DNA from: Candidatus Parcubacteria bacterium
GTDB lineage: Bacteria; Patescibacteriota; Minisyncoccia; UBA6257; 2-01-FULL-56-20
DNA: 64,000 bases
Reading direction: 5' to 3'
Assembly (NCBI GenBank): GCA_027324805.1
Contig: DAHVRZ010000001.1
Coordinates: forward strand, 2,945 to 66,944
A model generated the notes under the pieces. It was not told where the DNA came from and ran no database searches. It saw nothing but the letters and a program-made list of their open reading frames with translations. A program made the translations under genes and the position numbers. How positions within the stretch are numbered: the first letter of the stretch is position 1; the number at the start of each line of letters is the position of its first letter. This document shows positions 1 to 64,000 of the stretch, piece by piece.

Positions 1-1451
1 CTGCGCCGTTGCCGCGACGATCACATTCTGCCCTGCCGTGCCGCTGAAAGGAACGTTCTGCATCTGGCCCGCAAGCGTGGTGCTCACGGTCTGCATTGAA
101 TTCAGTGTTATGCCCGGATCGGTGACAAGCTGGGAATACGTGAACTGCACGGAGCCGCCTGCGCCACCCGTCCCGCCCCCTACGGAGGTCGTAAGATGCA
201 TAATATACGTTCCATTCTCCGGGAGAGTGCTCGTTACCATCATTGCGCCGGCGCCGGTCCATCCCGACCACAATATCGTCGAGCCGTCCGGTTCCACGAT
301 CGACCATGCCGATCCGTTGCCGCTCCAGAATACGCCAGACTGGTTCGATGCCGCGATGCTTACGTTATTGCCCGCCGTGCCGGTAAAGGTCACATTCGAT
401 GTCTGGCCGGGAAGCACGCTGTAACTCATGGGCGTATTAAGAGTCATTGAGGTCGTCGTCGGCGTGGTTAGGGTGAATGTCGCCGCCCCGACGCCGCTCG
501 GCATAGTGACATTGAATGTGTAAGTTCCCGTCGTCGGCGTGGTCGTCGCTACCGCGTACGGGCCGTATCCCGTGATGCTCGATGCAATCGTGTGGCCGCT
601 CGGATCAACGATGCTGATGGTCGCCCCGTTGCCGCTCCAATAGACGCCGCTCTCGTACGTTCCCGCGATCGTTACGGGGACGCCCGAAGTGCCGGCGAAG
701 GTGAGATTGATCGGCGTGCCGTTCGTACTCGAAACATTGATCGGTGTGCTGTACTGGATGCCGTACACGATAGGACCGCTCGAAGTGCCGCTCGCAACGT
801 TCGCGATCGATGCGCAGGACGGCGTACTCGATACGATATCGATCGGGAGCAGGTTGAGGGATGTCCCCTTCTCGTACATGTCGGCGTATTGGCCCCCGTC
901 CCCGGCGGGTTGGCTTTGGCTTCCGCCCGCGCCATACTTCTGCGATTCGAGCGCGGCGGTCAGCTCGTACTGCGTACCGTTCGTCTCATAGGTATAAAAA
1001 AGGCACGAAGATGCCGCGTCGGTGGGATCCACGGGAAGGCTCGGGAGTGGATTCCCCGAGGATATCTTCGAAAAATTGAGAGGTAACCATCCCGTGCCGT
1101 TCACGGCCGTTGCGGTGCTCGATGCCGGGCAGTGATATACCCATGGCGAAGGAAGAGCGACGAGGCTAAGCCCCTGACACTGATCCCCCGCGGTGGTGGT
1201 CGCCGTCGGGTCCGGCATGGATACATAGACGGTGTTCGCCGCGCCCAGCGAACCAAGGCCGTCCGCCTCGTATACGCTTACCGCGTTCGTAAGCGTATTA
1301 AGGTCGGACAGGCGGTTCGAATCCCTTCCCTGCTTCATAAGCTCGGAGGGATTGAGGACGAGCACCACGACGACCGCAAGGATCGCGATGATGGCGATCA
1401 CAATGAGAAGCTCAATAAGAGTAAAACCGCCGCCGCGGTGCTTGTGCTGCA
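1..1451 (-). CDS. Large type IV pilin-like protein (prepilin-type N-terminal cleavage/methylation domain); partial, C-terminus lies beyond window start
   Basis: Minus-strand reading frame open to the window edge. N-terminus MQHKHRGGG/FTLIELLIVIAIIAILAVVVVL is a class-III (prepilin peptidase) signal followed by NPSELMKQGRDSNRLSDL. Long Ser/Thr/Gly/Asn-rich body. Paralogous to the pilin at 43586..44866. Confidence 0.8.
1372..1418. repeat. About 47-nt near-identical repeat (pilin N-terminal coding segment), copy A
   Basis: GCAAGGATCGCGATGATGGCGATCACAATGAGAAGCTCAATAAGAGT. Paired with 44741..44787. Confidence 0.7.
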
Positions 1452-1502
1452 TTCCTTTAATTATAAGCGATACCTCTTTATTTTCTGATATACTGAGGGC
1501 AT

Positions 1503-3077
1503 ATGGCGAAAAAAGTCATGGTGCTCGTCGTGCTCGACGGATGGGGCATCGGCAGAAACGACGAATCGAATCCGATTTATGTGACGAAGCCGCAGACGTT
1601 CGCACATCTCGACGCGACCTACCCCGTAACGAGCCTGCAGGCTTCGGGTATTTCGGTCGGTCTGCCATGGGGCGAGGTCGGCAACAGCGAAGTGGGGCAT
1701 CTCACGCTCGGTGCCGGCAAGGTGCTCTATCAGTATTATCCGAAGATCACCATGGCGATCAGCGACGGATCGTTCTTCCAAAATAACGTACTGAAGGACG
1801 CCTGCGCCCACGCGCGCGCGACGGGCGGCGCAATCAATTTCGCCGGACTCCTTTCGAAAGGCAACGTTCATGCGTCGCTCGAGCATCTCCTTGCCCTTAT
1901 AAAAATGGCGAAGGGTGAGGGCGTGCCGCACATCAATCTCCATCTTTTCGCCGACGGCAAGGATGTTGCGCCGCACACGCTCGAGGGATATCTCCGCGAA
2001 CTGCCGAAGGAACATCTCGCCACGCTCATCGGACGCTATTATGCAATGGATCGCGAGGGTAACTGGTCGCTCACGGAGACCGCATACCAGCTCATGACCG
2101 GCATGGGCGGCATCGGCAAGCCTGCGGAGAACGCCGATGCGACGGCGATCATCGAGGAGAGCTGTAAGGGAGGGCAGACCGAAGAATATCTTCCGGCGAT
2201 ACGCTTCGTGGACGGCACCGGTGCCGGCGCCACGGACCACGGGCACGTAAAGGACGGCGACTCCCTCTTTTTTTTCAACTACCGCGAGGACAGCATCCAG
2301 CAGCTCGCATCCTCATTCATTCTCCCGGACTTCAATAAATTCACCGTCATGCCGTTCAGAGATCTGCACGTGGCGACGATGACGCATTACAATGACGCGT
2401 TCAACGTACCGGTCGCCTTCCCCGCCGATACCGTAGAGAACCCGCTCGGCAAAGTGCTCTCCGATGCCGGACTTACCCAACTCCGCCTTGCGGAGACGTA
2501 TAAATACGCGCACGTCACCTACTTCTTCAACGGCTACCGCGAGCCGCCCTATCCCGGAGAGTTCCGCACGCTCATTCCCTCCCTCACCGAGCTTCATCCG
2601 GAACAACATCCGGAGATGATGGCGGGTGCGATCACCGATCGGCTCATCGAGGCGATCCGCGACCGCGCGTTCGATTTCATTCTCGTGAACTATGCGAACG
2701 GCGACACCATCGCGCACACGGCCGACTATCAGGCATCGCTCGCAACGGTGAAAGTGATTGACCGCGAGATAGGACGCCTGCTCGCCGCCGTTGGCGACGA
2801 TCAGGACACGATCATCGCCATCACCTCGGACCACGGCCACATCGAATCGATGATTGACGAGGCGACCGGCCTTCCAAGAAGCCAGCATGCCCCGAATCCG
2901 GTCCCCTTCTATCTTGTCGCTCCCCAGATCAAGGGCCGGCGCTTCGTGAACGCCGATAATCTCACGCAAGAGATGCTCGGCTCTCTCGCCGACGTCGCTC
3001 CCACACTCCTCGCGCTCATGGGACGCCCCGCACCCGCCGACATGACGGGCCGCAGCATCCTGGACGGACTCATTTAG
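1503..3077 (+). CDS. gpmI: 2,3-bisphosphoglycerate-independent phosphoglycerate mutase (iPGM), copy 1
   Basis: 524 aa. VLVVLDGWGIG...GNSEVGHLTLGAGKV and the C-terminal TSDHGH metal-binding region are typical of iPGM. Extended -10 TGaTATACT lies about 8 nt upstream of the ATG. Confidence 0.92.
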   Translation: MAKKVMVLVVLDGWGIGRNDESNPIYVTKPQTFAHLDATYPVTSLQASGISVGLPWGEVGNSEVGHLTLGAGKVLYQYYPKITMAISDGSFFQNNVLKDACAHARATGGAINFAGLLSKGNVHASLEHLLALIKMAKGEGVPHINLHLFADGKDVAPHTLEGYLRELPKEHLATLIGRYYAMDREGNWSLTETAYQLMTGMGGIGKPAENADATAIIEESCKGGQTEEYLPAIRFVDGTGAGATDHGHVKDGDSLFFFNYREDSIQQLASSFILPDFNKFTVMPFRDLHVATMTHYNDAFNVPVAFPADTVENPLGKVLSDAGLTQLRLAETYKYAHVTYFFNGYREPPYPGEFRTLIPSLTELHPEQHPEMMAGAITDRLIEAIRDRAFDFILVNYANGDTIAHTADYQASLATVKVIDREIGRLLAAVGDDQDTIIAITSDHGHIESMIDEATGLPRSQHAPNPVPFYLVAPQIKGRRFVNADNLTQEMLGSLADVAPTLLALMGRPAPADMTGRSILDGLI

Positions 3078-3104
3078 AAAATCCTTGCATGGGGATCACG
3101 CCGC

Positions 3105-3140
3105 GGCGCCGACACCCTTTTGGGTGCCGGCGCTTTTTCT
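3105..3140 (+). terminator. Rho-independent terminator after gpmI copy 1
   Basis: 12-bp GC-rich stem (GGCGCCGACACCC / GGGTGCCGGCGC, one mismatch), TTTT loop, then a T-tract. Confidence 0.7.
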
Positions 3141-3166
3141 TTTCAAGGGTCTGCTATAATTGAAAT

Positions 3167-3538
3167 ATGCACTGGCTCGCACGGTTGGTCCTTATTATTT
3201 GCGGGAATGTCTTCGCGCTCTGGCTTGCGAACACCTACGTGCCCGGTTTCGTGCTCAATACCACGAACTGGATCGCGCTCGCACTCATTGCCTTCATCTT
3301 TATCGTCCTTAATTTCCTCCTGAAGCCGCTTCTTACGCTTGCGCTCGGCCCCATCATCATCATCACCCTCGGACTCGGGCTCATTGTCGTTAATATGCTC
3401 ATCCTCTGGCTCCTCCCGCTCGTGCTGAATTCAATTGACTTCCTTAGGGGAAGTATTATAATCCAAGACATTCCAGCGCTCTTCCTCGCAACCCTCATCG
3501 TGAGCGCCGTAAATTTTATCATCCACCTCGCAAACTGA
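3167..3538 (+). CDS. Small 4-TM membrane protein, phage-holin-IV-like (DUF360 / Phage_holin_4_2 family)
   Basis: 123 aa with four hydrophobic helices. LxxLxxNxxALWLAxxxVPGF pattern typical of DUF360. Extended -10 TGCTATAAT ends 6 nt before the ATG (leaderless). Stop overlaps the secG start (TGAcATG). Confidence 0.7.
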   Translation: MHWLARLVLIICGNVFALWLANTYVPGFVLNTTNWIALALIAFIFIVLNFLLKPLLTLALGPIIIITLGLGLIVVNMLILWLLPLVLNSIDFLRGSIIIQDIPALFLATLIVSAVNFIIHLAN

Positions 3539-3539
3539 C

Positions 3540-3761
3540 ATGGTCATCGCCGTCATACAGATCATCCTTGCGGTCGCTATCATCGCGCTCATCCTCCTCC
3601 AGGAGCGCTCTTCCGGCATGTCCGGACTCCTCGGCGGAGGCGGCGACGGATATTACCAAACGCGCCGCGGGATGGAAAGATTTGTATTCTATTCGACAAT
3701 CGTCCTTTCCGTCGTGTTCGTCATTCTCGCGGTGTACCAGCTGTACGCCCAAGCTCACTAA
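3540..3761 (+). CDS. secG: Preprotein translocase subunit SecG
   Basis: 73 aa, two TM helices separated by a glycine-rich loop (LLQERSSGMSGLLGGGGDG), the classic SecG architecture. Confidence 0.8.
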   Translation: MVIAVIQIILAVAIIALILLQERSSGMSGLLGGGGDGYYQTRRGMERFVFYSTIVLSVVFVILAVYQLYAQAH

Positions 3762-3764
3762 ATA

Positions 3765-5540
3765 ATGTGGTTTAAAAAACTCTTCGCTGCATTCACGGGA
3801 AGGGAGCGCATGGCGTTCATGATCGCAAGCGCCGGCGCCGTCGTCTCGCTCATCGTCGTCATGGGGATCGTTATCGCCCAGGTGACGGAATCCGTCCCTG
3901 CGGCGGGCGGGCAATATACGGAAGGTATCGTCGGCCAACCGGAGTATGTGAACCCGGTGCTCGCCTCGTCCCCCACCGATGAGGATATCGTGCGGCTCGT
4001 CTTCCAGAATCTTTACGATATAGCGGACAGCATCACAGCCTCGCCCGACATGCGGACATGGACGGTGCACATCAAAGACGGCCTCACATGGCAGGATGGG
4101 CAGAAACTGACCGCGGACGATATCGTCTTCACGGTGCAATCAATCCAGGACCCGGATGCCGGTTCCCCGCTCTATGCAAGCTGGCAGAACGTGCAGGTAA
4201 GCCGCGAAAGCGAGCTTGAGGTCCAGTTCACATTGAATGCGCCATACGCATTCTTCGGCAATAGCCTTAAAAACCTTTACATACTTCCCAAGCATCTTTT
4301 CGCCGATACGCCTCCCGGCAATTGGCACCTTTCCGACTATAACCTGAAGCCTGTCGGCAGCGGCGCATATCGCTTCGTCTCCTACAGCAAAGACTCCGAT
4401 GGCTTCATCACTTCGTATAACCTTACCGCATGGAAAGGTACGAGTGGCCCGCATCCGCTTGTCCAGAATTTCGCCTTCAGGTTCTTCAATAACGACAATG
4501 CGCTCGTTGCGGCATTCAATAATGGCCAGATTGACGGATTCGGCGACGTTTCGACCCAGGATATCGCCACGATTGATCGCCCGTATAACCTCTTCTCGTG
4601 GCGCACCTCAAGCGCCTATGCCGTGTTCTTCAATACAAGCAACAACATCGCCCTCCAGGATCCGGCGGTGCGCCAGGCGCTCTCTATTGCGATTGATCGG
4701 AACGACCTTGTTGCGCAGGTATTCAACCAAAACGCCGGAGGTGCGACATCCGCCGACCTTTCCGGTAACAGCACAGTCACAGGCACCTTCGGCGCCGTTC
4801 CTGATTATGGTCCGATCCCGCCCGGTGCCCCGTATTACGTCCCTTCCTCCAATGACGTATCCGCGGTATCGCTTTCCACCTCCACCGCCACCACTACTGC
4901 TTCCCCCACCCCCGAAACACCCTCCTCTGACGAAGCGACTGCCATGGGACTTCTCGACAACGCCGGCTGGACGGTGAGCTCGAGCACCGGCTTCCGCGCG
5001 AAAACCATTCACGGCAACACGATCCCGCTCGCCATCACCCTTACCGTTCCCGACATCCCATTCCTTACGAAAACCGCCGATTACCTCTCGAACGCGTGGC
5101 ACTCGATCGGCGTGCAGGTGAATATAACAACCGACTCGCCGAGCGATATTGCCGCAAACACGATCAAAAACCGCGACTACGAAGCGCTCCTCTTCGGCGA
5201 AACGCTTGGCCCAAGCTCCGACCTCTATTCGTTCTGGGATTCTTCCCAGCGGTTTTACCCGGGACTGAACCTCGCGATCTACGGAACTTCCCAGGTTGAT
5301 GCGAATATCGAGACAGCGCGTGCGGCGACAAGCACCGACCATACGGCGGCCGATCTCGCCGTGGCGCAACAGGATATCGAAAACGACTATCCGGCCGTGT
5401 TCCTTTATTCCCCGAACTACCTTTATGCGGCCGACAAAACACTCCAAGGCGTCACGACGAGCGACATGCTCTTCGATCCTGCAAACCGATTCCTGGATGT
5501 AGGCGGGTGGTATCTCAATACCTCGAGAGTGTTCAAGTAG
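3765..5540 (+). CDS. ABC transporter substrate-binding protein, family 5 (OppA/DppA-like), membrane-anchored
   Basis: 591 aa. N-terminal TM anchor then an SBP_bac_5-like body (family signature around PVGSGAYRFVSY). No permease genes adjacent (orphan SBP). Confidence 0.8.
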   Translation: MWFKKLFAAFTGRERMAFMIASAGAVVSLIVVMGIVIAQVTESVPAAGGQYTEGIVGQPEYVNPVLASSPTDEDIVRLVFQNLYDIADSITASPDMRTWTVHIKDGLTWQDGQKLTADDIVFTVQSIQDPDAGSPLYASWQNVQVSRESELEVQFTLNAPYAFFGNSLKNLYILPKHLFADTPPGNWHLSDYNLKPVGSGAYRFVSYSKDSDGFITSYNLTAWKGTSGPHPLVQNFAFRFFNNDNALVAAFNNGQIDGFGDVSTQDIATIDRPYNLFSWRTSSAYAVFFNTSNNIALQDPAVRQALSIAIDRNDLVAQVFNQNAGGATSADLSGNSTVTGTFGAVPDYGPIPPGAPYYVPSSNDVSAVSLSTSTATTTASPTPETPSSDEATAMGLLDNAGWTVSSSTGFRAKTIHGNTIPLAITLTVPDIPFLTKTADYLSNAWHSIGVQVNITTDSPSDIAANTIKNRDYEALLFGETLGPSSDLYSFWDSSQRFYPGLNLAIYGTSQVDANIETARAATSTDHTAADLAVAQQDIENDYPAVFLYSPNYLYAADKTLQGVTTSDMLFDPANRFLDVGGWYLNTSRVFK

Positions 5541-5634
5541 GTTGCTGGATGTTTTTCGGGGACGGTGCGCGAATGTCTTGCGTGCCTAGACGCTCGACGC
5601 CTTCGTGTCTCCATGGCTCCCCTCAAAGTATCCA

Positions 5635-6825
5635 TCAACCCACTTCGCGTCTGCTTGACTCATTTCCGATTCCCATTGCGGCGAAAACGGCGAGAGCGGA
5701 TACGGCAATGAAGAACGCGAACACGAACGCATACGACGAGTCTATCGTCCAAAGCCATCCCGCAATCGCCGATGCAGGAAGGTACACGAGGCCCGTTGCA
5801 AAATTGTAAAGTCCGATAGCGCTGCCGCGCCGTTCGCGCTCAAGATCGGCAATGAACGCTTTGCTCTGCGCTTCATCGATGCTGTAAAAGATGCCGAAGG
5901 CGATGAAAAGCACTACAACCTCCCACTTCGCGTGCGCGAACACGAACCCCGCCGACATTACGGCGTACACGGCATAGCTCAGCATGATCACGGCCCGGCG
6001 GCCGATCCGGTCCCCAAGTGCGCCCATGGGAGCTGATGCAACCACGAACGCGGCGTTGAAGAGGGCGTAGAGGAGAACGACGTCGGCTATGGAAAATCCG
6101 ACGTTATATGCCTTGAGAAGGAGAAAGCTGAAACTGAAATACGCGAGCGAGAACATGCCCGCCGGAATGAGATAACGCTTGAAGCCCGGGTCAAGCGTCC
6201 TCCACGCTTTGAAAATGTTATCTCGCTCATGCGGAATTCCGTGCCGTCCTTTTATGGCAAGAAGTACGACCACCGCGACGGCGGCAACGACCGCCGCCGC
6301 AACAAAGAGCACTTTGAATGCGTGTTCACTTTGTCCCATCCAGGAAAGGAGCGCGAACGCAAGCAGCGGCCCTGCGACCGCACCGGTCTTGTCGAGCGCT
6401 TTATGCACGCCGAACGACCAGCCGCGATTCCCCTCTGCGGCGACGTCGGCAAGCCAAGCGTCGCGCGGAGGACCCCGAAAGCTCTTGCCTAAACGTTCGA
6501 CGACCCGGAAAAGCGCAAGCAGAGAAACGGTGTCCGCGACGGTCAGGAAGAATTTCGCGAGAGCTGAAAAGCCGTACCCGATAACGGCAAGGGACTTCCG
6601 GTCGCCGGTGCTGTCCGAGAGCCATCCGGAGATATAATCGAGCGACGATGCGGAAAAATCCGCCAATCCTTCAACCACGCCAAGGAGCGCAGCGGACGCT
6701 CCCGTTATCACCGTGAAAAAGACGGAGAACACGGAGAAGATCGCCTCGGAGCTCACGTCGGTGAGCAAGCTCACCGCTCCGAGCTTCACGACGTCCGGGT
6801 GGACGCCGAACAATGGCTTTTTCAT
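5635..6825 (-). CDS. MFS transporter
   Basis: 396 aa, about 12 predicted TM helices. MFS motif-like GxLxDRxGRR (GALGDRIGRRAV). Confidence 0.8.
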   Translation of the reverse strand: MKKPLFGVHPDVVKLGAVSLLTDVSSEAIFSVFSVFFTVITGASAALLGVVEGLADFSASSLDYISGWLSDSTGDRKSLAVIGYGFSALAKFFLTVADTVSLLALFRVVERLGKSFRGPPRDAWLADVAAEGNRGWSFGVHKALDKTGAVAGPLLAFALLSWMGQSEHAFKVLFVAAAVVAAVAVVVLLAIKGRHGIPHERDNIFKAWRTLDPGFKRYLIPAGMFSLAYFSFSFLLLKAYNVGFSIADVVLLYALFNAAFVVASAPMGALGDRIGRRAVIMLSYAVYAVMSAGFVFAHAKWEVVVLFIAFGIFYSIDEAQSKAFIADLERERRGSAIGLYNFATGLVYLPASAIAGWLWTIDSSYAFVFAFFIAVSALAVFAAMGIGNESSRREVG

Positions 6826-6982
6826 GAGACTTTATTTATCCTTTATATGGTAACTCCGATGGCGATGTAGCGCATATACGGCGCAACGGCTCGTAGATTG
6901 ACTTTCTGCCGGCTCCCGTGCTATGATTGTCCCATCAGGATAGCTTCTCCTTCGTTTGATTGGTTTTTTTCGGCTTTGACGG

Positions 6983-7066
6983 GCTGGGATGGCGGAACTG
7001 GCAGACGCACTGGCTTCAGGTGCCAGCGATCGCAAGATCATAGGAGTTCGACTCTCCTTCCCAGCA
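6983..7066 (+). tRNA. tRNA-Leu (anticodon CAG), class II with long variable arm
   Basis: Acceptor stem GCTGGGA/TCCCAGC (7 bp). Anticodon stem CTGGC/GCCAG with loop TTCAGGT. Variable arm GATC-GCAA-GATC. T-arm AGGAG TTCGACT CTCCT. Discriminator A. CCA not encoded. Confidence 0.85.
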
Positions 7067-7091
7067 CAAATCCACTGTTTTTATAAAATCA

Positions 7092-7493
7092 ATGTCCGAT
7101 TGCATCTTCTGTAAGATCGCAGCGCACGAGATCCCCGCCCATATCATATGGGAAAGCGACAGGTTCGTTGCGTTCGCCGACATACGACCCGTGAATCCAG
7201 GCCATCTTTTGATAATCCCCAAAGACCACGTCGAGGTCGTGTTCGCTATGGACGATGAGCGCTACGCCGAGGCGTTCGCCGCCGCAAAGACCCTTTCTGC
7301 ACCGCTCCGGCGCGCCACGGACGCGAAGCGGATCGGGATCGCCGTCGAAGGATTCGGGGTGGACCATGCCCATATCCATCTTATTCCCCTTCACGGACCG
7401 CACGAACTGAATCCCGACAGGGCACAGGCCGCGGATCCGAAAGACCTCGCGGAAATGGTGGAGAAGATAACATCGGAAATCAATAAAAATTAA
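7092..7493 (+). CDS. HIT family protein (histidine triad nucleotide hydrolase)
   Basis: 133 aa. N-terminal CIFCKI and the histidine triad HAHIHLIP. Confidence 0.85.
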   Translation: MSDCIFCKIAAHEIPAHIIWESDRFVAFADIRPVNPGHLLIIPKDHVEVVFAMDDERYAEAFAAAKTLSAPLRRATDAKRIGIAVEGFGVDHAHIHLIPLHGPHELNPDRAQAADPKDLAEMVEKITSEINKN

Positions 7494-7509
7494 CCAAGAA
7501 TCACTATTC

Positions 7510-9522
7510 ATGACAATCAGAAAAAATGAACATCAGACCGACGGTGTGCCGAGGAACGAAGATCGCCCCCGCACCCGACCGACGCCGCCGCCGATAAGGC
7601 CGCGGCCCGCGCGCACCCCCCTGCCTCCGCGGCCTTCCAACCCGCATTCTGCGGGCGGTGGGCCGAGCGGGAATGGCCCGCGCCCCTCGAACCCGCGGAC
7701 CGCTACAGGCGGACCGCGCCGCGGCGGCCAACGCCCTCCTATGGGAGGCGGCAATCGCGGCAGCATGCCTCCGAGGCACTCGGAGTCTTCCGTCGCATCC
7801 CACCGCAACAAAATGGGACCTCATCCGATGGTCGCGCCGGACGCGCGCGCAAAGGCGGATCCCGACGCGGTGCGCCTCGTGCCGCTCGGCGGCCTCGAAG
7901 AGATCGGGCGCAACTGCTCGTTCCTCGAATATAAGAACGAGATCATCATTATTGATATGGGCCTGCAGTTCCCCGAAGAGGAAACGCCGGGCATTGATTA
8001 CATCATCCCAAACACGCAGTACCTCGAAAAACATAAAGACAAAATCCAGGGGATCATCCTCACCCACGGCCACTACGACCACATCGGCGCCCTGCCGCAC
8101 GTTCTCGCGCGGCTCGGCAATCCCCCGATCTATGCCACGTCAATCACGAACGCCATCATCGAGAAGCGCCAGGATGATTTCCCGAACGCACCCAAAATGA
8201 AAGTGCAGATCGTGAAAAGCGGCATGGAGCTCAAGCTCTCGCAGAACTTCACGGCGCTCTTCTTCGGCGTGCCGCATACGATCCCGGAGACGACGGGCGT
8301 GATGCTCAAAACCCCGATCGGCAACATTGTGCACTTCGCCGACTTCCGCCTCGACTACGACGATGAAGGCAATCCGCACGGGCTCGAAGAATTCGAGAAG
8401 CTCGGCAAGATGGGCGTCCATACCTTCATGGTGGACAGCACCGCCGCGGAACGTCCCGGACATTCGGTCTCGGAGAAGACGGTGGAGAAGAACCTTGAAG
8501 AGATCTTCCGCGCAGCGGAGGGCCGCATCGTCGTCGCCACGTTCGCGTCGCTCATCACGCGCATCGCGGAGATCATGAAGATCGCGGAAAAGCTCGGCCG
8601 CAAGGTGGCCCTCAATGGCTACTCAATGAAGACAAACATCCAGATCGCCCAGGGACTCGGCTTCGTGAAAGTGAGGCCCGACACCATGATCCCGATCGAG
8701 GAAGTGAACAAGCTTAAAGACAACAAGGTGATGATCCTTTCGACGGGCGCGCAGGGCGAATCGAATGCCGGCCTCATGAAAATCATCAACGGCGAGCATC
8801 GCCACGTGAAAATCAAGAAAGGCGACACATTTGTGCTCTCTTCATCGGTCATCCCGGGCAACGAGCGCAGCGTACAAACGGTGAAGGATAACCTCGCCCG
8901 CCAGGGCGCGATCGTCTTCCACTCGGCGCTCGTGGACATCCACTCGTCCGGACACGCACCGAAAGGCGACATCAAGCTCGTGATCGAACTTCTCAAGCCC
9001 AAGTTCCTCATGCCGGTGCACGGCTATTACTTCATGCGCTCCGCGAACGGGATCACCGCGCGCGAAGCCGGCGTCCTGCCGGACAATGTGCGCCTGATGG
9101 ATAACGGCCAAGTGGCCGAGCTCACCAAAGATTCGTTCACAATCACCAAAGAGGAAGTCCCCGCATACTACGTGATGGTGGATGGCATCGGCGTGGGCGA
9201 CGTGGAAGAGGTCGTACTCCGCGACCGGCGCACGCTCGCCGCCGAAGGCATGATCGTGATCATCCTCACGATGGACCGCGACAAGGGCCGGCTCATCAAG
9301 AACCCGGACATCATCTCGCGCGGCTTCATCTACCTCAAGGAGCATCAGGATATCCTCGACGAGATCCGCAAACGCATCCGCTCGCTCCTCCAGCGCATCC
9401 CGAACTATCGCGACGTTGAAGCGGATTACATCAAAACGCTCGTACGCGACCAGGTCGGACAGTACCTCTATACGAGGACGAAGCGCCGGCCGATGATATT
9501 GCCGGTGATCATCGAGATCTAG
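7510..9522 (+). CDS. rnj: Ribonuclease J (MBL/beta-CASP), with a 100-aa Pro/Arg/Gly-rich N-terminal low-complexity extension (start uncertain; alternative ATG near 7813)
   Basis: Conserved RNase J core begins VRLVPLGGLEEIGRNCSFLEY...ILTHGHYDHIGALP (MBL HxHxDH motif). The first about 100 codons encode PRPRTRPTPPPIRPRPARTPLPP... with third-position GC still high, consistent with coding. Confidence 0.85.
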   Translation: MTIRKNEHQTDGVPRNEDRPRTRPTPPPIRPRPARTPLPPRPSNPHSAGGGPSGNGPRPSNPRTATGGPRRGGQRPPMGGGNRGSMPPRHSESSVASHRNKMGPHPMVAPDARAKADPDAVRLVPLGGLEEIGRNCSFLEYKNEIIIIDMGLQFPEEETPGIDYIIPNTQYLEKHKDKIQGIILTHGHYDHIGALPHVLARLGNPPIYATSITNAIIEKRQDDFPNAPKMKVQIVKSGMELKLSQNFTALFFGVPHTIPETTGVMLKTPIGNIVHFADFRLDYDDEGNPHGLEEFEKLGKMGVHTFMVDSTAAERPGHSVSEKTVEKNLEEIFRAAEGRIVVATFASLITRIAEIMKIAEKLGRKVALNGYSMKTNIQIAQGLGFVKVRPDTMIPIEEVNKLKDNKVMILSTGAQGESNAGLMKIINGEHRHVKIKKGDTFVLSSSVIPGNERSVQTVKDNLARQGAIVFHSALVDIHSSGHAPKGDIKLVIELLKPKFLMPVHGYYFMRSANGITAREAGVLPDNVRLMDNGQVAELTKDSFTITKEEVPAYYVMVDGIGVGDVEEVVLRDRRTLAAEGMIVIILTMDRDKGRLIKNPDIISRGFIYLKEHQDILDEIRKRIRSLLQRIPNYRDVEADYIKTLVRDQVGQYLYTRTKRRPMILPVIIEI

Positions 9523-9523
9523 C

Positions 9524-9550
9524 AAAAACCGCCCCTACGGGGCGGTTTTT
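9524..9550. terminator. Bidirectional rho-independent terminator between convergent rnj and histidine phosphatase genes
   Basis: AAAAACCGCCCC-TAC-GGGGCGGTTTTT: perfect 7-bp GC stem flanked by an A-tract and a T-tract. Confidence 0.85.
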
Positions 9551-10209
9551 GTATTCTCCTCGGCGAGGTGGGCGTGGTCGTTGTAGATCCATACATTCCA
9601 CCTCGACCCTTCGCCGGATTTTTTTTCGCGGTATCGCAGGACGGTGAGTCCTGTGTTCTCCGTCTCCGACATTTTCTGGAATCTCCTGAACGCCTCGCCC
9701 GAGAGCAGATCGCCAAGCAGGATGCGCGCCGTGAGCGCGCGGAGGAAATAGCCATGGGTCACGACAAGCACCGACCGTTCCGGCCTTTCCTCGAGGAACA
9801 CCATCGCCTTTTCCGCGCGGGCCATGATGTCGTCGAAATTCTCTCCGTCCGCCACGCGCACCCCGGGCGTGTAGAGCGTCTCGTTCCACTCCCGCCAGAG
9901 CCTTGCCGCCTCTTCGTCGGTATGCGGGCTGCCGTTCACCCTTGCGGGCTTCATCCGCTCCACAAAAAGCGCCGATTCCTCCGGCCGCTTCCCCGTCGCC
10001 TTGGCGATCGCTTCCGCAGTCTCCGCGGCGCGGCGGTACGGGCTCGTTATGAACGCCTCGAAGGCGATGCTCCGCGCCCGCGCGGCGATCATCTCCGCCT
10101 GCTTCCGACCGCGGTCGCTGAGCGGCGAATCCGGCGACTGGAAGACGGGCGACACATTGTCCGCACTCTCCCCATGCCGCACGAAGTAGACTGTTTTCGC
10201 GGTGGACAT
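9535..10209 (-). CDS. Histidine phosphatase family protein (phosphoglycerate mutase-like branch)
   Basis: 224 aa. RHGE catalytic motif (VYFVRHGESADN), second motif SPYRRAAETA, C-terminal VVTHG catalytic His. Leaderless-type promoter (TGGTATGAT) just upstream. Confidence 0.85.
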   Translation of the reverse strand: MSTAKTVYFVRHGESADNVSPVFQSPDSPLSDRGRKQAEMIAARARSIAFEAFITSPYRRAAETAEAIAKATGKRPEESALFVERMKPARVNGSPHTDEEAARLWREWNETLYTPGVRVADGENFDDIMARAEKAMVFLEERPERSVLVVTHGYFLRALTARILLGDLLSGEAFRRFQKMSETENTGLTVLRYREKKSGEGSRWNVWIYNDHAHLAEENTKTAP

Positions 10210-10274
10210 ATTAATTCCATCATACCAAAACCGGTGCGTGCCGCGCGAATGGGCGGCATGATATAATCCATATT

Positions 10275-11261
10275 ATGAAACCTGTCCTTGTCTCCGGAAT
10301 CCAGCCGAGCGGAAAATTGCACATAGGCAACTATCTCGGCGCCCTCAAAAACTTCACCGGCCTCCAAAACTCGGAGGATTATCAGTGCTATTTCTTCATC
10401 GCCGACCTGCACTCGATCACGGAGGCGTTTGATCCGAAAGAAAAGCGGAAGCAGATCATCGAACTGTGCGCCGATTATCTCGCCGCCGGCCTCGACCCCA
10501 AGAAGTCCGTGCTCTTCATCCAATCGAAAGTCGCGGCGCATAGCGAGCTTTCGTGGATACTCAATACAATCACGCCCATGGGTGAACTAGAGCGCATGAC
10601 GCAGTTCAAGGATAAATCCCTTCGGCAAGAGGAGAACATCAACGCAGGGCTATTCGATTACCCGGTGCTCATGGCGGCGGACATCATCCTTTACGACGCT
10701 CGCACGGTACCCGTAGGCGACGACCAGCTCCAGCACCTCGAGCTCACGCGCACGCTCGCGCGCAAGTTCAATGCGAAGTTCGGCCAGACGTTCATCGAAC
10801 CTAAGGGCCTGCTTACGAAGACCCCGCGCGTGATGTCGCTCAAGGATCCGACCAAGAAGATGTCGAAGTCGCAGCCGGAGGGATGCCTCTTCCTCGATGA
10901 CGAGCCGGAGGCGATAAAGGCGAAGGTATCGCGCGCCGTGACGGATTCAGGGACGGCCATCGCGTACGATCCGGAGCACCGACCCGGCCTCGCGAACCTG
11001 CTCGAGATCTATGCCGCCCTCACCCATCTCGAACCGCGCGCCATCGCGGCGGAGTTCGACGGAGAGAGCTATGCCGAGCTCAAGCGGAAGCTCGCGGCGC
11101 TCGTCGCGGGACACTTCGCAGAATTCCGCATGAAGAAGAAAAAACTGCTCGCCTCCCCCGCCACGGTCATGAAGGTTTTCGATGCAGGATCGAAGAAAGC
11201 CACCAAGATCGCTGATGCAAAAATCGCCGAGGTTAAAAAGAAAGTCGGATTCGTGGCTTAG
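10275..11261 (+). CDS. trpS: Tryptophanyl-tRNA synthetase
   Basis: 328 aa. Class I motifs: HIGN (HIGH variant) near the N-terminus and KMSKS. Extended -10 TGATATAAT ends 7 nt before the ATG (leaderless). Confidence 0.92.
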   Translation: MKPVLVSGIQPSGKLHIGNYLGALKNFTGLQNSEDYQCYFFIADLHSITEAFDPKEKRKQIIELCADYLAAGLDPKKSVLFIQSKVAAHSELSWILNTITPMGELERMTQFKDKSLRQEENINAGLFDYPVLMAADIILYDARTVPVGDDQLQHLELTRTLARKFNAKFGQTFIEPKGLLTKTPRVMSLKDPTKKMSKSQPEGCLFLDDEPEAIKAKVSRAVTDSGTAIAYDPEHRPGLANLLEIYAALTHLEPRAIAAEFDGESYAELKRKLAALVAGHFAEFRMKKKKLLASPATVMKVFDAGSKKATKIADAKIAEVKKKVGFVA

Positions 11262-11264
11262 CGC

Positions 11265-14200
11265 TTAAATCTTCCTAAGGCCGATCCAGGCCTCCTGCCC
11301 TTCCATCTTTGCCGTTTCTTCGGCAAGGAATTTTTCTCCGTGTTTGTATTCGACGCGCGCGGCGCCGATCTCCGTCATGAATATCTTTTCATTGTGCACG
11401 AGGGCCTGTGCCGCTTCCGCCGGCAGTGACGCCATCGCGATGATCTTGTCCCTCGGCGAAAGTCCCGCCTTCTGGCGCAGTTCCTGGAACATGCGCACCG
11501 CTTCCCGGAGGAGGCCCTCCCGGCGAAGTTCCGGCGTGATCACAGTATCGAGCACCGGCTCCTTCGCTTTCGCGTTCACGATCACTTTTTTCACATTCAC
11601 TTCTTCCGCAAGGATCGCCTCAAGCTCTTTGCTTAATTTCACATTCACCGTGACCGAAGCGAGCGGCTGGCGAACCTTGATCCCCGCCTCCGCGCGCTTC
11701 GCGAGGCCCGCGGCCGCCGATTCCCGCACTACCGCCATTTCCGCAATTAGCTTTTTGCCTGCCGCGGGGAGTTTTGGCGCCTTGGGCCATGTTTCAAGAT
11801 GGACCGACTCCTTCATACCGCCGAGCGCGGCGTAGAGCCCTTCGCTCATGAACGGCGTGAATGGCGCCATCATTGCGACGACAGAGAGGAGGGTATGGCG
11901 AAGCGTCGCCGATGCGGCCTTATGATCCGCAGCGGTCGTCGGTTTTTGAAGACGGCGGCGCGAACGGCGGATATACCATCGGGAAAGATCATCCACGATC
12001 GCATCGAGCTCAAGCGCCGCTTCCCGGATCTCATAGCGGTCGAGTTTCGCCGTTACGGACGCCGCCGTTTCATCGAGCCGCGCGAGGATCCAGCGGTCGA
12101 GCACATTCTTCGGGTTCGCCTTCCGGCCGGCAACCGCAGGCGCGAGCTTCGCCCCCCTGTCCGCATACGTCTTCCAGAACACGAATGAGTTATAGACGAT
12201 GAGATGGGTGCGGCGGAACGCTTTTGCAATCTCGTTCTCGTCGAAATTCTTCGGCTCGCCGAACGGCGAACCGGTATAGAAGTACCAGCGGACGGCGTCC
12301 ACGCCGTATTTATCAATCACCGCAAACGGCTCCACGATATTACCCTTCGACTTCGACATTTTTTTGCCGAACTTGTCATTGATGAGACCGAACGTGATCA
12401 CATTGCGGTACGGCGCTTTGTGGCCGAGCGCGGTCGCGATCGCCATGAGCGTATAGAACCACCCGCGCGTCTGGTCCATGCCTTCGGCAATGTAATCCGC
12501 GGGATATTCGAGGCCGGACAGCGTTTTTATATTCGTCTTCGGAAGGGAGAAGGGATAATGGGCCTGCGCATAGGGCATCGCGCCGGAATCGTACCAGACG
12601 TCCGCCACCTCGCGCACACGCCTCATCGTCCCATGGGCGTTCTTTTTTGCGCACGCGGCACACGGGAATGCGATCTCGTCCACGAAAGGCCGATGGAGAT
12701 CAACTTCGCCGCTATCGTTGCGCGGCACGGTTTTCAGATGGAGTTCGCGCACATCGGCAAATCCGATGAATGCGCCTTTTTTTTCTTTGGCGCCGCGCTT
12801 CTCCATCTCTTCGATCGCACGCTTCTCGCTCCACCCTTCGGCCGTCTGGAAGAGCGCCCAGGCAGGATACTCATGAGTCACGACCAGGATGTTCTTTCCT
12901 TCATATTGCTTCTCGCAATCCTCAAGGAACTTCCATACTCGCGAACGTACGTCGCGCACCGACTCGCCTCCTTCGGGACGCTTCTCAAAGCGCGATTCGA
13001 GCGTCGGGAAGAATTCGCGGTACTTCTCGTCACGGAGACCCGTAAGCGACGGGCCAAGATGGATCTCTTCGAGCCGCTTATCGGCCGTACATTCCTTCGC
13101 CGGCACGCCGAGCTCCTTCATCGCAATCTCTGCGGTCTCGGACGTGCGCTCGATGTCGGAATGGATGATGAGGTCGATCTTCTCCCTCCTCTTCTTGAGC
13201 GCCGCCGCGAATGCCTTTGCCGACCGGGCGGCCTCTTTCTTTCCGCGCGGAGTGAGCTTGAGATATTTACGCTGGCCGGAATCGAGGATATCGAAAATGT
13301 TGCTCTCCGCCTCGCCATGGCGCATCACCCAGTAGCGGTTCTTGGAACCGCCCGCAAGCTGCGAAAGTTCGTCCATGCTCCCCACCACCTCCTTGTGACC
13401 GCACCCGGCGCATTCCCATACCGGCAGAGGCGCGCCCCAGTAGCGTTCGCGCGAGAGGTTCCAATCCTTCACTTCCCGGATCCATTCGCCGAAGCGGCCC
13501 TTCTTTACGTGGGCCGGCATCCAGTTCACGGAGGCGTTGTTCGCCTGAAGCTCTTTGCGCAGCCTGGACATTGCGATGAACCACGAGGTGCGCGCGTAAT
13601 AAAGCACCGGCGTACCGCACCGCCAGCAGAACGGATATTCGTGTGCGTACGGTTCCGTGCGGAGGAAATTACCGTGCGCTTTGAGATGCTCGAGCACCGC
13701 CTGTTCGGTCTCCTTCGCCTTGGCGTACATGCCCGCAAGCATCGGCACGTCCTTTGTGAACTTACCCTCGTCATCCACGGTATGGTGTTCCGGCAGGCCC
13801 TCCTTCTTTCCAAGCGCGTAGTCGTCCTCGCCATACATCACGGCCGTGTGCACCACGCCCGTGCCGTCGGTCGTCGTCACGAACGACGCCGGATATACCT
13901 TGTATGATTTCGGCGATCTCAATTTCTCCACATCGAAGAGCGGCTCGTATTCAAGGCCGACGAGCTGTTCGCCTTTCACCGCCCAAAACTTTCCCGCGCC
14001 TTCCAGTCCGAGACTCGCGATCCGATCCGTTGCCGCAATCAGATATTCGTCCCCGACCTCCACCGCGCGATACTCGATCTTCGGCCCGACCGCGAGCGCC
14101 ACGTTGCCCGGCAAGGTCCACGGCGTCGTCGTCCACGAAAGGATGTATATCGTATCGGAGGGCTGTATGACGTGGCTTCCGATCTTCTGCCCCGGCTTCA

Positions 14201-14882
14201 GTTTGAACTTCACATATACCGACGTATCGGTCACTTCCTGGTAGCCCTGTGCGAGCTCGTGCGACGAAAGCGCGGTTCCGCATCGGGTACACCACGGCAC
14301 CACCTTGTGGCCTTTATAGAGCAGATCGCGCTTTGCGAGCCGGGACAGGCTCCACCAGATGGATTCGATGTATTCCGGCGCGTAGGTCACGTACGCGTTC
14401 TTGAGATCCAGCCAATAACCGATGCGGCGGGTCATGCGCTCCCACTCGTCTTTATAGATCCAGACTTGCTCCTTTGCAGCCTCGTTGAACCTCTTGATGC
14501 CATATTGTTCGATGTCGCGCTTCGTTTTGAAGCCGAGCGCTTTTTCGGCAGCCATCTCGACAGGAAGGCCGTGCGTATCCCATCCCGCCCGGCGCGGAAC
14601 ATGGTATCCCTGCATGGTCTTGTAGCGAAGGACGACGTCTTTAACGACGCGGGAGAGCACGTGATGGATGCCGGGCTTGCCATTCGCATACGGAGGCCCT
14701 TCGTAAAACACGAACTCCTTCGAACCCTTCTTCTTCGCGAGGGATTTCTCGAAAATATGCCGCTCATCCCAGAATGCGAGCACTTTTTCTTCCGTACCGG
14801 GAAGATTGAATCCGTCACCGAGGAAATCGGGCGCACTTTTGGATGAAAGTGGCACTGCTTTACGTCGCTGTTTTTTGGGCAT
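11265..14882 (-). CDS. ileS: Isoleucyl-tRNA synthetase (type 2-like) carrying an inserted histidine-phosphatase domain
   Basis: 1205 aa. HHVLSR(HIGH-like)...KMSKS. CP1 editing domain present. Zn-knuckle region WECAGCG ... FPCAACAK is interrupted by about 210 aa (approx residues 513-722; nt approx 12717..13346) with an intact RHGE, SDIERTSETA and VVTHEY histidine-phosphatase signature. Confidence 0.9.
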   Translation of the reverse strand: MPKKQRRKAVPLSSKSAPDFLGDGFNLPGTEEKVLAFWDERHIFEKSLAKKKGSKEFVFYEGPPYANGKPGIHHVLSRVVKDVVLRYKTMQGYHVPRRAGWDTHGLPVEMAAEKALGFKTKRDIEQYGIKRFNEAAKEQVWIYKDEWERMTRRIGYWLDLKNAYVTYAPEYIESIWWSLSRLAKRDLLYKGHKVVPWCTRCGTALSSHELAQGYQEVTDTSVYVKFKLKPGQKIGSHVIQPSDTIYILSWTTTPWTLPGNVALAVGPKIEYRAVEVGDEYLIAATDRIASLGLEGAGKFWAVKGEQLVGLEYEPLFDVEKLRSPKSYKVYPASFVTTTDGTGVVHTAVMYGEDDYALGKKEGLPEHHTVDDEGKFTKDVPMLAGMYAKAKETEQAVLEHLKAHGNFLRTEPYAHEYPFCWRCGTPVLYYARTSWFIAMSRLRKELQANNASVNWMPAHVKKGRFGEWIREVKDWNLSRERYWGAPLPVWECAGCGHKEVVGSMDELSQLAGGSKNRYWVMRHGEAESNIFDILDSGQRKYLKLTPRGKKEAARSAKAFAAALKKRREKIDLIIHSDIERTSETAEIAMKELGVPAKECTADKRLEEIHLGPSLTGLRDEKYREFFPTLESRFEKRPEGGESVRDVRSRVWKFLEDCEKQYEGKNILVVTHEYPAWALFQTAEGWSEKRAIEEMEKRGAKEKKGAFIGFADVRELHLKTVPRNDSGEVDLHRPFVDEIAFPCAACAKKNAHGTMRRVREVADVWYDSGAMPYAQAHYPFSLPKTNIKTLSGLEYPADYIAEGMDQTRGWFYTLMAIATALGHKAPYRNVITFGLINDKFGKKMSKSKGNIVEPFAVIDKYGVDAVRWYFYTGSPFGEPKNFDENEIAKAFRRTHLIVYNSFVFWKTYADRGAKLAPAVAGRKANPKNVLDRWILARLDETAASVTAKLDRYEIREAALELDAIVDDLSRWYIRRSRRRLQKPTTAADHKAASATLRHTLLSVVAMMAPFTPFMSEGLYAALGGMKESVHLETWPKAPKLPAAGKKLIAEMAVVRESAAAGLAKRAEAGIKVRQPLASVTVNVKLSKELEAILAEEVNVKKVIVNAKAKEPVLDTVITPELRREGLLREAVRMFQELRQKAGLSPRDKIIAMASLPAEAAQALVHNEKIFMTEIGAARVEYKHGEKFLAEETAKMEGQEAWIGLRKI

Positions 14883-15016
14883 TATCCCTATAAATTAGCA
14901 GATTTTCCGCTTATTTTCCACGTCGCCAGAGAAACGGCCGCAACATGGGCGAATAAAAAATGCCTCGCATCGACGAACGATGCAAGGCAGATGACCTCCA
15001 ATAATCCCGCGACGGA

Positions 15017-15415
15017 TCATTCCGACACGACGAAGATCGATCCTTCGATTTTTGTGATGCGCTCGATGGCGGACCTCGGGATGGCGATCTTGTACGGCAC
15101 ATCGGCGAAGCCGCGTCCTTTGAGCACTACCGCAACGACGGGCTGCATTCCTGCCACCTTCCGGAGCAGGCGGACGGGAAGTGGCGGATGGATCCGAACC
15201 TTCCACCCCTTATTCAACATCAGGGCCTTTCCTGCTCCCGGAAGGAACGCTTCCTTCGGAACCTTGATACCCCCGATGCGGCACACACCCGGATCGGCGA
15301 AATTCGGCTGTTCCCAGAACGTTATCTCGCGCGTGACCATCTCGATGACGGACACCCTCCGCGCCGGCCGAACACTTTCGATGCCGGCCACGCCTACCAA
15401 CGTCAAATCGGCCAT
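15017..15415 (-). CDS. Hypothetical protein (conserved position between argS and ileS)
   Basis: 132 aa from the ATG preceded by a strong SD (GGAGGGGG, short spacer). The longer ORF to 15469 lacks an RBS. No recognisable motif. Confidence 0.5.
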   Translation of the reverse strand: MADLTLVGVAGIESVRPARRVSVIEMVTREITFWEQPNFADPGVCRIGGIKVPKEAFLPGAGKALMLNKGWKVRIHPPLPVRLLRKVAGMQPVVAVVLKGRGFADVPYKIAIPRSAIERITKIEGSIFVVSE

Positions 15416-15480
15416 ATACCCCCTCCGCAGGCCGCCGCATATCGGCGGTTCACTGCCTGGAAAGAGCATACCGTGGGACG

Positions 15481-17280
15481 CTATATCTTTTCAAGTGTGA
15501 CGATGCCGAGAAGACCGAGGCCCGTACGTAAAATATCCGCAGCTGCGGAAGCAAGCGCAAGGCGGGCCGCGCGCCGTTCGGTATCCTCATCCTTCAGGAT
15601 CGGCGTCGTCTCGTAGAATTTGTTCGCCGCGACGGCGAGCTTGTAGCAATATGCCGCGACGGCGCTTGGCGCGAGGCGCGCCGCCGCGCGCGCAACGATA
15701 TCAGGGAATTCCGCCATCCTCCTGATGAGCGCGAGTTCGCTCTCCGTGCCGATCTTCCCGGTGGCCGCACCGCCATCAATGCCGTTTGCAATGGCTCTTT
15801 CCACGTCACTATCAAATTCTTCGCGTGCCTTCCGTAAAATGCTTCGCAAACGCGCATAGGCATACTGGAGATACGGACCCGCATCTCCTTCGAATGAAAG
15901 GGATTTTTCAAAATCAAAAACGATGTCCTGTCCCGGATTCTGCTTGAGTATCGAATATTTTATCGCGCCGACCGCGATCGCCTCGGTCGCCGCCGCCCTC
16001 TCTTCTTCGCCGAGCGCGCTCCGCTCGCTCACCTTTTCCGCGAGGCGCTCCTTAACCTGACCGAGGAGCGCTTCCGCCGTGATCACGTCGCCGGTACGCG
16101 ATGACATCTTCCCCGTCGGTAGACGGAGCATCCCGTGGGGCATGTGCCGCGTGCGCTCCGCCACTTCCGGAGGCAAGACGAGCGACATCACCGCAAGAAG
16201 CACCCTGAAATAATCCACGATCTCGTTCCCGGTTACGACAACGGAAAGATCGAGCGGATACTCCTCGAACTTCTTCTTATTGAGGCCGAGCTCTTTCGCT
16301 TCGTACGTCGGAAGTCCCCGCGAGTTCACGAACACGCGCGTGTGAAGGCCGTACTTTTCTCCGGGAAACACCACCGCGCCGTCGCTCTTTTCGAATATCC
16401 CTCTCCCAAGGCCGTCATCCACCACATCGAGGCCCGGCGATGCCATTTCGCTTTCGAAATAATAGCGTTCGAACTTCGTGCCGAGGCGCGCATACAGCAT
16501 CTCGAAATATTCAAGGCTCCACGCGCGGCCGGCGGCGTACAATCCGTTCACTTCATCGTTCTTCTTCGCATAGATCTCCTCGTTCAAGGCATCGATCTCG
16601 CCCCGCGTCTCGAGCCCATCCTCATATGCCCGCGCGCCGTATGCGTACGCTTCGCCAAGGAATGCCATTTTGAGGCCAATATCATCGCCTTCGCCCGGCA
16701 TCACTTTTCCGATTCGCCGCATCCCCCACACCGCTTTCGCAACGTGGAGCCCGACATCGCCTTGATAGTTTGCACGGATCACCTTCGCACCCGCCGCCTC
16801 GTAGAGGCGCGCAAACGATTCGCCGATCGTATTGCTCATAAGATGACCTATGTGAAACAGTTTGAACGGATTAGGATCGGTGAATTCGACCATGACGGCC
16901 TTCCCCTTCATGCCATCGTTCGTGCCGTATACCGAACCGCCGTGGGCGCCGCGCCGCACCGCGACCGCGATCGAGGCGAACTCCATGCGCCACGCATCGT
17001 CGCTCATCCAAAAATTCACGAAACCCGGGGCGGCCGCCTCTGCTTTTTCGAAGAATCCTGCCGGTGCCGATACTCGCACCTTCTCCGCGATCTCCGCTGC
17101 GAGATCCATCGGTTTCATGCCGCGTTCCTTTGCAAACCGCATCGCCGCGTTCGTGGAAAAATGGCCTTGCGTTGCGGCGTCGTCAGGTACCGATAGCTCC
17201 CCTGCCGGCGCTGCGTTTCCGGCAATGCCGAGGGCTTCTTCCACCATCCCGGCGATTTTTGCTTTCATGGACATCTCCAT
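15481..17280 (-). CDS. argS: Arginyl-tRNA synthetase
   Basis: Class I HIGH motif (LFHIGHLMSNTIGES) and DALK-type anticodon-binding domain. Start placed at the MEMSMK cluster (17280/17274/17268); the upstream 34 codons of the ORF lack support. Confidence 0.88.
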   Translation of the reverse strand: MEMSMKAKIAGMVEEALGIAGNAAPAGELSVPDDAATQGHFSTNAAMRFAKERGMKPMDLAAEIAEKVRVSAPAGFFEKAEAAAPGFVNFWMSDDAWRMEFASIAVAVRRGAHGGSVYGTNDGMKGKAVMVEFTDPNPFKLFHIGHLMSNTIGESFARLYEAAGAKVIRANYQGDVGLHVAKAVWGMRRIGKVMPGEGDDIGLKMAFLGEAYAYGARAYEDGLETRGEIDALNEEIYAKKNDEVNGLYAAGRAWSLEYFEMLYARLGTKFERYYFESEMASPGLDVVDDGLGRGIFEKSDGAVVFPGEKYGLHTRVFVNSRGLPTYEAKELGLNKKKFEEYPLDLSVVVTGNEIVDYFRVLLAVMSLVLPPEVAERTRHMPHGMLRLPTGKMSSRTGDVITAEALLGQVKERLAEKVSERSALGEEERAAATEAIAVGAIKYSILKQNPGQDIVFDFEKSLSFEGDAGPYLQYAYARLRSILRKAREEFDSDVERAIANGIDGGAATGKIGTESELALIRRMAEFPDIVARAAARLAPSAVAAYCYKLAVAANKFYETTPILKDEDTERRAARLALASAAADILRTGLGLLGIVTLEKI

Positions 17281-17473
17281 TTTTGTTTGATATAACATGG
17301 ACGGGGAGCACGCAGGATGATCGTACGGCGGCAGCCATCTCTCGTCCTCGTCCTGAAGACGAATGCCTCCGTGCCCTGCCACTCCCCTTTATTTTCTTGA
17401 GGATACCTTAAAAACGGGGCCCTCACAATGATACAGAACCCGTTGTCGCGGGTTTTTCATCTATAATGAACCT

Positions 17474-17923
17474 ATGGAACCCTCATCCGCCCCCATCGCC
17501 GAGAACCGCCGTGCGCGGTTCGATTACGAAATAAAGGAAGCGCTCGAGGCGGGCATCGAGCTCGCCGGTTTCGAGGTGAAGAGCGCCAAGGCCGGCGCAT
17601 TCCAGATCGCGGGATCGCATGTGCTCATACGCGGCGGCGAAGCGTGGCTCGTGAATGCGCATATCCCGCCGTATCAGCCCAAGAATACGCCTCCCGATTA
17701 TGAAGAGGATCGCGCGCGGCGTCTGCTTCTTTCGAGCGCGGAGATCAAACGCCTGGAGGGCATCCTCCGCGACAAAATCCTGCACGCCGTCCCGCTGAAA
17801 GCCTATCTGAAGCACGGCCTCATCAAGCTTGAGGTGGCGGTGGCCCGCTCGCGGCGCAAATCCGACAAGCGCGACGTGCTCAAAAAACGCGCGCACCACC
17901 GCGAAATGCGGGAGGTGAAATAG
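17474..17923 (+). CDS. smpB: SsrA-binding protein SmpB
   Basis: 149 aa. IAENRRARFDYEI N-terminus and basic C-terminal tail typical of SmpB. Partner tmRNA found at 37590..37901. Confidence 0.9.
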   Translation: MEPSSAPIAENRRARFDYEIKEALEAGIELAGFEVKSAKAGAFQIAGSHVLIRGGEAWLVNAHIPPYQPKNTPPDYEEDRARRLLLSSAEIKRLEGILRDKILHAVPLKAYLKHGLIKLEVAVARSRRKSDKRDVLKKRAHHREMREVK

Positions 17924-17926
17924 ATA

Positions 17927-18712
17927 TTATTGCGCGGTCGAGGTGACCCCGATCGTCGAAGTGCCGTTCGTCGGCGCACCGGTCGCGGCCGTTCCGCCTG
18001 CGGCGGCAATCGCCTGGTTGATCACGGTCTCGAAATTGCTCGCGCTCGTGGGATTCGGGATCTGCTGAAGATTCACGAAGAACGTCGGCGTATGGTTGAG
18101 CTTGGCCGCATTGCCGCCATTGATGTCGTTCTGTATCTTATCCGCCACCTGCGACGAGTTCATCGCCGCATCGAACTGCGCCACGTTCAGTCCGATGGAT
18201 TGCGCATAGCCATTCAGATACTGTGAAGTGACCTGTGCCGGAGCGAGATTTGCATTCGTGGACCATTCCTGCTGCTTCGCGTAGAGGAGATTATGCATCG
18301 CCCAATACTTCGCCGGACCGCCGAGCACTCCCGCCGCCTCGGCCGCCTGGGACCCGACCATCGCGAACGGGTGGATGGTGGTCAGCGGATAGTTCCTGAA
18401 CACGAAGAGGAGATTGCTGCTGTCGTTATTGACGATCTGCTGTACGATCGATTCGTAATCGCCGCATGCGGGGCATTCAAAATCACCGTACTCGATGAGC
18501 GTCACTTTGGCGTTCGGATTGCCGATCACGTGGTCGGACGACGTTATTGCGGGCGCCGTCGAGGATACGAACCCATCGCTATTCGCCGCGGTTGTCCCTC
18601 CCGAACTCGACGAGAGCGCACCGGCGATGATGACGGCCGCCGTTACGACGACAATGAATCCCACAATGAACCATGCGGTCGTTCTGTTATAACCCGATGA
18701 ATTATTGGCCAT
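17927..18712 (-). CDS. DsbA-family thiol:disulfide oxidoreductase, membrane-anchored
   Basis: TM anchor then thioredoxin fold with the CPAC active site (YGDFECPACGDY). Start at the internal ATG (18712), which has TATAAT 6 nt upstream (leaderless). The longer ORF starts 18766. Confidence 0.8.
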   Translation of the reverse strand: MANNSSGYNRTTAWFIVGFIVVVTAAVIIAGALSSSSGGTTAANSDGFVSSTAPAITSSDHVIGNPNAKVTLIEYGDFECPACGDYESIVQQIVNNDSSNLLFVFRNYPLTTIHPFAMVGSQAAEAAGVLGGPAKYWAMHNLLYAKQQEWSTNANLAPAQVTSQYLNGYAQSIGLNVAQFDAAMNSSQVADKIQNDINGGNAAKLNHTPTFFVNLQQIPNPTSASNFETVINQAIAAAGGTAATGAPTNGTSTIGVTSTAQ

Positions 18713-18798
18713 GCCACTATTATACACGTATGTCGCATATGAAAAAAGCCGCGGTCGCCATCGCATAGTGCGAGGCGCCGCGGCATGAATGCACCGAC

Positions 18799-19806
18799 TT
18801 ACAGGTCTTCCGGATCGAGGATCACCCTGAGCTGGTTCAGATATGGATCAAGGATATCCCCCGAGATCACCGCGGCGATCCTGCTGCCGTCACTGTTCGC
18901 GGGAATCTTTTTCAAAAGATCGTCCGGCATCTCTTCGATGAACCGGTCGGCCCCTACTATGACCGCACCGGTACTCAGTCCGACCTTGAGGCCGTACCGA
19001 AGCGCCTGGACGGTCTTTTGATACGGCCGGTAACGGGACACTTTGACATGGTGCGTTCCCGCTTTCCAGTCGAACAATATCTGATCCGGTCCAAGCCTCT
19101 TCTCCGAACGAACCGCGGGGATCGGCTCATCGTCCTCGGTCATCACTCCGACCACGAGAGTCTCGGGGGAATGCTCTTTGCAATACTCCCGTGCGCCAAG
19201 CAAGGTTCCCGTCGTTCCCATAGAGGCAACGATTAGTCCTATTTTCATACCCACCGCTTCCGCCTGTTCGAAGATCTGGCCGATGGTGATGTCGCGGTGC
19301 GCCTGCCAGTTCACATCGTCTCCATATTGGTCGAATACGATATGATATTCCTTCTTCCCCATCTCACGGGCAAGTTGGACGCCGGTCTTTTGTCCGGCGA
19401 TCTTCCTGGTCAACACCAATTCTCCGCCGTCATCTCCGATGACCCTCCTGATCAAGACCTGCTTCTCAATAGGGGTATCTTCGGGCATGAACACGATGAT
19501 CTTCACGCCATAGGCCCGTGCAGTGGCGGCGCCCGCCAGTCCTCCACCGCCCGACGAGTTCATCACCACCGTAGTGTCCTTGGTAAAGACTCCCTCTTTT
19601 GCCCGCTCGGCGAACCATCGATAGGTGGGGACTATCTTAAAGGTGTGAAGCGCCGATTCGGGGCCCATCATCTTCAAGAGCATCCGAACCTTCTTCGTTG
19701 GGTTGCCCGCCAGTGCATAAGGAAGCTCAACACAGGACGTGGGTTCGTGCTGTGCCATGTCCAGATAGTTCTTTGTTGCATCCGGACCGATAAAGATGTT
19801 CTTCAT
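18799..19806 (-). CDS. PLP-dependent enzyme, fold type II (cysteine synthase / Trp-synthase-beta superfamily)
   Basis: 335 aa. Gly-rich phosphate-binding loop NSSGGGGLAGAATARAYG. Putative lysine-containing NPTKK segment near the N-terminus. Substrate unknown. Confidence 0.7.
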   Translation of the reverse strand: MKNIFIGPDATKNYLDMAQHEPTSCVELPYALAGNPTKKVRMLLKMMGPESALHTFKIVPTYRWFAERAKEGVFTKDTTVVMNSSGGGGLAGAATARAYGVKIIVFMPEDTPIEKQVLIRRVIGDDGGELVLTRKIAGQKTGVQLAREMGKKEYHIVFDQYGDDVNWQAHRDITIGQIFEQAEAVGMKIGLIVASMGTTGTLLGAREYCKEHSPETLVVGVMTEDDEPIPAVRSEKRLGPDQILFDWKAGTHHVKVSRYRPYQKTVQALRYGLKVGLSTGAVIVGADRFIEEMPDDLLKKIPANSDGSRIAAVISGDILDPYLNQLRVILDPEDL

Positions 19807-19888
19807 AATTATTACCTCTCTTTGAGTAGCCGGTTCGTACTAACCCCATTCTGCCCTCCGCGCCGTGGAATTGTCAATAATTTCCTGA

Positions 19889-20962
19889 TTATTGCTTCTT
19901 CCTCACGATGCAGAACGGCGTCATCTCATCGGACTGGCCGAGTGGATTATCGCGGAAAAGCTTGCCGATGAACTCTTCGGAAATGGCGCGCGACGACTTG
20001 CCGAGCGAAAAAGCGCCGCGGTAGTTCGCGTCCAAAATCACCGCCTCACATCCGAGCGTTTTTTTAATCCGCTTCGCGCTGCCGTTCGAATCGTTCGGCG
20101 CGAGCTTCACGGAATGCGCGTATTCGAGGATGAGGAACGACATGGGGCAGTCCACCGACTTTGCGCGCTTGCCGCAGATGCGGTAGAACATGCCCTTGAT
20201 GCCGAATGGCCGCGTGACGGCCGACACTGCCGCAGCGAAGATGGCGCGCGGATATCCTGCTTCGCTTATAAAGGCTTCCATGGCAATCGATGTGCCGTGT
20301 CCGAAACCGCGAAACTGTTCCGTGCCATAGTAATTCCCTACGCGCCCTCCGAGGAAGCGTGCGAGCATTGAAGGCTTCACCATACTCATATCCACCACCC
20401 GGCCCTGCGTTATCGTGAGCGCTTTTTCGCTCACATAGAGGACGTCGCCCGGTTTCACATACGGCTTCACATATTCCTCGATGATCGGCAGGATATCCGT
20501 ATCCTTTGTTGTGATGACGCGCGTCTTCACCGGAAGGCGCTCATATACCACCCCGTCCACATCGATATCGATCTGCTTTCCCGGGTTCGGAGCGAAATCG
20601 CCGGAAGGCTTACGCTCCTTGAGCGCGACAGCGTCGTCTTCGAACGAAACTTTTTCTCCGCGGAACAATGCGAAAAGCTTTTCGGCCACACTCCAGATCA
20701 TTTCATGGCTTTGCCCGATCTTCGCGCGCGCCTTGAGTAGCTCCGTCGCCTCCATCCAGAGAATATGCGCCTCGTCGATCCTCGCGTGTGCGAACGATGC
20801 CTCTGCAACGATGGTCCCGGCCGCATCGTTCTTCCCGTTATCCGCAACCGCCCTCACTGCCGCACCGCCATCTTCGCGCGGCATATATACGATCGTAAGC
20901 CCCGTCCGCTCCTTCATATCCAAGTACGCCTGCGATTGCTCCGCTATTTTTGTGTGCGCCAT
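19889..20962 (-). CDS. CofE-like protein (F420-0:gamma-glutamyl ligase family fold) with about 135-aa N-terminal domain of unknown function
   Basis: Residues about 140-357 align to CofE: GDVLYVSEKALTITQGRVVDMSMVKPS versus CofE GDVIVIAETVVSKSEGRVVDL, and GSAKRIKKTLGCEAVILDANYRG versus CofE ESAKKIREEIKKLTGKDVAVIITDTQGR. No F420 genes nearby. Confidence 0.65.
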   Translation of the reverse strand: MAHTKIAEQSQAYLDMKERTGLTIVYMPREDGGAAVRAVADNGKNDAAGTIVAEASFAHARIDEAHILWMEATELLKARAKIGQSHEMIWSVAEKLFALFRGEKVSFEDDAVALKERKPSGDFAPNPGKQIDIDVDGVVYERLPVKTRVITTKDTDILPIIEEYVKPYVKPGDVLYVSEKALTITQGRVVDMSMVKPSMLARFLGGRVGNYYGTEQFRGFGHGTSIAMEAFISEAGYPRAIFAAAVSAVTRPFGIKGMFYRICGKRAKSVDCPMSFLILEYAHSVKLAPNDSNGSAKRIKKTLGCEAVILDANYRGAFSLGKSSRAISEEFIGKLFRDNPLGQSDEMTPFCIVRKKQ

Positions 20963-21097
20963 AATAGAGGCATCATATCACGCTCCCGCGGGTCACGCAT
21001 CTTTTTCCCGCCGTAAAACATTGCTTTATTCTTTAAAATGTTTTATAATTTCTCCAGTTGCTGCCCTTAAACACAGCGGCAAACAATGGAGGAGAAA

Positions 21098-21904
21098 ATG
21101 GGATTCTTTTATATGCCAGGAGAGATGTGCATGGCCGAATTCGTTCAGCCTCGCGTCACCGGTGCAGACCTCAACTACCAGGGATCGATCACCATCGATC
21201 GGGAAGCGCTCGATGTTTCGGGCCTGCTCCCCGGCCAGATGGTCTATATCGACAACGTAGTGCGCAGGGGTCCATCATGGCGCACTTACATCGTCCCCGG
21301 CGAACCCGGGAAAGGCGAAATCATCATGAACGGGCCGCCGGCCTATCACTTCAAAAAAGGCGATCCTGTCACGATCCGCGGAAGCGCCTTCATTCCCTTC
21401 GGGGATATGCCGAGCATGGCCCATGGCCATACGAAGGTATATTTCTCCCAGGGCGAAAGGGTGCCGAATCGCGTAAAGCGCCTGGAGCATATTCCAATCC
21501 CCGCCACACACTGGCGGCAGATGTGCATCAGCAAACTCCACCGTCTTGTGATCACGGGGACTTCCCCTGAAGGACCCGAAGAGCTTGTGGTGGACGGCGA
21601 CATCCTTGATGCCGCGGGATTTCCCCCGGGGATCGAGGTGCAGTTCACCAGCTTGCGCGACGGCGTCCTTCGCCGGACGTGCGTGCAGGCAGGCCCTCGC
21701 GGAACAGGTGCCGCCGAAATCCATGGATCCGGCGCGCAGTACATCGCAGCCGGAGTGAGAGTGGTCACACTTGCGGAAGTTTTGCTTCCTTACGAGGATG
21801 CCGCAAAAGTCCACGGACCCCAGGTCGCATTCTTCGACGAATCCCGGACCGACCGCAACATCATCCGAGAAGTGAAGATTGGATGGCGGCCAGCCTCCTC
21901 TTAA
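21098..21904 (+). CDS. Tandem (duplicated) aspartate-1-decarboxylase-like protein: two PanD-like double-psi beta-barrel domains fused
   Basis: Domain 1 (QPRVTGADLNYQGSITID...WRTYIV) keeps the Gly-Ser pro-enzyme cleavage site and the Arg/Thr-Tyr residues. Domain 2 (KLHRLVITGTSPEGPEE...LDAAG...NGAAA...PQVAFFDE) keeps KLHR but has Glu in place of the pyruvoyl Ser. Start ambiguous (ATGs at 21086, 21098, 21113, 21131; SD-supported at 21098 and 21131). Confidence 0.7.
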   Translation: MGFFYMPGEMCMAEFVQPRVTGADLNYQGSITIDREALDVSGLLPGQMVYIDNVVRRGPSWRTYIVPGEPGKGEIIMNGPPAYHFKKGDPVTIRGSAFIPFGDMPSMAHGHTKVYFSQGERVPNRVKRLEHIPIPATHWRQMCISKLHRLVITGTSPEGPEELVVDGDILDAAGFPPGIEVQFTSLRDGVLRRTCVQAGPRGTGAAEIHGSGAQYIAAGVRVVTLAEVLLPYEDAAKVHGPQVAFFDESRTDRNIIREVKIGWRPASS

Positions 21905-21931
21905 TACCGATTTATTCGGGTATGCAATCGG

Positions 21932-21962
21932 GCCCGCCATCATATTCCGGCGGGCTTTTTCT
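21932..21962 (+). terminator. Rho-independent terminator after the PanD-like gene
   Basis: GCCCGCC...GGCGGGC stem followed by TTTTTCTTTTC. Confidence 0.6.
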
Positions 21963-21986
21963 TTTCACTATTCTCACCGTACAAAA

Positions 21987-22025
21987 ATGCGGCCCACCGT
22001 CATTCCGGTGTGCCGCATTTCTTTT
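21987..22025. terminator. Bidirectional terminator between convergent PanD-like and AI-2E genes
   Basis: AAAAATGCGGCCCACCG-TCATTC-CGGTGTGCCGCATTTCTTTT. Compound stem with an A-tract upstream and a T-tract downstream. Confidence 0.7.
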
Positions 22026-22094
22026 ATCTAAAATATGCCGCGAATCCGCCATTGGACGGCGAGGGGTATTTCCCGCGGCAACCCGATTGCAGTA

Positions 22095-23144
22095 TCACTT
22101 TCGCGTCGCCGTCAATCCTCTCCTCTTCCGCTTGATATTACGCCCTGCAAGTACGGGATACACGTCGAGAAGTGCAATGAGGAGGCCGAGCGCGAGCGGA
22201 CCGAGAAGGATACCGAGGGGACCGAAGAACGATATCCCGCCGACCACGCTGAAAAGGACGAGAAGCGGATGGATATTCGCCTTACGACCGATGAGCCGCG
22301 GCCGGAGATAGTTTTCTATGAACAATCCGACAGCGCCGATCCATATAAACAGTCCGACCGCATCCGCATAGTGATGCCCGACCGCAAGCGCTATCATTCC
22401 GGGGACGACAACGAGGTACGTACCGAAAAGTGGAATGAAGGATGCAAACGCAGTGATGACGCCCCAGAAAATACCGCTCGGCAGGCCGAACATGAAAAAT
22501 CCGACGCCTCCCGCGATGCCGTAGAGCGCCGCGATGAAGAGGGATCCGCGGATGATGGAGCTCATAACAACGCGAAGACGCCCGATCAGATTCGCGGTAT
22601 CATTGCGCGAGAGCGGACTGCGCGCGATGATCGCTTCACGCAAACGCTCGCCGTCCCTCAAAAAATAAAAGAGCGCGAAGAATGAAAGGAGTACCGAGAA
22701 AAGCACGCCTGCAATGCTTGAAAAAAGCGACCCAACGCTTCCCACCACCCATCCGAAAAACTGCTGGAGATATGCATTGAGATCGGCCGCAAGCGCCGGG
22801 TTCGTCACGGACAGGCGCGCATCGAGATACTGCAGCACCGGAGACCCTTTCCCGGATGTGAGCGCGCCGTAAAGCGAGGACGCCTCGCCCACGAGTTGCC
22901 AGCCAATAAGCGCGAGCGGTGTAAGCACGATGAGGATCGTGAGGAGCACCACGAGGAGCGCCGCACCGTTCGCATCCTGCGGGATCTTTTTTACGAGCCA
23001 GTTATAGAGCGGCTGGAAAAGCACCGCGAAAGTGATGCCGAGCACGATAGCGTTCAATTCCGGAAGGAAAATGAGCGCGACAAGCACCGCGGCAAGGGCG
23101 ATCGCCGCCAGAAAAATATAACTTTCAATATTCTCCCGTTCCAT
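22095..23144 (-). CDS. AI-2E family transporter (PerM/UPF0118)
   Basis: 349 aa, 7-8 TM helices. Family-typical layout and charged C-terminal tail. Confidence 0.8.
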   Translation of the reverse strand: MERENIESYIFLAAIALAAVLVALIFLPELNAIVLGITFAVLFQPLYNWLVKKIPQDANGAALLVVLLTILIVLTPLALIGWQLVGEASSLYGALTSGKGSPVLQYLDARLSVTNPALAADLNAYLQQFFGWVVGSVGSLFSSIAGVLFSVLLSFFALFYFLRDGERLREAIIARSPLSRNDTANLIGRLRVVMSSIIRGSLFIAALYGIAGGVGFFMFGLPSGIFWGVITAFASFIPLFGTYLVVVPGMIALAVGHHYADAVGLFIWIGAVGLFIENYLRPRLIGRKANIHPLLVLFSVVGGISFFGPLGILLGPLALGLLIALLDVYPVLAGRNIKRKRRGLTATRK

Positions 23145-23149
23145 TAAAA

Positions 23150-23461
23150 TCAGCCGTGAAGCTTGCCTCCTTGCGACGCCGAACCATCGTCGCCAGCTCC
23201 ATCCTTCTTATGTATGTCGAACGGCGAACCACCGGCCCTCGCGCGCTTGCTGAAAAAGAACAGATAAAAGATCTCGAGGATGCCGAGCGTGTTTACGACA
23301 AGCAGGATAACGAACCACCATCTGCTTTCCTCGTGCGCGGCGCGCCAAAGCGCGAGACCTTTCCATACGAAGCTCCATACCACGATGGCAAGAAATGTAA
23401 GATTACCCGCCGTTCCCGCGAGTCCCGTCTGTCCCGACCAGAGATCGAGTAGTTGCTTCAT
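23150..23461 (-). CDS. Small two-TM membrane protein (DUF5652-like)
   Basis: 103 aa. WKGLALWRAA...WWFVILLVVNTLGILEIFYLFFF motif. Immediately downstream of the AI-2E gene. Confidence 0.55.
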   Translation of the reverse strand: MKQLLDLWSGQTGLAGTAGNLTFLAIVVWSFVWKGLALWRAAHEESRWWFVILLVVNTLGILEIFYLFFFSKRARAGGSPFDIHKKDGAGDDGSASQGGKLHG

Positions 23462-23550
23462 AGTTCCATTGTATCACATTCGATTTTGCATTCCGGGCAT
23501 ATTCCGTCCGCAGGCCGACATGCCTTTTTGTCTGGTATACTGAATCCGAT

Positions 23551-24831
23551 ATGAGATTCAGCCGCAAGACAAAAAAATTGCTCGGCATTGCCGGACCAGG
23601 GGTAATCACGGGGGCCGCGGACGATGACCCGTCGGGGATCGCCACCTACTCGCAGACCGGCGCGCAATTCGGCTACGGCCAGCTTTGGACGGCGGCGTTT
23701 CTACTCCCCTTCATGACAGCGGTGCAGGAAGCGGTTGCACGTATTGGTGCAGTGACGGGCAAGGGCGTCGCCGCGATCGTCAAACAGCATTATCGAAAGG
23801 AGGTACTTTGGGGTGTTATCGCGCTCGTTCTCGTTGCGAACACGATCAATATCGGCGCCGACCTCGGCGCGATGGCGGCGGCGGCACGGCTTGTCGTTCC
23901 CGGTATCCCCTTCGCCATATTCACACTTTTCTTTACCGTAGTCATTCTTCTTCTTGAGATATTCGTCTCCTACAAACGATACGCTCGCATTCTTAAATGG
24001 CTCGCCCTCGCCCTTCTCGCCTATGTTGCGACCGCGCTCATCGTCGCGGAACCCTGGGGTACGCTCCTTCGGGCAACGTTCGTACCGCATATTGATTTCA
24101 GTTTCGCGTTCCTCTTTATCATCACCGGCGTTTTCGGTACGACGATCTCTCCATATATGTTCTTCTGGGAAGCGTCCGAAGAGGTCGAGGAGGAGGAGGA
24201 GCGAAAAATGACCCGCAAGGATGCCCCGCCGCGTCTCACAAAAGGCTTCCTCCGCAAGCTCCGCCTCGACAACTTCGTGGGCATGCTTTCCTCCGAAGTC
24301 ACCACGTGGTGCATCATTGTCGTCGGCGCGACGGTGCTCAATGCCCACGGCGTCACCAATATCGCAACCTCGGCCGATGCTGCGCGCGCACTCGAACCTC
24401 TCGTTCGGACCTTTCCCAACGCAGGCTTCATCGCAAAACTGCTTTTCTCCATCGGCATCCTCGGACTCGGCTTCCTCGCCGTTCCCGTATTGTCCGCCTC
24501 CGCATCCTATGCGGTCGCCGAGGCGATGAACTGGCGCGAAGGGCTCAACCGGAAGTTCAAACGAGCGCACGGCTTTTACGGAGTGATCACCATTGCCACG
24601 CTCATCGGACTTATGATCAACTTCGTCGGCATCGACCCCGTGAAAGCGCTTGTCTTCACCGCCGTAGCAAACGGCGTTGCCGCCGTACCGCTTATTTTCG
24701 TCATCGGAAAGATCGCCGGCGACGGCCGGATTATGGGCGAACACAAGAGCGGATGGCTTTCGAATATCTTTGTGTGGGCAACCTTCATTATTATGGGCGC
24801 TGCAGCGATCGCCATGTTCGCCACGCTCTAA
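23551..24831 (+). CDS. mntH: NRAMP-family divalent metal (Mn2+/Fe2+) transporter
   Basis: 426 aa. GPGVITGAADDDPSGIATYSQTGAQFGY is the NRAMP consensus. Extended -10 TGGTATACT lies about 9 nt upstream (near-leaderless). Confidence 0.9.
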   Translation: MRFSRKTKKLLGIAGPGVITGAADDDPSGIATYSQTGAQFGYGQLWTAAFLLPFMTAVQEAVARIGAVTGKGVAAIVKQHYRKEVLWGVIALVLVANTINIGADLGAMAAAARLVVPGIPFAIFTLFFTVVILLLEIFVSYKRYARILKWLALALLAYVATALIVAEPWGTLLRATFVPHIDFSFAFLFIITGVFGTTISPYMFFWEASEEVEEEEERKMTRKDAPPRLTKGFLRKLRLDNFVGMLSSEVTTWCIIVVGATVLNAHGVTNIATSADAARALEPLVRTFPNAGFIAKLLFSIGILGLGFLAVPVLSASASYAVAEAMNWREGLNRKFKRAHGFYGVITIATLIGLMINFVGIDPVKALVFTAVANGVAAVPLIFVIGKIAGDGRIMGEHKSGWLSNIFVWATFIIMGAAAIAMFATL

Positions 24832-24854
24832 GCAAACCTTCCTTGCGGCACATA

Positions 24855-24883
24855 TTGACGCCGAAAAAAGAACGTCCTACTAT
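24855..24883 (+). promoter_or_regulatory. Sigma-70-type promoter for the small ORF at 24929
   Basis: TTGACG - 17 nt - TACTAT, followed about 40 nt later by SD GGGAGGA and a GTG start. Confidence 0.6.
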
Positions 24884-24928
24884 GGAGTGCAGATTCACCG
24901 CAGTCCATCATCACGGGAGGATTCACAA

Positions 24929-25267
24929 GTGAACGTACAGCCCAGTAAACGCGGCAAGCAATTGCTTCCAACGTCCCTGTTCTCAACGCAGCATCTCGGC
25001 TTCCTCATGATGCTTCATGGGGAAATCAAAAAAGCGGCCTCGCCACAGGAAAAAGAGGTCGCCCAAAACCGCTATGTTTCACATCTCACGAACTCGCTTC
25101 GTGCCGCAACGACGCTGGAGGCTGTCAGGCAGCTGAATGGGCTTCCCTGTCCCAACGAGAAGCTGAAGCGCCAGCTCAAGAACAAGCTTTGCCAGCTGGA
25201 GCACGGCTTCGTGATGCCGCCACAATCGCAAGCCGCCCGCTCCCTCGCCGCGCAGTTCGCCTCCTGA
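24929..25267 (+). CDS. Hypothetical small protein (112 aa), GTG start
   Basis: SD GGGAGGA 7 nt upstream of the GTG. Own promoter and a strong terminator downstream. The upstream part of the track ORF (from 24677) overlaps mntH out of frame and is rejected. Confidence 0.55.
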   Translation: MNVQPSKRGKQLLPTSLFSTQHLGFLMMLHGEIKKAASPQEKEVAQNRYVSHLTNSLRAATTLEAVRQLNGLPCPNEKLKRQLKNKLCQLEHGFVMPPQSQAARSLAAQFAS

Positions 25268-25289
25268 CCTCCAATCATCCTATCCAAAA

Positions 25290-25312
25290 GGACCGAGTCC
25301 CCCACTCGGTCC
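25290..25312. terminator. Bidirectional rho-independent terminator (small ORF / pyk)
   Basis: AAAAGGACCGAGT-CCCCC-ACTCGGTCCTTTGCTCT. 9-bp stem, A-tract upstream and T-tract downstream. Confidence 0.85.
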
Positions 25313-25381
25313 TTTGCTCTATCTAGAGTATTGCGGGCCTTCCCAGCCTGTTATCAAGACCTTCCGTTTCCGCTAATGGCA

Positions 25382-26416
25382 CTACCAATCACCGAGAGGA
25401 TTCGGGCGTTCGAATTCCGACGATTCTGCCTGGGCAACGATGCGCTCCATCATTGTGAGCGCTTCGAGCGGGAACTTGCCGCTCGCCGTCTCATCGGAAA
25501 GCATGACGGCATCCGTACCGTCCCATACCGCATTCGCCACGTCGCTCACTTCGGCGCGCGACGGGCGCGGGCTGTTCACCATAGACATGAGCATCTGCGT
25601 CGCCGTGATGCTCCCTTTGCCATGCCAGCTTGCATGGCGGATGAGGTTCTTCTGGATGAACGGCAGACGCTCCGGAGCGATCTCAATGCCGAGGTCGCCG
25701 CGTGCGATCATGATCGCATCGGAAGCGAGAATGATCTCGTCGATATTCTTGAGTGCGAGCGCCGTTTCGATCTTTGCGACGATCTTCGCTTTCGGCCCGA
25801 CAAGCCTACGCAATTCGTGCACGTCCGCCGCCGTCTGCACGAACGAAATCGCGAACAGCTTCACGCCCTGCTTGAGCGCGAACTTCACATCCTTTATATC
25901 CTTGGCGGTAAGGCCGGAGTTAGAAAGTTTGGTGTCGGGAAGGTTCACCCCTTTGCGCGAATAGAGCCTGCCGCCGCGGACGACGCGCGCGGTAATGCGC
26001 CGGCCGGTAATGCGCGCAACAACAAGCTCCATATCCCCGTTCGCCAAATAAATGCGTTCACCCGGCTTCATATCCTTATGAAGCCGCGGACTGTCTATGA
26101 AAATAACGCGGCCCTCTTTGTCGGTATCGCTCTTCTGGGTCGAGAAGGCCACCGTGTCGCCCTCCGTAAGCATCCGTCCCTCCGCCGGCAATTCGCCGAC
26201 ACGGATGCGCGGGCCCTGGAGATCCTGCATGATCGCCACTTTGCGGCCCGTCTTACGCGCCGCAGTATTGATCCTTTTTTTATATTTGGCAAAGTTCTCT
26301 TCCGTGCAATGGGAAAAATTGACGCGCGCGATATCCATTCCAGCCTTCAGGAATTTTTCGATCGTCTCCTGTGAGTCCGAAACCGGCCCTATCGTGGCTA
26401 TTATTTTGGTGCGCAT
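25382..26416 (-). CDS. pyk: Pyruvate kinase, short form lacking the C-terminal allosteric domain
   Basis: Start at MRTKIIATIGP (ATG 26416) with extended -10 TGATATAAT 7 nt upstream (leaderless). NFSH and MIARGDLG motifs present. About 344 aa versus about 470 aa for canonical PK. Confidence 0.88.
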   Translation of the reverse strand: MRTKIIATIGPVSDSQETIEKFLKAGMDIARVNFSHCTEENFAKYKKRINTAARKTGRKVAIMQDLQGPRIRVGELPAEGRMLTEGDTVAFSTQKSDTDKEGRVIFIDSPRLHKDMKPGERIYLANGDMELVVARITGRRITARVVRGGRLYSRKGVNLPDTKLSNSGLTAKDIKDVKFALKQGVKLFAISFVQTAADVHELRRLVGPKAKIVAKIETALALKNIDEIILASDAIMIARGDLGIEIAPERLPFIQKNLIRHASWHGKGSITATQMLMSMVNSPRPSRAEVSDVANAVWDGTDAVMLSDETASGKFPLEALTMMERIVAQAESSEFERPNPLGDW

Positions 26417-26929
26417 GGGTCCTATTATATCACCGATCGGCTCTCGTGTCGCGGTCGTCATCGCCTCCAAAATCCGAATTTGATATTATGAATACAGGAG
26501 GGGACCATGAAATTCCTGACCATGATACCCGAGCCGGACCGGTCGGCGGTGCGCCTGTGCGGCAATGAGTACGATATAACCCTGAAACAGATAGGAAACT
26601 CCCTGCAGATGAAGCGGGTGGAGATGCAGATCATCACCGGCGAGCATTGCATCAATCGCGTGAATCCCCGGCGGATCCCGTCATCCCTTGTTTCGCTCGG
26701 CACGGCGTGGGGAAACGAATTGTTCGAGTGTGTACAGGAGGCACTCATGCACAATCCCCGCATATTCGATCGGGCGGCCGCTTATGCCGTCGAATCATCC
26801 GCCTCCCCTTCCGAATCTCCCCTCGCGGTCACTCTTTTCGAGTACCGGGGCAGATGAACGCCATCCATGAACCGCGGCTTCCCCAGCGCGGTTCTTTTTT
26901 TGGAAGAGCTCATCGTTTATACTATGCGC

Positions 26930-28246
26930 ATGAACATAAAAACCATTCGCGCGCGGCAGATCCTTGATTCGCGCGGCAACCCAACCGTGGAGGCGGACGT
27001 TATTTTGGAAAACGGCGCAACGGGACGCGCGGCGGTCCCTTCCGGCGCTTCGACGGGCAGCCACGAGGCGATCGAACTTCGCGACGGCAATCCAAAACTC
27101 TACGGAGGGAAGGGCGTATTGAACGCGGTGGCGAACGCACAAAGCGAGATTGCGGCCGCGGTCACCGGCATGGATGCCGAGGATCAGAAAGCGCTCGACG
27201 AAAAGATGATCGCGCTCGACGGCACTCCGAACAAATCGCGGCTTGGCGCGAATGCGATCCTCGCGGTCTCGCTTGCATCCGCCAAAGCGGCGGCGGCGGC
27301 GAAGGGCGTCCCTTTTTTTGAGCACGTGAACGGACTCGGACGTGCGGCTGGCATCGCCGATGACGGCGGCGGCGCGACGCTTCCCGTGCCGATGATGAAC
27401 ATCATAAACGGCGGCAGGCACGCGGCCGGTTCGACCGATATCCAGGAATTCATGATCATTCCCGCCGGAGCGACGACATTCTCCGATGCGCTCCGCATGG
27501 GCACCGATATTTTCCATGCATTGAAGAAAGTGCTCGCGGGCAAGGGCTATGGCACGACGGTCGGCGACGAAGGCGGCTACGCGCCATCCGTAAAAGGAGG
27601 CAACGCCGAAGCGCTCGACCTTATCGGCGCAGCCGTATCCGCCGCAGGCTACACGCTCGGCACGGACGTCATGCTCGCGCTCGATGTTGCGGCATCGGAA
27701 CTCCGCGATCCTTCCTTTAATAACGGCGCCGGCGGCTATCGCCTTGCCACCGAAGACCGCTCGCTCTCGACCGACGAGATGATCGCCTGGCTCAAAGCGC
27801 TCGCAGAGAAATATCCGATCGCCTCCATCGAGGACGGCCTCGGCGAGGACGACTGGGCCGGATGGACCTCGATGACCGCCGCCATCCCACGACAGCTCGT
27901 CGGCGACGATCTCCTTGTTACGAATACCGAATTCCTTTCGCGCGCCATCGGCGAAAAGGCGGGCAACGCGATCCTCATCAAGCCGAACCAGATCGGCACG
28001 CTCACCGAAACGATCGCCGCGATAAAAATGGCGAAAGATGCGGGCTGGCGCACCATCATTTCTCACCGCTCCGGCGAAACGGAGGATGTGACGATCGCCC
28101 ACCTTGCCGTCGGGCTCGGCACGGGACAGATCAAGACCGGCTCGCTCTCGCGCACCGACCGCGTGGCGAAATACAACGAACTGCTCCGCATCGAAGAGAC
28201 TCTCGGCGCAAAAGCAACCTATCCCGGCAAGAAGATTTATGGATAA
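26930..28246 (+). CDS. eno: Enolase (phosphopyruvate hydratase)
   Basis: [25 protein letters not shown]-terminus. TATACT hexamer 6 nt upstream of this ATG (the ORF also has ATGs at 26924 and 26867). Stop overlaps the gpmI copy 2 start (ATGGATAA). Confidence 0.92.
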
Positions 28247-29825
28247 GATCAGGCCCGTAGCCCTGATCATCCTCGACGGCTGGGGTCACCGGGAAGACGC
28301 CTCTCATAACGCCATCGCCAAAGCACGCACGCCCTTCTTTGATTCGCTCCTTGCGCGCTATCCGCACACGCTTCTCGACGCGAGCGAGGAATACGTCGGC
28401 CTGCCGCACGGCCAGATGGGCAACAGCGAGATCGGCCATATGACGATGGGGGCCGGACAGGTCATTGACGTCGATCTCGTGAAGATCAACAAGGCCGCCG
28501 AGCACGGAGCATTTTCGACGAATCCCGCTTTCACCGAGCTCTTCGACCATGTGAAACGCCACGATGCCACCCTGCATGTGATGGGGCTTGTCGGCACGGG
28601 CGGCGTACATAGCCATCAGAACCATCTTCATGCATTCCTCCGCGCCGCGAAAGCGACAGGTATAACGAAGGTCGCCGTTCACGCAATTACCGATGGGCGC
28701 GATCTTCCTCCGCAAAGCGCCGCAAACCATCTCCGCGAACTCGAGGCGCTCCTCGCCGATCTCGGCATCGGCTTCATTGCCACCATGGGCGGCCGTTTCT
28801 ATGCCATGGACCGCGATAAGAACTGGGACCGCGTCGGGAAGGCCGAAGCGGCGGTCTTTGAAGGCAATGCTGCCCGGCGCGAATCCCGCACGCCGTCCGC
28901 AGTACTCGAAGAGTTATATAAAGAGGGCGTGATGGATGAACACCTTGAACCGGTCGTATTCCTCGACGGCATCGGCAGGAATGGAGCGGCGGGCGACGGG
29001 GGTGCAGCGTGGACGATCGGCGCGCACGACGGCGTTTTCTTCTTCAACTTCCGCCCCGACCGGGCACGCCAGATGACGGAGCGGTTCCTTGCGCACAGGA
29101 ATCCGCTCGATCTCTTCATTGTCACGCTCACCGAATACGACAAAACGCTCACTGCCGCCGGCGCTCACGTGGCATTCCCGCAAAGCCGTGCCACAACCTC
29201 GCTTGCAGCTGAGATCGCGGCCGGCGGACTCACGCAGGCGCACATCGCCGAAACGGAAAAGTATGCGCATGTCACCTATTTTTTCAATGGAGGCAACGAA
29301 GCGCCGCACAAGGGCGAACGATTCTATCTTATCGAGAGCCGCAAAGACGTTGCAACGCACGACCTTGCGCCCGAAATGCGAGCAAAGGAGATCGCGGATA
29401 CGGCAATCGAACGTATCGCCGCAGGTGATGATTTTCTCGTGGTGAATTTCGCGAACGCCGATATGGTCGGCCATACGGCAAACCGTCCGGCGATCGTGGC
29501 CGCGGTGGAAACCGTGGACCTCGAACTCCGGCGCATCGTGGATGCCATCCTCGCGCGCACCGGCGCGGCGATCGTAACGGCGGACCATGGCAATGCGGAA
29601 ATGAACAGAGATCCCGAGACCGGCGCACGCCACACCGCACATACCACGAATCTCGTCCCTTTTGTCGTCGCGTCAGACAACCCATTATTACATCTCCGTA
29701 CACGCGGCAGGACTGATGCCGGTCATGAAGCGTCAGGCACACTCGCCGATATCGCACCCACCATCCTCCATCTTCTCGGTCTTCCTGTTCCCGAAGGCAT
29801 GACGGGAAGAAACATGATCGAATAA
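28239..29825 (+). CDS. gpmI: 2,3-bisphosphoglycerate-independent phosphoglycerate mutase (iPGM), copy 2, translationally coupled to eno
   Basis: [20 protein letters not shown]...[15 protein letters not shown]. Roughly 35-40% identical to copy 1 by eye. Start ATG overlaps the enolase stop. Confidence 0.9.
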
Positions 29826-29828
29826 TAT

Positions 29829-29857
29829 AAAACCCCGCATTCCTGCGGGGTTTTATG
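29829..29857. terminator. Bidirectional rho-independent terminator
   Basis: AAAACCCCGCA-TTCC-TGCGGGGTTTTATG. Confidence 0.85.
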
Positions 29858-29865
29858 AATGCATC

Positions 29866-30195
29866 CTAGTCATCAGAACCACCCCCTCCGCCTTCATTGT
29901 CTCCCGGACGGCGGATAACGGGCGGAGGTGGAATTTGCGTCGAAGACGGGGCGATCGTCGAACCTGTCTGCGTTCCGGTTGTCGCCGGCGTAGTCGCGGC
30001 TTTGGATGGCGTCGCCGTTGCGGTTCCTGCCTTTTGCGCCGCATCCGACGCCGAACCTATGGCTTGCGACGGCACGGACGCGGGGACGACGACGGTATTC
30101 CCCTGCTGTAACATGGGCGCCGCGATAATGAGCGCACCAATAAGCAGGGCATTTACAAAGAACATCCAATTATCACCGGACCCTCTCATATTCAT
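29866..30195 (-). CDS. Small secreted or membrane-anchored low-complexity protein
   Basis: 109 aa. N-terminal hydrophobic helix then Thr/Ala/Pro/Gly-rich tail (ATTPATTGTQTGS...PPPPVIRRPG). Confidence 0.45.
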   Translation of the reverse strand: MNMRGSGDNWMFFVNALLIGALIIAAPMLQQGNTVVVPASVPSQAIGSASDAAQKAGTATATPSKAATTPATTGTQTGSTIAPSSTQIPPPPVIRRPGDNEGGGGGSDD

Positions 30196-30204
30196 CCTTA
30201 CATA

Positions 30205-31722
30205 TTACGCGAATCCCGGGAAAAAATCGCTCTTGATACGGAAGCGGGACACGCCCATATCCTTCAATGTTTTTTCGAACGCTTCGACCATCGCATGGGG
30301 GCCGGAGATGTAGAACGTGCGATCCCGATAATCCGGGATCTGCCTCATAATGAGGCCCGCATCGATCTTCCCTGCATACACCCCGGACGACGAAGCATTC
30401 CCGTCCGTCACGGCATACACCGTTCGCACGCCGAGCTCGGTCCGTGCCCTTTCGAGGATATCGCCATAAGCGATATCATCGGGTGCCTTGTTCGAATACA
30501 GCACTACGATATCGCGCTGTTCACCTTTGTCCAAAAGATAACGGATCATACTTCTGAACGGCGTGATGCCTATGCCTCCGGCAATGAATACAAGCTTTTT
30601 CTTTTTATTCCTCGGCAGAACAAATCCACCCGAAAGATGAGCCGCGGATATTCGGTCGCCCACCTTCATCGCCGCAAGCGTCTGTTTGAACGTGCTTGCC
30701 TTTGGATAGAACTTCACGCCGAGGCGCACGGTGCTCTCCGTCGGCGCCGACGCAAGCGTAAAGTATCGCCGATTGCCGCGATTGTCCGAACCATCGTGCG
30801 CAAGCGTCCACTCCATGTACTGACCCGGCGCGAACGAGAACCTTCTGTCAGGAGAGAACACAAAGTCGTACGCGTCATTCGCAGCTTCTTCAATGCGCTT
30901 CAGTGTAAGCATATAGCGTCCTTTAGGGCTTACGATATATGAAAAGATGTTTCCAATAAGGAGCGCGAGCTCCGGCGAGAGATAGAATCCCCCTATATTC
31001 ACATTCGGCGCAAAAAGGAATCCAACGAGTGCGCCGTACGCGATGCGCAATGGGCGATTCGGGGGCGTGGTGAGCGGCTCCGTGAGCATGATAAACGCGA
31101 AGAAAAAGAACGCCGAATGGATTATCGTCTGCACGATCGCGGTCCACGCATTCCCCTGCCCCGCGGTCACCGCGGACGTCACGAGCGCCACGAGTGCGAA
31201 GCTTGCCACAAGGTCCGTCCTCTGAATCTTGCGCACAACGAGCAATCCTCCGACAAGAACGAACGGAAGGAGCGCAAGATTGCCTCCGACCCACCACGTT
31301 GCGGCGCGGCCGATAAGCAGCGCGGAAAGTGCGGCACCGAATGCGGCGGGATTGAAAAGATGCCGCTTGCCGAGCGCAAAAAGATATTTCGATGCCATCG
31401 CCCAGACGGAAACGAAGATAAGGAATCCTATGCCGGCGGCATCGGTCGCAACGGCCGGCGGAATAATGAGCGCAAGGATGAACGCCGTGATGTATACGGA
31501 CTCGACATTCGTGACCGCATCGAACACTTTTGCAAAGATCCAATTTGCGGCGATGCATACGGCCATAATGACCGCCGCCGAGAAGACAAGCTCCGCGGGA
31601 CCGAACGGGAGGATACCGAAGAAACTGAACACAAATGCCGCTCCAAGGAGAACCTCAAGATAGTAGAGCACCAGACGATACATGGTCGTCCGATTCAGGA
31701 TATTATCGATCCATTTGGGCAT
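30205..31722 (-). CDS. Membrane flavoprotein oxidoreductase: polytopic N-terminal domain (RnfD/NqrB-like, LFNPAAF motif) fused to a ferredoxin-NADP-reductase-like FAD/NAD(P)H-binding module
   Basis: 505 aa. About 9 TM helices then RRYFTLAS (RxYS-type FAD motif) and GGIGITP (NAD(P)-binding GGxGxxP). Confidence 0.7.
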   Translation of the reverse strand: MPKWIDNILNRTTMYRLVLYYLEVLLGAAFVFSFFGILPFGPAELVFSAAVIMAVCIAANWIFAKVFDAVTNVESVYITAFILALIIPPAVATDAAGIGFLIFVSVWAMASKYLFALGKRHLFNPAAFGAALSALLIGRAATWWVGGNLALLPFVLVGGLLVVRKIQRTDLVASFALVALVTSAVTAGQGNAWTAIVQTIIHSAFFFFAFIMLTEPLTTPPNRPLRIAYGALVGFLFAPNVNIGGFYLSPELALLIGNIFSYIVSPKGRYMLTLKRIEEAANDAYDFVFSPDRRFSFAPGQYMEWTLAHDGSDNRGNRRYFTLASAPTESTVRLGVKFYPKASTFKQTLAAMKVGDRISAAHLSGGFVLPRNKKKKLVFIAGGIGITPFRSMIRYLLDKGEQRDIVVLYSNKAPDDIAYGDILERARTELGVRTVYAVTDGNASSSGVYAGKIDAGLIMRQIPDYRDRTFYISGPHAMVEAFEKTLKDMGVSRFRIKSDFFPGFA

Positions 31723-31729
31723 CGGATGA

Positions 31730-32314
31730 TTATGCTTTTGCCTGCGCGAGCGCCGAGGCGAGCGACTGCTGGAATGCCTGGCTCGTGAACGTCGCGCCCG
31801 AGACGATGTTCACGTTCGCGCTCTGGGCCGCAATGGCCTCCTGCGTGAGATAAGGCATCGCCTGCTCGTTGATGAAAACCGACGTGCTGTGCGTGTTCGG
31901 ATACTGGAGGAACTTCACGTCCGTCAGCTTGCCGCCCTGAACAACCGCCTCGACCTGGACCGTGCCGTAATAGGCATCCGCCTGGCCGCCGGTATAGGTT
32001 CCATCGGTATACTGCCCTTTTGGCTTCGGCGCTTGCGTCGGCGCCGGAGATGATGTCGCGCCGGAAGAGCTTCCGGATGGAGCTGCGGCACCCGAAGAAG
32101 ATTGACCCAAAGAGGCGGATGACCGGCTACCGGAAGGAGGGTTCCCCGCCGCCTGATTCCCCGAGGAGGAGGGCGCGGTCGTTGCCGTGCCGCTGTTCTC
32201 TGCGATCGCGGGCGTCGTTGCCGAGGGCGCCGTCGAAGCCGCTCCTTGGCCCATGAACACCATATAGAACGCGGAGGCCGCGATAAGTCCCAGTGAAACG
32301 AGGAATTTCTTCAT
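31730..32314 (-). CDS. Secreted FMN-binding domain protein (RnfG/NqrC-like)
   Basis: Start at MKKFLVSLGLIAASAF (signal peptide). Low-complexity Ser/Gly linker. C-terminal FMN_bind domain with the flavinylation motif VSGATFTS (Thr target of ApbE-type flavin transferase). Immediately upstream of, and co-directional with, the reductase gene. Confidence 0.75.
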   Translation of the reverse strand: MKKFLVSLGLIAASAFYMVFMGQGAASTAPSATTPAIAENSGTATTAPSSSGNQAAGNPPSGSRSSASLGQSSSGAAAPSGSSSGATSSPAPTQAPKPKGQYTDGTYTGGQADAYYGTVQVEAVVQGGKLTDVKFLQYPNTHSTSVFINEQAMPYLTQEAIAAQSANVNIVSGATFTSQAFQQSLASALAQAKA

Positions 32315-32427
32315 GGAATACGAAGGGTTTCTTTCCTGATAGTACGCAAGCAAACTCGGGTTTTATGCGTTACGCACTGTAATTCCCGCGCGGCGCGTAC
32401 TATCATTAAATATCATCAATCGGCACT

Positions 32428-33036
32428 ATGTCGAGTTTCGCGATTATGGCATACAACGATAACGCTACGGAAGAATCGCGGACCGAGAGCGCCGACGAAG
32501 CGCTTGTCCCCCTCGCGATAGCTGACGATCGCTATTTTGGGATACTCGTCGAACGCTACGAGACGAGGCTGCGGCGCTATATCATGCGTTTCATCAATTG
32601 CAGTCCCGAGGATGCCGAAGATATCGTGCAGGACACCTTCATCAACGTCTATCGCAATCTGAACGGTTTCGACACCGACCTCAAGTTTTCGTCGTGGCTG
32701 TATCGCATTGCCCATAATGAGGCAGTGAGCCACCTGCGTCGCATCACGGCGAGACCCGCAACGCCATGGGAGGACGACAAGCTCGAAGCACTCGCGTCGG
32801 ATGCCGATGTGGAGCGCGAGCTTCACAGGAAAATGGACGGCACCATAATCCGCGCAGCGGTCGATCGCCTCGATGCGAAATACAAAGAAGCGCTCGTTCT
32901 CCGTTACTTCGAGGATAAGAGCTACGAAGAAATATCGGACATCCTCCAGAAGCCGACGGGGAGCGTATCGTCGCTCATCACGCGGGCAAAACGCCTTCTC
33001 GTCAAAGAACTTAAAAAGGCCGCGACGGAACAATAA
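32428..33036 (+). CDS. ECF-family RNA polymerase sigma factor (sigma-70 regions 2 and 4)
   Basis: 202 aa. Region 2 IVQDTFINVYRNLNGF. Region 4 helix-turn-helix SYEEISDILQKPTGSVSSLITRAKRLL. Confidence 0.88.
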   Translation: MSSFAIMAYNDNATEESRTESADEALVPLAIADDRYFGILVERYETRLRRYIMRFINCSPEDAEDIVQDTFINVYRNLNGFDTDLKFSSWLYRIAHNEAVSHLRRITARPATPWEDDKLEALASDADVERELHRKMDGTIIRAAVDRLDAKYKEALVLRYFEDKSYEEISDILQKPTGSVSSLITRAKRLLVKELKKAATEQ

Positions 33037-33046
33037 CGACAACGCC

Positions 33047-33544
33047 ATGTCCGACACCAGCGAAAAAATACTCAAAGAGATCCATGAGCGCCACGTGACG
33101 CACCGGCCGAGGTGGCATTTCCTCATCAGAAATGCATCGGTCTTGACCGCACTCGCCGCCGCGATTTTCTTTGGCGCCCTTTCCATCAGCATCGAAGAGT
33201 CCGTGCTTGAAAAAGGATTCGGCATCGGCGGAGCGTTCGGCTTCAGTTCCGTAAAACTCCTCCTCCAGGGCGTCTCGCTGCTTTGGATCGCTTCCACCGC
33301 CATCTTCATCGTACTCGCATTTCTCAACCTCAGGCACGTAAGGGAAGGGTACCGTTGGCGCGCCTCGTGGATCGTCGTCGGCATCGTCGTCGTGGTGATA
33401 ACCTTCGGCCTCCTCTTCCGGCAGGAAGGGATCGGCGAGCGCGCGGAGTCGGCGCTCGAACGCAATTCGTTCTATAATGGAGCTTTCCACATCGACCACC
33501 CCAATGACGAACCCCAACAGCCGTACGGAGCAGGAAATCCATAA
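33047..33544 (+). CDS. Putative membrane anti-sigma factor
   Basis: 165 aa directly downstream of the ECF sigma gene (about 10-nt gap). Short cytoplasmic N-terminus then 3 TM helices. Confidence 0.5.
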   Translation: MSDTSEKILKEIHERHVTHRPRWHFLIRNASVLTALAAAIFFGALSISIEESVLEKGFGIGGAFGFSSVKLLLQGVSLLWIASTAIFIVLAFLNLRHVREGYRWRASWIVVGIVVVVITFGLLFRQEGIGERAESALERNSFYNGAFHIDHPNDEPQQPYGAGNP

Positions 33545-34004
33545 AGTATTCGACATCACACTCCTGCTTAAAGGACTCCACGCTTCCCTCGAGGTGCTCG
33601 GCGGGATCGCCCTTTACGCCGTGAGTGCCGGCGGCATCCTCAATCTTGCAAATGCGCTTTTCGGCGGCGAGATCGGCGAGGATCCGCACGACCCGATCGC
33701 CAACTATCTCCTCGGCCTCGCGCAGACATTCGGCGCGAATGACCGTTCATTCGCCGCATTCTATCTTCTCACCCACGGCATCGCGAACGGCCTCATCGTC
33801 ATCGCCCTTTGGCGCGAAGAGATCTGGGCCTATCCCATATCATTCGCGGTCCTCGGCTCGTTCATCGTCTACCAGCTTTACCTGCTCACGCTCGGCTTCT
33901 CCTGGTGGATCGTCGCCATCACCGTGCTCGACGCCGCCATCGTCGCGCTTGTATGGCATGAATACGGCGTACTCAAGACGCGGCGCGCCGCAACGCGGGG
34001 ATAA
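33504..34004 (+). CDS. Hypothetical polytopic membrane protein (start uncertain, 33477 or 33504)
   Basis: 4 TM helices. Overlaps the previous gene by at least 41 nt in another frame. Confidence 0.45.
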   Translation: MTNPNSRTEQEIHKVFDITLLLKGLHASLEVLGGIALYAVSAGGILNLANALFGGEIGEDPHDPIANYLLGLAQTFGANDRSFAAFYLLTHGIANGLIVIALWREEIWAYPISFAVLGSFIVYQLYLLTLGFSWWIVAITVLDAAIVALVWHEYGVLKTRRAATRG

Positions 34005-34059
34005 AAAATCCCCGTCCGACATTCCTGTCGAGCGGGGCCTCTTCTTATGCTCCTGTTTT

Positions 34060-34680
34060 TTAACGGATCTCATGCGCCATGCGTCGCAAGCCTCCGGCGC
34101 ACAGTTCGAAGTGCCTGGAAAGCTTTTTGAAGAGCGGCGCTTCGCCGGGGTTTTCGACCTCATCGAACAATGCAACGATGAGATAACTTTCCTTCCCCGT
34201 CTTCACAATCTCGACGGGATCCTTGGGCTGGTCCACCCACCGCGTGCGGGAACTCCTGAAACTTTCCGGAAATACGCCCGCAAGAAATAATGCATAATCG
34301 CCGATATGTTGGCGCACATTGCGTTCCTCGCCGAACGATGCCGCACTCCCCAGAATCGGATCAGCCCTTTCAATAAGGTTCTCCATTCTGATAATCGGTT
34401 TTCCGCCGGTGTCGCAGATGCTCCACAAACGGTCGCTCGCGCAAAATTCGGCGAGGACCCCTGCGACATACTCCTGCATCCGTTCGTCGCGCAACTCAAT
34501 GAATGGGCTGAACGCCTGCCGCACGATCGGGTTGAAAAATGGCTTCAAATAGTCCGCCGTCTGTTTCACGATCCCCTCCGAAGACGAAGTTTCGCCCTGT
34601 GTCCTTCTTTCTAAATACCGCAAAGGCAAAAAGGAAGCAAGCCGGCCACATGGTGCGATCCGGGTCCCGCTCCAAGACAT
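34060..34680 (-). CDS. Hypothetical protein (start uncertain)
   Basis: 206-aa ORF. The first ATG leaves only 23 nt to the divergent ATP-grasp gene, so an internal start is likely. No recognisable motif. Confidence 0.4.
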   Translation of the reverse strand: MSWSGTRIAPCGRLASFLPLRYLERRTQGETSSSEGIVKQTADYLKPFFNPIVRQAFSPFIELRDERMQEYVAGVLAEFCASDRLWSICDTGGKPIIRMENLIERADPILGSAASFGEERNVRQHIGDYALFLAGVFPESFRSSRTRWVDQPKDPVEIVKTGKESYLIVALFDEVENPGEAPLFKKLSRHFELCAGGLRRMAHEIR

Positions 34681-34703
34681 GCACGCGATGGTATAGTTGA
34701 ATC

Positions 34704-35660
34704 ATGCCGACGCGGAAGAATATCATCATCTGGATAAAATATTCCCAAAAGGAAATCTTCTCGCCGTACTATCATAAAGGCCCATCATATCTCGCCCTTC
34801 TCGGGGAGCTGTACGGACGCGGACACCGCGTATTCCTCTCGTTCGGCGCCGCGGATCTGCACGGAGAAGATGCCTTCTTTTCTCCGGCGGCGGAATACCG
34901 GGACGGCGCCCTGCAGGCGCCGGAGTCCGCAGATCCGGTCCGCGCCGATGTTATTTATAACCTGGGCAATATCCCTGCTATTCATGGGGTGTCGCCCATT
35001 ACGAACACGCCTGCGTTCAGGACATTTTTCGCCTCAAAGTATGCTGCTTATGAACTTCTGCGCGAATTCTTCCCCCGGACGATACGCGTGAAACGGAAAG
35101 AGGATCTTTCGGCGGCGCTCGCGCAATTGCCCAATGAACGTGCGGTATTCAAACCGGACACAGGCACGAATGGACGCGGTGTAACGATGATGAAAAGAGG
35201 CGGGACGGCATTCAACGAAGAAATGTGCGCGATCATCGCCGAACCGGGAGGCGCGATCCTTCAGGAATTCGTTGACACAGCGTCGGGCATCTCTGGCGCA
35301 TGCGATTCATATCACGATCTGCGCATTGTCGTTATGAACAGGGGGGTCATCGCGCTCACGCACGTGCGCATCCCCGAACCCGGCAGTCTTATCGCCAACT
35401 ACGCACAGGGTGCGACCATCCGCGAACTTTCGCCGGCGGATCTCCCCAAAAGCGTCCTTACACTTCACCGCGCCGTTTATGAAACGATCGCCGCACGATT
35501 CCCGAATCCGATGTATACGATGGATGCGGGCATCGGCGCGGATGGACGGCCTCTTCTCTTTGAGATCAACGGTACGACAGCATTCCCCTGGCCCGGATTC
35601 GCAGGGAAAGAATTCTTTATAAAAACCCTGGCAGAGCACCTTGAGAAGCAGATGCTATAA
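34704..35660 (+). CDS. ATP-grasp domain protein of unknown specificity (RimK/glutathione-synthetase-like fold)
   Basis: 318 aa. Central KPDTGTNGRGV (Lys plus Gly-rich ATP loop) and C-terminal LFEINGTTAFP resemble ATP-grasp enzymes. Extended -10 TGGTATAGT ends 6 nt before the ATG (leaderless). Confidence 0.6.
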   Translation: MPTRKNIIIWIKYSQKEIFSPYYHKGPSYLALLGELYGRGHRVFLSFGAADLHGEDAFFSPAAEYRDGALQAPESADPVRADVIYNLGNIPAIHGVSPITNTPAFRTFFASKYAAYELLREFFPRTIRVKRKEDLSAALAQLPNERAVFKPDTGTNGRGVTMMKRGGTAFNEEMCAIIAEPGGAILQEFVDTASGISGACDSYHDLRIVVMNRGVIALTHVRIPEPGSLIANYAQGATIRELSPADLPKSVLTLHRAVYETIAARFPNPMYTMDAGIGADGRPLLFEINGTTAFPWPGFAGKEFFIKTLAEHLEKQML

Positions 35661-35679
35661 GGCGATGGTCCGAAGGTTA

Positions 35680-36630
35680 TTAATAATAATTTGATCTAAT
35701 CTTCGCCCAAGTCTCCCCTCGTTTTTTCATATCTTCCAATTTACGCTTCGCGGCATTAAGAGTTTCGAAACTCATTAAATTATGGAATGCCTCCGATGAT
35801 GTCTTATCGCTAAATGGACTAACGGCCGCCAAAAGGGCTCCCGTGGCAGCCAGACTTCCATAACCAAGTTTTGATAATATCTTTTTCGCGCCAACTTGAT
35901 TATTGATAGTGTTCTCCAGTTCCCGGATCACCTCGAAGGCTTTTTGATATTCCTCCGTGCTGATAGGTTCCGAATGCCTCGTTTCAAAATTGAAGCGTTG
36001 ACCCTTATTCCATGTCTGCGCACCGGCTGCGACCCTCATCGCATTTGCCTCAGCGAGCGCATCGTCTTCATTCAACCGACCCCTATCTTCGGAGGGGATG
36101 CCGATACCCGACTTTTGGGCCTCTCTGCGCTGCCGCTCTTTTACTTCTCTATAGTGCTCAATGAGGAGCTGTCTGCTTATGGGGCTGCTTCCTGGATACC
36201 ATTCCACCTCCCCGCCTCGAGGCTGTACAAGTTGAAGCGATAACCCTCCATCCTCGGTTCTGCAAATATAAAAATCGGTCTTGTATCCGCGTTTTGCGTC
36301 TGCAATGAAGCGATCCGCAATTTCCTCAGGGGGCAGATCAAGATCCGTGAAATCCGCACTATCAATTTCGGAATATATCGGAGTCTCTTTCCCGTCAATG
36401 AGCGTTTTGGCGCCCCGATGCTCCAGAAAGGGTCCCGCTTCCTTTTTGTTTATAAATACTTCTCCGCCTTCTTGGCCTTCCATAAAAGATTGCCGCTTCC
36501 CCATTGCCGCTTCTTCGGATGTTTTGGAAAGTTCGTTCATCACACTTTTCGATGATGAATTTTCCACGCTTTCCTGGGCGCGTTGTTCGAGATCGTTCTT
36601 CCAATCTTCAAATTTTTCTTCCGATGCCAT
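35680..36630 (-). CDS. Hypothetical protein, low-GC segment
   Basis: 316 aa, acidic N-terminal half. Lies in an about 45-48% GC segment within a roughly 60% GC genome. Confidence 0.5.
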   Translation of the reverse strand: MASEEKFEDWKNDLEQRAQESVENSSSKSVMNELSKTSEEAAMGKRQSFMEGQEGGEVFINKKEAGPFLEHRGAKTLIDGKETPIYSEIDSADFTDLDLPPEEIADRFIADAKRGYKTDFYICRTEDGGLSLQLVQPRGGEVEWYPGSSPISRQLLIEHYREVKERQRREAQKSGIGIPSEDRGRLNEDDALAEANAMRVAAGAQTWNKGQRFNFETRHSEPISTEEYQKAFEVIRELENTINNQVGAKKILSKLGYGSLAATGALLAAVSPFSDKTSSEAFHNLMSFETLNAAKRKLEDMKKRGETWAKIRSNYY

Positions 36631-36763
36631 GGTTTAATGTTAGCACAATGAGGTGGAGCCGACCCGGACAGGTGGCAAACTCTGATCGCGGAGCTTTATA
36701 AAGCGCTCTTGCTCACGGGGTCGGATTTGGATTAAGGCAACGCAAACTCCTAGCCATCAACCT

Positions 36764-37069
36764 TTAATTCACCTTCCAGGGCGGAGAAAATTTTCCTTCC
36801 GTCGAGAGAACCTTTCCGCGCCTCCACGTATACCATGCCATCGGGAGAAGAATGATCACAGGGAACATCGCCACTAATAGCACAACAAACGTATGCAGGA
36901 GGAACGAAAAAAATAATCCTCCCAAGAAGATGATCACAGCGAACACAACGTAAATAATGGCATTGATTCTCATTTTCCAACCGTCTACCTTATAAACAGT
37001 AGAAACTACTTCTTGACCAACGCTCTCTGGTTGATTTTGCTGCTGCCCGTCGGGCTGTTGTGGATCCAT
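36764..37069 (-). CDS. Small membrane protein, low-GC segment
   Basis: 101 aa. Gln/Pro-rich N-terminus then two TM helices. Confidence 0.45.
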   Translation of the reverse strand: MDPQQPDGQQQNQPESVGQEVVSTVYKVDGWKMRINAIIYVVFAVIIFLGGLFFSFLLHTFVVLLVAMFPVIILLPMAWYTWRRGKVLSTEGKFSPPWKVN

Positions 37070-37073
37070 AAAT

Positions 37074-37526
37074 TTAGTGAGTGGCTGCGGTCGACGAAAT
37101 TCCCGCAGGCGTAGATGGGGGCATATCTTCGCAATGCCGTTTTACGGCAAAATAATACACGATGGCACCAATGATACCAAAAAGAAGAATAATGATTATC
37201 CAAAGTGCCTTATCATGGATCGGATGGCGGATGGCATGAACAAGCATCCATATCCAAAGGATCAGCGCAAGTATTGCGACCACGATGACAAACACGACTA
37301 TACCGAGTTCCAAACCAGCAACCCACGCTATCGGACCAAAAACTTGGCTACATGGCACAGGTTGGCCATTAACCATGCAATTCGACGAGGATGAGACTAT
37401 CGTCGTCTGGGCATGCGCTGCCAAAACACCCAACCAATTCATACAATCATTATAACACTCCCGGAAATCCAGTTTCCCTTCCGCCCAACTCCCCTCCTTC
37501 TGGGAGGAAATAGTCCAAATTGGCAA
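37074..37526 (-). CDS. Membrane protein with PLD-nuclease N-terminal-like (PLDc_N) motif, low-GC segment
   Basis: 150 aa. LWIWMLVHAIRHPIHDKALWIIIILLFGIIGAIVYYFAV resembles the cardiolipin-synthase N-terminal (PLDc_N) small-protein family. Confidence 0.5.
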   Translation of the reverse strand: MPIWTISSQKEGSWAEGKLDFRECYNDCMNWLGVLAAHAQTTIVSSSSNCMVNGQPVPCSQVFGPIAWVAGLELGIVVFVIVVAILALILWIWMLVHAIRHPIHDKALWIIIILLFGIIGAIVYYFAVKRHCEDMPPSTPAGISSTAATH

Positions 37527-37554
37527 ACTCGAAATAATGCACTATCCATAACGA

Positions 37555-37579
37555 AAATCGAACTCTTTTGGAGTTCGAT
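37555..37579 (-). terminator. Terminator hairpin immediately 3' of tmRNA
   Basis: Perfect 10-bp inverted repeat AATCGAACTC-TTTTG-GAGTTCGATT located 11 nt downstream of the tmRNA 3' end on the minus strand. Confidence 0.7.
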
Positions 37580-37589
37580 TCCGGGACTG

Positions 37590-37901
37590 TGGAGACGGGC
37601 GGAGTCGAACCGCCGTGTAATGATGGTGACGTGGGCCGTCTACGGGCGTAGTCTAAACGAGTTTAGGCAGAAATGGTCCTAGGTTCTCGCCCTGCGCATA
37701 GGGCCGTCTGCGCGAGGCCAGTCTCCTTGTATAAGACCGGTATCAGCTCAAGAGACCCGAACTGGCCGATCCCGAACTAGGCGAAAGCGAAGCTCGGAGC
37801 TGCAACTTTGGAGTTGGCAGTTATAGATTGTGCGGCGATTACGTCGCCGCCATCGGCCCGCAAACCCACGGAAGATCATTATCGAAGCCGGGTGCGTCCC
37901 C
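37590..37901 (-). ncRNA. ssrA: tmRNA (SsrA), standard one-piece form
   Basis: 5' GGGGACG pairs with 3' CGUCUCC-A, including the G3:U70 wobble (alanine identity). 3' tRNA-like T-arm GGCGG-UUCGACU-CCGCC. Internal tag reading frame GCC AAC UCC AAA GUU GCA GCU CCG AGC UUC GCU UUC GCC UAG gives (A)ANSKVAAPSFAFA*. 5' region GGGGACGCACCCGGCUUCGAUAAUGA resembles E. coli GGGGCUGAUUCUGGAUUCGAC. smpB present at 17474. Confidence 0.85.
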
Positions 37902-37962
37902 AATATTAAGATGCACATCCCCATGACAAATAACCGGATTCTCTAAAGGGAAATGCTTGGTT

Positions 37963-37991
37963 ATTATACTATATTTTTGAACTATTTGCAA
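37963..37991 (-). promoter_or_regulatory. Sigma-70 promoter driving the tmRNA precursor
   Basis: TTGCAA - 17 nt - TATAAT on the minus strand, about 60 nt upstream of the mature tmRNA 5' end (leader presumably removed by RNase P). Confidence 0.7.
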
Positions 37992-38070
37992 TTTACTCGC
38001 GCCAAGGAAACGGCCGCTCCTCCGGTGGTATAATAAAACTGCAAAGGTCGTAATACGGGCTTTCCTTATT

Positions 38071-38307
38071 ATGGACACCTCTTCAGTACCGGAACAGGGC
38101 ATGAAGCATGAGATGCACGGCACGATCTGCCGCCATCCCCGCCATAGAGCGGTTCCCATTCTCGCGATCATCATCGGATTAGAGTTTTTCCTTGCCGAGA
38201 TCGGCGTGCTCACGTGGGAGTTTGTGAATGTCACTTGGCCGCTTCTTCTCATCGTTGCCGGCATCGTCGGTCTTTCCGGCCATCACTATCATTATCACGA
38301 CCAGTAG
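38071..38307 (+). CDS. Possible small membrane protein (low confidence)
   Basis: 78-aa ORF with two hydrophobic helices and a His-rich C-terminus (HHYHYHDQ). No clear RBS. Overlaps the tmRNA promoter region on the opposite strand. Confidence 0.25.
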   Translation: MDTSSVPEQGMKHEMHGTICRHPRHRAVPILAIIIGLEFFLAEIGVLTWEFVNVTWPLLLIVAGIVGLSGHHYHYHDQ

Positions 38308-38355
38308 TCGCGATGGGTGTAAAAATAAAAACATCGTCACAGTGGACGATGTTTT

Positions 38356-38973
38356 TTATTTATCTGCCGGCTGTCCCTGGGGTTCGTCCTCTCCATCCTT
38401 CTCCTCCGCTACCTTCTGGATGTTGGCCCGCCTGAGAAGTTCCTGCTGAAGCCACTCCGCGAGATCTTTGTCGAGCGCCGGGAGGATACCCTCGCTGTCG
38501 TCCTCCCCCGGCCTCCCGACATCCTCATGTCCCGCGGTAAGGATCATGATTCTCGAGAGTCCCATCATTTGGAATGAAAGGTCGCGCTCGATGTCAACGT
38601 CCTGGATCTGGCGGTATGGAATGGCGATCTCTTCCTTTTCGAGAATGCCGCGCTTGATCTTCAGCGAATCTTCGCCCAGTGCAAATTTGTAATTTTTATA
38701 AACAAGCAATGAGACAAAAAAGACGAGGCCGAACATGACGACAAAAAGGATCGCGGAAATCCCCGCACCGATCATGGCATAGGCCGCAAGGTTGCCGAAA
38801 GGCGTTGCGGCGAGTGATTTCTGGGTTCCCATCACAAGGAACACCGCCGCAAGGATAAGGAACACTCCCGCGCCGTTCACACGCTCAAAAACGAATATCC
38901 AGAGGGTCTTCTTTCCCAGTGTGCGATACTGCTCTTCGGGAATTCCGGGATGCGTTATCGGTCCTTCTTCCAT
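38356..38973 (-). CDS. Bacterial PH-domain membrane protein (YdbS/DUF304, bPH_2)
   Basis: 205 aa from the internal ATG. Two TM helices then IKRGILEKEEIAIPYRQIQDVDIERDLSFQMMGLSRIMILTAG (bPH_2 signature). The longer track ORF (to 39627) overlaps infC and is rejected. Confidence 0.7.
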   Translation of the reverse strand: MEEGPITHPGIPEEQYRTLGKKTLWIFVFERVNGAGVFLILAAVFLVMGTQKSLAATPFGNLAAYAMIGAGISAILFVVMFGLVFFVSLLVYKNYKFALGEDSLKIKRGILEKEEIAIPYRQIQDVDIERDLSFQMMGLSRIMILTAGHEDVGRPGEDDSEGILPALDKDLAEWLQQELLRRANIQKVAEEKDGEDEPQGQPADK

Positions 38974-39021
38974 TTTGATTATTTTACCACACTCAAGTAC
39001 AATGGGATTTAAGGAACATCC

Positions 39022-39561
39022 ATAGATTATCCATCGGGTAAGTTTTCCACTCCCATTCCCAAACCCCGCATCAACAGCCAAATAACAGCCCCCGAACTCC
39101 GCGTGATCGGAGAGGACGGAGCAAATCTCGGTGTCATGCCTCGCAACGAGGCTCTTAAGCTCGCCCGCCCGGACGACGGGGTTGACCTTATTGAGATCTC
39201 CGCAAACGCCAACCCGCCCGTCGTGCGGCTCATGAACTACGATAAGTTCCGCTACGAGGAAGAAAAGCGGGTCAAGAAAGAGCGGCTTGCCCAAAAAGGC
39301 ATCGCCTTGAAGACGGTGCAGATCAGCGCCCGCGCTGCCGAGAATGACCTTATGGTCCGCGTGCGACAGGTGGAGAAGTTCTTCGGACAGGGACATCCTG
39401 TCGAGATCACCATGCGTCTCCGCGGCCGCGAAAAGCGGAATCGTGATTTTGCCATGCAGAAGCTTCACGACTTTCTCAAGCTCCTGCCCATGGAATACAA
39501 GAAGCTCGGTGAACCCCGCTTCCTCGGCAACGGCCCCGCCGTCCAGATAGCAAAAAAATAA
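39022..39561 (+). CDS. infC: Translation initiation factor IF-3, non-AUG start (ATA at 39022 or ATT at 39055)
   Basis: Conserved N-terminal segment KPRINSQITAPELRVIGEDGANLGVM lies upstream of the first in-frame GTG (39103). In-frame ATA has SD AAGGA 6 nt upstream. IF-3 genes classically use AUU/AUA/AUC starts for autoregulation. C-terminal domain intact. Confidence 0.8.
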   Translation: MDYPSGKFSTPIPKPRINSQITAPELRVIGEDGANLGVMPRNEALKLARPDDGVDLIEISANANPPVVRLMNYDKFRYEEEKRVKKERLAQKGIALKTVQISARAAENDLMVRVRQVEKFFGQGHPVEITMRLRGREKRNRDFAMQKLHDFLKLLPMEYKKLGEPRFLGNGPAVQIAKK

Positions 39562-39626
39562 GACTTCTGGTGCATATTGACAATATAGCACTTTATGTGT
39601 TATTATTGTCCTAGGAGGGTAATTCA

Positions 39627-39827
39627 ATGTTCACAGCAAATCCGGCACTTCTCATGTCCGGAATGATTCTCTGTTTTGTGCTCTTACTGATCCGCAAGCC
39701 GCGGATCCTTGCCATGTGCCCCGGCATCTTTGGGGCAATGGTGTTCGGTGCCGGTATCTACGCCGCCATCAACTGGAGCCAGATAACAACCACAGGTCAG
39801 CAGTTCATCGCGACCTATCTTCGATAG
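39627..39827 (+). CDS. Small membrane protein (66 aa) encoded between infC and rpmI
   Basis: Strong RBS GGAGGG 7-8 nt upstream of the ATG. Two hydrophobic helices. Confidence 0.55.
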   Translation: MFTANPALLMSGMILCFVLLLIRKPRILAMCPGIFGAMVFGAGIYAAINWSQITTTGQQFIATYLR

Positions 39828-39858
39828 AAGTCTCGACCGCCGCCGAATCAGTCATCCA

Positions 39859-39892
39859 GGGCAGGAACCCCACGTTCCTGCCTTTCGTATTT
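39859..39892 (+). terminator. Intrinsic terminator/attenuator hairpin upstream of rpmI-rplT
   Basis: GGCAGGAAC-CCCAC-GTTCCTGCC followed by TTTCGTATTTT. Confidence 0.6.
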
Positions 39893-40085
39893 TATGACGG
39901 CCCTAATTGGCACACCGATTTCATATGGAAAGCTGCATGGATCGTGGGTTCGCGCCTTCCCCCGCCAGATACCGAGGGGCCGTTCGGGATTTGCATAATT
40001 CGAAATGGTGTGATATCCTCTTACCTATTGAGCAGGAGATGATCCCTCGACTCGAGGGATTTTTATAGAAAACCCCAAGAATTCC

Positions 40086-40256
40086 ATGCCCTCGAAAAGT
40101 TTGACCAAACGCATAAAGATCACGAAGAACGGGAAGATCGTCCGGCGCTCTATGGGCATCGATCATTTTAAGACGCGCAAAAGCACCAAAACCAACCGCA
40201 ATTCGCGGAAAATGGTCTCGCTCAATATCTCTCTTAAAAAACTTTTGAACTACTAA
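40086..40256 (+). CDS. rpmI: 50S ribosomal protein L35
   Basis: 56 aa, MPSKSLTKRIKITKNGKIVRR..., basic. Canonical infC-rpmI-rplT order. Confidence 0.8.
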   Translation: MPSKSLTKRIKITKNGKIVRRSMGIDHFKTRKSTKTNRNSRKMVSLNISLKKLLNY

Positions 40257-40260
40257 CGCC

Positions 40261-40608
40261 ATGCCGAGAGTCAAACGGGGCACCATCGCCAACAAGCGCC
40301 GCGCCAAGGTCCTCAAGCGGACCAAGGGATTCCGTTGGGGGCGCAAATCAAAAGAGCGCTATGCCAAGGAAGCCCTTCTCCACGCGGGCGCACATGCATT
40401 CCGCGGACGCAAGGAGAAAAAGCGCATCTATCGCCAGCTCTGGAATGTGAAAATCAACGCCGCGATCCGCGAGGAAGGAATGAGCTACAGCAAGTTCATC
40501 GCCGCACTCAAGAAGGCGAATATCGCCCTAGACCGCAAGATCCTCGCCGATCTCGCCGAGAACGAACCGGAGGTGTTCAAAAAAGTGGTTGGCTCGATAA
40601 AGAAATAA
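40261..40608 (+). CDS. rplT: 50S ribosomal protein L20
   Basis: 115 aa. MPRVKRGTIANKRRAKVLKRTKGFRWGRK... typical L20. Confidence 0.92.
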   Translation: MPRVKRGTIANKRRAKVLKRTKGFRWGRKSKERYAKEALLHAGAHAFRGRKEKKRIYRQLWNVKINAAIREEGMSYSKFIAALKKANIALDRKILADLAENEPEVFKKVVGSIKK

Positions 40609-40615
40609 AATAAAA

Positions 40616-40645
40616 ACCGCATCCTGAAGTGATGCGGTTTTTATT
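40616..40645. terminator. Bidirectional rho-independent terminator (rplT / NUDIX)
   Basis: AAAAACCGCATC-CTGAAGT-GATGCGGTTTTTATTTCTT. Confidence 0.85.
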
Positions 40646-41177
40646 TCTTCTCCTCCCGGACCGCCTTCTGCCGCTCCTGCCGGTGGGGCACCTGCGGCGG
40701 CCGCCGCCTCGGACGAAGAAAATCGTTCGCCTGCTTCAATACCTTCTTCGTGTCCACATACTTCTTGCCAATAACATTCATCGCATCGTGGTAAAGGAAC
40801 CAGCCGTAGCCGCTATGTTCGCGCGGGCGGATGATAATCTCCGCTTTGTGCGTCTCCGCAAGAAAAAGGATGACGGTGTCATAGATCCCCTGCGCCCCTA
40901 TTTTGAAATAGAAGCGCTCGTAGGCGCGGAAGTTCGGCATGATGCGCAGCTCGTTTTTTTTGATCCCCGTTTCCTCCTCGAGTTCCCGCAGAGCGGTGTC
41001 GATGCTCCTTTCGCCCGGCTCGAAGTGCCCTTTCGGGAAATTCCAATAATTGCCGCGGCGATAGAGAAGAAGGAATTTTATCCCGTCGCTCGTTTTGCGA
41101 TAAACGACAAACCCGGCCACCACCTGCTTTTTTGTGGGAATACGCTTGGACTCGTCGGGTCCTTTTGGTGATGACAT
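40641..41177 (-). CDS. NUDIX hydrolase
   Basis: Nudix box GHFEPGERSIDTALRELEEETGI (GX5EX7REUXEEXGU). Confidence 0.88.
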   Translation of the reverse strand: MSSPKGPDESKRIPTKKQVVAGFVVYRKTSDGIKFLLLYRRGNYWNFPKGHFEPGERSIDTALRELEEETGIKKNELRIMPNFRAYERFYFKIGAQGIYDTVILFLAETHKAEIIIRPREHSGYGWFLYHDAMNVIGKKYVDTKKVLKQANDFLRPRRRPPQVPHRQERQKAVREEKK

Positions 41178-41265
41178 GGGGTAATTCTACCATAAGCCCC
41201 TGCGTCGGGGGCACCTCTTTTCATTTTTAAATGATATGGTATAATATATCCAGGAGGGTTTGACT

Positions 41266-41748
41266 ATGGATGGTTCTTTGGGTGGCGTCCTGCTACTTGC
41301 CATATCGTTGCTCCTTTTTCTCTTTGTGCTGGAGATGACCCCTGCATCGCTCGATGAAATAAAAGAGGTCGCCGCCTCGATCGACGATCTGGAGGTTACC
41401 CGCTTTGCATCTTCCCCGGGAGATCCCCGCATAACCTTCATGGTCTGTGGATATTCCCCGCGGGGAGTATACCACTGCACATATACCATGCTTGCCCTTG
41501 CGGTCCATGGGGAGGAGCTTTTTGTCTCTGAAACAATCGTTGCGAACGTCGGCTTCATGAAGACGGGATCGCTTCATGCGGAGTTTCTCAACGACAAGCT
41601 CATGGAATGGGGGCGGAGCAAAGACGGGAAACAAAGGCCCATACCCGAAGACGAAGAGGCTGCGCTGCTTCTCGAAAACCTTCTTGGCATGGCGCGTTAC
41701 GCCGTCCGTCATCACTTGTCCGTTTCGATCATCGCGGCTTCATCGTAG
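41266..41748 (+). CDS. Hypothetical secreted/membrane-anchored protein
   Basis: SD GGAGGG 7 nt upstream of the ATG (the track starts at an in-frame TTG two codons earlier). TATAAT-type promoter (TGGTATAAT) about 20 nt further upstream. N-terminal hydrophobic segment. Confidence 0.55.
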   Translation: MDGSLGGVLLLAISLLLFLFVLEMTPASLDEIKEVAASIDDLEVTRFASSPGDPRITFMVCGYSPRGVYHCTYTMLALAVHGEELFVSETIVANVGFMKTGSLHAEFLNDKLMEWGRSKDGKQRPIPEDEEAALLLENLLGMARYAVRHHLSVSIIAASS

Positions 41749-41793
41749 CATTATGCACGATGGGGCCGCTTTTCTTTTTCCCCGCTTTCCGGC

Positions 41794-43554
41794 TCAATGC
41801 CCTTTCAACTTCTTGAGCATCGCCCCAAGCGGCCATGCATTCACAACATCGCTCCTGCACGCCCATCCACGGCGCGCCTGTGAGATGCCGTATTCAAGAT
41901 AGGCATAATGCGCAGTTGCGTGCGCGTCGGAATCTATTGAGAGACGGACGCCGGCCTCCACGCACTTGCGGATATATTCGTCCTTGAGGTCGGCCCGGTC
42001 CGGCAAGGCGTCTATCTCAAGCACCGTGCCGTTCTTTTTCGCCGCCGCTATGACCGCATCCATATCCACTTCGATAGGCGGGCGGCGATTGATGATGCGG
42101 TCGGTCGGATGGAAAAGAATGTCCACATGAGGATTCGCGATGGCGCGAAGCACGCGCTCTGTTTGTTCCTTTTTTGAAAGATTAAAGAACGAATGCACCG
42201 ATACGCCGACCACGTCGAGCTTTGCGAGTATCTCATCGGGCAGGTCGAGCGATCCGTCCTTCAGGATGTCGCACTCCGTTCCTTTTAATATTTTTATCTT
42301 TCCGCCAAGTTTTCTGTTTACCGCATCAATCTCCTTCCATTGCTCTTTGATGCGCACTTCGTCGAGCCCATGCGTCATAGCGAGCCGCTTCGTATGGTCC
42401 GTTATCGCGATATATTTCAGCCCGCGGGCCATCGCGGCGCGGGCCATCGCTTCGATGGAATCCGCCCCATCGGTCCAATTCGTCTGCACCTGAAGATCGC
42501 CCACGAGGTCGCTATAGCCGATGATCTTCGGCAGTTTATGCGCGAGCGCCGCCTGCACCTCTCCCGTATTCTCCCGCAGTTCCGGCTCGGGCCAATCCAT
42601 ACCCAGTATTTTGTATATTTCCTTTTCGTCGGCACCGGCCACACTCTTCCCTTTCACGCCATCCTTTATTCTGAAAAGGCCGTACTCATTGAGCGTGAAT
42701 CCCTTTTTGATCGCAAGCTGGCGGATTGCAACATTGTGATCCTTCGAACCGGTGAAATAATTGAGCGCCGCACCATAGGACTCCTTCGGCACCACCCGCA
42801 GATCAACGTTGATCCCCGGCCTTATTTTTATCGATGACTTCGTTTCTCCGTGCGCAATCACGCTCATCACACCCGGCATGGAAACAAACTTTTCCATGAT
42901 GGCTTTTGGGTTTGAAGAGGCGGCGAGAATATCTATATCGCCGACCGTCTCTTTCCGCCTGCGGGCCGAACCCGCCACAACCACCTTCTCCGCGCCCGGC
43001 ACAGAGGAAAGCGCCGCTTCAATCTCCCGTATTCGAGTCATCAGGGAACCCAGAACGAACCGCTGTCCGCTCCCCTTTGCAAACTCGATGCCTTTCAATA
43101 TCTTTTCCTCGCTTTTCTTCCCAAACCCCGGAAGCGTTGCTATCTTCCCTTCTTTCGCCGCTTTTTCAAGCTCCTTAAGATTCCTTATTCCAAGCTCTTT
43201 GTAAAGCCTCTGCACCGACTTCGGACCCATCCCCTCCACGCGGGCAAGCTCGTCGAGCCGCACCGGCGTCGCCTTTTTCAACTGTTCGTATTCCTTTACC
43301 TTCCCCGTATCCAAAAACTCGGCGATCTTTTCGGCGATACCCTGCCCGATACCGGGGATCTCCATGAGCGCTTTTTTGCCGCCCGCCGCGAACCTTTCCG
43401 CCATACTTTCCTCGAGTCCTTCCACCGTCATCGCCGCTTTTTCGTACGCGCGGGGTTTGAAAGGAACCTGCTGCATGGCAAGGTATTCCCCGATCTGACG
43501 GAGGATTTCCGCTATATCATGATTTGCGGGATATGCCCGTCGCGATGAGGCCAT
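41794..43554 (-). CDS. polX: DNA polymerase X family protein with C-terminal PHP (phosphoesterase) domain
   Basis: 586 aa. HhH motifs, Pol-beta nucleotidyltransferase signature GSARRRKETVGDIDIL, and a C-terminal PHP domain with His/Asp-rich motifs. Confidence 0.9.
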   Translation of the reverse strand: MASSRRAYPANHDIAEILRQIGEYLAMQQVPFKPRAYEKAAMTVEGLEESMAERFAAGGKKALMEIPGIGQGIAEKIAEFLDTGKVKEYEQLKKATPVRLDELARVEGMGPKSVQRLYKELGIRNLKELEKAAKEGKIATLPGFGKKSEEKILKGIEFAKGSGQRFVLGSLMTRIREIEAALSSVPGAEKVVVAGSARRRKETVGDIDILAASSNPKAIMEKFVSMPGVMSVIAHGETKSSIKIRPGINVDLRVVPKESYGAALNYFTGSKDHNVAIRQLAIKKGFTLNEYGLFRIKDGVKGKSVAGADEKEIYKILGMDWPEPELRENTGEVQAALAHKLPKIIGYSDLVGDLQVQTNWTDGADSIEAMARAAMARGLKYIAITDHTKRLAMTHGLDEVRIKEQWKEIDAVNRKLGGKIKILKGTECDILKDGSLDLPDEILAKLDVVGVSVHSFFNLSKKEQTERVLRAIANPHVDILFHPTDRIINRRPPIEVDMDAVIAAAKKNGTVLEIDALPDRADLKDEYIRKCVEAGVRLSIDSDAHATAHYAYLEYGISQARRGWACRSDVVNAWPLGAMLKKLKGH

Positions 43555-43585
43555 ACATCCATTCTACCGCATCGGGAGCACCGCG

Positions 43586-44866
43586 CTATCGTTCAGCATC
43601 ATACAGCGCCATAATCTCCGCCGGCGAAAGCGCACGACCATACACGCGGATATCATCTTCCCATCCGTTGAAAAGCTGCCCGCTGTACCCCGACCCAATA
43701 TAAATCGGGAGGTTGTTCGTATTGATAGGGGTGTTGTAGGCAACAGAAAACTGCTGGGAACCATTCAGATAAATCCGCCTATATGCTCCGTCGTAGACGC
43801 CACACGCGAACGTCCATGTGTTGGCATTGATTGCGGGAGTTCCGGAATCGCCGTAACCTGTATCGTTTACTGCAAAATAGATATGGCCCCCATTAATGTA
43901 GAGATACCACAGCGAATTGGACGCTCCGCCCCCGAACCCTTTTGTTATTGCCCGCTGGGCGACAGAGGTATTGTTTGGATATATCCAAACACATACGCTC
44001 ACGGAATTTGTGACGTTATAGGCCGATATGGCAGGCACGGAAATATATGTGGTCGCCCCATCGAATGCTCCCGCATACGATCCCACCTTACCTCCAATGT
44101 AGTAAGTGCCGTTTTGGCCGACCGCCGTGCCGATCCAAGCGCCATTGTTCCCGTTGATCCCCTCGAGCGCAACCGTACCCGATCCCTCGTTGAGCGGCCA
44201 ATATCCCACCAGCCCCGAAGGATTGTAAAGGAGGGATATTGAAGGGACGCCCGCGGAAATGATTTCTGGGAAAAGGCTTGTCTGCGGATTGTTCGCGTAG
44301 TTCTGTTTGTACTTTGAAGATTCGAAGTCCGCGGTGGCCTCATATTGAGATCCGCTCATGCCGTAGGAATAGAAGAGTCCGGAGGAGGTTTGATTCACGG
44401 GATCCACAGGGAGAGAACCAAATGGGGCACCGGCGGAGATCTGACTGAAATTAACAGGGAGCCATCCGGTACCGTTCGTGGCGCGGTATGTTGCGGAAGA
44501 GGCACAGTTCCATGACTGACCGGCACCCAGTGCTGGGAGGTCAAGATCCCCGCAGGTCGAAGAGCTGTCCGATATGGACACATATGCAAGGGAGGATGTT
44601 CCGAGGGAATACGAGGGTGTCCCCGAGAGGTCGGTTTGGTAAAGGTTCAGGGCGGAGCCGAGGGTTGCCATATCGGAGACCCGGTTTGCATCCCTCGATT
44701 GAGCGAGGAGCTGACTAGGATTCAAGACAAGGACTACAACAACCGCGAGGATCGCGATAATGGCGATCACAACAAGAAGCTCAATAAGAGTGAATGCGGA
44801 GCGGAAACGCGATGGCCGATCATTACATTCCGCCGCGCCAAGAAAGCGTATATATTTCATGTACAA
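43586..44866 (-). CDS. Type IV pilin-like protein with C-terminal LamG-like (concanavalin A-like lectin) domain
   Basis: N-terminal RSA/FTLIELLVVIAIIAILAVVVVLVLNPSQLL prepilin signal (Ala at -1). C-terminal about 200 aa GYWPLNEGSG...SLWYLYINGGHIYFAV...IRVYGRALSPAEI resembles Laminin_G_3. Confidence 0.8.
   Translation of the reverse strand: MYMKYIRFLGAAECNDRPSRFRSAFTLIELLVVIAIIAILAVVVVLVLNPSQLLAQSRDANRVSDMATLGSALNLYQTDLSGTPSYSLGTSSLAYVSISDSSSTCGDLDLPALGAGQSWNCASSATYRATNGTGWLPVNFSQISAGAPFGSLPVDPVNQTSSGLFYSYGMSGSQYEATADFESSKYKQNYANNPQTSLFPEIISAGVPSISLLYNPSGLVGYWPLNEGSGTVALEGINGNNGAWIGTAVGQNGTYYIGGKVGSYAGAFDGATTYISVPAISAYNVTNSVSVCVWIYPNNTSVAQRAITKGFGGGASNSLWYLYINGGHIYFAVNDTGYGDSGTPAINANTWTFACGVYDGAYRRIYLNGSQQFSVAYNTPINTNNLPIYIGSGYSGQLFNGWEDDIRVYGRALSPAEIMALYDAER
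44741..44787. repeat. About 47-nt near-identical repeat (pilin N-terminal coding segment), copy B
   Basis: GCGAGGATCGCGATAATGGCGATCACAACAAGAAGCTCAATAAGAGT matches 1372..1418 with 4 mismatches. Confidence 0.7.
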
Positions 44867-44883
44867 TCTTTTCCTGCCCCACT

Positions 44884-47361
44884 TTATTCCGCAACAAAAT
44901 CAAACGTATCATTCTGATATATGAGCTTTACCCTGTTCCCTTTGAGTACCTTCCTCCCAAGGATCGCCTGCGAGAGCGGCGCACGGACCTTCTCGTCGAT
45001 CACGCGGCGGAGCGGGCGGGCACCGTATGCCGGATCATAGCCGAGCTTCGCGATCTCCTTGAGCGCCTCCGGCGCGAAATCGAGATAGATACCCTTCTCC
45101 TTCATTATGGAAACCAGCTCTTGCACATTCAACTGCACGATCTTCATAAGATCATCCGGATCGAGGTTTTTGAAAATAATGATCTTCGAAAAACGATTGA
45201 GGAGCTCCGGTTTATATACATCCGTGAGGCGCGCCTTCACATACTCGGCGATCTGAGACATGGTCTCTCCCTGGCCAAGCGCCTGGTTGATGATATCGGA
45301 ATGCGCATTTGAGGTTGCGATGATGATCGTATTCGTAAAATCCACGACACGGCTCAGATTGTCGGTGAGCCGGCCGTCATCGAGGACCTGGAGGAAAAGA
45401 TTGAGGATATCGGGATATGCTTTCTCGAATTCATCGAGCAGGATAAGGCTGTAGGGCTTCGAGAGGACGGCATCGGTAAGTGCGCCGCGTACCGAACCGT
45501 CAGGCGAGCCGATGAAGCGGTAGAAGCTGGTCTTATCCTGGTATTCCGTCATATCGAAACGAACCATCATCTTCTCCGATCCGAACTGGATCTCGGCAAG
45601 TATCTTTGCGAGTTCGGTCTTGCCGACGCCGGTCGGCCCCACAAAGAGGAAACTCGCGATGGGACCGCCTTTACGCGTAAGGCCGGAGCGATATTCGCGG
45701 ATGGCATCCGCCACCGCCTTCACCGCCTCTTCCTGATCCACAAGCTTCCGGTGAATAAGATCCTCCATGTGAAGCAATTTCTCCGCTTCATCGCCTTCGG
45801 CCTCATGCATCGGGACGTTCACCCTTTCCTCGGCGACCGTGGTCACCCGTTCCGGACCGAGCCTTTTCTCACCGCGCCGTTCCGCGTCTACGAGTGCACT
45901 CTTCAAAAGCTCTTCCGCGCTCGAAGGGAGGAATTTATCATGCATATACTTCTTGGCGAGCATCACGGCGCGTTTGATCGCACCAAAACTTATTTCGATA
46001 TCCGATTCATCCTCGAGAAGTACGCTTTCATACGTGAGCACACGCTCCGCCTCCTCTTCCGTAATCTCGGCCACCGGAATCGTTTCAAAAATGGCAACGA
46101 AGTCGCTTCGCGGTTCGATGAGCTGTTTGAACTCGCGCGGATAGGTCGAGCCGACGACGGGAAACCGATTTTCCATAATAATGGGCATCAGGGCGTCGGC
46201 GGCGGAAAGATATGCGGTTCCCGAAGTGCGTACCAGATTATGGAGATCGGGGATATAAAGAATGACATTGCCCGCCTCGAGTATCTCTTCCACGATCATT
46301 TTGAGCCGCGCTTCAAGTTCCTCGGGTGCCGCGCCGGCAACGAGACTCGACAAATGGAGTCCCACCAGCCGTCGGTCAAAGAGCCCGCTCGGCACGTTAT
46401 CCTTTACAAGCGCGAGCGCGAGGTGATGTATGATCGATTCCTTGCCGATACCCGGCTCGCCGATGAGGATCGCATTGGGATTGACGGGCCTCGCGAGTGT
46501 CTCGATGAGCCTCCCGTATTCCGCGCCGTGGCCGATGAGGAATCCTGTTTGCCCGTTGCGGGCAAGGTCGGTATAATCGGTGCCATAATGGTCGAGCGTC
46601 GGCGTCGGACGCGCGGTCCATGCACGGTTCATTACACGATGCTTCGCCACGCGATGTGTGCCGATGCCAAAACCGCCGAGGGCACGCGGCAGTCGATGGA
46701 ACCACCCGTGACTCACGAGCGATCCAAAAAGGAGTGCGCGTTCCAGGTCACCCGGTTCGATCGAGAACTGATTGAAGAGACGATCCATCGCATCGCCTCC
46801 CGCCTTCGGAAGGGCCGAGAAAAGGTCCGGCGCAGTGATGAATTCGTGACCCGCCTTCACCGCTTGGGCGAATGCCGCCGTAAGGAGCGCTTCGATCGTC
46901 CGGATGGTCTCCTCCCTCGATGCCTTACCGGCAGGTCGATCCGGTGCATCCGACTCATTGAACAATGCGTCGAGCTTCGTCTTGAAATCCTCCGGCTTCA
47001 CATCGAGACGTCGCAGGCCTTCCGCGATTACCGGCGACTCAAAGAGTCGCCGCGCAAGTTCAAGGGAAAAATCCTTCTTTGTGATGCTGCTGCGGTCAAG
47101 CGCACGATCAATAGCCCCGAACGCCGCAGGCGATGTCACGCGGGAGAGATTCACCCTCCCGTCGCCGAACGATATCTCCGATATCGGCATATCCCCTTGA
47201 CCACGATGGACGACCAGGTCACCCGAGAAAAGAAGAAGGAACAGCCCGATCCACACCAAAAAGTGAATGCCCGAAAAAAGGAATGCGAACATCGCCGCCA
47301 CGAGGACAACGCCGACGATCCAGCTTGCCACGCGGACAATCATACGGCCCCCGACCGTCAT
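44884..47361 (-). CDS. Membrane-anchored Hsp100/Clp-family AAA+ ATPase (ClpC/ClpB-like) with degenerate first nucleotide-binding domain
   Basis: Two N-terminal TM helices then Clp_N-like repeats. D1 Walker A GEPGIGKES and Walker B ILYIPDLH are degenerate. D2 Walker A GPTGVGKT and Walker B LILLDEFEKA are intact. No IGF/IGL ClpP loop and no long M-domain. The track ORF extends to 47418, overlapping the upstream gene. Confidence 0.85.
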   Translation of the reverse strand: MTVGGRMIVRVASWIVGVVLVAAMFAFLFSGIHFLVWIGLFLLLFSGDLVVHRGQGDMPISEISFGDGRVNLSRVTSPAAFGAIDRALDRSSITKKDFSLELARRLFESPVIAEGLRRLDVKPEDFKTKLDALFNESDAPDRPAGKASREETIRTIEALLTAAFAQAVKAGHEFITAPDLFSALPKAGGDAMDRLFNQFSIEPGDLERALLFGSLVSHGWFHRLPRALGGFGIGTHRVAKHRVMNRAWTARPTPTLDHYGTDYTDLARNGQTGFLIGHGAEYGRLIETLARPVNPNAILIGEPGIGKESIIHHLALALVKDNVPSGLFDRRLVGLHLSSLVAGAAPEELEARLKMIVEEILEAGNVILYIPDLHNLVRTSGTAYLSAADALMPIIMENRFPVVGSTYPREFKQLIEPRSDFVAIFETIPVAEITEEEAERVLTYESVLLEDESDIEISFGAIKRAVMLAKKYMHDKFLPSSAEELLKSALVDAERRGEKRLGPERVTTVAEERVNVPMHEAEGDEAEKLLHMEDLIHRKLVDQEEAVKAVADAIREYRSGLTRKGGPIASFLFVGPTGVGKTELAKILAEIQFGSEKMMVRFDMTEYQDKTSFYRFIGSPDGSVRGALTDAVLSKPYSLILLDEFEKAYPDILNLFLQVLDDGRLTDNLSRVVDFTNTIIIATSNAHSDIINQALGQGETMSQIAEYVKARLTDVYKPELLNRFSKIIIFKNLDPDDLMKIVQLNVQELVSIMKEKGIYLDFAPEALKEIAKLGYDPAYGARPLRRVIDEKVRAPLSQAILGRKVLKGNRVKLIYQNDTFDFVAE

Positions 47362-47398
47362 CCGCAGACGCGGATCGTCGAGATAGAGCGAGGAAGGA

Positions 47399-47773
47399 TC
47401 AAAAGGTCTTTGCCGCATAATAAAGGGTTATAAAGGGGATTATGAGCCAAATCGCATATATAAAAAGAAAACAGACGGCAATCACGAGATAGGCGAACAA
47501 CCCGACAATAATGCGGCCTGTCCGGAAGATAAAACCCAGAATGCGTCCTACAAATGTGTAGTCCTTATAGAGTGGTTCAAAGAGGTGCCGAAGCGTCACC
47601 CGGAGCGCAAGCGACCGGTCGGCCGAAGCGATTGCCGCCATAAACCTCCTCCCGAATGCACGGGAGCCGTCGATATACCAATGATGGAAAAACTCGAATA
47701 TCCGGTAGAAAAAGCGTCCCGCGAGGTACGTCACACTGAAATCCATATCATAATCATAAATCCCAAGCTCCAA
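47399..47773 (-). CDS. Possible membrane protein upstream of the Clp ATPase (low confidence; TTG or internal ATG start)
   Basis: 124-aa ORF with two C-terminal hydrophobic helices. Overlaps the clp-like start region. Confidence 0.3.
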   Translation of the reverse strand: MELGIYDYDMDFSVTYLAGRFFYRIFEFFHHWYIDGSRAFGRRFMAAIASADRSLALRVTLRHLFEPLYKDYTFVGRILGFIFRTGRIIVGLFAYLVIAVCFLFIYAIWLIIPFITLYYAAKTF

Positions 47774-48430
47774 TTAGAACAGGCTCCCCTGCCGGATATC
47801 GCGGGCGCTGCCATTCTCCGTTTTTTCGAACGGCGCCGCAGTGACTTTTGATTCCACGGCCGGAGGCAGCTCGGTCGCCAGCTTCCCCGCAAGCACTGCG
47901 GGTATCTTTTTGAAATCTTCGCGAAGCACCTTCATCATTTCCGTTGAGCGAAGCGCCGCCGCAGGGTGATATACCGGAAACACGATACGACCATCGATCC
48001 GGAGCGGCCGTCCATGATCGCGCGTCATCTTGGCCGTCGGTACGAAATAGTTCATGGCAAAGCGCCCGAGAGTCACAATAAGTCCCGGCGCGATAATGGC
48101 GATCTGACGCGTAAGATAGGGTTGGTATGCTTCGATCTCCGCAGGGGACGGATCGCGATTCTCGGGCGGCCGGCGCTTCACAATATTCGTTATATACACA
48201 TCCTCGCGCTTCCATCCGAGTCCGCGGATCATGTCGTCGAGCAGCTGTCCGCCGCGTCCGACGAACGGACGCTTGAGCCGATCTTCGTTCGCCCCGGGCG
48301 CTTCGCCGATGAACATCACCGCACAGCTCACACTCCCTTCGCCGAATACGAGATTTGCCGGCCCTAAAGGAAGCGATGTGTCGCCGGCCATCTCTTCCTC
48401 AAGCGCCCCAAGCTCCGCAGCTTTATCCAT
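47774..48430 (-). CDS. udg: Uracil-DNA glycosylase, family 4
   Basis: GEAPGANEDRLKRPFVGRGGQLL family-4 UDG motif. Start at MDKAAELG with TATAAT 6 nt upstream (leaderless). Confidence 0.88.
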   Translation of the reverse strand: MDKAAELGALEEEMAGDTSLPLGPANLVFGEGSVSCAVMFIGEAPGANEDRLKRPFVGRGGQLLDDMIRGLGWKREDVYITNIVKRRPPENRDPSPAEIEAYQPYLTRQIAIIAPGLIVTLGRFAMNYFVPTAKMTRDHGRPLRIDGRIVFPVYHPAAALRSTEMMKVLREDFKKIPAVLAGKLATELPPAVESKVTAAPFEKTENGSARDIRQGSLF

Positions 48431-48473
48431 TCTTCTATTATAAGGAATCGTACCCCGCTTCAAAAGCGATCGG

Positions 48474-49145
48474 CTATTTGAATGCAGGCCGCCTGATCAC
48501 CTCTATCACCTTTCCATTCACAAAAAAGTCATCGTCCGCGCCCACATAGATCGGCGCAAAATCCTCCGTCGAATCGGATACAAGAACGATCTGATTGTGT
48601 GCGGCGTCTTTATGAAACCGCTTCACGTTGGCGGCTCCGTCGATCACCGACAAGACCACGTCACCGTCGTGCGGCGTACGATCGTCAGCATCCACTATGA
48701 GATAATCGCCGTTATTGATCGCCTCCCCGTGGACTTTCGCCTGGTTCATTGAAAAGCCGTCCGCGCGCACCGCGAAAAGTCCTTTATTATTCTGCCTGTG
48801 CACCAGCGAATTCGATACGCGGAGATATCCCGCCACATTTTCTTCGGCCAAAACCTCCGCCGGACCGCAGTTCGCCACGCCGACGATGGGAATCTGAAGA
48901 AGACGTTTCCCATTTTCCAAAAAGCCGCCTATCCAGCCCTCCTTCGGCTTTTCTATCGTGCCATTGACGCGATCGATCTTCAGGAGGCCCCTTTTTTCGA
49001 GCTGCTGGAGATGATGTTTTATCTTCTGCGCCGATCGGTCCCCCACAAGCTCTCCTATTTCCCGTAAAGAAAGGCTGGAAATATTGCGATTTTTTGCGAG
49101 GCGCAGGAGTTTTTCCTGTATGGGATGGAGTTTTTGGGTTTCCAT
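48474..49145 (-). CDS. lexA: LexA repressor (SOS regulator, S24 peptidase)
   Basis: N-terminal winged HTH. C-terminal S24 domain with the catalytic Ser motif (ADGFSM) and Lys (VKRF). Predicted Ala-Gly cleavage site (VANCGPAE). Confidence 0.9.
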   Translation of the reverse strand: METQKLHPIQEKLLRLAKNRNISSLSLREIGELVGDRSAQKIKHHLQQLEKRGLLKIDRVNGTIEKPKEGWIGGFLENGKRLLQIPIVGVANCGPAEVLAEENVAGYLRVSNSLVHRQNNKGLFAVRADGFSMNQAKVHGEAINNGDYLIVDADDRTPHDGDVVLSVIDGAANVKRFHKDAAHNQIVLVSDSTEDFAPIYVGADDDFFVNGKVIEVIRRPAFK

Positions 49146-49182
49146 GATTTTGTGGGTTTTTAGTCCTTGCTTCGATTATACC

Positions 49183-49195
49183 ATAGCCTATGGGA
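49183..49195. promoter_or_regulatory. Candidate LexA operator: perfect palindrome CCATAG-C-CTATGG abutting the lexA -10
   Basis: The 13-nt palindrome lies directly upstream of the lexA -10 on the lexA strand (plus-strand attata at 49176..49181). A second inverted repeat TGTCAA-N6-TTGACA sits at 49201..49218. Confidence 0.45.
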
Positions 49196-49212
49196 CATCT
49201 GTCAATAGTTCT

Positions 49213-49248
49213 TGACACTTGACAATCCCCAGTGACCCGAGTAGGATG
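49213..49248 (+). promoter_or_regulatory. Divergent sigma-70-type promoter (TTGACA x2 - 17 nt - TAGGAT) reading away from lexA
   Basis: TTGACACTTGACAA then 17 nt then TAGGAT. Overlaps the inverted repeats shared with the lexA promoter region. Confidence 0.45.
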
Positions 49249-49459
49249 GAGTGGTAAAGATCACTTCGGGCAATTCCTCGCGAACCATAAAGGTCGTTCA
49301 ACCACCAACCTCATACCCTCCCACTATCACCATGAAGACCATTCGTATGGGCAATAACTTCATAACCTTCTGGTCATTCAAGAAAACAGACCCACAGCCC
49401 GCGCGCGGCTTCAGGTTCTTCTTCCTCTAGGACGGACTATGTCTTCATTTTTACGATAA

Positions 49460-49490
49460 ATACCGTCGGCCGTCCGACGGTATTTTCTTT
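49460..49490 (+). terminator. Rho-independent terminator closing the about 210-nt transcript from the 49213 promoter
   Basis: ATACCGTCGG-CCGT-CCGACGGTAT (10-bp perfect stem) followed by TTTCTTTGTCC. Confidence 0.6.
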
Positions 49491-49576
49491 GTCCTTGTTT
49501 TTTATCAATATAAATGTTATAATATTTCCAGAACTTCCTACCCTTTCTTTCCATAAAAAGACCACGAGGAGATAGT

Positions 49577-49942
49577 ATGCACCCATTTCCCGCCTTTCGG
49601 CGCACGTTCACCGCATGGAGACATCGCATTGCCCGCCTGCCCCGATCCCTCTCCGTAAGGTTCGAATGGGAGCTTTGTTACGGGGCATGGTCGCCCGGAC
49701 CCGGCGGACGGCGCAAACTATTCACTCACATCCTCCGCCATAGCCTTCGGGATCTCGCTCTCATGTGCGCGATCTCCGATGGATCGCTCCGCGAGGAAGC
49801 GCTCCGCATCTATCATCGCGAGATAGCTTTCTTTCGGAAAGCCCATCTGCCGTTCAAGCGGCGCTGGGAGGACCCAAGGGCATTCCTTCGGGCCATAGGA
49901 TACGACCCTCGCTCCGGAAAGCCGTTTACAGCGCACCGCTGA
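49577..49942 (+). CDS. Hypothetical Arg-rich protein (121 aa)
   Basis: SD GGAGA 4 nt upstream of the ATG. Extended -10 TGTTATAAT promoter about 45 nt upstream. Confidence 0.45.
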   Translation: MHPFPAFRRTFTAWRHRIARLPRSLSVRFEWELCYGAWSPGPGGRRKLFTHILRHSLRDLALMCAISDGSLREEALRIYHREIAFFRKAHLPFKRRWEDPRAFLRAIGYDPRSGKPFTAHR

Positions 49943-50018
49943 TCGATTCTCCCGCGAGCACATTACCATCCGCCCCCGCGTTACCGCCGGGGCAATTTTT
50001 ATCCTTTTTTGGAGAGTA

Positions 50019-50046
50019 TTGACAAAATACGTATAAAATGTATAAT
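50019..50046 (+). promoter_or_regulatory. Consensus sigma-70 promoter upstream of the 50109 ORF
   Basis: TTGACA - 16 nt - TATAAT. Followed by palindromes AGATCGTTTAGATCT (about 50054..50068) and GGCCTTAAAGGCC (50077..50089) in the 5' UTR. Confidence 0.65.
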
Positions 50047-50108
50047 TATACTTAGATCGTTTAGATCTCATTTCAAGGCCTTAAAGGCCAGAAAGCGAGG
50101 GCCGCTCA

Positions 50109-50831
50109 ATGCAGCCCATTTTCCAAGCATGCAAGGCAGGAGTACAAGACGGCCGCGCTCGTTGCCGCAACGAGCAGGGCAAATGCTCAATTCACCACAG
50201 TATGAATTGGGCGCGGGCACCCCGCCCCGACGTTGTCCTTTTGAAGGTCAACGTCAACGAGAAGCGCGAACGCCGCCTCTCCGCAGCCGGCGTTCCGTAC
50301 CAGTCCCGTTCGTATGATCGGGCCTTACAGCTCGAACAGCAACGGGTGGCGAGTGCCCAATCCTTGGGGCGCAATGCGTATGCGGTGCGGGAACTCTCGC
50401 ATCGTGATTCACATCACACGCCCGAAGCCGCCGATACCGGCTGCCCAGTATTCGGCAAGAGCGGGCTCGCCGAGATGAACGTCGAGGCAGTAACCCTTGT
50501 GTGTGAACTCTTCAATGCGGGTTTCGTCCTCACCGGCGGACACCTTCTGAAAAGGGAGCACAAGCCGCCCGTACGGCTGGTGCTGGAATTCAGCAAGTCG
50601 TCCGCAAAACCGGAAGTTGGAAAATTTCCGTGGGGGGAGGTCGATTCGCTCCTTGCAACCACCTTCAACCAGGTGGATGTGTGGGCAAACGAACGCAGCG
50701 GCGATGGCAAGGTAGTTCACACCGTGAACTGCGGGAAACGCGATGACAACACCAAGCCCAAGACCCGTCTTCATTACGCCGACGGCGACTGGGATATTGA
50801 AGAGTTGCTCCCCGCGACCTCCGCGGTATAG
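50109..50831 (+). CDS. Hypothetical protein (240 aa; start may be internal)
   Basis: Long ORF downstream of a consensus promoter. Weak SD (GCGAGGG). No recognisable domain. Confidence 0.5.
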   Translation: MQPIFQACKAGVQDGRARCRNEQGKCSIHHSMNWARAPRPDVVLLKVNVNEKRERRLSAAGVPYQSRSYDRALQLEQQRVASAQSLGRNAYAVRELSHRDSHHTPEAADTGCPVFGKSGLAEMNVEAVTLVCELFNAGFVLTGGHLLKREHKPPVRLVLEFSKSSAKPEVGKFPWGEVDSLLATTFNQVDVWANERSGDGKVVHTVNCGKRDDNTKPKTRLHYADGDWDIEELLPATSAV

Positions 50832-50924
50832 CCCTCGCTTTCAGATCACAGACAACCGGCCGGACATTGCTCACGCGATGCCCGGCCGTTCTTCTTTTTA
50901 TAATATTCCCGATCTCCGGGGTTT

Positions 50925-52364
50925 TTATTCGGCCCCCTCTCCTGCTTCTCTATCCGCCTCGCGACGATCGAGCACCGTTTTGAACCGCTCAAGCACCCCC
51001 GTAAGCGAACCCGTGCCGAGCATCTCCTTCACATCCACATTTTCGGTCGAAATGCCGGGGACCACGGGCAGGCCCGACGCCAACGAAAAGAGATTCATAA
51101 GGAAGCTGGTGGCATACGACCCCTTCGGCAAAAAGAATGATATCGCGCCCACGCGGCCTTCGAACGAAGCTTTGCCCATTGCTATCTTCTGCAATGTGGC
51201 GCAGCGCCGCGATTCCACGCGCACGAACGGAAAATCCTTCCATGAGCGCGTCGGGAGCACTACGCCGTCCTCTTCGAGAAATTCGGCGTAGGGCTTCCAA
51301 TCCGCCGGATTGAATGAGGTAAGGAATGACAGAGAAAGCGGCACTTCGCCGGATCCTATCAATGCCGAAAGTTTTTTATTGAACAGAAAACTATCATATG
51401 CATAGAACCATAGACGCACCTGGTCCTGCACTTCATGCAGCGCACCAAGGAAATCATCCGGCTTATCGATAAGATGCGCGACGAAGGACCTCTCAATGCC
51501 GAAGTGATACGGGAACCTGTCCACTATTTCCCAGATGCTTTTCCAATCACCCCATTTCTTTTCGATATCCCCGCGCAGCGCCGCAAAATACGGAAGTTCC
51601 CTTTCCGAACGGTGCGTCAGGAACATCTTTATAACCTCTTCGTATTTCCCCTGCACAAGCAACCGGCCGAGAATGTGCGATATGAGCCGCGGGGTTCCGA
51701 AGCGTTGAAGGTAGAAAAAATTCCAAAATCCTTCTTCTTTTGCTATCGCAACCTGCTCGTTCAGAAAATCTTTCACCGCCGCGCCGGGCGGCTCCGCGAA
51801 CCGAAGCGCGATCGTGAACTCGTTCCCCTTAAGATCGCCGTTCGCCACCACTCCCTTGCCGCGCCTCACCCCGTTCAGGAAAAAATTCTCCCGGTCGAGA
51901 CGGGAAAATGCGCCGGGATCCGCGAGGCCGCGGACACTGATCGCCTGCGAGGTGAGCGCGACACGATCTTTGACGCCGGCGAAGCCGATATTCTTTTCGT
52001 CGATCCCAAGCGCGTGCGCAAGCTCCGCCTTTGCCTCGAGCGTGGATATGCCCACCTTCACGAGATCCGCGTAATACGTGGCGCCGTCACCCTCCTGCAC
52101 CGACCCGCCCCCGGCGACATCTTCCAGACGCGCCTCATGAAGATTCCCTTCACGGTCGATCTCCTCCACCACGAAATCCTGCGGCATCAGTTTCAAATAC
52201 GCGACCGGTCTCCCCTGCGGAAGACCTTCGATGCCGACCGAGCGGAGGACCGCATCGTCATCCACCATGGGGGTCCGGATGAAATCCTTCGGAACGCGCA
52301 TACGCTCCGCTTCGAACAACATTCTTTCGCGGTCGCGGTCTTCTTGGGTGATCTGCATCGCCAT
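50925..52364 (-). CDS. truD: tRNA pseudouridine synthase TruD/Pus7 family
   Basis: 479 aa. IGFAGVKDRVALTSQ matches the TruD catalytic-Asp motif GxKDxxAxTxQ. Confidence 0.8.
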   Translation of the reverse strand: MAMQITQEDRDRERMLFEAERMRVPKDFIRTPMVDDDAVLRSVGIEGLPQGRPVAYLKLMPQDFVVEEIDREGNLHEARLEDVAGGGSVQEGDGATYYADLVKVGISTLEAKAELAHALGIDEKNIGFAGVKDRVALTSQAISVRGLADPGAFSRLDRENFFLNGVRRGKGVVANGDLKGNEFTIALRFAEPPGAAVKDFLNEQVAIAKEEGFWNFFYLQRFGTPRLISHILGRLLVQGKYEEVIKMFLTHRSERELPYFAALRGDIEKKWGDWKSIWEIVDRFPYHFGIERSFVAHLIDKPDDFLGALHEVQDQVRLWFYAYDSFLFNKKLSALIGSGEVPLSLSFLTSFNPADWKPYAEFLEEDGVVLPTRSWKDFPFVRVESRRCATLQKIAMGKASFEGRVGAISFFLPKGSYATSFLMNLFSLASGLPVVPGISTENVDVKEMLGTGSLTGVLERFKTVLDRREADREAGEGAE

Positions 52365-52414
52365 TAAGGCAATTATGGCATATTTGTACTCCCGGCAGGA
52401 ATACTATGCATCCT

Positions 52415-52489
52415 TGGTGCTCCCGCGTGGAATCGAACCACGATCACCTCCTTCGGAGGGAGATATTCTATCCATTGAACTACGAGAGC
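52415..52489 (-). tRNA. tRNA-Arg (anticodon CCG), CCA encoded
   Basis: Acceptor GCUCUCG/CGGGAGC (one G:U). Anticodon stem UCUCC/GGAGG with loop CUCCGAA. T-arm CGUGG-UUCGAUU-CCACG. 3' ACCA present. Confidence 0.85.
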
Positions 52490-52496
52490 TCGCTCA

Positions 52497-53606
52497 TCAA
52501 TGTACTACAAAAATGACGATCTCGTAAACCGCGGCGGCGGCGAAGATGATCGCTATACCATCCAGGAGGACCTTCTCTCGCGGCGCGAGGATGAGCATCC
52601 GCCGGCCGACAGTTATGATGAGGAGATATTGCGCGCTTATGAACACGCCGCCTGCAACGCTCACGATCGCCAGAAAATTCGTAAATCCTGCGATCACCGC
52701 CGCAAGCGGAATAAATATGATTGCCGCACGGGAACCCAAAGTGTTCCATCCAAGGTCCTTTTCGAATACGTTCTTCAGTTCGCGGGCCATCGGGAGAGAC
52801 ACCACGCATGCCGCCGCGAGACCCAAAATCGCAATGATGTCCTTTCTCCATACGGGCCATCCCGCGATGCCCGAAATCGTATCGGCGGCAACCTGACCGG
52901 CACTGCCGATCGCGCCGAGGGCGAAAAGCCAATAGAGCAATGCGGCGAAGGCGGTTCCGCCGGCAAGCACCCAGAACATCGCGAAGGGGCGGGAAACATC
53001 CCTCCCGCGGACAACCTCATATACCTGTTCCACGCTTGTCCACCCTGCAAGAGCGAAAATCACCGCCCCAAACGGCAGGAAGAACTCCCGCGGCGCAGCG
53101 AAAGGAATGTTCGCAAGGGCAAGCTCGGGCCTTCCTGAAAAGAAGATGAAAAATATCGCACAAGCGATAAGTATGATGCCGCCGACCTCGAGCCAAGCGA
53201 TCCTGCCTCCGCTCCTCCACGCAAGGAAGGCCAGGACGGCCCAGAACGCAGCAAGCGCGGCAGCCGGGGGAATACCCGGGAAAAGGATCAACAGGAAATG
53301 CGCGCCGAGCACGAGATAGGCGACAAACCCGAGAAGCAGGCCTATCACGATCGCCGCGAGGCCGACAAAGAATCCGACTGCCCCGAGATGCCGACGCGCG
53401 AGACCAAGCAGACGTTCCTTTTCCCCTTCGGCGGCAAGCGTTCTCAGATATATAGTGTGCGCGACGGATATGGCAGCGATGAGTCCCACGAACCAGACAA
53501 GAGAAACGACCCATCCGGACCGTTGGATAATGTACGGCAGCGCGAAAACACCCTCCCCTATGGTCGCCGCCGCAACGATCGCCGCGATTTCGATCCTTTT
53601 ATCCAT
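52497..53606 (-). CDS. Polytopic integral membrane protein (putative transporter/flippase-like)
   Basis: 369 aa, about 10-11 TM helices. No diagnostic motif. Confidence 0.6.
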   Translation of the reverse strand: MDKRIEIAAIVAAATIGEGVFALPYIIQRSGWVVSLVWFVGLIAAISVAHTIYLRTLAAEGEKERLLGLARRHLGAVGFFVGLAAIVIGLLLGFVAYLVLGAHFLLILFPGIPPAAALAAFWAVLAFLAWRSGGRIAWLEVGGIILIACAIFFIFFSGRPELALANIPFAAPREFFLPFGAVIFALAGWTSVEQVYEVVRGRDVSRPFAMFWVLAGGTAFAALLYWLFALGAIGSAGQVAADTISGIAGWPVWRKDIIAILGLAAACVVSLPMARELKNVFEKDLGWNTLGSRAAIIFIPLAAVIAGFTNFLAIVSVAGGVFISAQYLLIITVGRRMLILAPREKVLLDGIAIIFAAAAVYEIVIFVVH

Positions 53607-53611
53607 CCGCC

Positions 53612-54268
53612 TTATCCGTTTGCCTTCTTCGCAGTCCGCAGTTTCGCCTCATCCACCACAACATCCTTCTCTTCCTCGTGCACGCGTGCGAGCACTTTGT
53701 CCACGAGCGACTTCGGATCGGGATCGAAAACCACCTTGCCCATACCCCGATGCGCGATCTTCAGGATATGTTCGATTTCATCGCTCTCTCCGCCGCTGCC
53801 GAGGAGCACGCCTTGCGGCTTCTTGTCCTCAAACGCAATCGTGAACTCGTTCAGCGTGCCGACGCGCCCGAATATGGTGATCACCGCGTCCGCGGCGCGG
53901 GTGAGGAGCAGGTTGCGGCCGGAATAATCAAATCCGGTATAAATAATAAGGTCGTGATATTCCACGGGGAGCCGATAGGTCTTCACGTGTGCGAGTTTCG
54001 ATACTGCCGGGGAAAGCCCTATCACGATGCCGCCTTCCTCTTTGGCACCCTTCGCGGCCCAAAACGGAATACCCGTCGTAGCTCCCGTCACGAGCACCGC
54101 ACCGCGTTTCGCCACCTGGCGCCCGACCTCCATTGCTTTCTCTATCGTCCCCGCGGGCGCAAAGGTCGTGTCCGCCGCTCCGGAGATGCACACTTTATAT
54201 TTAAGATAGGTCTTGCCGAGCTCCGAGAGAAGTTTTTTCTTTGATGTCGTCTGTTTTGTTTTCGCCAT
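53612..54268 (-). CDS. LOG/TIGR00725-family Rossmann-fold protein with Lys-rich N-terminal tail
   Basis: KVCISGAADT...VLVTGATTGIPFWAAKGAKEEGGIVIGLSP pattern of the LOG/DprA-like (SLOG) superfamily. Start at MAKTKQ; the longer ORF begins 54334. Confidence 0.65.
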   Translation of the reverse strand: MAKTKQTTSKKKLLSELGKTYLKYKVCISGAADTTFAPAGTIEKAMEVGRQVAKRGAVLVTGATTGIPFWAAKGAKEEGGIVIGLSPAVSKLAHVKTYRLPVEYHDLIIYTGFDYSGRNLLLTRAADAVITIFGRVGTLNEFTIAFEDKKPQGVLLGSGGESDEIEHILKIAHRGMGKVVFDPDPKSLVDKVLARVHEEEKDVVVDEAKLRTAKKANG

Positions 54269-54323
54269 GTTTATTTTTTTGATTTTTTTATCGGAGTCGG
54301 GGATACGGCTGCGGGGGGACGTC

Positions 54324-55670
54324 TCACAGTTCAACTGTTTCTCCCTGTTTCGGCACCTCCGCCGAGACGCCCAGGATTTCGGTTATTTTTCCGGCGAGAG
54401 CGATGCTCGACGGCCCTTCGCCCTGCACCACCCATGCCTTCTTGAGACCCTTCATGGCGCCCACCCACTCGACAAGATGCGGCTGGTCGGCATGCGCGGA
54501 GTAGCCGGGAATATTCACGCGGTGCGCACGCACGGGAATCGTCTCGCCGAAAATGCGCACCTCCTGCATGCCCTCGAGGATCTGCCGTCCCATCGATCCG
54601 GTCGCTTGATATCCCACAAAAACAATCGTACTTTTCGGATCGGGAAGGTAGCGCATTTCGTGATGAAGAATACGGCCGCCGTTCGACATGCCCGAACCCG
54701 CAATGATGATCTTCGGCGGCTTCACGCCGTTGATTTCCTTTGACTGCTCCGTTGTCAGCGTCAGTGTAAGGCCGGGAAAATTCAAAATATCATCGCCCGT
54801 TATCTTTTCTTCTTCTTTGATCGCATTATTGAAATAATCCTCGTGCTTTTTATATACCTCGGTCACCTTGATGGCGAGAGGGCTGTCTATGTAAACAGGA
54901 ACCCTCGGAATTTCGTTTTTTTCGAAAAGCTCATGAAGCACATAGAGCAGGTCCTGGGTGCGCTCCATCGCAAACGAGGGGATCATAAGCGTACCGCCGT
55001 CGTGCACGGTGTCCACAATCGTCTTCCGCAGGATCTCCACGCGCTTCGGCACGTCGTCGTGCACACGGTCTCCATAAGTCGATTCGACAAGGCAATAATC
55101 GGCGGCGGGAACGGTTTCCGTCGCTTTGATGATCGGCGCCGGCGAGTTGCCGAGATCACCGGAGAATACGATCATTTTGCCCTCGGCCTCAACATGAATG
55201 ATTGCGGAGCCGAGAATATGCCCTGCATCGTACAGTTCGACAGTGAACGGCCCTATTGTAACTTTTTCGTGATAACCAAGGCCGTGCCAGTGCCGCATCA
55301 CGTTCTCGATATCCTCATTGTTATAGAGCGGCGGCCTCCCTTCGCGCTTCGCTTCATCGTTGAGGAGATGCTCGGAATCGACCAGCATGAGCTCGGCAAA
55401 ATCCTGTGTGGCGGTGGTGGAGTAGATCACGCCTTTAAACCCCGATTTTACGAGCGTCGGCAGGCGGCCAATATGATCAAGGTGTGCGTGCGTCGTGAAG
55501 ACCGCCTCGACCGAACCCGCTTCATACGGGAGCGGCTCGAAGTTTTCGCGTTCGGCATAGTGGCTCCCTTGATGGAGGCCGCAATCGATCATAATCCTCG
55601 TCGCGCCGGATTCGAGAATATAGTTTGCTCCCGTCGCTTCACTGCAGCCGCCATAAAAAGTGAGCTTCAT
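54324..55670 (-). CDS. MBL-fold beta-CASP RNA-metabolising hydrolase (second RNase J/CPSF-like enzyme)
   Basis: 448 aa. HAHLDH metal motif and beta-CASP motifs (ESTYGD, ...YSAHAD). Confidence 0.85.
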   Translation of the reverse strand: MKLTFYGGCSEATGANYILESGATRIMIDCGLHQGSHYAERENFEPLPYEAGSVEAVFTTHAHLDHIGRLPTLVKSGFKGVIYSTTATQDFAELMLVDSEHLLNDEAKREGRPPLYNNEDIENVMRHWHGLGYHEKVTIGPFTVELYDAGHILGSAIIHVEAEGKMIVFSGDLGNSPAPIIKATETVPAADYCLVESTYGDRVHDDVPKRVEILRKTIVDTVHDGGTLMIPSFAMERTQDLLYVLHELFEKNEIPRVPVYIDSPLAIKVTEVYKKHEDYFNNAIKEEEKITGDDILNFPGLTLTLTTEQSKEINGVKPPKIIIAGSGMSNGGRILHHEMRYLPDPKSTIVFVGYQATGSMGRQILEGMQEVRIFGETIPVRAHRVNIPGYSAHADQPHLVEWVGAMKGLKKAWVVQGEGPSSIALAGKITEILGVSAEVPKQGETVEL

Positions 55671-55707
55671 ATGCTCATTATAAACCTCAAACCCCCGAAT
55701 GAGTAAG

Positions 55708-56235
55708 TCAGGCCCCCCTCAACAGCTCCCGATCCATAAGAGATCCCATATCCTTCATACGATCAAGGAATACCACGCCGTTCAGATGGTCCGTCTCGTG
55801 CTGTATAATCCGCGCGAGGAGTCCCTCCGCCCGCAGCGTGAATTTCTTCCCATCAAGTCCATACGCCGTCACTGTTACGATATAAGACCGCCGCACAGCC
55901 CCAAAAAGTCCGCCGTGCGACACGCTTCCGCACCCTTCGTAATCAATCGCTTGTTTCCGGGAAACCGCCACGATCCGCGGATTGACGAATACCCGCACAG
56001 GGTCCTCCGTTTTAGGGTTCCTGGTTCTTGTCTGCCGGATCTCCGTGACGAATATCCTCTTATTGATCCCTATCTGGGGCGCGGCCATCCCGACAAGGTT
56101 ATAGCTCCGCATGGAATCGATAAGGTCGCGTGCGATCTTCTTCGTCGACGGCGACGATGCCGATGCGAGCGCCACGGACCTCGCCCTGATCGCCGGATCC
56201 CCTATTTGCGTTGCTGGTTTGATCGCCATATCCAA
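55708..56235 (-). CDS. def: Peptide deformylase
   Basis: GMAAPQIG, EGCGS and QHETDHLNG (HExxH) motifs. Confidence 0.92.
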   Translation of the reverse strand: MDMAIKPATQIGDPAIRARSVALASASSPSTKKIARDLIDSMRSYNLVGMAAPQIGINKRIFVTEIRQTRTRNPKTEDPVRVFVNPRIVAVSRKQAIDYEGCGSVSHGGLFGAVRRSYIVTVTAYGLDGKKFTLRAEGLLARIIQHETDHLNGVVFLDRMKDMGSLMDRELLRGA

Positions 56236-56248
56236 AAATCGTTTTTAT

Positions 56249-57565
56249 TCAGTGTCCGGCCATTTTTATCCGCATCGCATCTTCGAATGCCGACCGCTCG
56301 CTCCATGGCACCTTTCGGCCATTCGCCACATGGATCCATTCCTCGCTTCCCTTCCCCGTGCCGATGATCACATCACCCTCGCGGGCAAGATCGAACGCTT
56401 TATGCACCGCCTCCGCACGGTCCATGATCCGCAGGGTGTGCGCCATTTTCCCCGGGTCCTCGTCGCGTATGCCCTTTTCAACCTCGTTCACTATCTCCTC
56501 AGGGTCCTCGTCATATGGATCCTCGTCTGTGAGAATGATCTCATCGCACCACCGCGCCGCGACCGCGCCCATCGCCGGACGTTTCCATTTATCGCGCCCG
56601 CCGCCCGCCGATCCGAGGAGCGCGATGAGGCGCGGATGCGGGTGATCTTTGGTCGGTTTCGGCTTCACTGCGCGGTATGCCGCCTCGAGCGATTCCGGCG
56701 TGTGGGCGTAATCCACCACCGCCGTCCAGCCGTTCGCGCGGATAAATTCCATCCGTCCGGGTACGCCTTTGAAGTTGAGTATGGCTTTTTCGATCGTCGC
56801 GTCGTCTATGCCAAGCCTCCGCCCGATCGCCGCCGCAACGGCGATGTGCTCAATGTTAAAATCGCTCAAAATGAATGTTTCGGCCGCCGTACCTTTTCCG
56901 TTCAATGTTCTGCGCGCAGCCTCGATGCGCGGCAGGCAATCCTTAAGGAACTCGTCTTCTTTTGAATAGTTCACCGGAACGTTCGGGGGTGCCGCAAGCT
57001 CATTAAAGAAGAAGTTATATTCCCCGTCATCACGATTAAGGAACACCTCGCCGCCCCTCTTCAGGACATACTGCAGGAAGGAAAGTTTTGCCGCGCGATA
57101 TTTTTCATACGATCCATGCGACTCGATATGCTCCGGGTGGATGTTGGTGATCACTCCCATATGCCATTTGACGAACCGGTGGCGGTGCGCCGCGACGCCC
57201 TGCGACGTCACCTCAACGAGCGCATAATCGCACTTTATGCGCGCCGCTTTGTGGAGGAAATCTTGGATGTAGGCGCGGCCCGGCATCGAGTTGCCGGTGC
57301 GGTTCTTCGCGCTCCGATCCCCGATCTTTATGCGGAGCGATGAAAGAAGCGCTGTTTTTTTTCCGGCAGCCTCAAGAATCGCGTTTATGAGTTCGAGCGT
57401 CGTCGTCTTCCCTTTTGTTCCCGTCACGCCGATCGTCACCACCTCACTGCTTGGATGGCGGTACAGCGCGGCCCCCGTCCACGCCCAAAGGAAATGATAC
57501 GCGGACGATGCGCCGGGAAGGTTGTAGAAGAATTTTACAAGGCGGTGCTCTTTGAGATTCGGCAT
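56249..57565 (-). CDS. murE: Mur ligase family, MurE-like (UDP-MurNAc-L-Ala-D-Glu:diamino acid ligase)
   Basis: GVTGTKGKTTT P-loop, DYAHTPESL and GSAGGGRDKWKRP motifs. The first track ATG is a TTG (57604), so start placed at the MPNLKEH ATG. Confidence 0.8.
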   Translation of the reverse strand: MPNLKEHRLVKFFYNLPGASSAYHFLWAWTGAALYRHPSSEVVTIGVTGTKGKTTTLELINAILEAAGKKTALLSSLRIKIGDRSAKNRTGNSMPGRAYIQDFLHKAARIKCDYALVEVTSQGVAAHRHRFVKWHMGVITNIHPEHIESHGSYEKYRAAKLSFLQYVLKRGGEVFLNRDDGEYNFFFNELAAPPNVPVNYSKEDEFLKDCLPRIEAARRTLNGKGTAAETFILSDFNIEHIAVAAAIGRRLGIDDATIEKAILNFKGVPGRMEFIRANGWTAVVDYAHTPESLEAAYRAVKPKPTKDHPHPRLIALLGSAGGGRDKWKRPAMGAVAARWCDEIILTDEDPYDEDPEEIVNEVEKGIRDEDPGKMAHTLRIMDRAEAVHKAFDLAREGDVIIGTGKGSEEWIHVANGRKVPWSERSAFEDAMRIKMAGH

Positions 57566-57611
57566 TCTTGCCCGTATTTTAGACCTTATACAAAAATATT
57601 CCAACTTGGAT

Positions 57612-58205
57612 TCATGTTTTTGCGTTCAAAATTTTAAGCGCCGCCTTCAGCCGCTCCTCTGCGCCTTTCATATCGGCATCCACCCTTCCAAGCGCTGCCC
57701 GCGCCTCATCGCGGCGATAACCGAGGCCGGTGAGCGCCTCCACAAGGTCCGAATCGGTTTCCATTTTTTCCACCATAGATCCCGAGTGCGTTGATTCCAC
57801 TTTCGTCTTTAATTCAAGGATCACGCGTTCGGCCGTCTTTCTGCCGATCCCCGCGGCACGGGTAAGGAGGTCCGGTCGGTTCTCCTTGATCGCCGCGGCG
57901 AGCTCGTCGAGGGGCCCCGTATCGAGGATTGCGAGTGCCGACTTCGGGCCCACGCCCGATACGCCGATCAGCATTTCGAAGAAATCGCGTTCCGCTTCCG
58001 AAGAAAAGCCGTATAAGTCGAGTGCATCCTCTTTCACGTGAAGATGCGAGAAAAGCGCCACACTCCCCGCGTTCTCGCCGCCTACGGCCGGAAGCGCCGC
58101 AATCGTCGCTTTGCTTGCAGAAAGCTTTAATCCCACGCCACCCGCCTCCACAACGACAAAGCTTTCCCCTTTGAATGCCAATTTCCCGGAAACGCTGTAG
58201 ATCAT
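57612..58205 (-). CDS. ruvA: Holliday junction DNA helicase RuvA
   Basis: 197 aa. Domain I OB fold. HhH pair (LIGVSGVGPKSALAIL, AAGIGRKTAERVILEL). C-terminal domain III. Confidence 0.9.
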   Translation of the reverse strand: MIYSVSGKLAFKGESFVVVEAGGVGLKLSASKATIAALPAVGGENAGSVALFSHLHVKEDALDLYGFSSEAERDFFEMLIGVSGVGPKSALAILDTGPLDELAAAIKENRPDLLTRAAGIGRKTAERVILELKTKVESTHSGSMVEKMETDSDLVEALTGLGYRRDEARAALGRVDADMKGAEERLKAALKILNAKT

Positions 58206-58278
58206 ACGCTTATTATAAACTTGGCCCGCCTAAAACATAGCCCTTGCAAAAACACAGCTTTCCTTTATAATAGTTCCC

Positions 58279-58554
58279 ATGCCGATAACCAGCTCAGCCA
58301 AGAAGGCTCTCCGCCAGAACGTCACCCGCCGCAAACGGAATGTTGTAAAAAAGGATACTTACAAGAAAGCCGTCACGGACTATCGCAAACTCATCATCGC
58401 AAAGAAGTTCGACGAAGCCGCGAAGGCATTCCCCGCGGTATTCAAGGCCCTCGATAAGGCCGCCAAGACGAAGGTGATCGAAAAGAACAAGGCAAGCCGC
58501 CTTAAGTCCCGCCTCGCTCAGCTCACCAGCAGATCGACCAAGGCTTCTTCGTAG
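58279..58554 (+). CDS. rpsT: 30S ribosomal protein S20
   Basis: 91 aa. PITSSAKKALRQNVTRRKRN... typical S20. Promoter TTGCAA-17-TATAAT with the ATG 7 nt after the -10 (leaderless). Confidence 0.9.
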   Translation: MPITSSAKKALRQNVTRRKRNVVKKDTYKKAVTDYRKLIIAKKFDEAAKAFPAVFKALDKAAKTKVIEKNKASRLKSRLAQLTSRSTKASS

Positions 58555-59312
58555 TCCACCTTACCCGACTTGACCGCAAGGTCATACTCCGCCATGTGCG
58601 GAGTTTTTTCTTGCCACTGGGCGGCAAGGATATTGAAAATCTTCGCCGGAGGGTCCGAAAGGGCGAGCATGGACTCGAAGGCATAGAGTCGGCTGCGAAG
58701 ATCGAGACTTTTGAGACCGTTCATCAGTGCCCAGTAATTCGGCGCCACCTCGAGATCAAATTCAATAAGATCGTTTTTTTCTATCATCTTCGCACCGCGT
58801 GCAGCGGAAAATCCCGCAAGCTTCTCGAGCTCCGTAACAAGACCCCAGGTATCCCCTTGGAATACGTTTGCGAGAAGCTGCGCTGCCGCCGGAGCGAGGT
58901 TCGCGCCGCGTTCCTTTGCAGCTGCCTTTATAAACGCAAGCCACTCCGCTCCCGTGAGAGCGTCGAATTTCTGTGAAATCGCCGGCTTTTCAAGAAGGAA
59001 TGCGAGCGCCTTCACTGGTTTGTCTTTTTCGGAGAGAAGGATGGTGCTTTCTTTTGTTTCGAGGAACGGTTTAAGGAACTTTGCGAGCTGTTTTGCTTCG
59101 AGTTCGAATGCATTTTCAACCAGCACGAGCTTCGGCACGTCGAAAAGCGACCGTGTCCTCAGGAATTCCTCCGCCGCCGTCTGCATATTCTTATTTTCAA
59201 AATCGAACGCTTCGAGGCCCATAGCCGAACGCTTTTTGACGAATTCCGCGATCACGGCGCGTTTCTTTTCCGTCCGCCGGTAGTCGTCGTGGCCGTAAAG
59301 AAAAACGATCAT
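58518..59312 (-). CDS. holA: DNA polymerase III delta subunit (short form)
   Basis: 264 aa. MIVFLYGHDDYRR N-terminus and overall HolA-like helical architecture. Tail-to-tail overlap with rpsT (about 37 nt). Confidence 0.7.
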   Translation of the reverse strand: MIVFLYGHDDYRRTEKKRAVIAEFVKKRSAMGLEAFDFENKNMQTAAEEFLRTRSLFDVPKLVLVENAFELEAKQLAKFLKPFLETKESTILLSEKDKPVKALAFLLEKPAISQKFDALTGAEWLAFIKAAAKERGANLAPAAAQLLANVFQGDTWGLVTELEKLAGFSAARGAKMIEKNDLIEFDLEVAPNYWALMNGLKSLDLRSRLYAFESMLALSDPPAKIFNILAAQWQEKTPHMAEYDLAVKSGKVDYEEALVDLLVS

Positions 59313-59397
59313 ACCGTAAGGATAGTTCGTTTATCCACAAAATCAAATTGCGAATGTCGTCCATGCGGCATTACTATGAATATCAGGAGGGACCACG

Positions 59398-59730
59398 ATG
59401 GTTTCCTATTTCATCCCCATCTCCCCCGAACTCGCCGCGGCAGCGCGCCGCGAAGTATTCAGGGCGCACATCTCATCATTAACACTGCAGGAAAAGTTCT
59501 GCTTTGAAGGCGATTTTAAAAGGGTCGCCGCCTGGATAGGCCTCGGATGTCCAAGAGTTAAATGGCCCGAGCTCCGCAACGATCTTATCCGCGTCTCAAG
59601 CCGCCTCCGCAACATTGCGAACCTGACATCCGCCGAAAAGGATGCGATGGAACGCCTGTTCCGGGAATCGATTAAGCAGGAACCCGACTTCAAAATCGTA
59701 CGAATGCTCTGGGCTTATATTGAGGCCTGA
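59398..59730 (+). CDS. Hypothetical protein (110 aa)
   Basis: SD GGAGGG 7 nt upstream of the ATG. Confidence 0.5.
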   Translation: MVSYFIPISPELAAAARREVFRAHISSLTLQEKFCFEGDFKRVAAWIGLGCPRVKWPELRNDLIRVSSRLRNIANLTSAEKDAMERLFRESIKQEPDFKIVRMLWAYIEA

Positions 59731-59741
59731 TGATAAAAATC

Positions 59742-59770
59742 GGCGATCGCCCCCGCGATCGCCTTTTCTA
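59742..59770. terminator. Bidirectional terminator (hypothetical / pyrG)
   Basis: GGCGATCGC-CCCC-GCGATCGCC then TTTTCTATTT. Confidence 0.75.
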
Positions 59771-61492
59771 TTTCCCTTTTTCTTTATCGGCCGCGGCACG
59801 GCGTTCGCCGGCTACCTTCACGAATTCACGGAAGAGCGGATTGGGGCGCATGGGCCGCGACTTGAGCTCGGGATGGAACTGCGCACCCGCAAAGAACGGA
59901 TGGATCTTTTTGGGAAGCTCCATTACTTCCATAAGCCGCCGCGACGGTGATTGTCCGGAGAAGACGATGCCCGCGCGTTCCAGCCGCTTCACGAACACCG
60001 GATTCACCTCGAAACGATGGCGGTGTCTTTCGCTGATCCTCGTCACGCCATAGGCGCGTTCCGCGATCGTTCCTTTCTTGAGCACGGCAGGATAAGCGCC
60101 GAGACGCATCGTCGCGCCATACTTCTTTTCCGCTATAAGCTTCTTCTGCTCCAGGAGAATGTCTATGACGGGATGCTTTGTTGCCGGATTGATCTCTGTC
60201 GTGTTCGCGTCCTTCCAGCCAAGCACATTGCGCGCAATTTCGATCGTGGCAAGTTGCATGCCATAACAAAGCCCTAAATATGGGATCTTCCGCTCGCGGC
60301 AGTAACGGATCGCCTCCAGCTTTCCCTCCACTCCTCTCGCGCCGAAACCGCCGGGGACGATGACTCCGTCGTATAAATCGAGTTCGCTCAGATTCTCCGC
60401 GGCGACAGCAGCCGCCTTCGCCACACTTTCCTTCGCCCCCCCAGCTCTGGTTGCGCGCACTTCGAAATCCTCCGAATCGATCCAGTGGATCTGAGGTTTG
60501 AACCCCCAGTGCGCTGCAGCATGTCTGATTGCTTCAATAACAGAAAGATACGAATCGGCAAGCACAAACTTTCCGCTCGAGAAATATTTGCCCACAATAC
60601 CAATATTCACCGGCTGCGTCGCTCCGTCCATGCGCTCCACGAGCGCGCGCCATTCCTTAAGGTCTTTCTTTGGCGGACGGAGGTCGAGCTTCGCAAGGAT
60701 CTTGTTCCCGAAATTATCCTTTTCAAAATTAATGGGGATGTCATAGATATCGTCCACATCCGGCGCGGAGATGACATCTTCCTCGCTCACACTGCAATTG
60801 AATGCGATCTTCTCTTTCCGCTTCTCGTCGATGGGATACTTCGCCCGCGCGAGAATGAAATCGGGCTGGAGGCCGACGCTGTTCAACGCACGCACCGCAT
60901 GCTGGGTGGGCTTGGTCTTCAGCTCATTGTCGTCATTCATTATCGGAAGGTGGCTCACGAGAATGAGCACGACGTCCTTCGGAAATTTTATCTTCAGCAT
61001 ACGCACCGCTTCGAGAAACAGAATGTTCTCATACTCACCTGCGGTACCCCCGATTTCCGTGATCGCTATCTTCGCCTTCGCGAGTTCCGCCGCCTTGCGT
61101 ATCCGCTCGATCACCTCCATTGGAATATACGGGACCACGCTCACTGAGCGACCGCCGTAACCCATGCTGCGCTCACGCTCAATCACGGTCTTATAGACGC
61201 TGCCCGTTGTCATATAGTTCACGCCCGAAAGATCCCTATCGAGGAAGCGTTCGTAGTTCCCCATATCCTGATCGCACTCCGTACCGTCATCCAAAACAAA
61301 AACCTCACCGTGCTCGGTGGGGTTCATGGTGCCGGCGTCCACATTGACGTATGGATCGATCTTGAGGGACGTCACCTCGATCCCGCGGGACTGCAGAATC
61401 TTTGCTATAGAGGATGAAGCGACCCCTTTCCCGACACCCGACATCACTCCTCCGACGACAAAAATGAATTTTGTGTTCGGGGAAGCGCTCAT
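59768..61492 (-). CDS. pyrG: CTP synthase
   Basis: N-terminal FIFVVGGVMSGVGKG synthetase motif. C-terminal glutamine amidotransferase (GLCYGMQL). TATAAT 7 nt upstream of the ATG at 61492 (leaderless). Confidence 0.92.
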   Translation of the reverse strand: MSASPNTKFIFVVGGVMSGVGKGVASSSIAKILQSRGIEVTSLKIDPYVNVDAGTMNPTEHGEVFVLDDGTECDQDMGNYERFLDRDLSGVNYMTTGSVYKTVIERERSMGYGGRSVSVVPYIPMEVIERIRKAAELAKAKIAITEIGGTAGEYENILFLEAVRMLKIKFPKDVVLILVSHLPIMNDDNELKTKPTQHAVRALNSVGLQPDFILARAKYPIDEKRKEKIAFNCSVSEEDVISAPDVDDIYDIPINFEKDNFGNKILAKLDLRPPKKDLKEWRALVERMDGATQPVNIGIVGKYFSSGKFVLADSYLSVIEAIRHAAAHWGFKPQIHWIDSEDFEVRATRAGGAKESVAKAAAVAAENLSELDLYDGVIVPGGFGARGVEGKLEAIRYCRERKIPYLGLCYGMQLATIEIARNVLGWKDANTTEINPATKHPVIDILLEQKKLIAEKKYGATMRLGAYPAVLKKGTIAERAYGVTRISERHRHRFEVNPVFVKRLERAGIVFSGQSPSRRLMEVMELPKKIHPFFAGAQFHPELKSRPMRPNPLFREFVKVAGERRAAADKEKGK

Positions 61493-61541
61493 GTGCATTA
61501 TTATACACGAGACAAATCCAGGACTGCAAATTGCTTTCTCC

Positions 61542-62939
61542 CTAGAATAAATCCGCCGCGCTCACTTCGTGTTTCGGCACCAAATTCGGATCTGTTGGAA
61601 TGGCGAGAGAGATGGTCGTTCCCCGTCCAAGTTCCGATTCTGCCCAGATCTGGCCTCCATGGGCCTCAACGATCCCTTTGGCCATATAAAGGCCGAGTCC
61701 GGAACCCTCCGTTTGCGCTTTTACGGCATTGTTGGCACGGTAAAACTTACTGAACAGCTTCGCAACCGATTCCGGAGGAATGCCGATGCCCGTATCCCTC
61801 ACGCTTACCACGAGATACGGCTTATCCTGCAGGCGATCTACCTTTACCGTTATCTCGCCGTTCTCGACATTGTAGCGGATGGCATTCTCAAGAATGTTCG
61901 TGAGCGCAATGGAGAGTCTCTTGGGATCGATCATCACCATCGGAAGCTCCCCCGAAGGTCTATCAAGATAGATCTTCACCCCCGCCTTGCGCGCCGCAGG
62001 AAGAACTCCCGCGAGCACGCCATTCACATACTGCAGAAGGTCGGTGCTTTCGAACGAATATCCCATCTGCCCATCCTCCATCTTCGCGATGCTCAATAGG
62101 TCTTCAATGCGCGCGAGAAGATTTTGGCTCGCTGCGGCAGCCGTCTGAGCGATCATTTTGTCGGTTTCATTCAGCTCCTGTGCCTGCGTAAGCGACTGGA
62201 GTGCCCAGTTAATATCCGTCACCGGACCGCGAAGCTGGTGCGAGGCCACCGTGACAAACTCGTCTTTTGATCGCAGCGCGGAAATCTGCGGTGTGCGGTC
62301 GCGGATGATCTTTACAAATGCAATCGTGCGCCCATTCTCGTCCGCAACGGGCGCCGTTGATATCCGGAGTTCAAGCTCCGGATCCGTAAGCGAAACATCC
62401 GCCACCTGCGGCACCTCCCCTTCGGCGCTCTTCGGTACGACGCGCGGGGCGAGCGACGGGAAAATCACCTGCGCAAGCGTCCTCCATCCTCCCGACGACT
62501 CCGCGTCGCGCGGGGAAAGCACGTGCCCGATCGCAGCGGAAGCGTCGATCCCGAACAATTTTTCGGCCGCATGATTGAAGAAGCTTATCCGAAAATCGCC
62601 CCCGTACATTATGAGTGAATCTTCAATCGCCCCCATGATGCTTTTTATCTCGCCCTGGCCGCCCGATGCGAGCTCGGCAACACTCCGCCGCTTCGACGTC
62701 CGGAGCGCCACAAAGAAAAGGGCTGCGATGGAAAGAAGGGCCGCCACCTCCCCGATCATGAATGGCAAGGGCATCCCTCCGGCGGCTGCAATCCCGACAG
62801 CAACCACAACCGCCACAATAAAGAGCCATGCCGCAAGCGGCAGCGGCGCACCGGCCGTTTTTTTAGATGTAGATTCTGCTTTTGCCAATGCCTTAATGAT
62901 ACCCCAAACTATCCCATTAAAACAGCGCTTTTTGCCCAT
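61542..62939 (-). CDS. Sensor histidine kinase (2 TM - PAS - HisKA - HATPase_c); start uncertain
   Basis: H-box VASHQLRGPVTDI. G-boxes GSGLGLYMAKGIVEAHGGQIW. The long ORF to 63047 overlaps the upstream gene by 130 nt, so an internal ATG (62939) is preferred. Confidence 0.8.
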   Translation of the reverse strand: MGKKRCFNGIVWGIIKALAKAESTSKKTAGAPLPLAAWLFIVAVVVAVGIAAAGGMPLPFMIGEVAALLSIAALFFVALRTSKRRSVAELASGGQGEIKSIMGAIEDSLIMYGGDFRISFFNHAAEKLFGIDASAAIGHVLSPRDAESSGGWRTLAQVIFPSLAPRVVPKSAEGEVPQVADVSLTDPELELRISTAPVADENGRTIAFVKIIRDRTPQISALRSKDEFVTVASHQLRGPVTDINWALQSLTQAQELNETDKMIAQTAAAASQNLLARIEDLLSIAKMEDGQMGYSFESTDLLQYVNGVLAGVLPAARKAGVKIYLDRPSGELPMVMIDPKRLSIALTNILENAIRYNVENGEITVKVDRLQDKPYLVVSVRDTGIGIPPESVAKLFSKFYRANNAVKAQTEGSGLGLYMAKGIVEAHGGQIWAESELGRGTTISLAIPTDPNLVPKHEVSAADLF

Positions 62940-63888
62940 CCGCCATACCGGAACCCTGCCCGTTTCCCCTCTTTTCCTTCCCGGAAGCCTGCTTTGCACC
63001 CGAAACTCCCGCATCGCTTTCGTATATCCTTTTAAGCAACGTCGCAAATCCCATGGTTATAAAATATTCCTCGATGTGCTTGTCTTTTATATCGGCATGC
63101 GGCGCAAGATCCCCGATCGGCGGAATCACGATAGGCACGTGCCGCTCGAGCACCACGAGATCACGCGACTGTTCGGCCGCGGCGCGATGGGGCGTGATCT
63201 TTTTTTCGAGCATCGCATCTTCGCCATGTGCGGCGGTATCAAGTATCTTATCGAGTGATCCGAATTTCTGCAGAAGCTCTACTGCGGTCTTCGGCCCGAT
63301 GCCCGGTACGCCTTTTATATTGTCCGATGCGTCCCCAACGAGCGCTTTATAGTCCACCATCTGCCCCGGCGTGACGCCAAACTTTTCCTTTACGGACGCC
63401 TCGTCATAGATCATCGTATCGCTCACCCCTTTGATGAATGTCTGCACGAACACGTGGCCGTCTTCGACCAGCTGGAGCGTATCGCGATCGCCCGTAAGGA
63501 TAACCACCTTCACTCCCTCCTCCCGACGGAACCGTTCCGCGAATGTCGCAATAAGGTCGTCGGCCTCATACCCCGGAGCTTCGAACGTGGGGATGCCGAA
63601 TGCGGCGAAGAGCGCATGCGCTTCCACGATCTGCGCAATGAGTTCATTGGGCGCGGGGGGGCGTTGGGCTTTGTACTCGGCATATTTCTGTTCACGGAAT
63701 GTTGGCTCGGGCCGATCAAAGAGTGCCACGGCATAGTCGGGCCGATCCTCGCGCCAAAGCTTCAATAAGATACTCGCTATACCGTAAATCGCCCCGCTCG
63801 GCCTCCCGTCCGGCGCCGTGAATGGCGGTATCGCGTGGAACGACCTATGGATGATCGAATTTGCGTCGATGAGGAGCAGTTTTTTCAT
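62917..63888 (-). CDS. Stand-alone 5'-3' exonuclease (Pol I N-terminal / FEN-like domain)
   Basis: 323 aa. LLLIDANSIIHRSFHA, EADDLIA and GIGPKTAVELL (H3TH) motifs. No polymerase domain in the same ORF. Confidence 0.88.
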   Translation of the reverse strand: MKKLLLIDANSIIHRSFHAIPPFTAPDGRPSGAIYGIASILLKLWREDRPDYAVALFDRPEPTFREQKYAEYKAQRPPAPNELIAQIVEAHALFAAFGIPTFEAPGYEADDLIATFAERFRREEGVKVVILTGDRDTLQLVEDGHVFVQTFIKGVSDTMIYDEASVKEKFGVTPGQMVDYKALVGDASDNIKGVPGIGPKTAVELLQKFGSLDKILDTAAHGEDAMLEKKITPHRAAAEQSRDLVVLERHVPIVIPPIGDLAPHADIKDKHIEEYFITMGFATLLKRIYESDAGVSGAKQASGKEKRGNGQGSGMADGQKALF

Positions 63889-64000
63889 AAAATCTTTATC
63901 TTTCGCACACCTTCTTTTTTATCATACTCGAATTTTATCCGGGTCGCGCCGCGCGGTATCGCATCTTTTATGCGCTCGCCCCACTCTATGAGCACTATGT
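63885..64000 (-). CDS. C-terminal fragment of an unidentified gene running off the window end
   Basis: Open minus-strand frame ending ...GATRIKFEYDKKEGVRKIKIL*, whose TGA overlaps the ATG of the exonuclease gene (ATGA). Confidence 0.35.
   Translation of the reverse strand, partial: IVLIEWGERIKDAIPRGATRIKFEYDKKEGVRKIKIL

Follow-up and report, generated by a model that had tools for sequence, protein, structure and literature searches.

The region upstream of a lexA-type repressor gene in the window (the whole 64,000-nucleotide stretch analysed here, from an uncultivated and ultra-small Candidatus Parcubacteria bacterium) is best explained as a bidirectional control region. On one side it would serve the repressor gene and on the other a monocistronic effector gene that encodes a micro-protein and is controlled by LexA. 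Judged from the sequence and its relatives, we consider this reading rather probable, and the micro-gene probably makes a small damage-induced peptide. The features on which it is based are listed in Table 1. As the initial annotation had described, the two promoters stand back to back and diverge, and opposite lexA a short transcript runs from its promoter to a terminator.

Table 1. Features of the lexA region, in window coordinates (strand "." where a feature has no direction)
Feature	Position	Strand	Remarks
Uracil-DNA glycosylase (UDG) family gene	47774..48463	-	10 nt downstream of lexA; Pfam UDG 1.2e-33
lexA-type repressor gene	48474..49145	-	223 aa; winged-helix DNA-binding domain and self-cleaving S24 peptidase domain
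Extended -10 of lexA, TGGTATAAT	49175..49183	-	ATTATAnCA in 16 of 17 distinct intergenic sequences
Palindrome CCATAGCCTATGG (CCATAG-C-CTATGG)	49181..49193	.	Perfect; a chance occurrence in this genome
Box pair T[TG]GAC-N4-GTCAA	49192..49205	.	GGGACATCTGTCAA in the window; near-invariant GAC and GTCAA
Inverted repeat TGTCAA-N6-TTGACA	49200..49217	.	Candidate LexA operator
Tandem TTGACAcTTGACA	49212..49224	+	TTGACA boxes at 49212..49217 and 49219..49224
Micro-gene -10, TAGGAT	49242..49247	+	17 nt after the second TTGACA box
Conserved 5' UTR blocks	49269..49296	+	GGCAATTCCTCGCGAA (49269-84) and AAAGGTCG (49289-96), from the transcript alignment
Micro-protein gene, MKTIRMGNNFITFWSFKKTDPQPARGFRFFFL	49332..49430	+	32 codons; conserved homologues, coding signature
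Mini-ORF MSSFLR*	49439..49459	+	6 codons; stop overlaps the first bases of the terminator stem
Intrinsic terminator	49458..49492	+	12-bp stem and 4-nt loop at 49458..49485, then T-rich tail TTTTCTTTG

That the micro-protein gene is translated is very likely indeed. A homologue of 30-33 amino acids lies opposite lexA in about 19 loci, and it diverges from lexA in every locus with enough upstream sequence, LexA identity in these loci being 80-92%. Metagenome-assembled genomes with the locus include JAJYDL01, DAIEHA01, JARLIC01 and CAYQFA01, alongside a 224-kb NCBI contig, and bog, peat and lake hypolimnion are among the habitats sampled. Its ATG and stop are always kept and its frame is always open, with stops in the other five frames. 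Within the first 18 codons, variable columns are distributed 5/3/16 over the three codon positions, and of the pairwise codon differences 445 are synonymous and 227 non-synonymous. At the protein level this stretch of 18 residues is nearly invariant while its codons drift, and an identical 32-aa protein has already been called in an NCBI record. The initial annotation had translated this frame exactly as it reads, and had nevertheless seen no convincing ORF in the transcript; that judgement does not survive the conservation of the frame in about 19 loci, with changes mostly at third positions. Its other objection was the missing Shine-Dalgarno (SD) sequence. The micro-gene indeed has none in a 5' UTR of about 78 nt, and most genes of the window likewise do without. 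Since an SD-like motif precedes only 12 of the 39 long ORFs, many of which look leaderless, its absence is no argument against translation. Such organisms often lack SD sequences or have leaderless mRNAs. An in-frame N-terminal extension from the GTG at 49251 (59 aa) was rejected as it is not conserved.

Confidence is also high that promoter and terminator have been assigned correctly. In a promoter scan TTGACA-17-TAGGAT scores 10/12, and TAnnnT recurs at constant spacing among 17 distinct sequences. Transcription is predicted to start near 49253-49256, giving a unit of about 235 nt bounded by promoter and terminator. The hairpin at its end had been recognised correctly but was described as 10 bp at 49460..49490; the stem has 12 bp and the hairpin occupies 49458..49485. 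A GC-rich hairpin followed by a T-tract, with a differing stem sequence, is found at the same place in every relative except locus L025, which has no obvious terminator. It begins 24-36 nt after the micro-gene stop codon. Between the two, 15 of 16 distinct relatives have a mini-ORF whose ATG is followed 18 nt later (15 nt in L020) by an in-frame stop (TAA, TAG or TGA) at the base of the stem; the encoded peptide sequences are not conserved. Because stop codons of ordinary genes in this genome lie -2 to +7 nt from terminator stems, this stop-near-stem geometry is by itself not special here. Beyond the terminator the genes vary, falling into at least five unrelated clusters, about half of them convergent and half co-directional with the micro-gene, and promoter-like sites accompany the downstream genes of the window.

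Within the 5' UTR, AAAGGTCG persists even in L025, a diverged locus, and the leader from it to the ATG is G-poor and CA-rich. We rejected AAAGGTCG as an SD sequence, its distance to the ATG varying from 24 to about 50 nt. No covariation supports the 5' UTR blocks, no complementary copy of them exists elsewhere in the window, and no conserved antisense promoter was seen by eye in the 3' UTR sequences of relatives. Single-sequence folding gave weak z-scores on both strands, mostly owing to the terminator and in one fold -2.0, and RNAalifold on 14 transcripts yielded -2.1 kcal/mol, with the terminator and a few invariant pairs as the only contributors. A search against Rfam, of the whole window at gathering thresholds and of 48900..50200 at E <= 10, returned only tmRNA, tRNA and noise. 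The RNA-family and covariation analysis raised by the initial annotation therefore ends with no Rfam match and with conserved structure limited to the terminator. Of the two products which that annotation had considered, the micro-protein stands, as a conserved coding ORF, and the small RNA does not. The conserved 5' UTR blocks and the mini-ORF are not accounted for by the SOS-effector model preferred here.

The identity of the repressor is supported by both of its domains, which confirms the earlier assignment of the region to lexA control: Pfam detects Peptidase_S24 (PF00717, 2.3e-16) and, at the N-terminus, LexA_DNA_bind (PF01726, E = 1.6e-5, 25.0 bits against a cut-off of 23.7). When aligned with E. 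coli LexA (7b5g), GFSM of the repressor corresponds to GMSM with the catalytic Ser119, and VKRF to VKRL with the catalytic Lys156. At the putative cleavage site ANCG aligns with VAAG, so that Cys-Gly replaces Ala-Gly. UmuD uses Cys-Gly. The repressor misses the threshold of the LexA equivalog TIGR00498 in NCBIfam (83.6 bits against 110.95), and this low score marks it as a divergent LexA member or a LexA-like paralogue; its close homologues carry a LexA annotation at JGI. The UDG-family gene and lexA probably form one operon, and 12-13 loci share the gene order lexA, UDG, a gene for 115-124 aa and one of the Clp-type AAA+ family. Relatives of the repressor often adjoin defence or variable genes, which leaves room for a local role instead of that of SOS master regulator; the neighbours of LexA homologues of this lineage include CBASS-like, ubiquitin-like and restriction-modification genes.

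We then consider how the two promoters may be controlled. In an anchored alignment of 17 distinct intergenic sequences, four elements stand out as near-invariant against a variable background: TGnTATAAT, T[TG]GAC-N4-GTCAA, CTTGACACTTGACA, and TAnnnT after N17. The extended -10 of lexA sits 6 nt from the lexA ATG in most relatives (29 nt in the window), and a gap of 6 nt implies a leaderless lexA mRNA in those relatives. The near-invariance of GAC and GTCAA in the box pair holds in the clade with a LexA identity of 80% or more, and the left half of the pair is lost in LexA loci of 64-73% identity. On the minus strand its right half reads TTGACA, the -35-like hexamer of lexA, which stands 19 nt from the lexA -10. 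The inverted repeat TGTCAA-N6-TTGACA, which the initial annotation had noticed as a second repeat and which is present, spans this lexA -35 and abuts the -35 of the micro-gene. Its N6 spacing is identical in every locus with the micro-ORF and also in L021, L022, L023, L025 and L026, where the divergent genes differ; the repeat matches once in the 64-kb window. The tandem TTGACAcTTGACA is invariant in all but one of the 17 sequences. Tandem TTGACA boxes with TAGGAT had been pointed out before, at 49213..49248; the elements exist, and the span is shifted to 49212..49247.

The second TTGACA of the tandem is the -35 of the micro-gene. The first lacks a matching -10 and is thus not accounted for as a promoter element; it is a candidate operator half-site. 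A role as -35 hexamer simply explains two of the four TTGAC boxes. The arrangement GTCAA-N6-CTTGACAnTTGACA-N17-TAnnnT recurs beside LexA homologues that are 64-77% identical and have unrelated divergent genes (GIY-YIG-like, a ubiquitin-like system, a ParB-methylase and a 103-aa protein). Because it travels with these homologues despite the unrelated divergent genes, the tandem box is the best operator candidate. In more distant LexA homologues the direct repeats are different ones. A palindromic weight matrix, besides the palindrome, inverted repeat and tandem box themselves, was used to search the window and all loci. Neither the 64-kb window nor 169 kb of locus sequence yielded a credible second copy of any candidate operator; recA, uvrA and uvrB are missing from both, and the window has no hallmark motifs of these three genes. 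One motif match inside an ORF of L012 was set aside, probably a chance occurrence. Intergenic conservation in relatives, which had been named earlier as decisive, is found for the inverted repeat and the tandem boxes and is tied to the LexA lineage. We take control by LexA through the TTGAC array to be the better bet on this evidence.

The palindrome had been put forward as the candidate lexA operator. It is perfect as described, and it lies at 49181..49193, not 49183..49195, overlapping the TG of the lexA extended -10. The window contains 24 perfect inverted repeats of this design (two 6-bp arms around a single nucleotide), where shuffling gives about 15. The position of the palindrome is a variable spacer whose sequence differs in every relative, and the expectation that it would recur elsewhere was not borne out, no second copy within one mismatch being found. 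Given its chance-level frequency and its lack of conservation in relatives, we rejected it as the LexA operator; the inverted repeat and the tandem TTGACA boxes, as far as sequence tells, are better candidates.

Known LexA operators include the palindrome GAAC-N4-GTTC in Gram-positive bacteria and direct repeats in Alphaproteobacteria (GTTC-N7-GTTC) and other groups (PMC8565304, PMC7739468). The LexA of Patescibacteria recognises a direct-repeat motif according to Sanchez-Osuna et al. (2017, Environ Microbiol 19:3465), as cited in PMC7739468. The box pair T[TG]GAC-N4-GTCAA has the same geometry as the Gram-positive box and, to the extent that the cited summary describes the Patescibacteria motif, TTGACAcTTGACA resembles it in being a direct repeat. 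The candidate differs from the known operators compared here in its sequence, in its repeat period of 7 bp and in that two of its boxes double as -35 hexamers.

Position opposite lexA is what links the micro-gene to known effectors. SOS division inhibitors are encoded divergently from lexA in Bacillus, Listeria, Staphylococcus, Mycobacterium and Corynebacterium, namely yneA (Bacillus, Listeria), sosA (Staphylococcus), chiZ/Rv2719c (Mycobacterium) and divS (Corynebacterium) (PMC6851548). As these families are unrelated in sequence, position is their common trait (PMC6851548). The micro-gene is likewise small, divergent from lexA and joined to it by a common control region. YneA, SosA, ChiZ and DivS have 70-170 aa, one transmembrane segment, an extracellular C-terminus and mostly a LysM domain, whereas the peptide here has 30-33 aa and neither a transmembrane segment nor a domain, and is likened to them by position. 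SidA of Caulobacter is a LexA-controlled, membrane-anchored division inhibitor (PMC6851548). Our peptide shares its very small size but is cationic and aromatic and has no hydrophobic helix. SidA has about 29 aa, and its gene is not known to lie next to lexA. In E. coli, TisB/IstR-1 and DinQ/AgrB are LexA-controlled type I toxin systems whose toxins form hydrophobic membrane helices; an antisense RNA is encoded nearby, and the 5' UTR is structured and undergoes processing. The micro-gene resembles them in encoding a peptide of about 30 aa behind a putative LexA-type operator, in its long 5' UTR without an accessible SD, and in being monocistronic with a terminator; it differs in that no hydrophobic helix, antisense RNA or conserved 5' UTR structure was found.

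The peptide itself is cationic and rich in Phe and Trp, and ends in a run of the form F-x-F-F-F-[FL]. No transmembrane segment is evident (best 15-residue Kyte-Doolittle window 0.03-0.51), and an amphipathic helix is unsupported, amphipathicity being no better than in shuffled sequence. None of 14 family members matched Pfam at E <= 10, LysM included; the peptide had no match in Pfam and NCBIfam, and a PDB profile search with it returned nothing. A search of 5.8 billion proteins recovered only the identical protein and one relative of 84% identity, and hmmsearch against 1.84 billion representatives one true cluster and an unrelated repeat protein. The AlphaFold2 model, built from an alignment of two sequences, was set aside as unreliable because its pLDDT is 61.6.

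In the layout that sequence and conservation show, lexA is transcribed leftward from its extended -10, the left arm of TGTCAA-N6-TTGACA serving as its -35-like TTGACA, and the micro-gene rightward from TTGACA-17-TAGGAT to the strong intrinsic terminator. In the mechanism that we favour, LexA would bind the TTGAC array, using either the inverted repeat (49200..49217) or the tandem repeat (49212..49224), thereby covering both -35 hexamers and shutting both promoters. DNA damage would then lead to self-cleavage of LexA and turn both genes on. The peptide may be a short-lived SOS effector that arrests growth or division; this function is suggested only by the position of its gene, and we regard it as possible but doubtful.

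Other explanations were weighed against this one. The transcript might be a non-coding, SOS-regulated small RNA in which the ORF is incidental, as a unit of about 235 nt between promoter and terminator with conserved 5' blocks and no SD would suggest. We consider this highly improbable in view of the coding signature and the conserved ORF boundaries in about 19 loci, together with a conserved secondary structure confined to the terminator and the lack of an Rfam match; an RNA of dual function, both coding and regulatory, may be involved. The short frames could alternatively form a leader peptide and attenuator that senses translation, in which the Phe-rich micro-ORF, mini-ORF and terminator gate read-through from the LexA-linked promoter into the variable downstream genes. 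Translation-coupled attenuators are known with the leader peptides pheL and pheM, in rph-pyrE and with the start-stop leader of ampC. The locus resembles them in the Phe codons clustered toward the 3' end of its short ORF, the F-x-F-F-F-[FL] end recalling PheL and PheM, and in a tiny ORF, here conserved, that stops at the foot of a terminator hairpin. In LexA relatives the same promoter directly drives larger cargo genes, and the next gene is co-directional in about half of the loci. In E. coli, a terminator that follows a translated gene within a few bp is almost fully repressed (PMC4824070). Against attenuation, the first 18 residues are nearly invariant despite codon drift, unlike those of ordinary leader peptides, which indicates purifying selection on the peptide; the consensus fold contains no conserved antiterminator pairing, and no downstream gene is conserved, these genes differing by locus and about half being convergent. 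With promoter-like sites ahead of the window's downstream genes and a stop-to-stem geometry that is ordinary in this genome, we rate the attenuator as unlikely.

Two further readings concern the repressor and its target. The peptide could be toxic, a type I toxin or abortive-infection effector induced by damage or phage and silenced by a LexA-like sensor, with the 5' UTR blocks restraining it post-transcriptionally. The small ORF, the long 5' UTR with conserved blocks and no SD, and the perfect -35 hexamer fit this, as do TisB and DinQ, LexA-controlled peptides of similar size, and the CBASS-like, ubiquitin-like and restriction-modification genes beside LexA homologues of the lineage. It has against it that the peptide lacks a hydrophobic helix and is no more amphipathic than shuffled sequence, that no complementary copy of the 5' UTR blocks was found in the window and no conserved antisense promoter was seen by eye in the 3' UTRs, and that the 5' UTR has no conserved structure; its growth-arrest part overlaps with the SOS-effector explanation. 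We give this reading a low probability. It is more improbable still that the repressor is a local, cI-like regulator in charge of a small module that is mobile or variable, with the TTGAC array as its private operators and the micro-gene outside the DNA-damage regulon. A score under the LexA equivalog cut-off, the absence of other operator copies from the window and the 169 kb of locus sequence, the very varied cargo beside homologues, and operator-like boxes between divergent promoters, reminiscent of a phage immunity region, all point that way. They are countered by the LexA_DNA_bind domain and the full catalytic dyad, by the stably chromosomal order of lexA, UDG, small gene and Clp ATPase in 12-13 loci, by the LexA label of close homologues at JGI, and by the absence of integrase or phage genes nearby; self-cleaving S24 repressors answer to RecA and DNA damage either way.

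A wider reading, which we hold to be speculative and rather unlikely, would make the LexA-type repressor a general sensor of DNA damage or of phages whose tandem-TTGACA module drives interchangeable cargo: a GIY-YIG nuclease, ubiquitin-like or CBASS-like defence genes or, in this clade, the 30-33-aa peptide, an orphan without membrane anchor that is gated by the mini-ORF. Re-initiation at the 6-codon ORF would place a ribosome on the hairpin and might cause translation-dependent read-through or a self-limiting mRNA decay, and the peptide would act by a mechanism unlike that of any known SOS effector. LexA homologues beside defence genes do hint at damage-induced immunity.

Returning to the SOS-effector explanation, its interest lies in the organisms concerned. 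Bacteria of the Candidate Phyla Radiation (CPR) have tiny genomes, and to our knowledge little has been established about their response to DNA damage. An orphan micro-protein strictly linked to lexA is a concrete candidate for a CPR SOS checkpoint or effector, and is amenable to chemical synthesis and to trial in model hosts; the conserved TTGAC array is a candidate operator for this LexA lineage. The case also illustrates that comparative genomics alone can validate a 32-codon ORF without an SD. Current ideas stand: a known theme, the small gene divergent from lexA, would be extended to a new phylum and a new type of peptide.

The window derives from a Parcubacteria/Paceibacterota-type genome of the Candidate Phyla Radiation (CPR). 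Divergent from lexA lies a frame of 32 codons (the micro-ORF), which the initial annotation translated exactly but did not consider a convincing ORF. Relatives of the locus were collected by scanning species genomes with the LexA protein, which gave five close loci (81-90% identity), and metagenomes with the peptide alignment, which gave 11 additional loci. We found an ORF of 30-33 codons at every locus, starting MK[TI][IV]R.GNNF[IV]TF[WL]SFK[KR] and ending F.FFF[FL]. In all loci this frame ran uninterrupted from the same ATG to its stop, while the other five frames contained stops. Within the first 18 codons, 5, 3 and 16 columns varied at codon positions 1, 2 and 3, respectively, and pairwise codon differences were 445 synonymous vs 227 non-synonymous. 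The micro-protein, one of two options in the initial annotation, is well supported by this coding signature. An in-frame extension upstream to GTG 49251 was discarded, being interrupted in relatives.

A G-poor, CA-rich leader immediately precedes the ATG. The absence of a Shine-Dalgarno sequence is no argument against translation, because SD-like motifs occur in only 12 of the 39 long ORFs of the window. Many of these ORFs lack such a motif and instead have a -10-like box 5-8 nt 5' of the ATG, which suggests that leaderless transcripts are common here. An NCBI record already has the 32-aa product as a called protein, and Logan assemblies contain an 84% relative. LexA is 80-92% identical to that of the window at every locus with the micro-ORF except one, where a diverged copy (MNIIKLGNNYVSFLSFKKQPHSRPFYFLFF) accompanies a LexA of 77% identity. 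When 1.84 billion representative proteins were searched exhaustively with hmmsearch, one true cluster emerged, indicating that the peptide family is narrow.

Features of the lexA/micro-gene region and of the rest of the window
Feature	Position	Strand	Remarks
Genes after lexA	44884..48463	-	uracil-DNA glycosylase (UDG) family gene (10-nt gap), 124-aa orphan with hydrophobic stretches, Clp/Hsp100-type AAA+ ATPase
lexA-type gene	48474..49145	-	Pfam Peptidase_S24 and LexA_DNA_bind domains
Inverted repeat TGTCAA-N6-TTGACA	49200..49217		
Tandem TTGACA boxes	49212..49217 and 49219..49224		
TAGGAT	49242..49247		17 nt 3' of second TTGACA box
Micro-ORF	49332..49430	+	
Mini-ORF MSSFLR	ATG 49439..TAA 49459	+	between micro-ORF stop and terminator
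Intrinsic terminator	49458..49485	+	12-bp stem, 4-nt loop, then T-rich tail
121-aa ORF	49577..49942		likewise orphan (cf. 240-aa gene)
Perfect consensus promoter TTGACA-16-TATAAT	50019..50046		12/12; 5' of 240-aa orphan gene
240-aa orphan gene	50109..50831		recurs in 5 loci; no Pfam or NCBIfam match
-10-like hexamers (TATACT, TATAAT, TAGAAT, CATAAT)	starts e.g. 1503, 10275, 19889-20962(-), 23551, 34704, 41794-43554(-), 50925-52364(-), 54324-55670(-)		
tmRNA gene	37587..37901	-	tag ANSKVAAPSFAFA; ordinary
tRNA-Leu(CAG)	6983..7067		ordinary
tRNA-Arg(CCG)	52415..52489		ordinary

The other option, an SOS-regulated small RNA, was rejected on this coding signature and on RNA analysis. Rfam gave no match at gathering thresholds and none credible at E <= 10. 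The single-sequence fold was weakly significant (z = -2.0), mostly owing to the terminator, and RNAalifold on 14 distinct transcripts (-2.1 kcal/mol) recovered nothing beyond the terminator and a handful of invariant pairs. Two blocks are conserved in the 5' UTR, GGCAnTTCCTYGCGAA and AAAGGTCG, lying 0-30 nt apart and 24-50 nt from the ATG; they showed no covariation in the alignment and no complementary partner within the window. The terminator hairpin proposed initially is real, its stem being 12 bp rather than 10 and its position 49458..49485 rather than 49460..49490. It is kept as a structure, a differing GC-rich stem and T-tract occurring at the same place in each relative except L025, the diverged micro-gene locus.

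Between the micro-ORF and this terminator, 15 of 16 distinct relatives among L001-L020 carry a mini-ORF of 6 codons, in which an in-frame TAA, TAG or TGA follows the ATG at a distance of exactly 18 nt (15 nt, an in-frame difference, in the relative L020; absent in L013). The last bases of its stop codon open the terminator stem; the five intervening codons are variable and the peptide is unconserved. The mini-ORF starts 6-8 or 18-19 nt past the micro-ORF stop, in a relative frame that differs between loci. Translation by re-initiation is plausible, a fusion with the micro-protein implausible. Halted at the mini-ORF stop, a ribosome would mask the 5' arm of the hairpin, and in E. coli repression of a terminator is almost complete when it lies a few bp beyond a translated gene (PMC4824070). 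Either translation-dependent read-through could follow, or the protective 3' hairpin could be lost. Stop codons of ordinary genes in this genome likewise lie between -2 and +7 nt from a terminator stem, as is usual at window terminators 9526, 29833, 38327, 40042, 40612 and 59742. Several of these are flanked by an A-tract and a T-tract and could therefore act both ways between convergent genes. A rival reading makes the micro-ORF a translation-sensing attenuator, a mere leader for a downstream gene. However, genes past the terminator belong to at least five clusters unrelated to one another, and about half of these genes are convergent, which argues against a leader; since they vary between loci, the conserved unit, judged from gene order, is lexA plus the micro-gene.

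Next, we considered the control region. The palindrome CCATAGCCTATGG, initially proposed as the operator, is perfect but lies at 49181..49193, two bases left of 49183..49195. Perfect inverted repeats of this form (6-bp arms, 1-nt loop) number 24 in the window vs about 15 in shuffled sequence, and this one sits in a variable stretch between the lexA -10 and the first box that differs in every relative. We regard it as a chance feature. The second inverted repeat, the tandem TTGACA boxes and TAGGAT are present, the last two at 49212..49247 rather than 49213..49248. Ungapped alignment of 17 distinct intergenic sequences, anchored on the tandem box, revealed four conserved elements in the order ATTATAnCA, T[TG]GAC-N4-GTCAA, CTTGACACTTGACA and TAnnnT, with six variable bases between the second and third and 17 between the third and fourth. 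ATTATAnCA reads TGnTATAAT on the lexA strand, and GTCAA is on the minus strand a perfect TTGACA, 19 nt from the lexA -10. In the tandem, the second TTGACA serves as the micro-gene -35, and the first lacks a -10 partner.

More distant LexA homologues were decisive. Loci whose LexA is 64-77% identical retain GTCAA-N6-CTTGACA(c/g)TTGAC(a/g)-N17-TAnnnT; their divergent genes are unrelated and encode a GIY-YIG-like protein (99 aa), a Multi_ubiq protein (323 aa), a 48-aa ORF accompanied by ThiF/E2/JAB, a ParB_N-methylase and a protein of 103 aa. The tandem box thus travels with the repressor rather than with the target, as an operator would. The candidate operator is the inverted repeat, the tandem repeat, or both. 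With LexA homologues of 58-60% identity, direct repeats occur at a 9-bp period; with those of 38-48%, they are TTTCAAAT repeats, a candidate for a different operator in more distant lineages. This fits a passage in PMC7739468, citing Sanchez-Osuna et al. 2017, that names a direct-repeat motif as the site recognised by Patescibacteria LexA. In two loci of the 38-48% class (L006, 3700..3790; L007, 3950..4010), the sequence 5' of lexA carries TTTCAAAT twice in direct orientation, at an 11-bp period, and an inverted TTGAAA copy.

Alignment with E. coli LexA showed that the window's protein retains the catalytic Ser (GFSM) and Lys (VKRF), with a Cys-Gly cleavage site vs Ala-Gly; its NCBIfam LexA equivalog score (83.6 bits) is below the cut-off (110.95). 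Between 12 and 13 loci share the order lexA, UDG, 115-124-aa gene, Clp/Hsp100 AAA+ ATPase, which makes co-transcription of these genes with lexA possible. In most relatives (L003, L004, L005, L012-L020) the TATAAT box lies 6 nt from the lexA ATG, implying a leaderless mRNA; in the window (49146..49174), L001, L002 and L008 the leader is about 29-40 nt instead. Among loci with LexA homologues of 58-77% identity (L021-L028), lexA adjoins defence-type or variable genes, including GIY-YIG-like, Multi_ubiq/ThiF/E2/JAB, ParB_N-methylase and DNA methylase, Eco57I restriction-modification, Patatin plus DncV-like nucleotidyltransferase, and SMODS plus E2-CBASS, with CBASS-like genes 3' of lexA on the same strand in L027 and L028. 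This suggests that, in CPR bacteria, defence genes are controlled by damage sensing.

The sequences show a conserved micro-protein gene, strictly linked to lexA, with its terminator and a pair of divergent promoters. In the most likely mechanism, LexA would bind the TTGAC array and repress both promoters; DNA damage would trigger LexA self-cleavage and switch both genes on, and the induced peptide would act as an SOS effector. A local repressor module outside the SOS response is a rival; further copies of the candidate operators were found neither in the window nor in 169 kb of other sequence, and recA, uvrA and uvrB are absent from the window. Another is a toxic or abortive-infection peptide. 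The peptide has a net charge of +4 to +5, 8-9 Phe/Trp among 30-32 residues, and invariant M1, K2, R5, G7, N8, N9, F10, T12, F13, S15, F16, K17, F27 and F31. It has no membrane-spanning hydrophobic stretch, no amphipathicity in excess of shuffled sequence, and no similarity in Pfam, NCBIfam or PDB. AlphaFold2 on a two-sequence input gave a low-confidence helix (pLDDT 61.6), and the model was set aside.

In Gram-positive bacteria, the mutually unrelated small genes yneA, sosA, chiZ and divS, divergent from lexA, block division (PMC6851548). The micro-gene matches them in position, but its peptide has neither a membrane segment nor a LysM domain. To our knowledge, no equivalent of these genes has been described in CPR bacteria. 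Because the peptide fails the structural traits of YneA, SosA, ChiZ and DivS, we suggest only an analogous role, tentatively and with low confidence, and claim no family membership. Small LexA-linked genes that diverge from lexA are a known theme, on which this orphan micro-gene is a new variation, found in a phylum whose SOS response has barely been studied.
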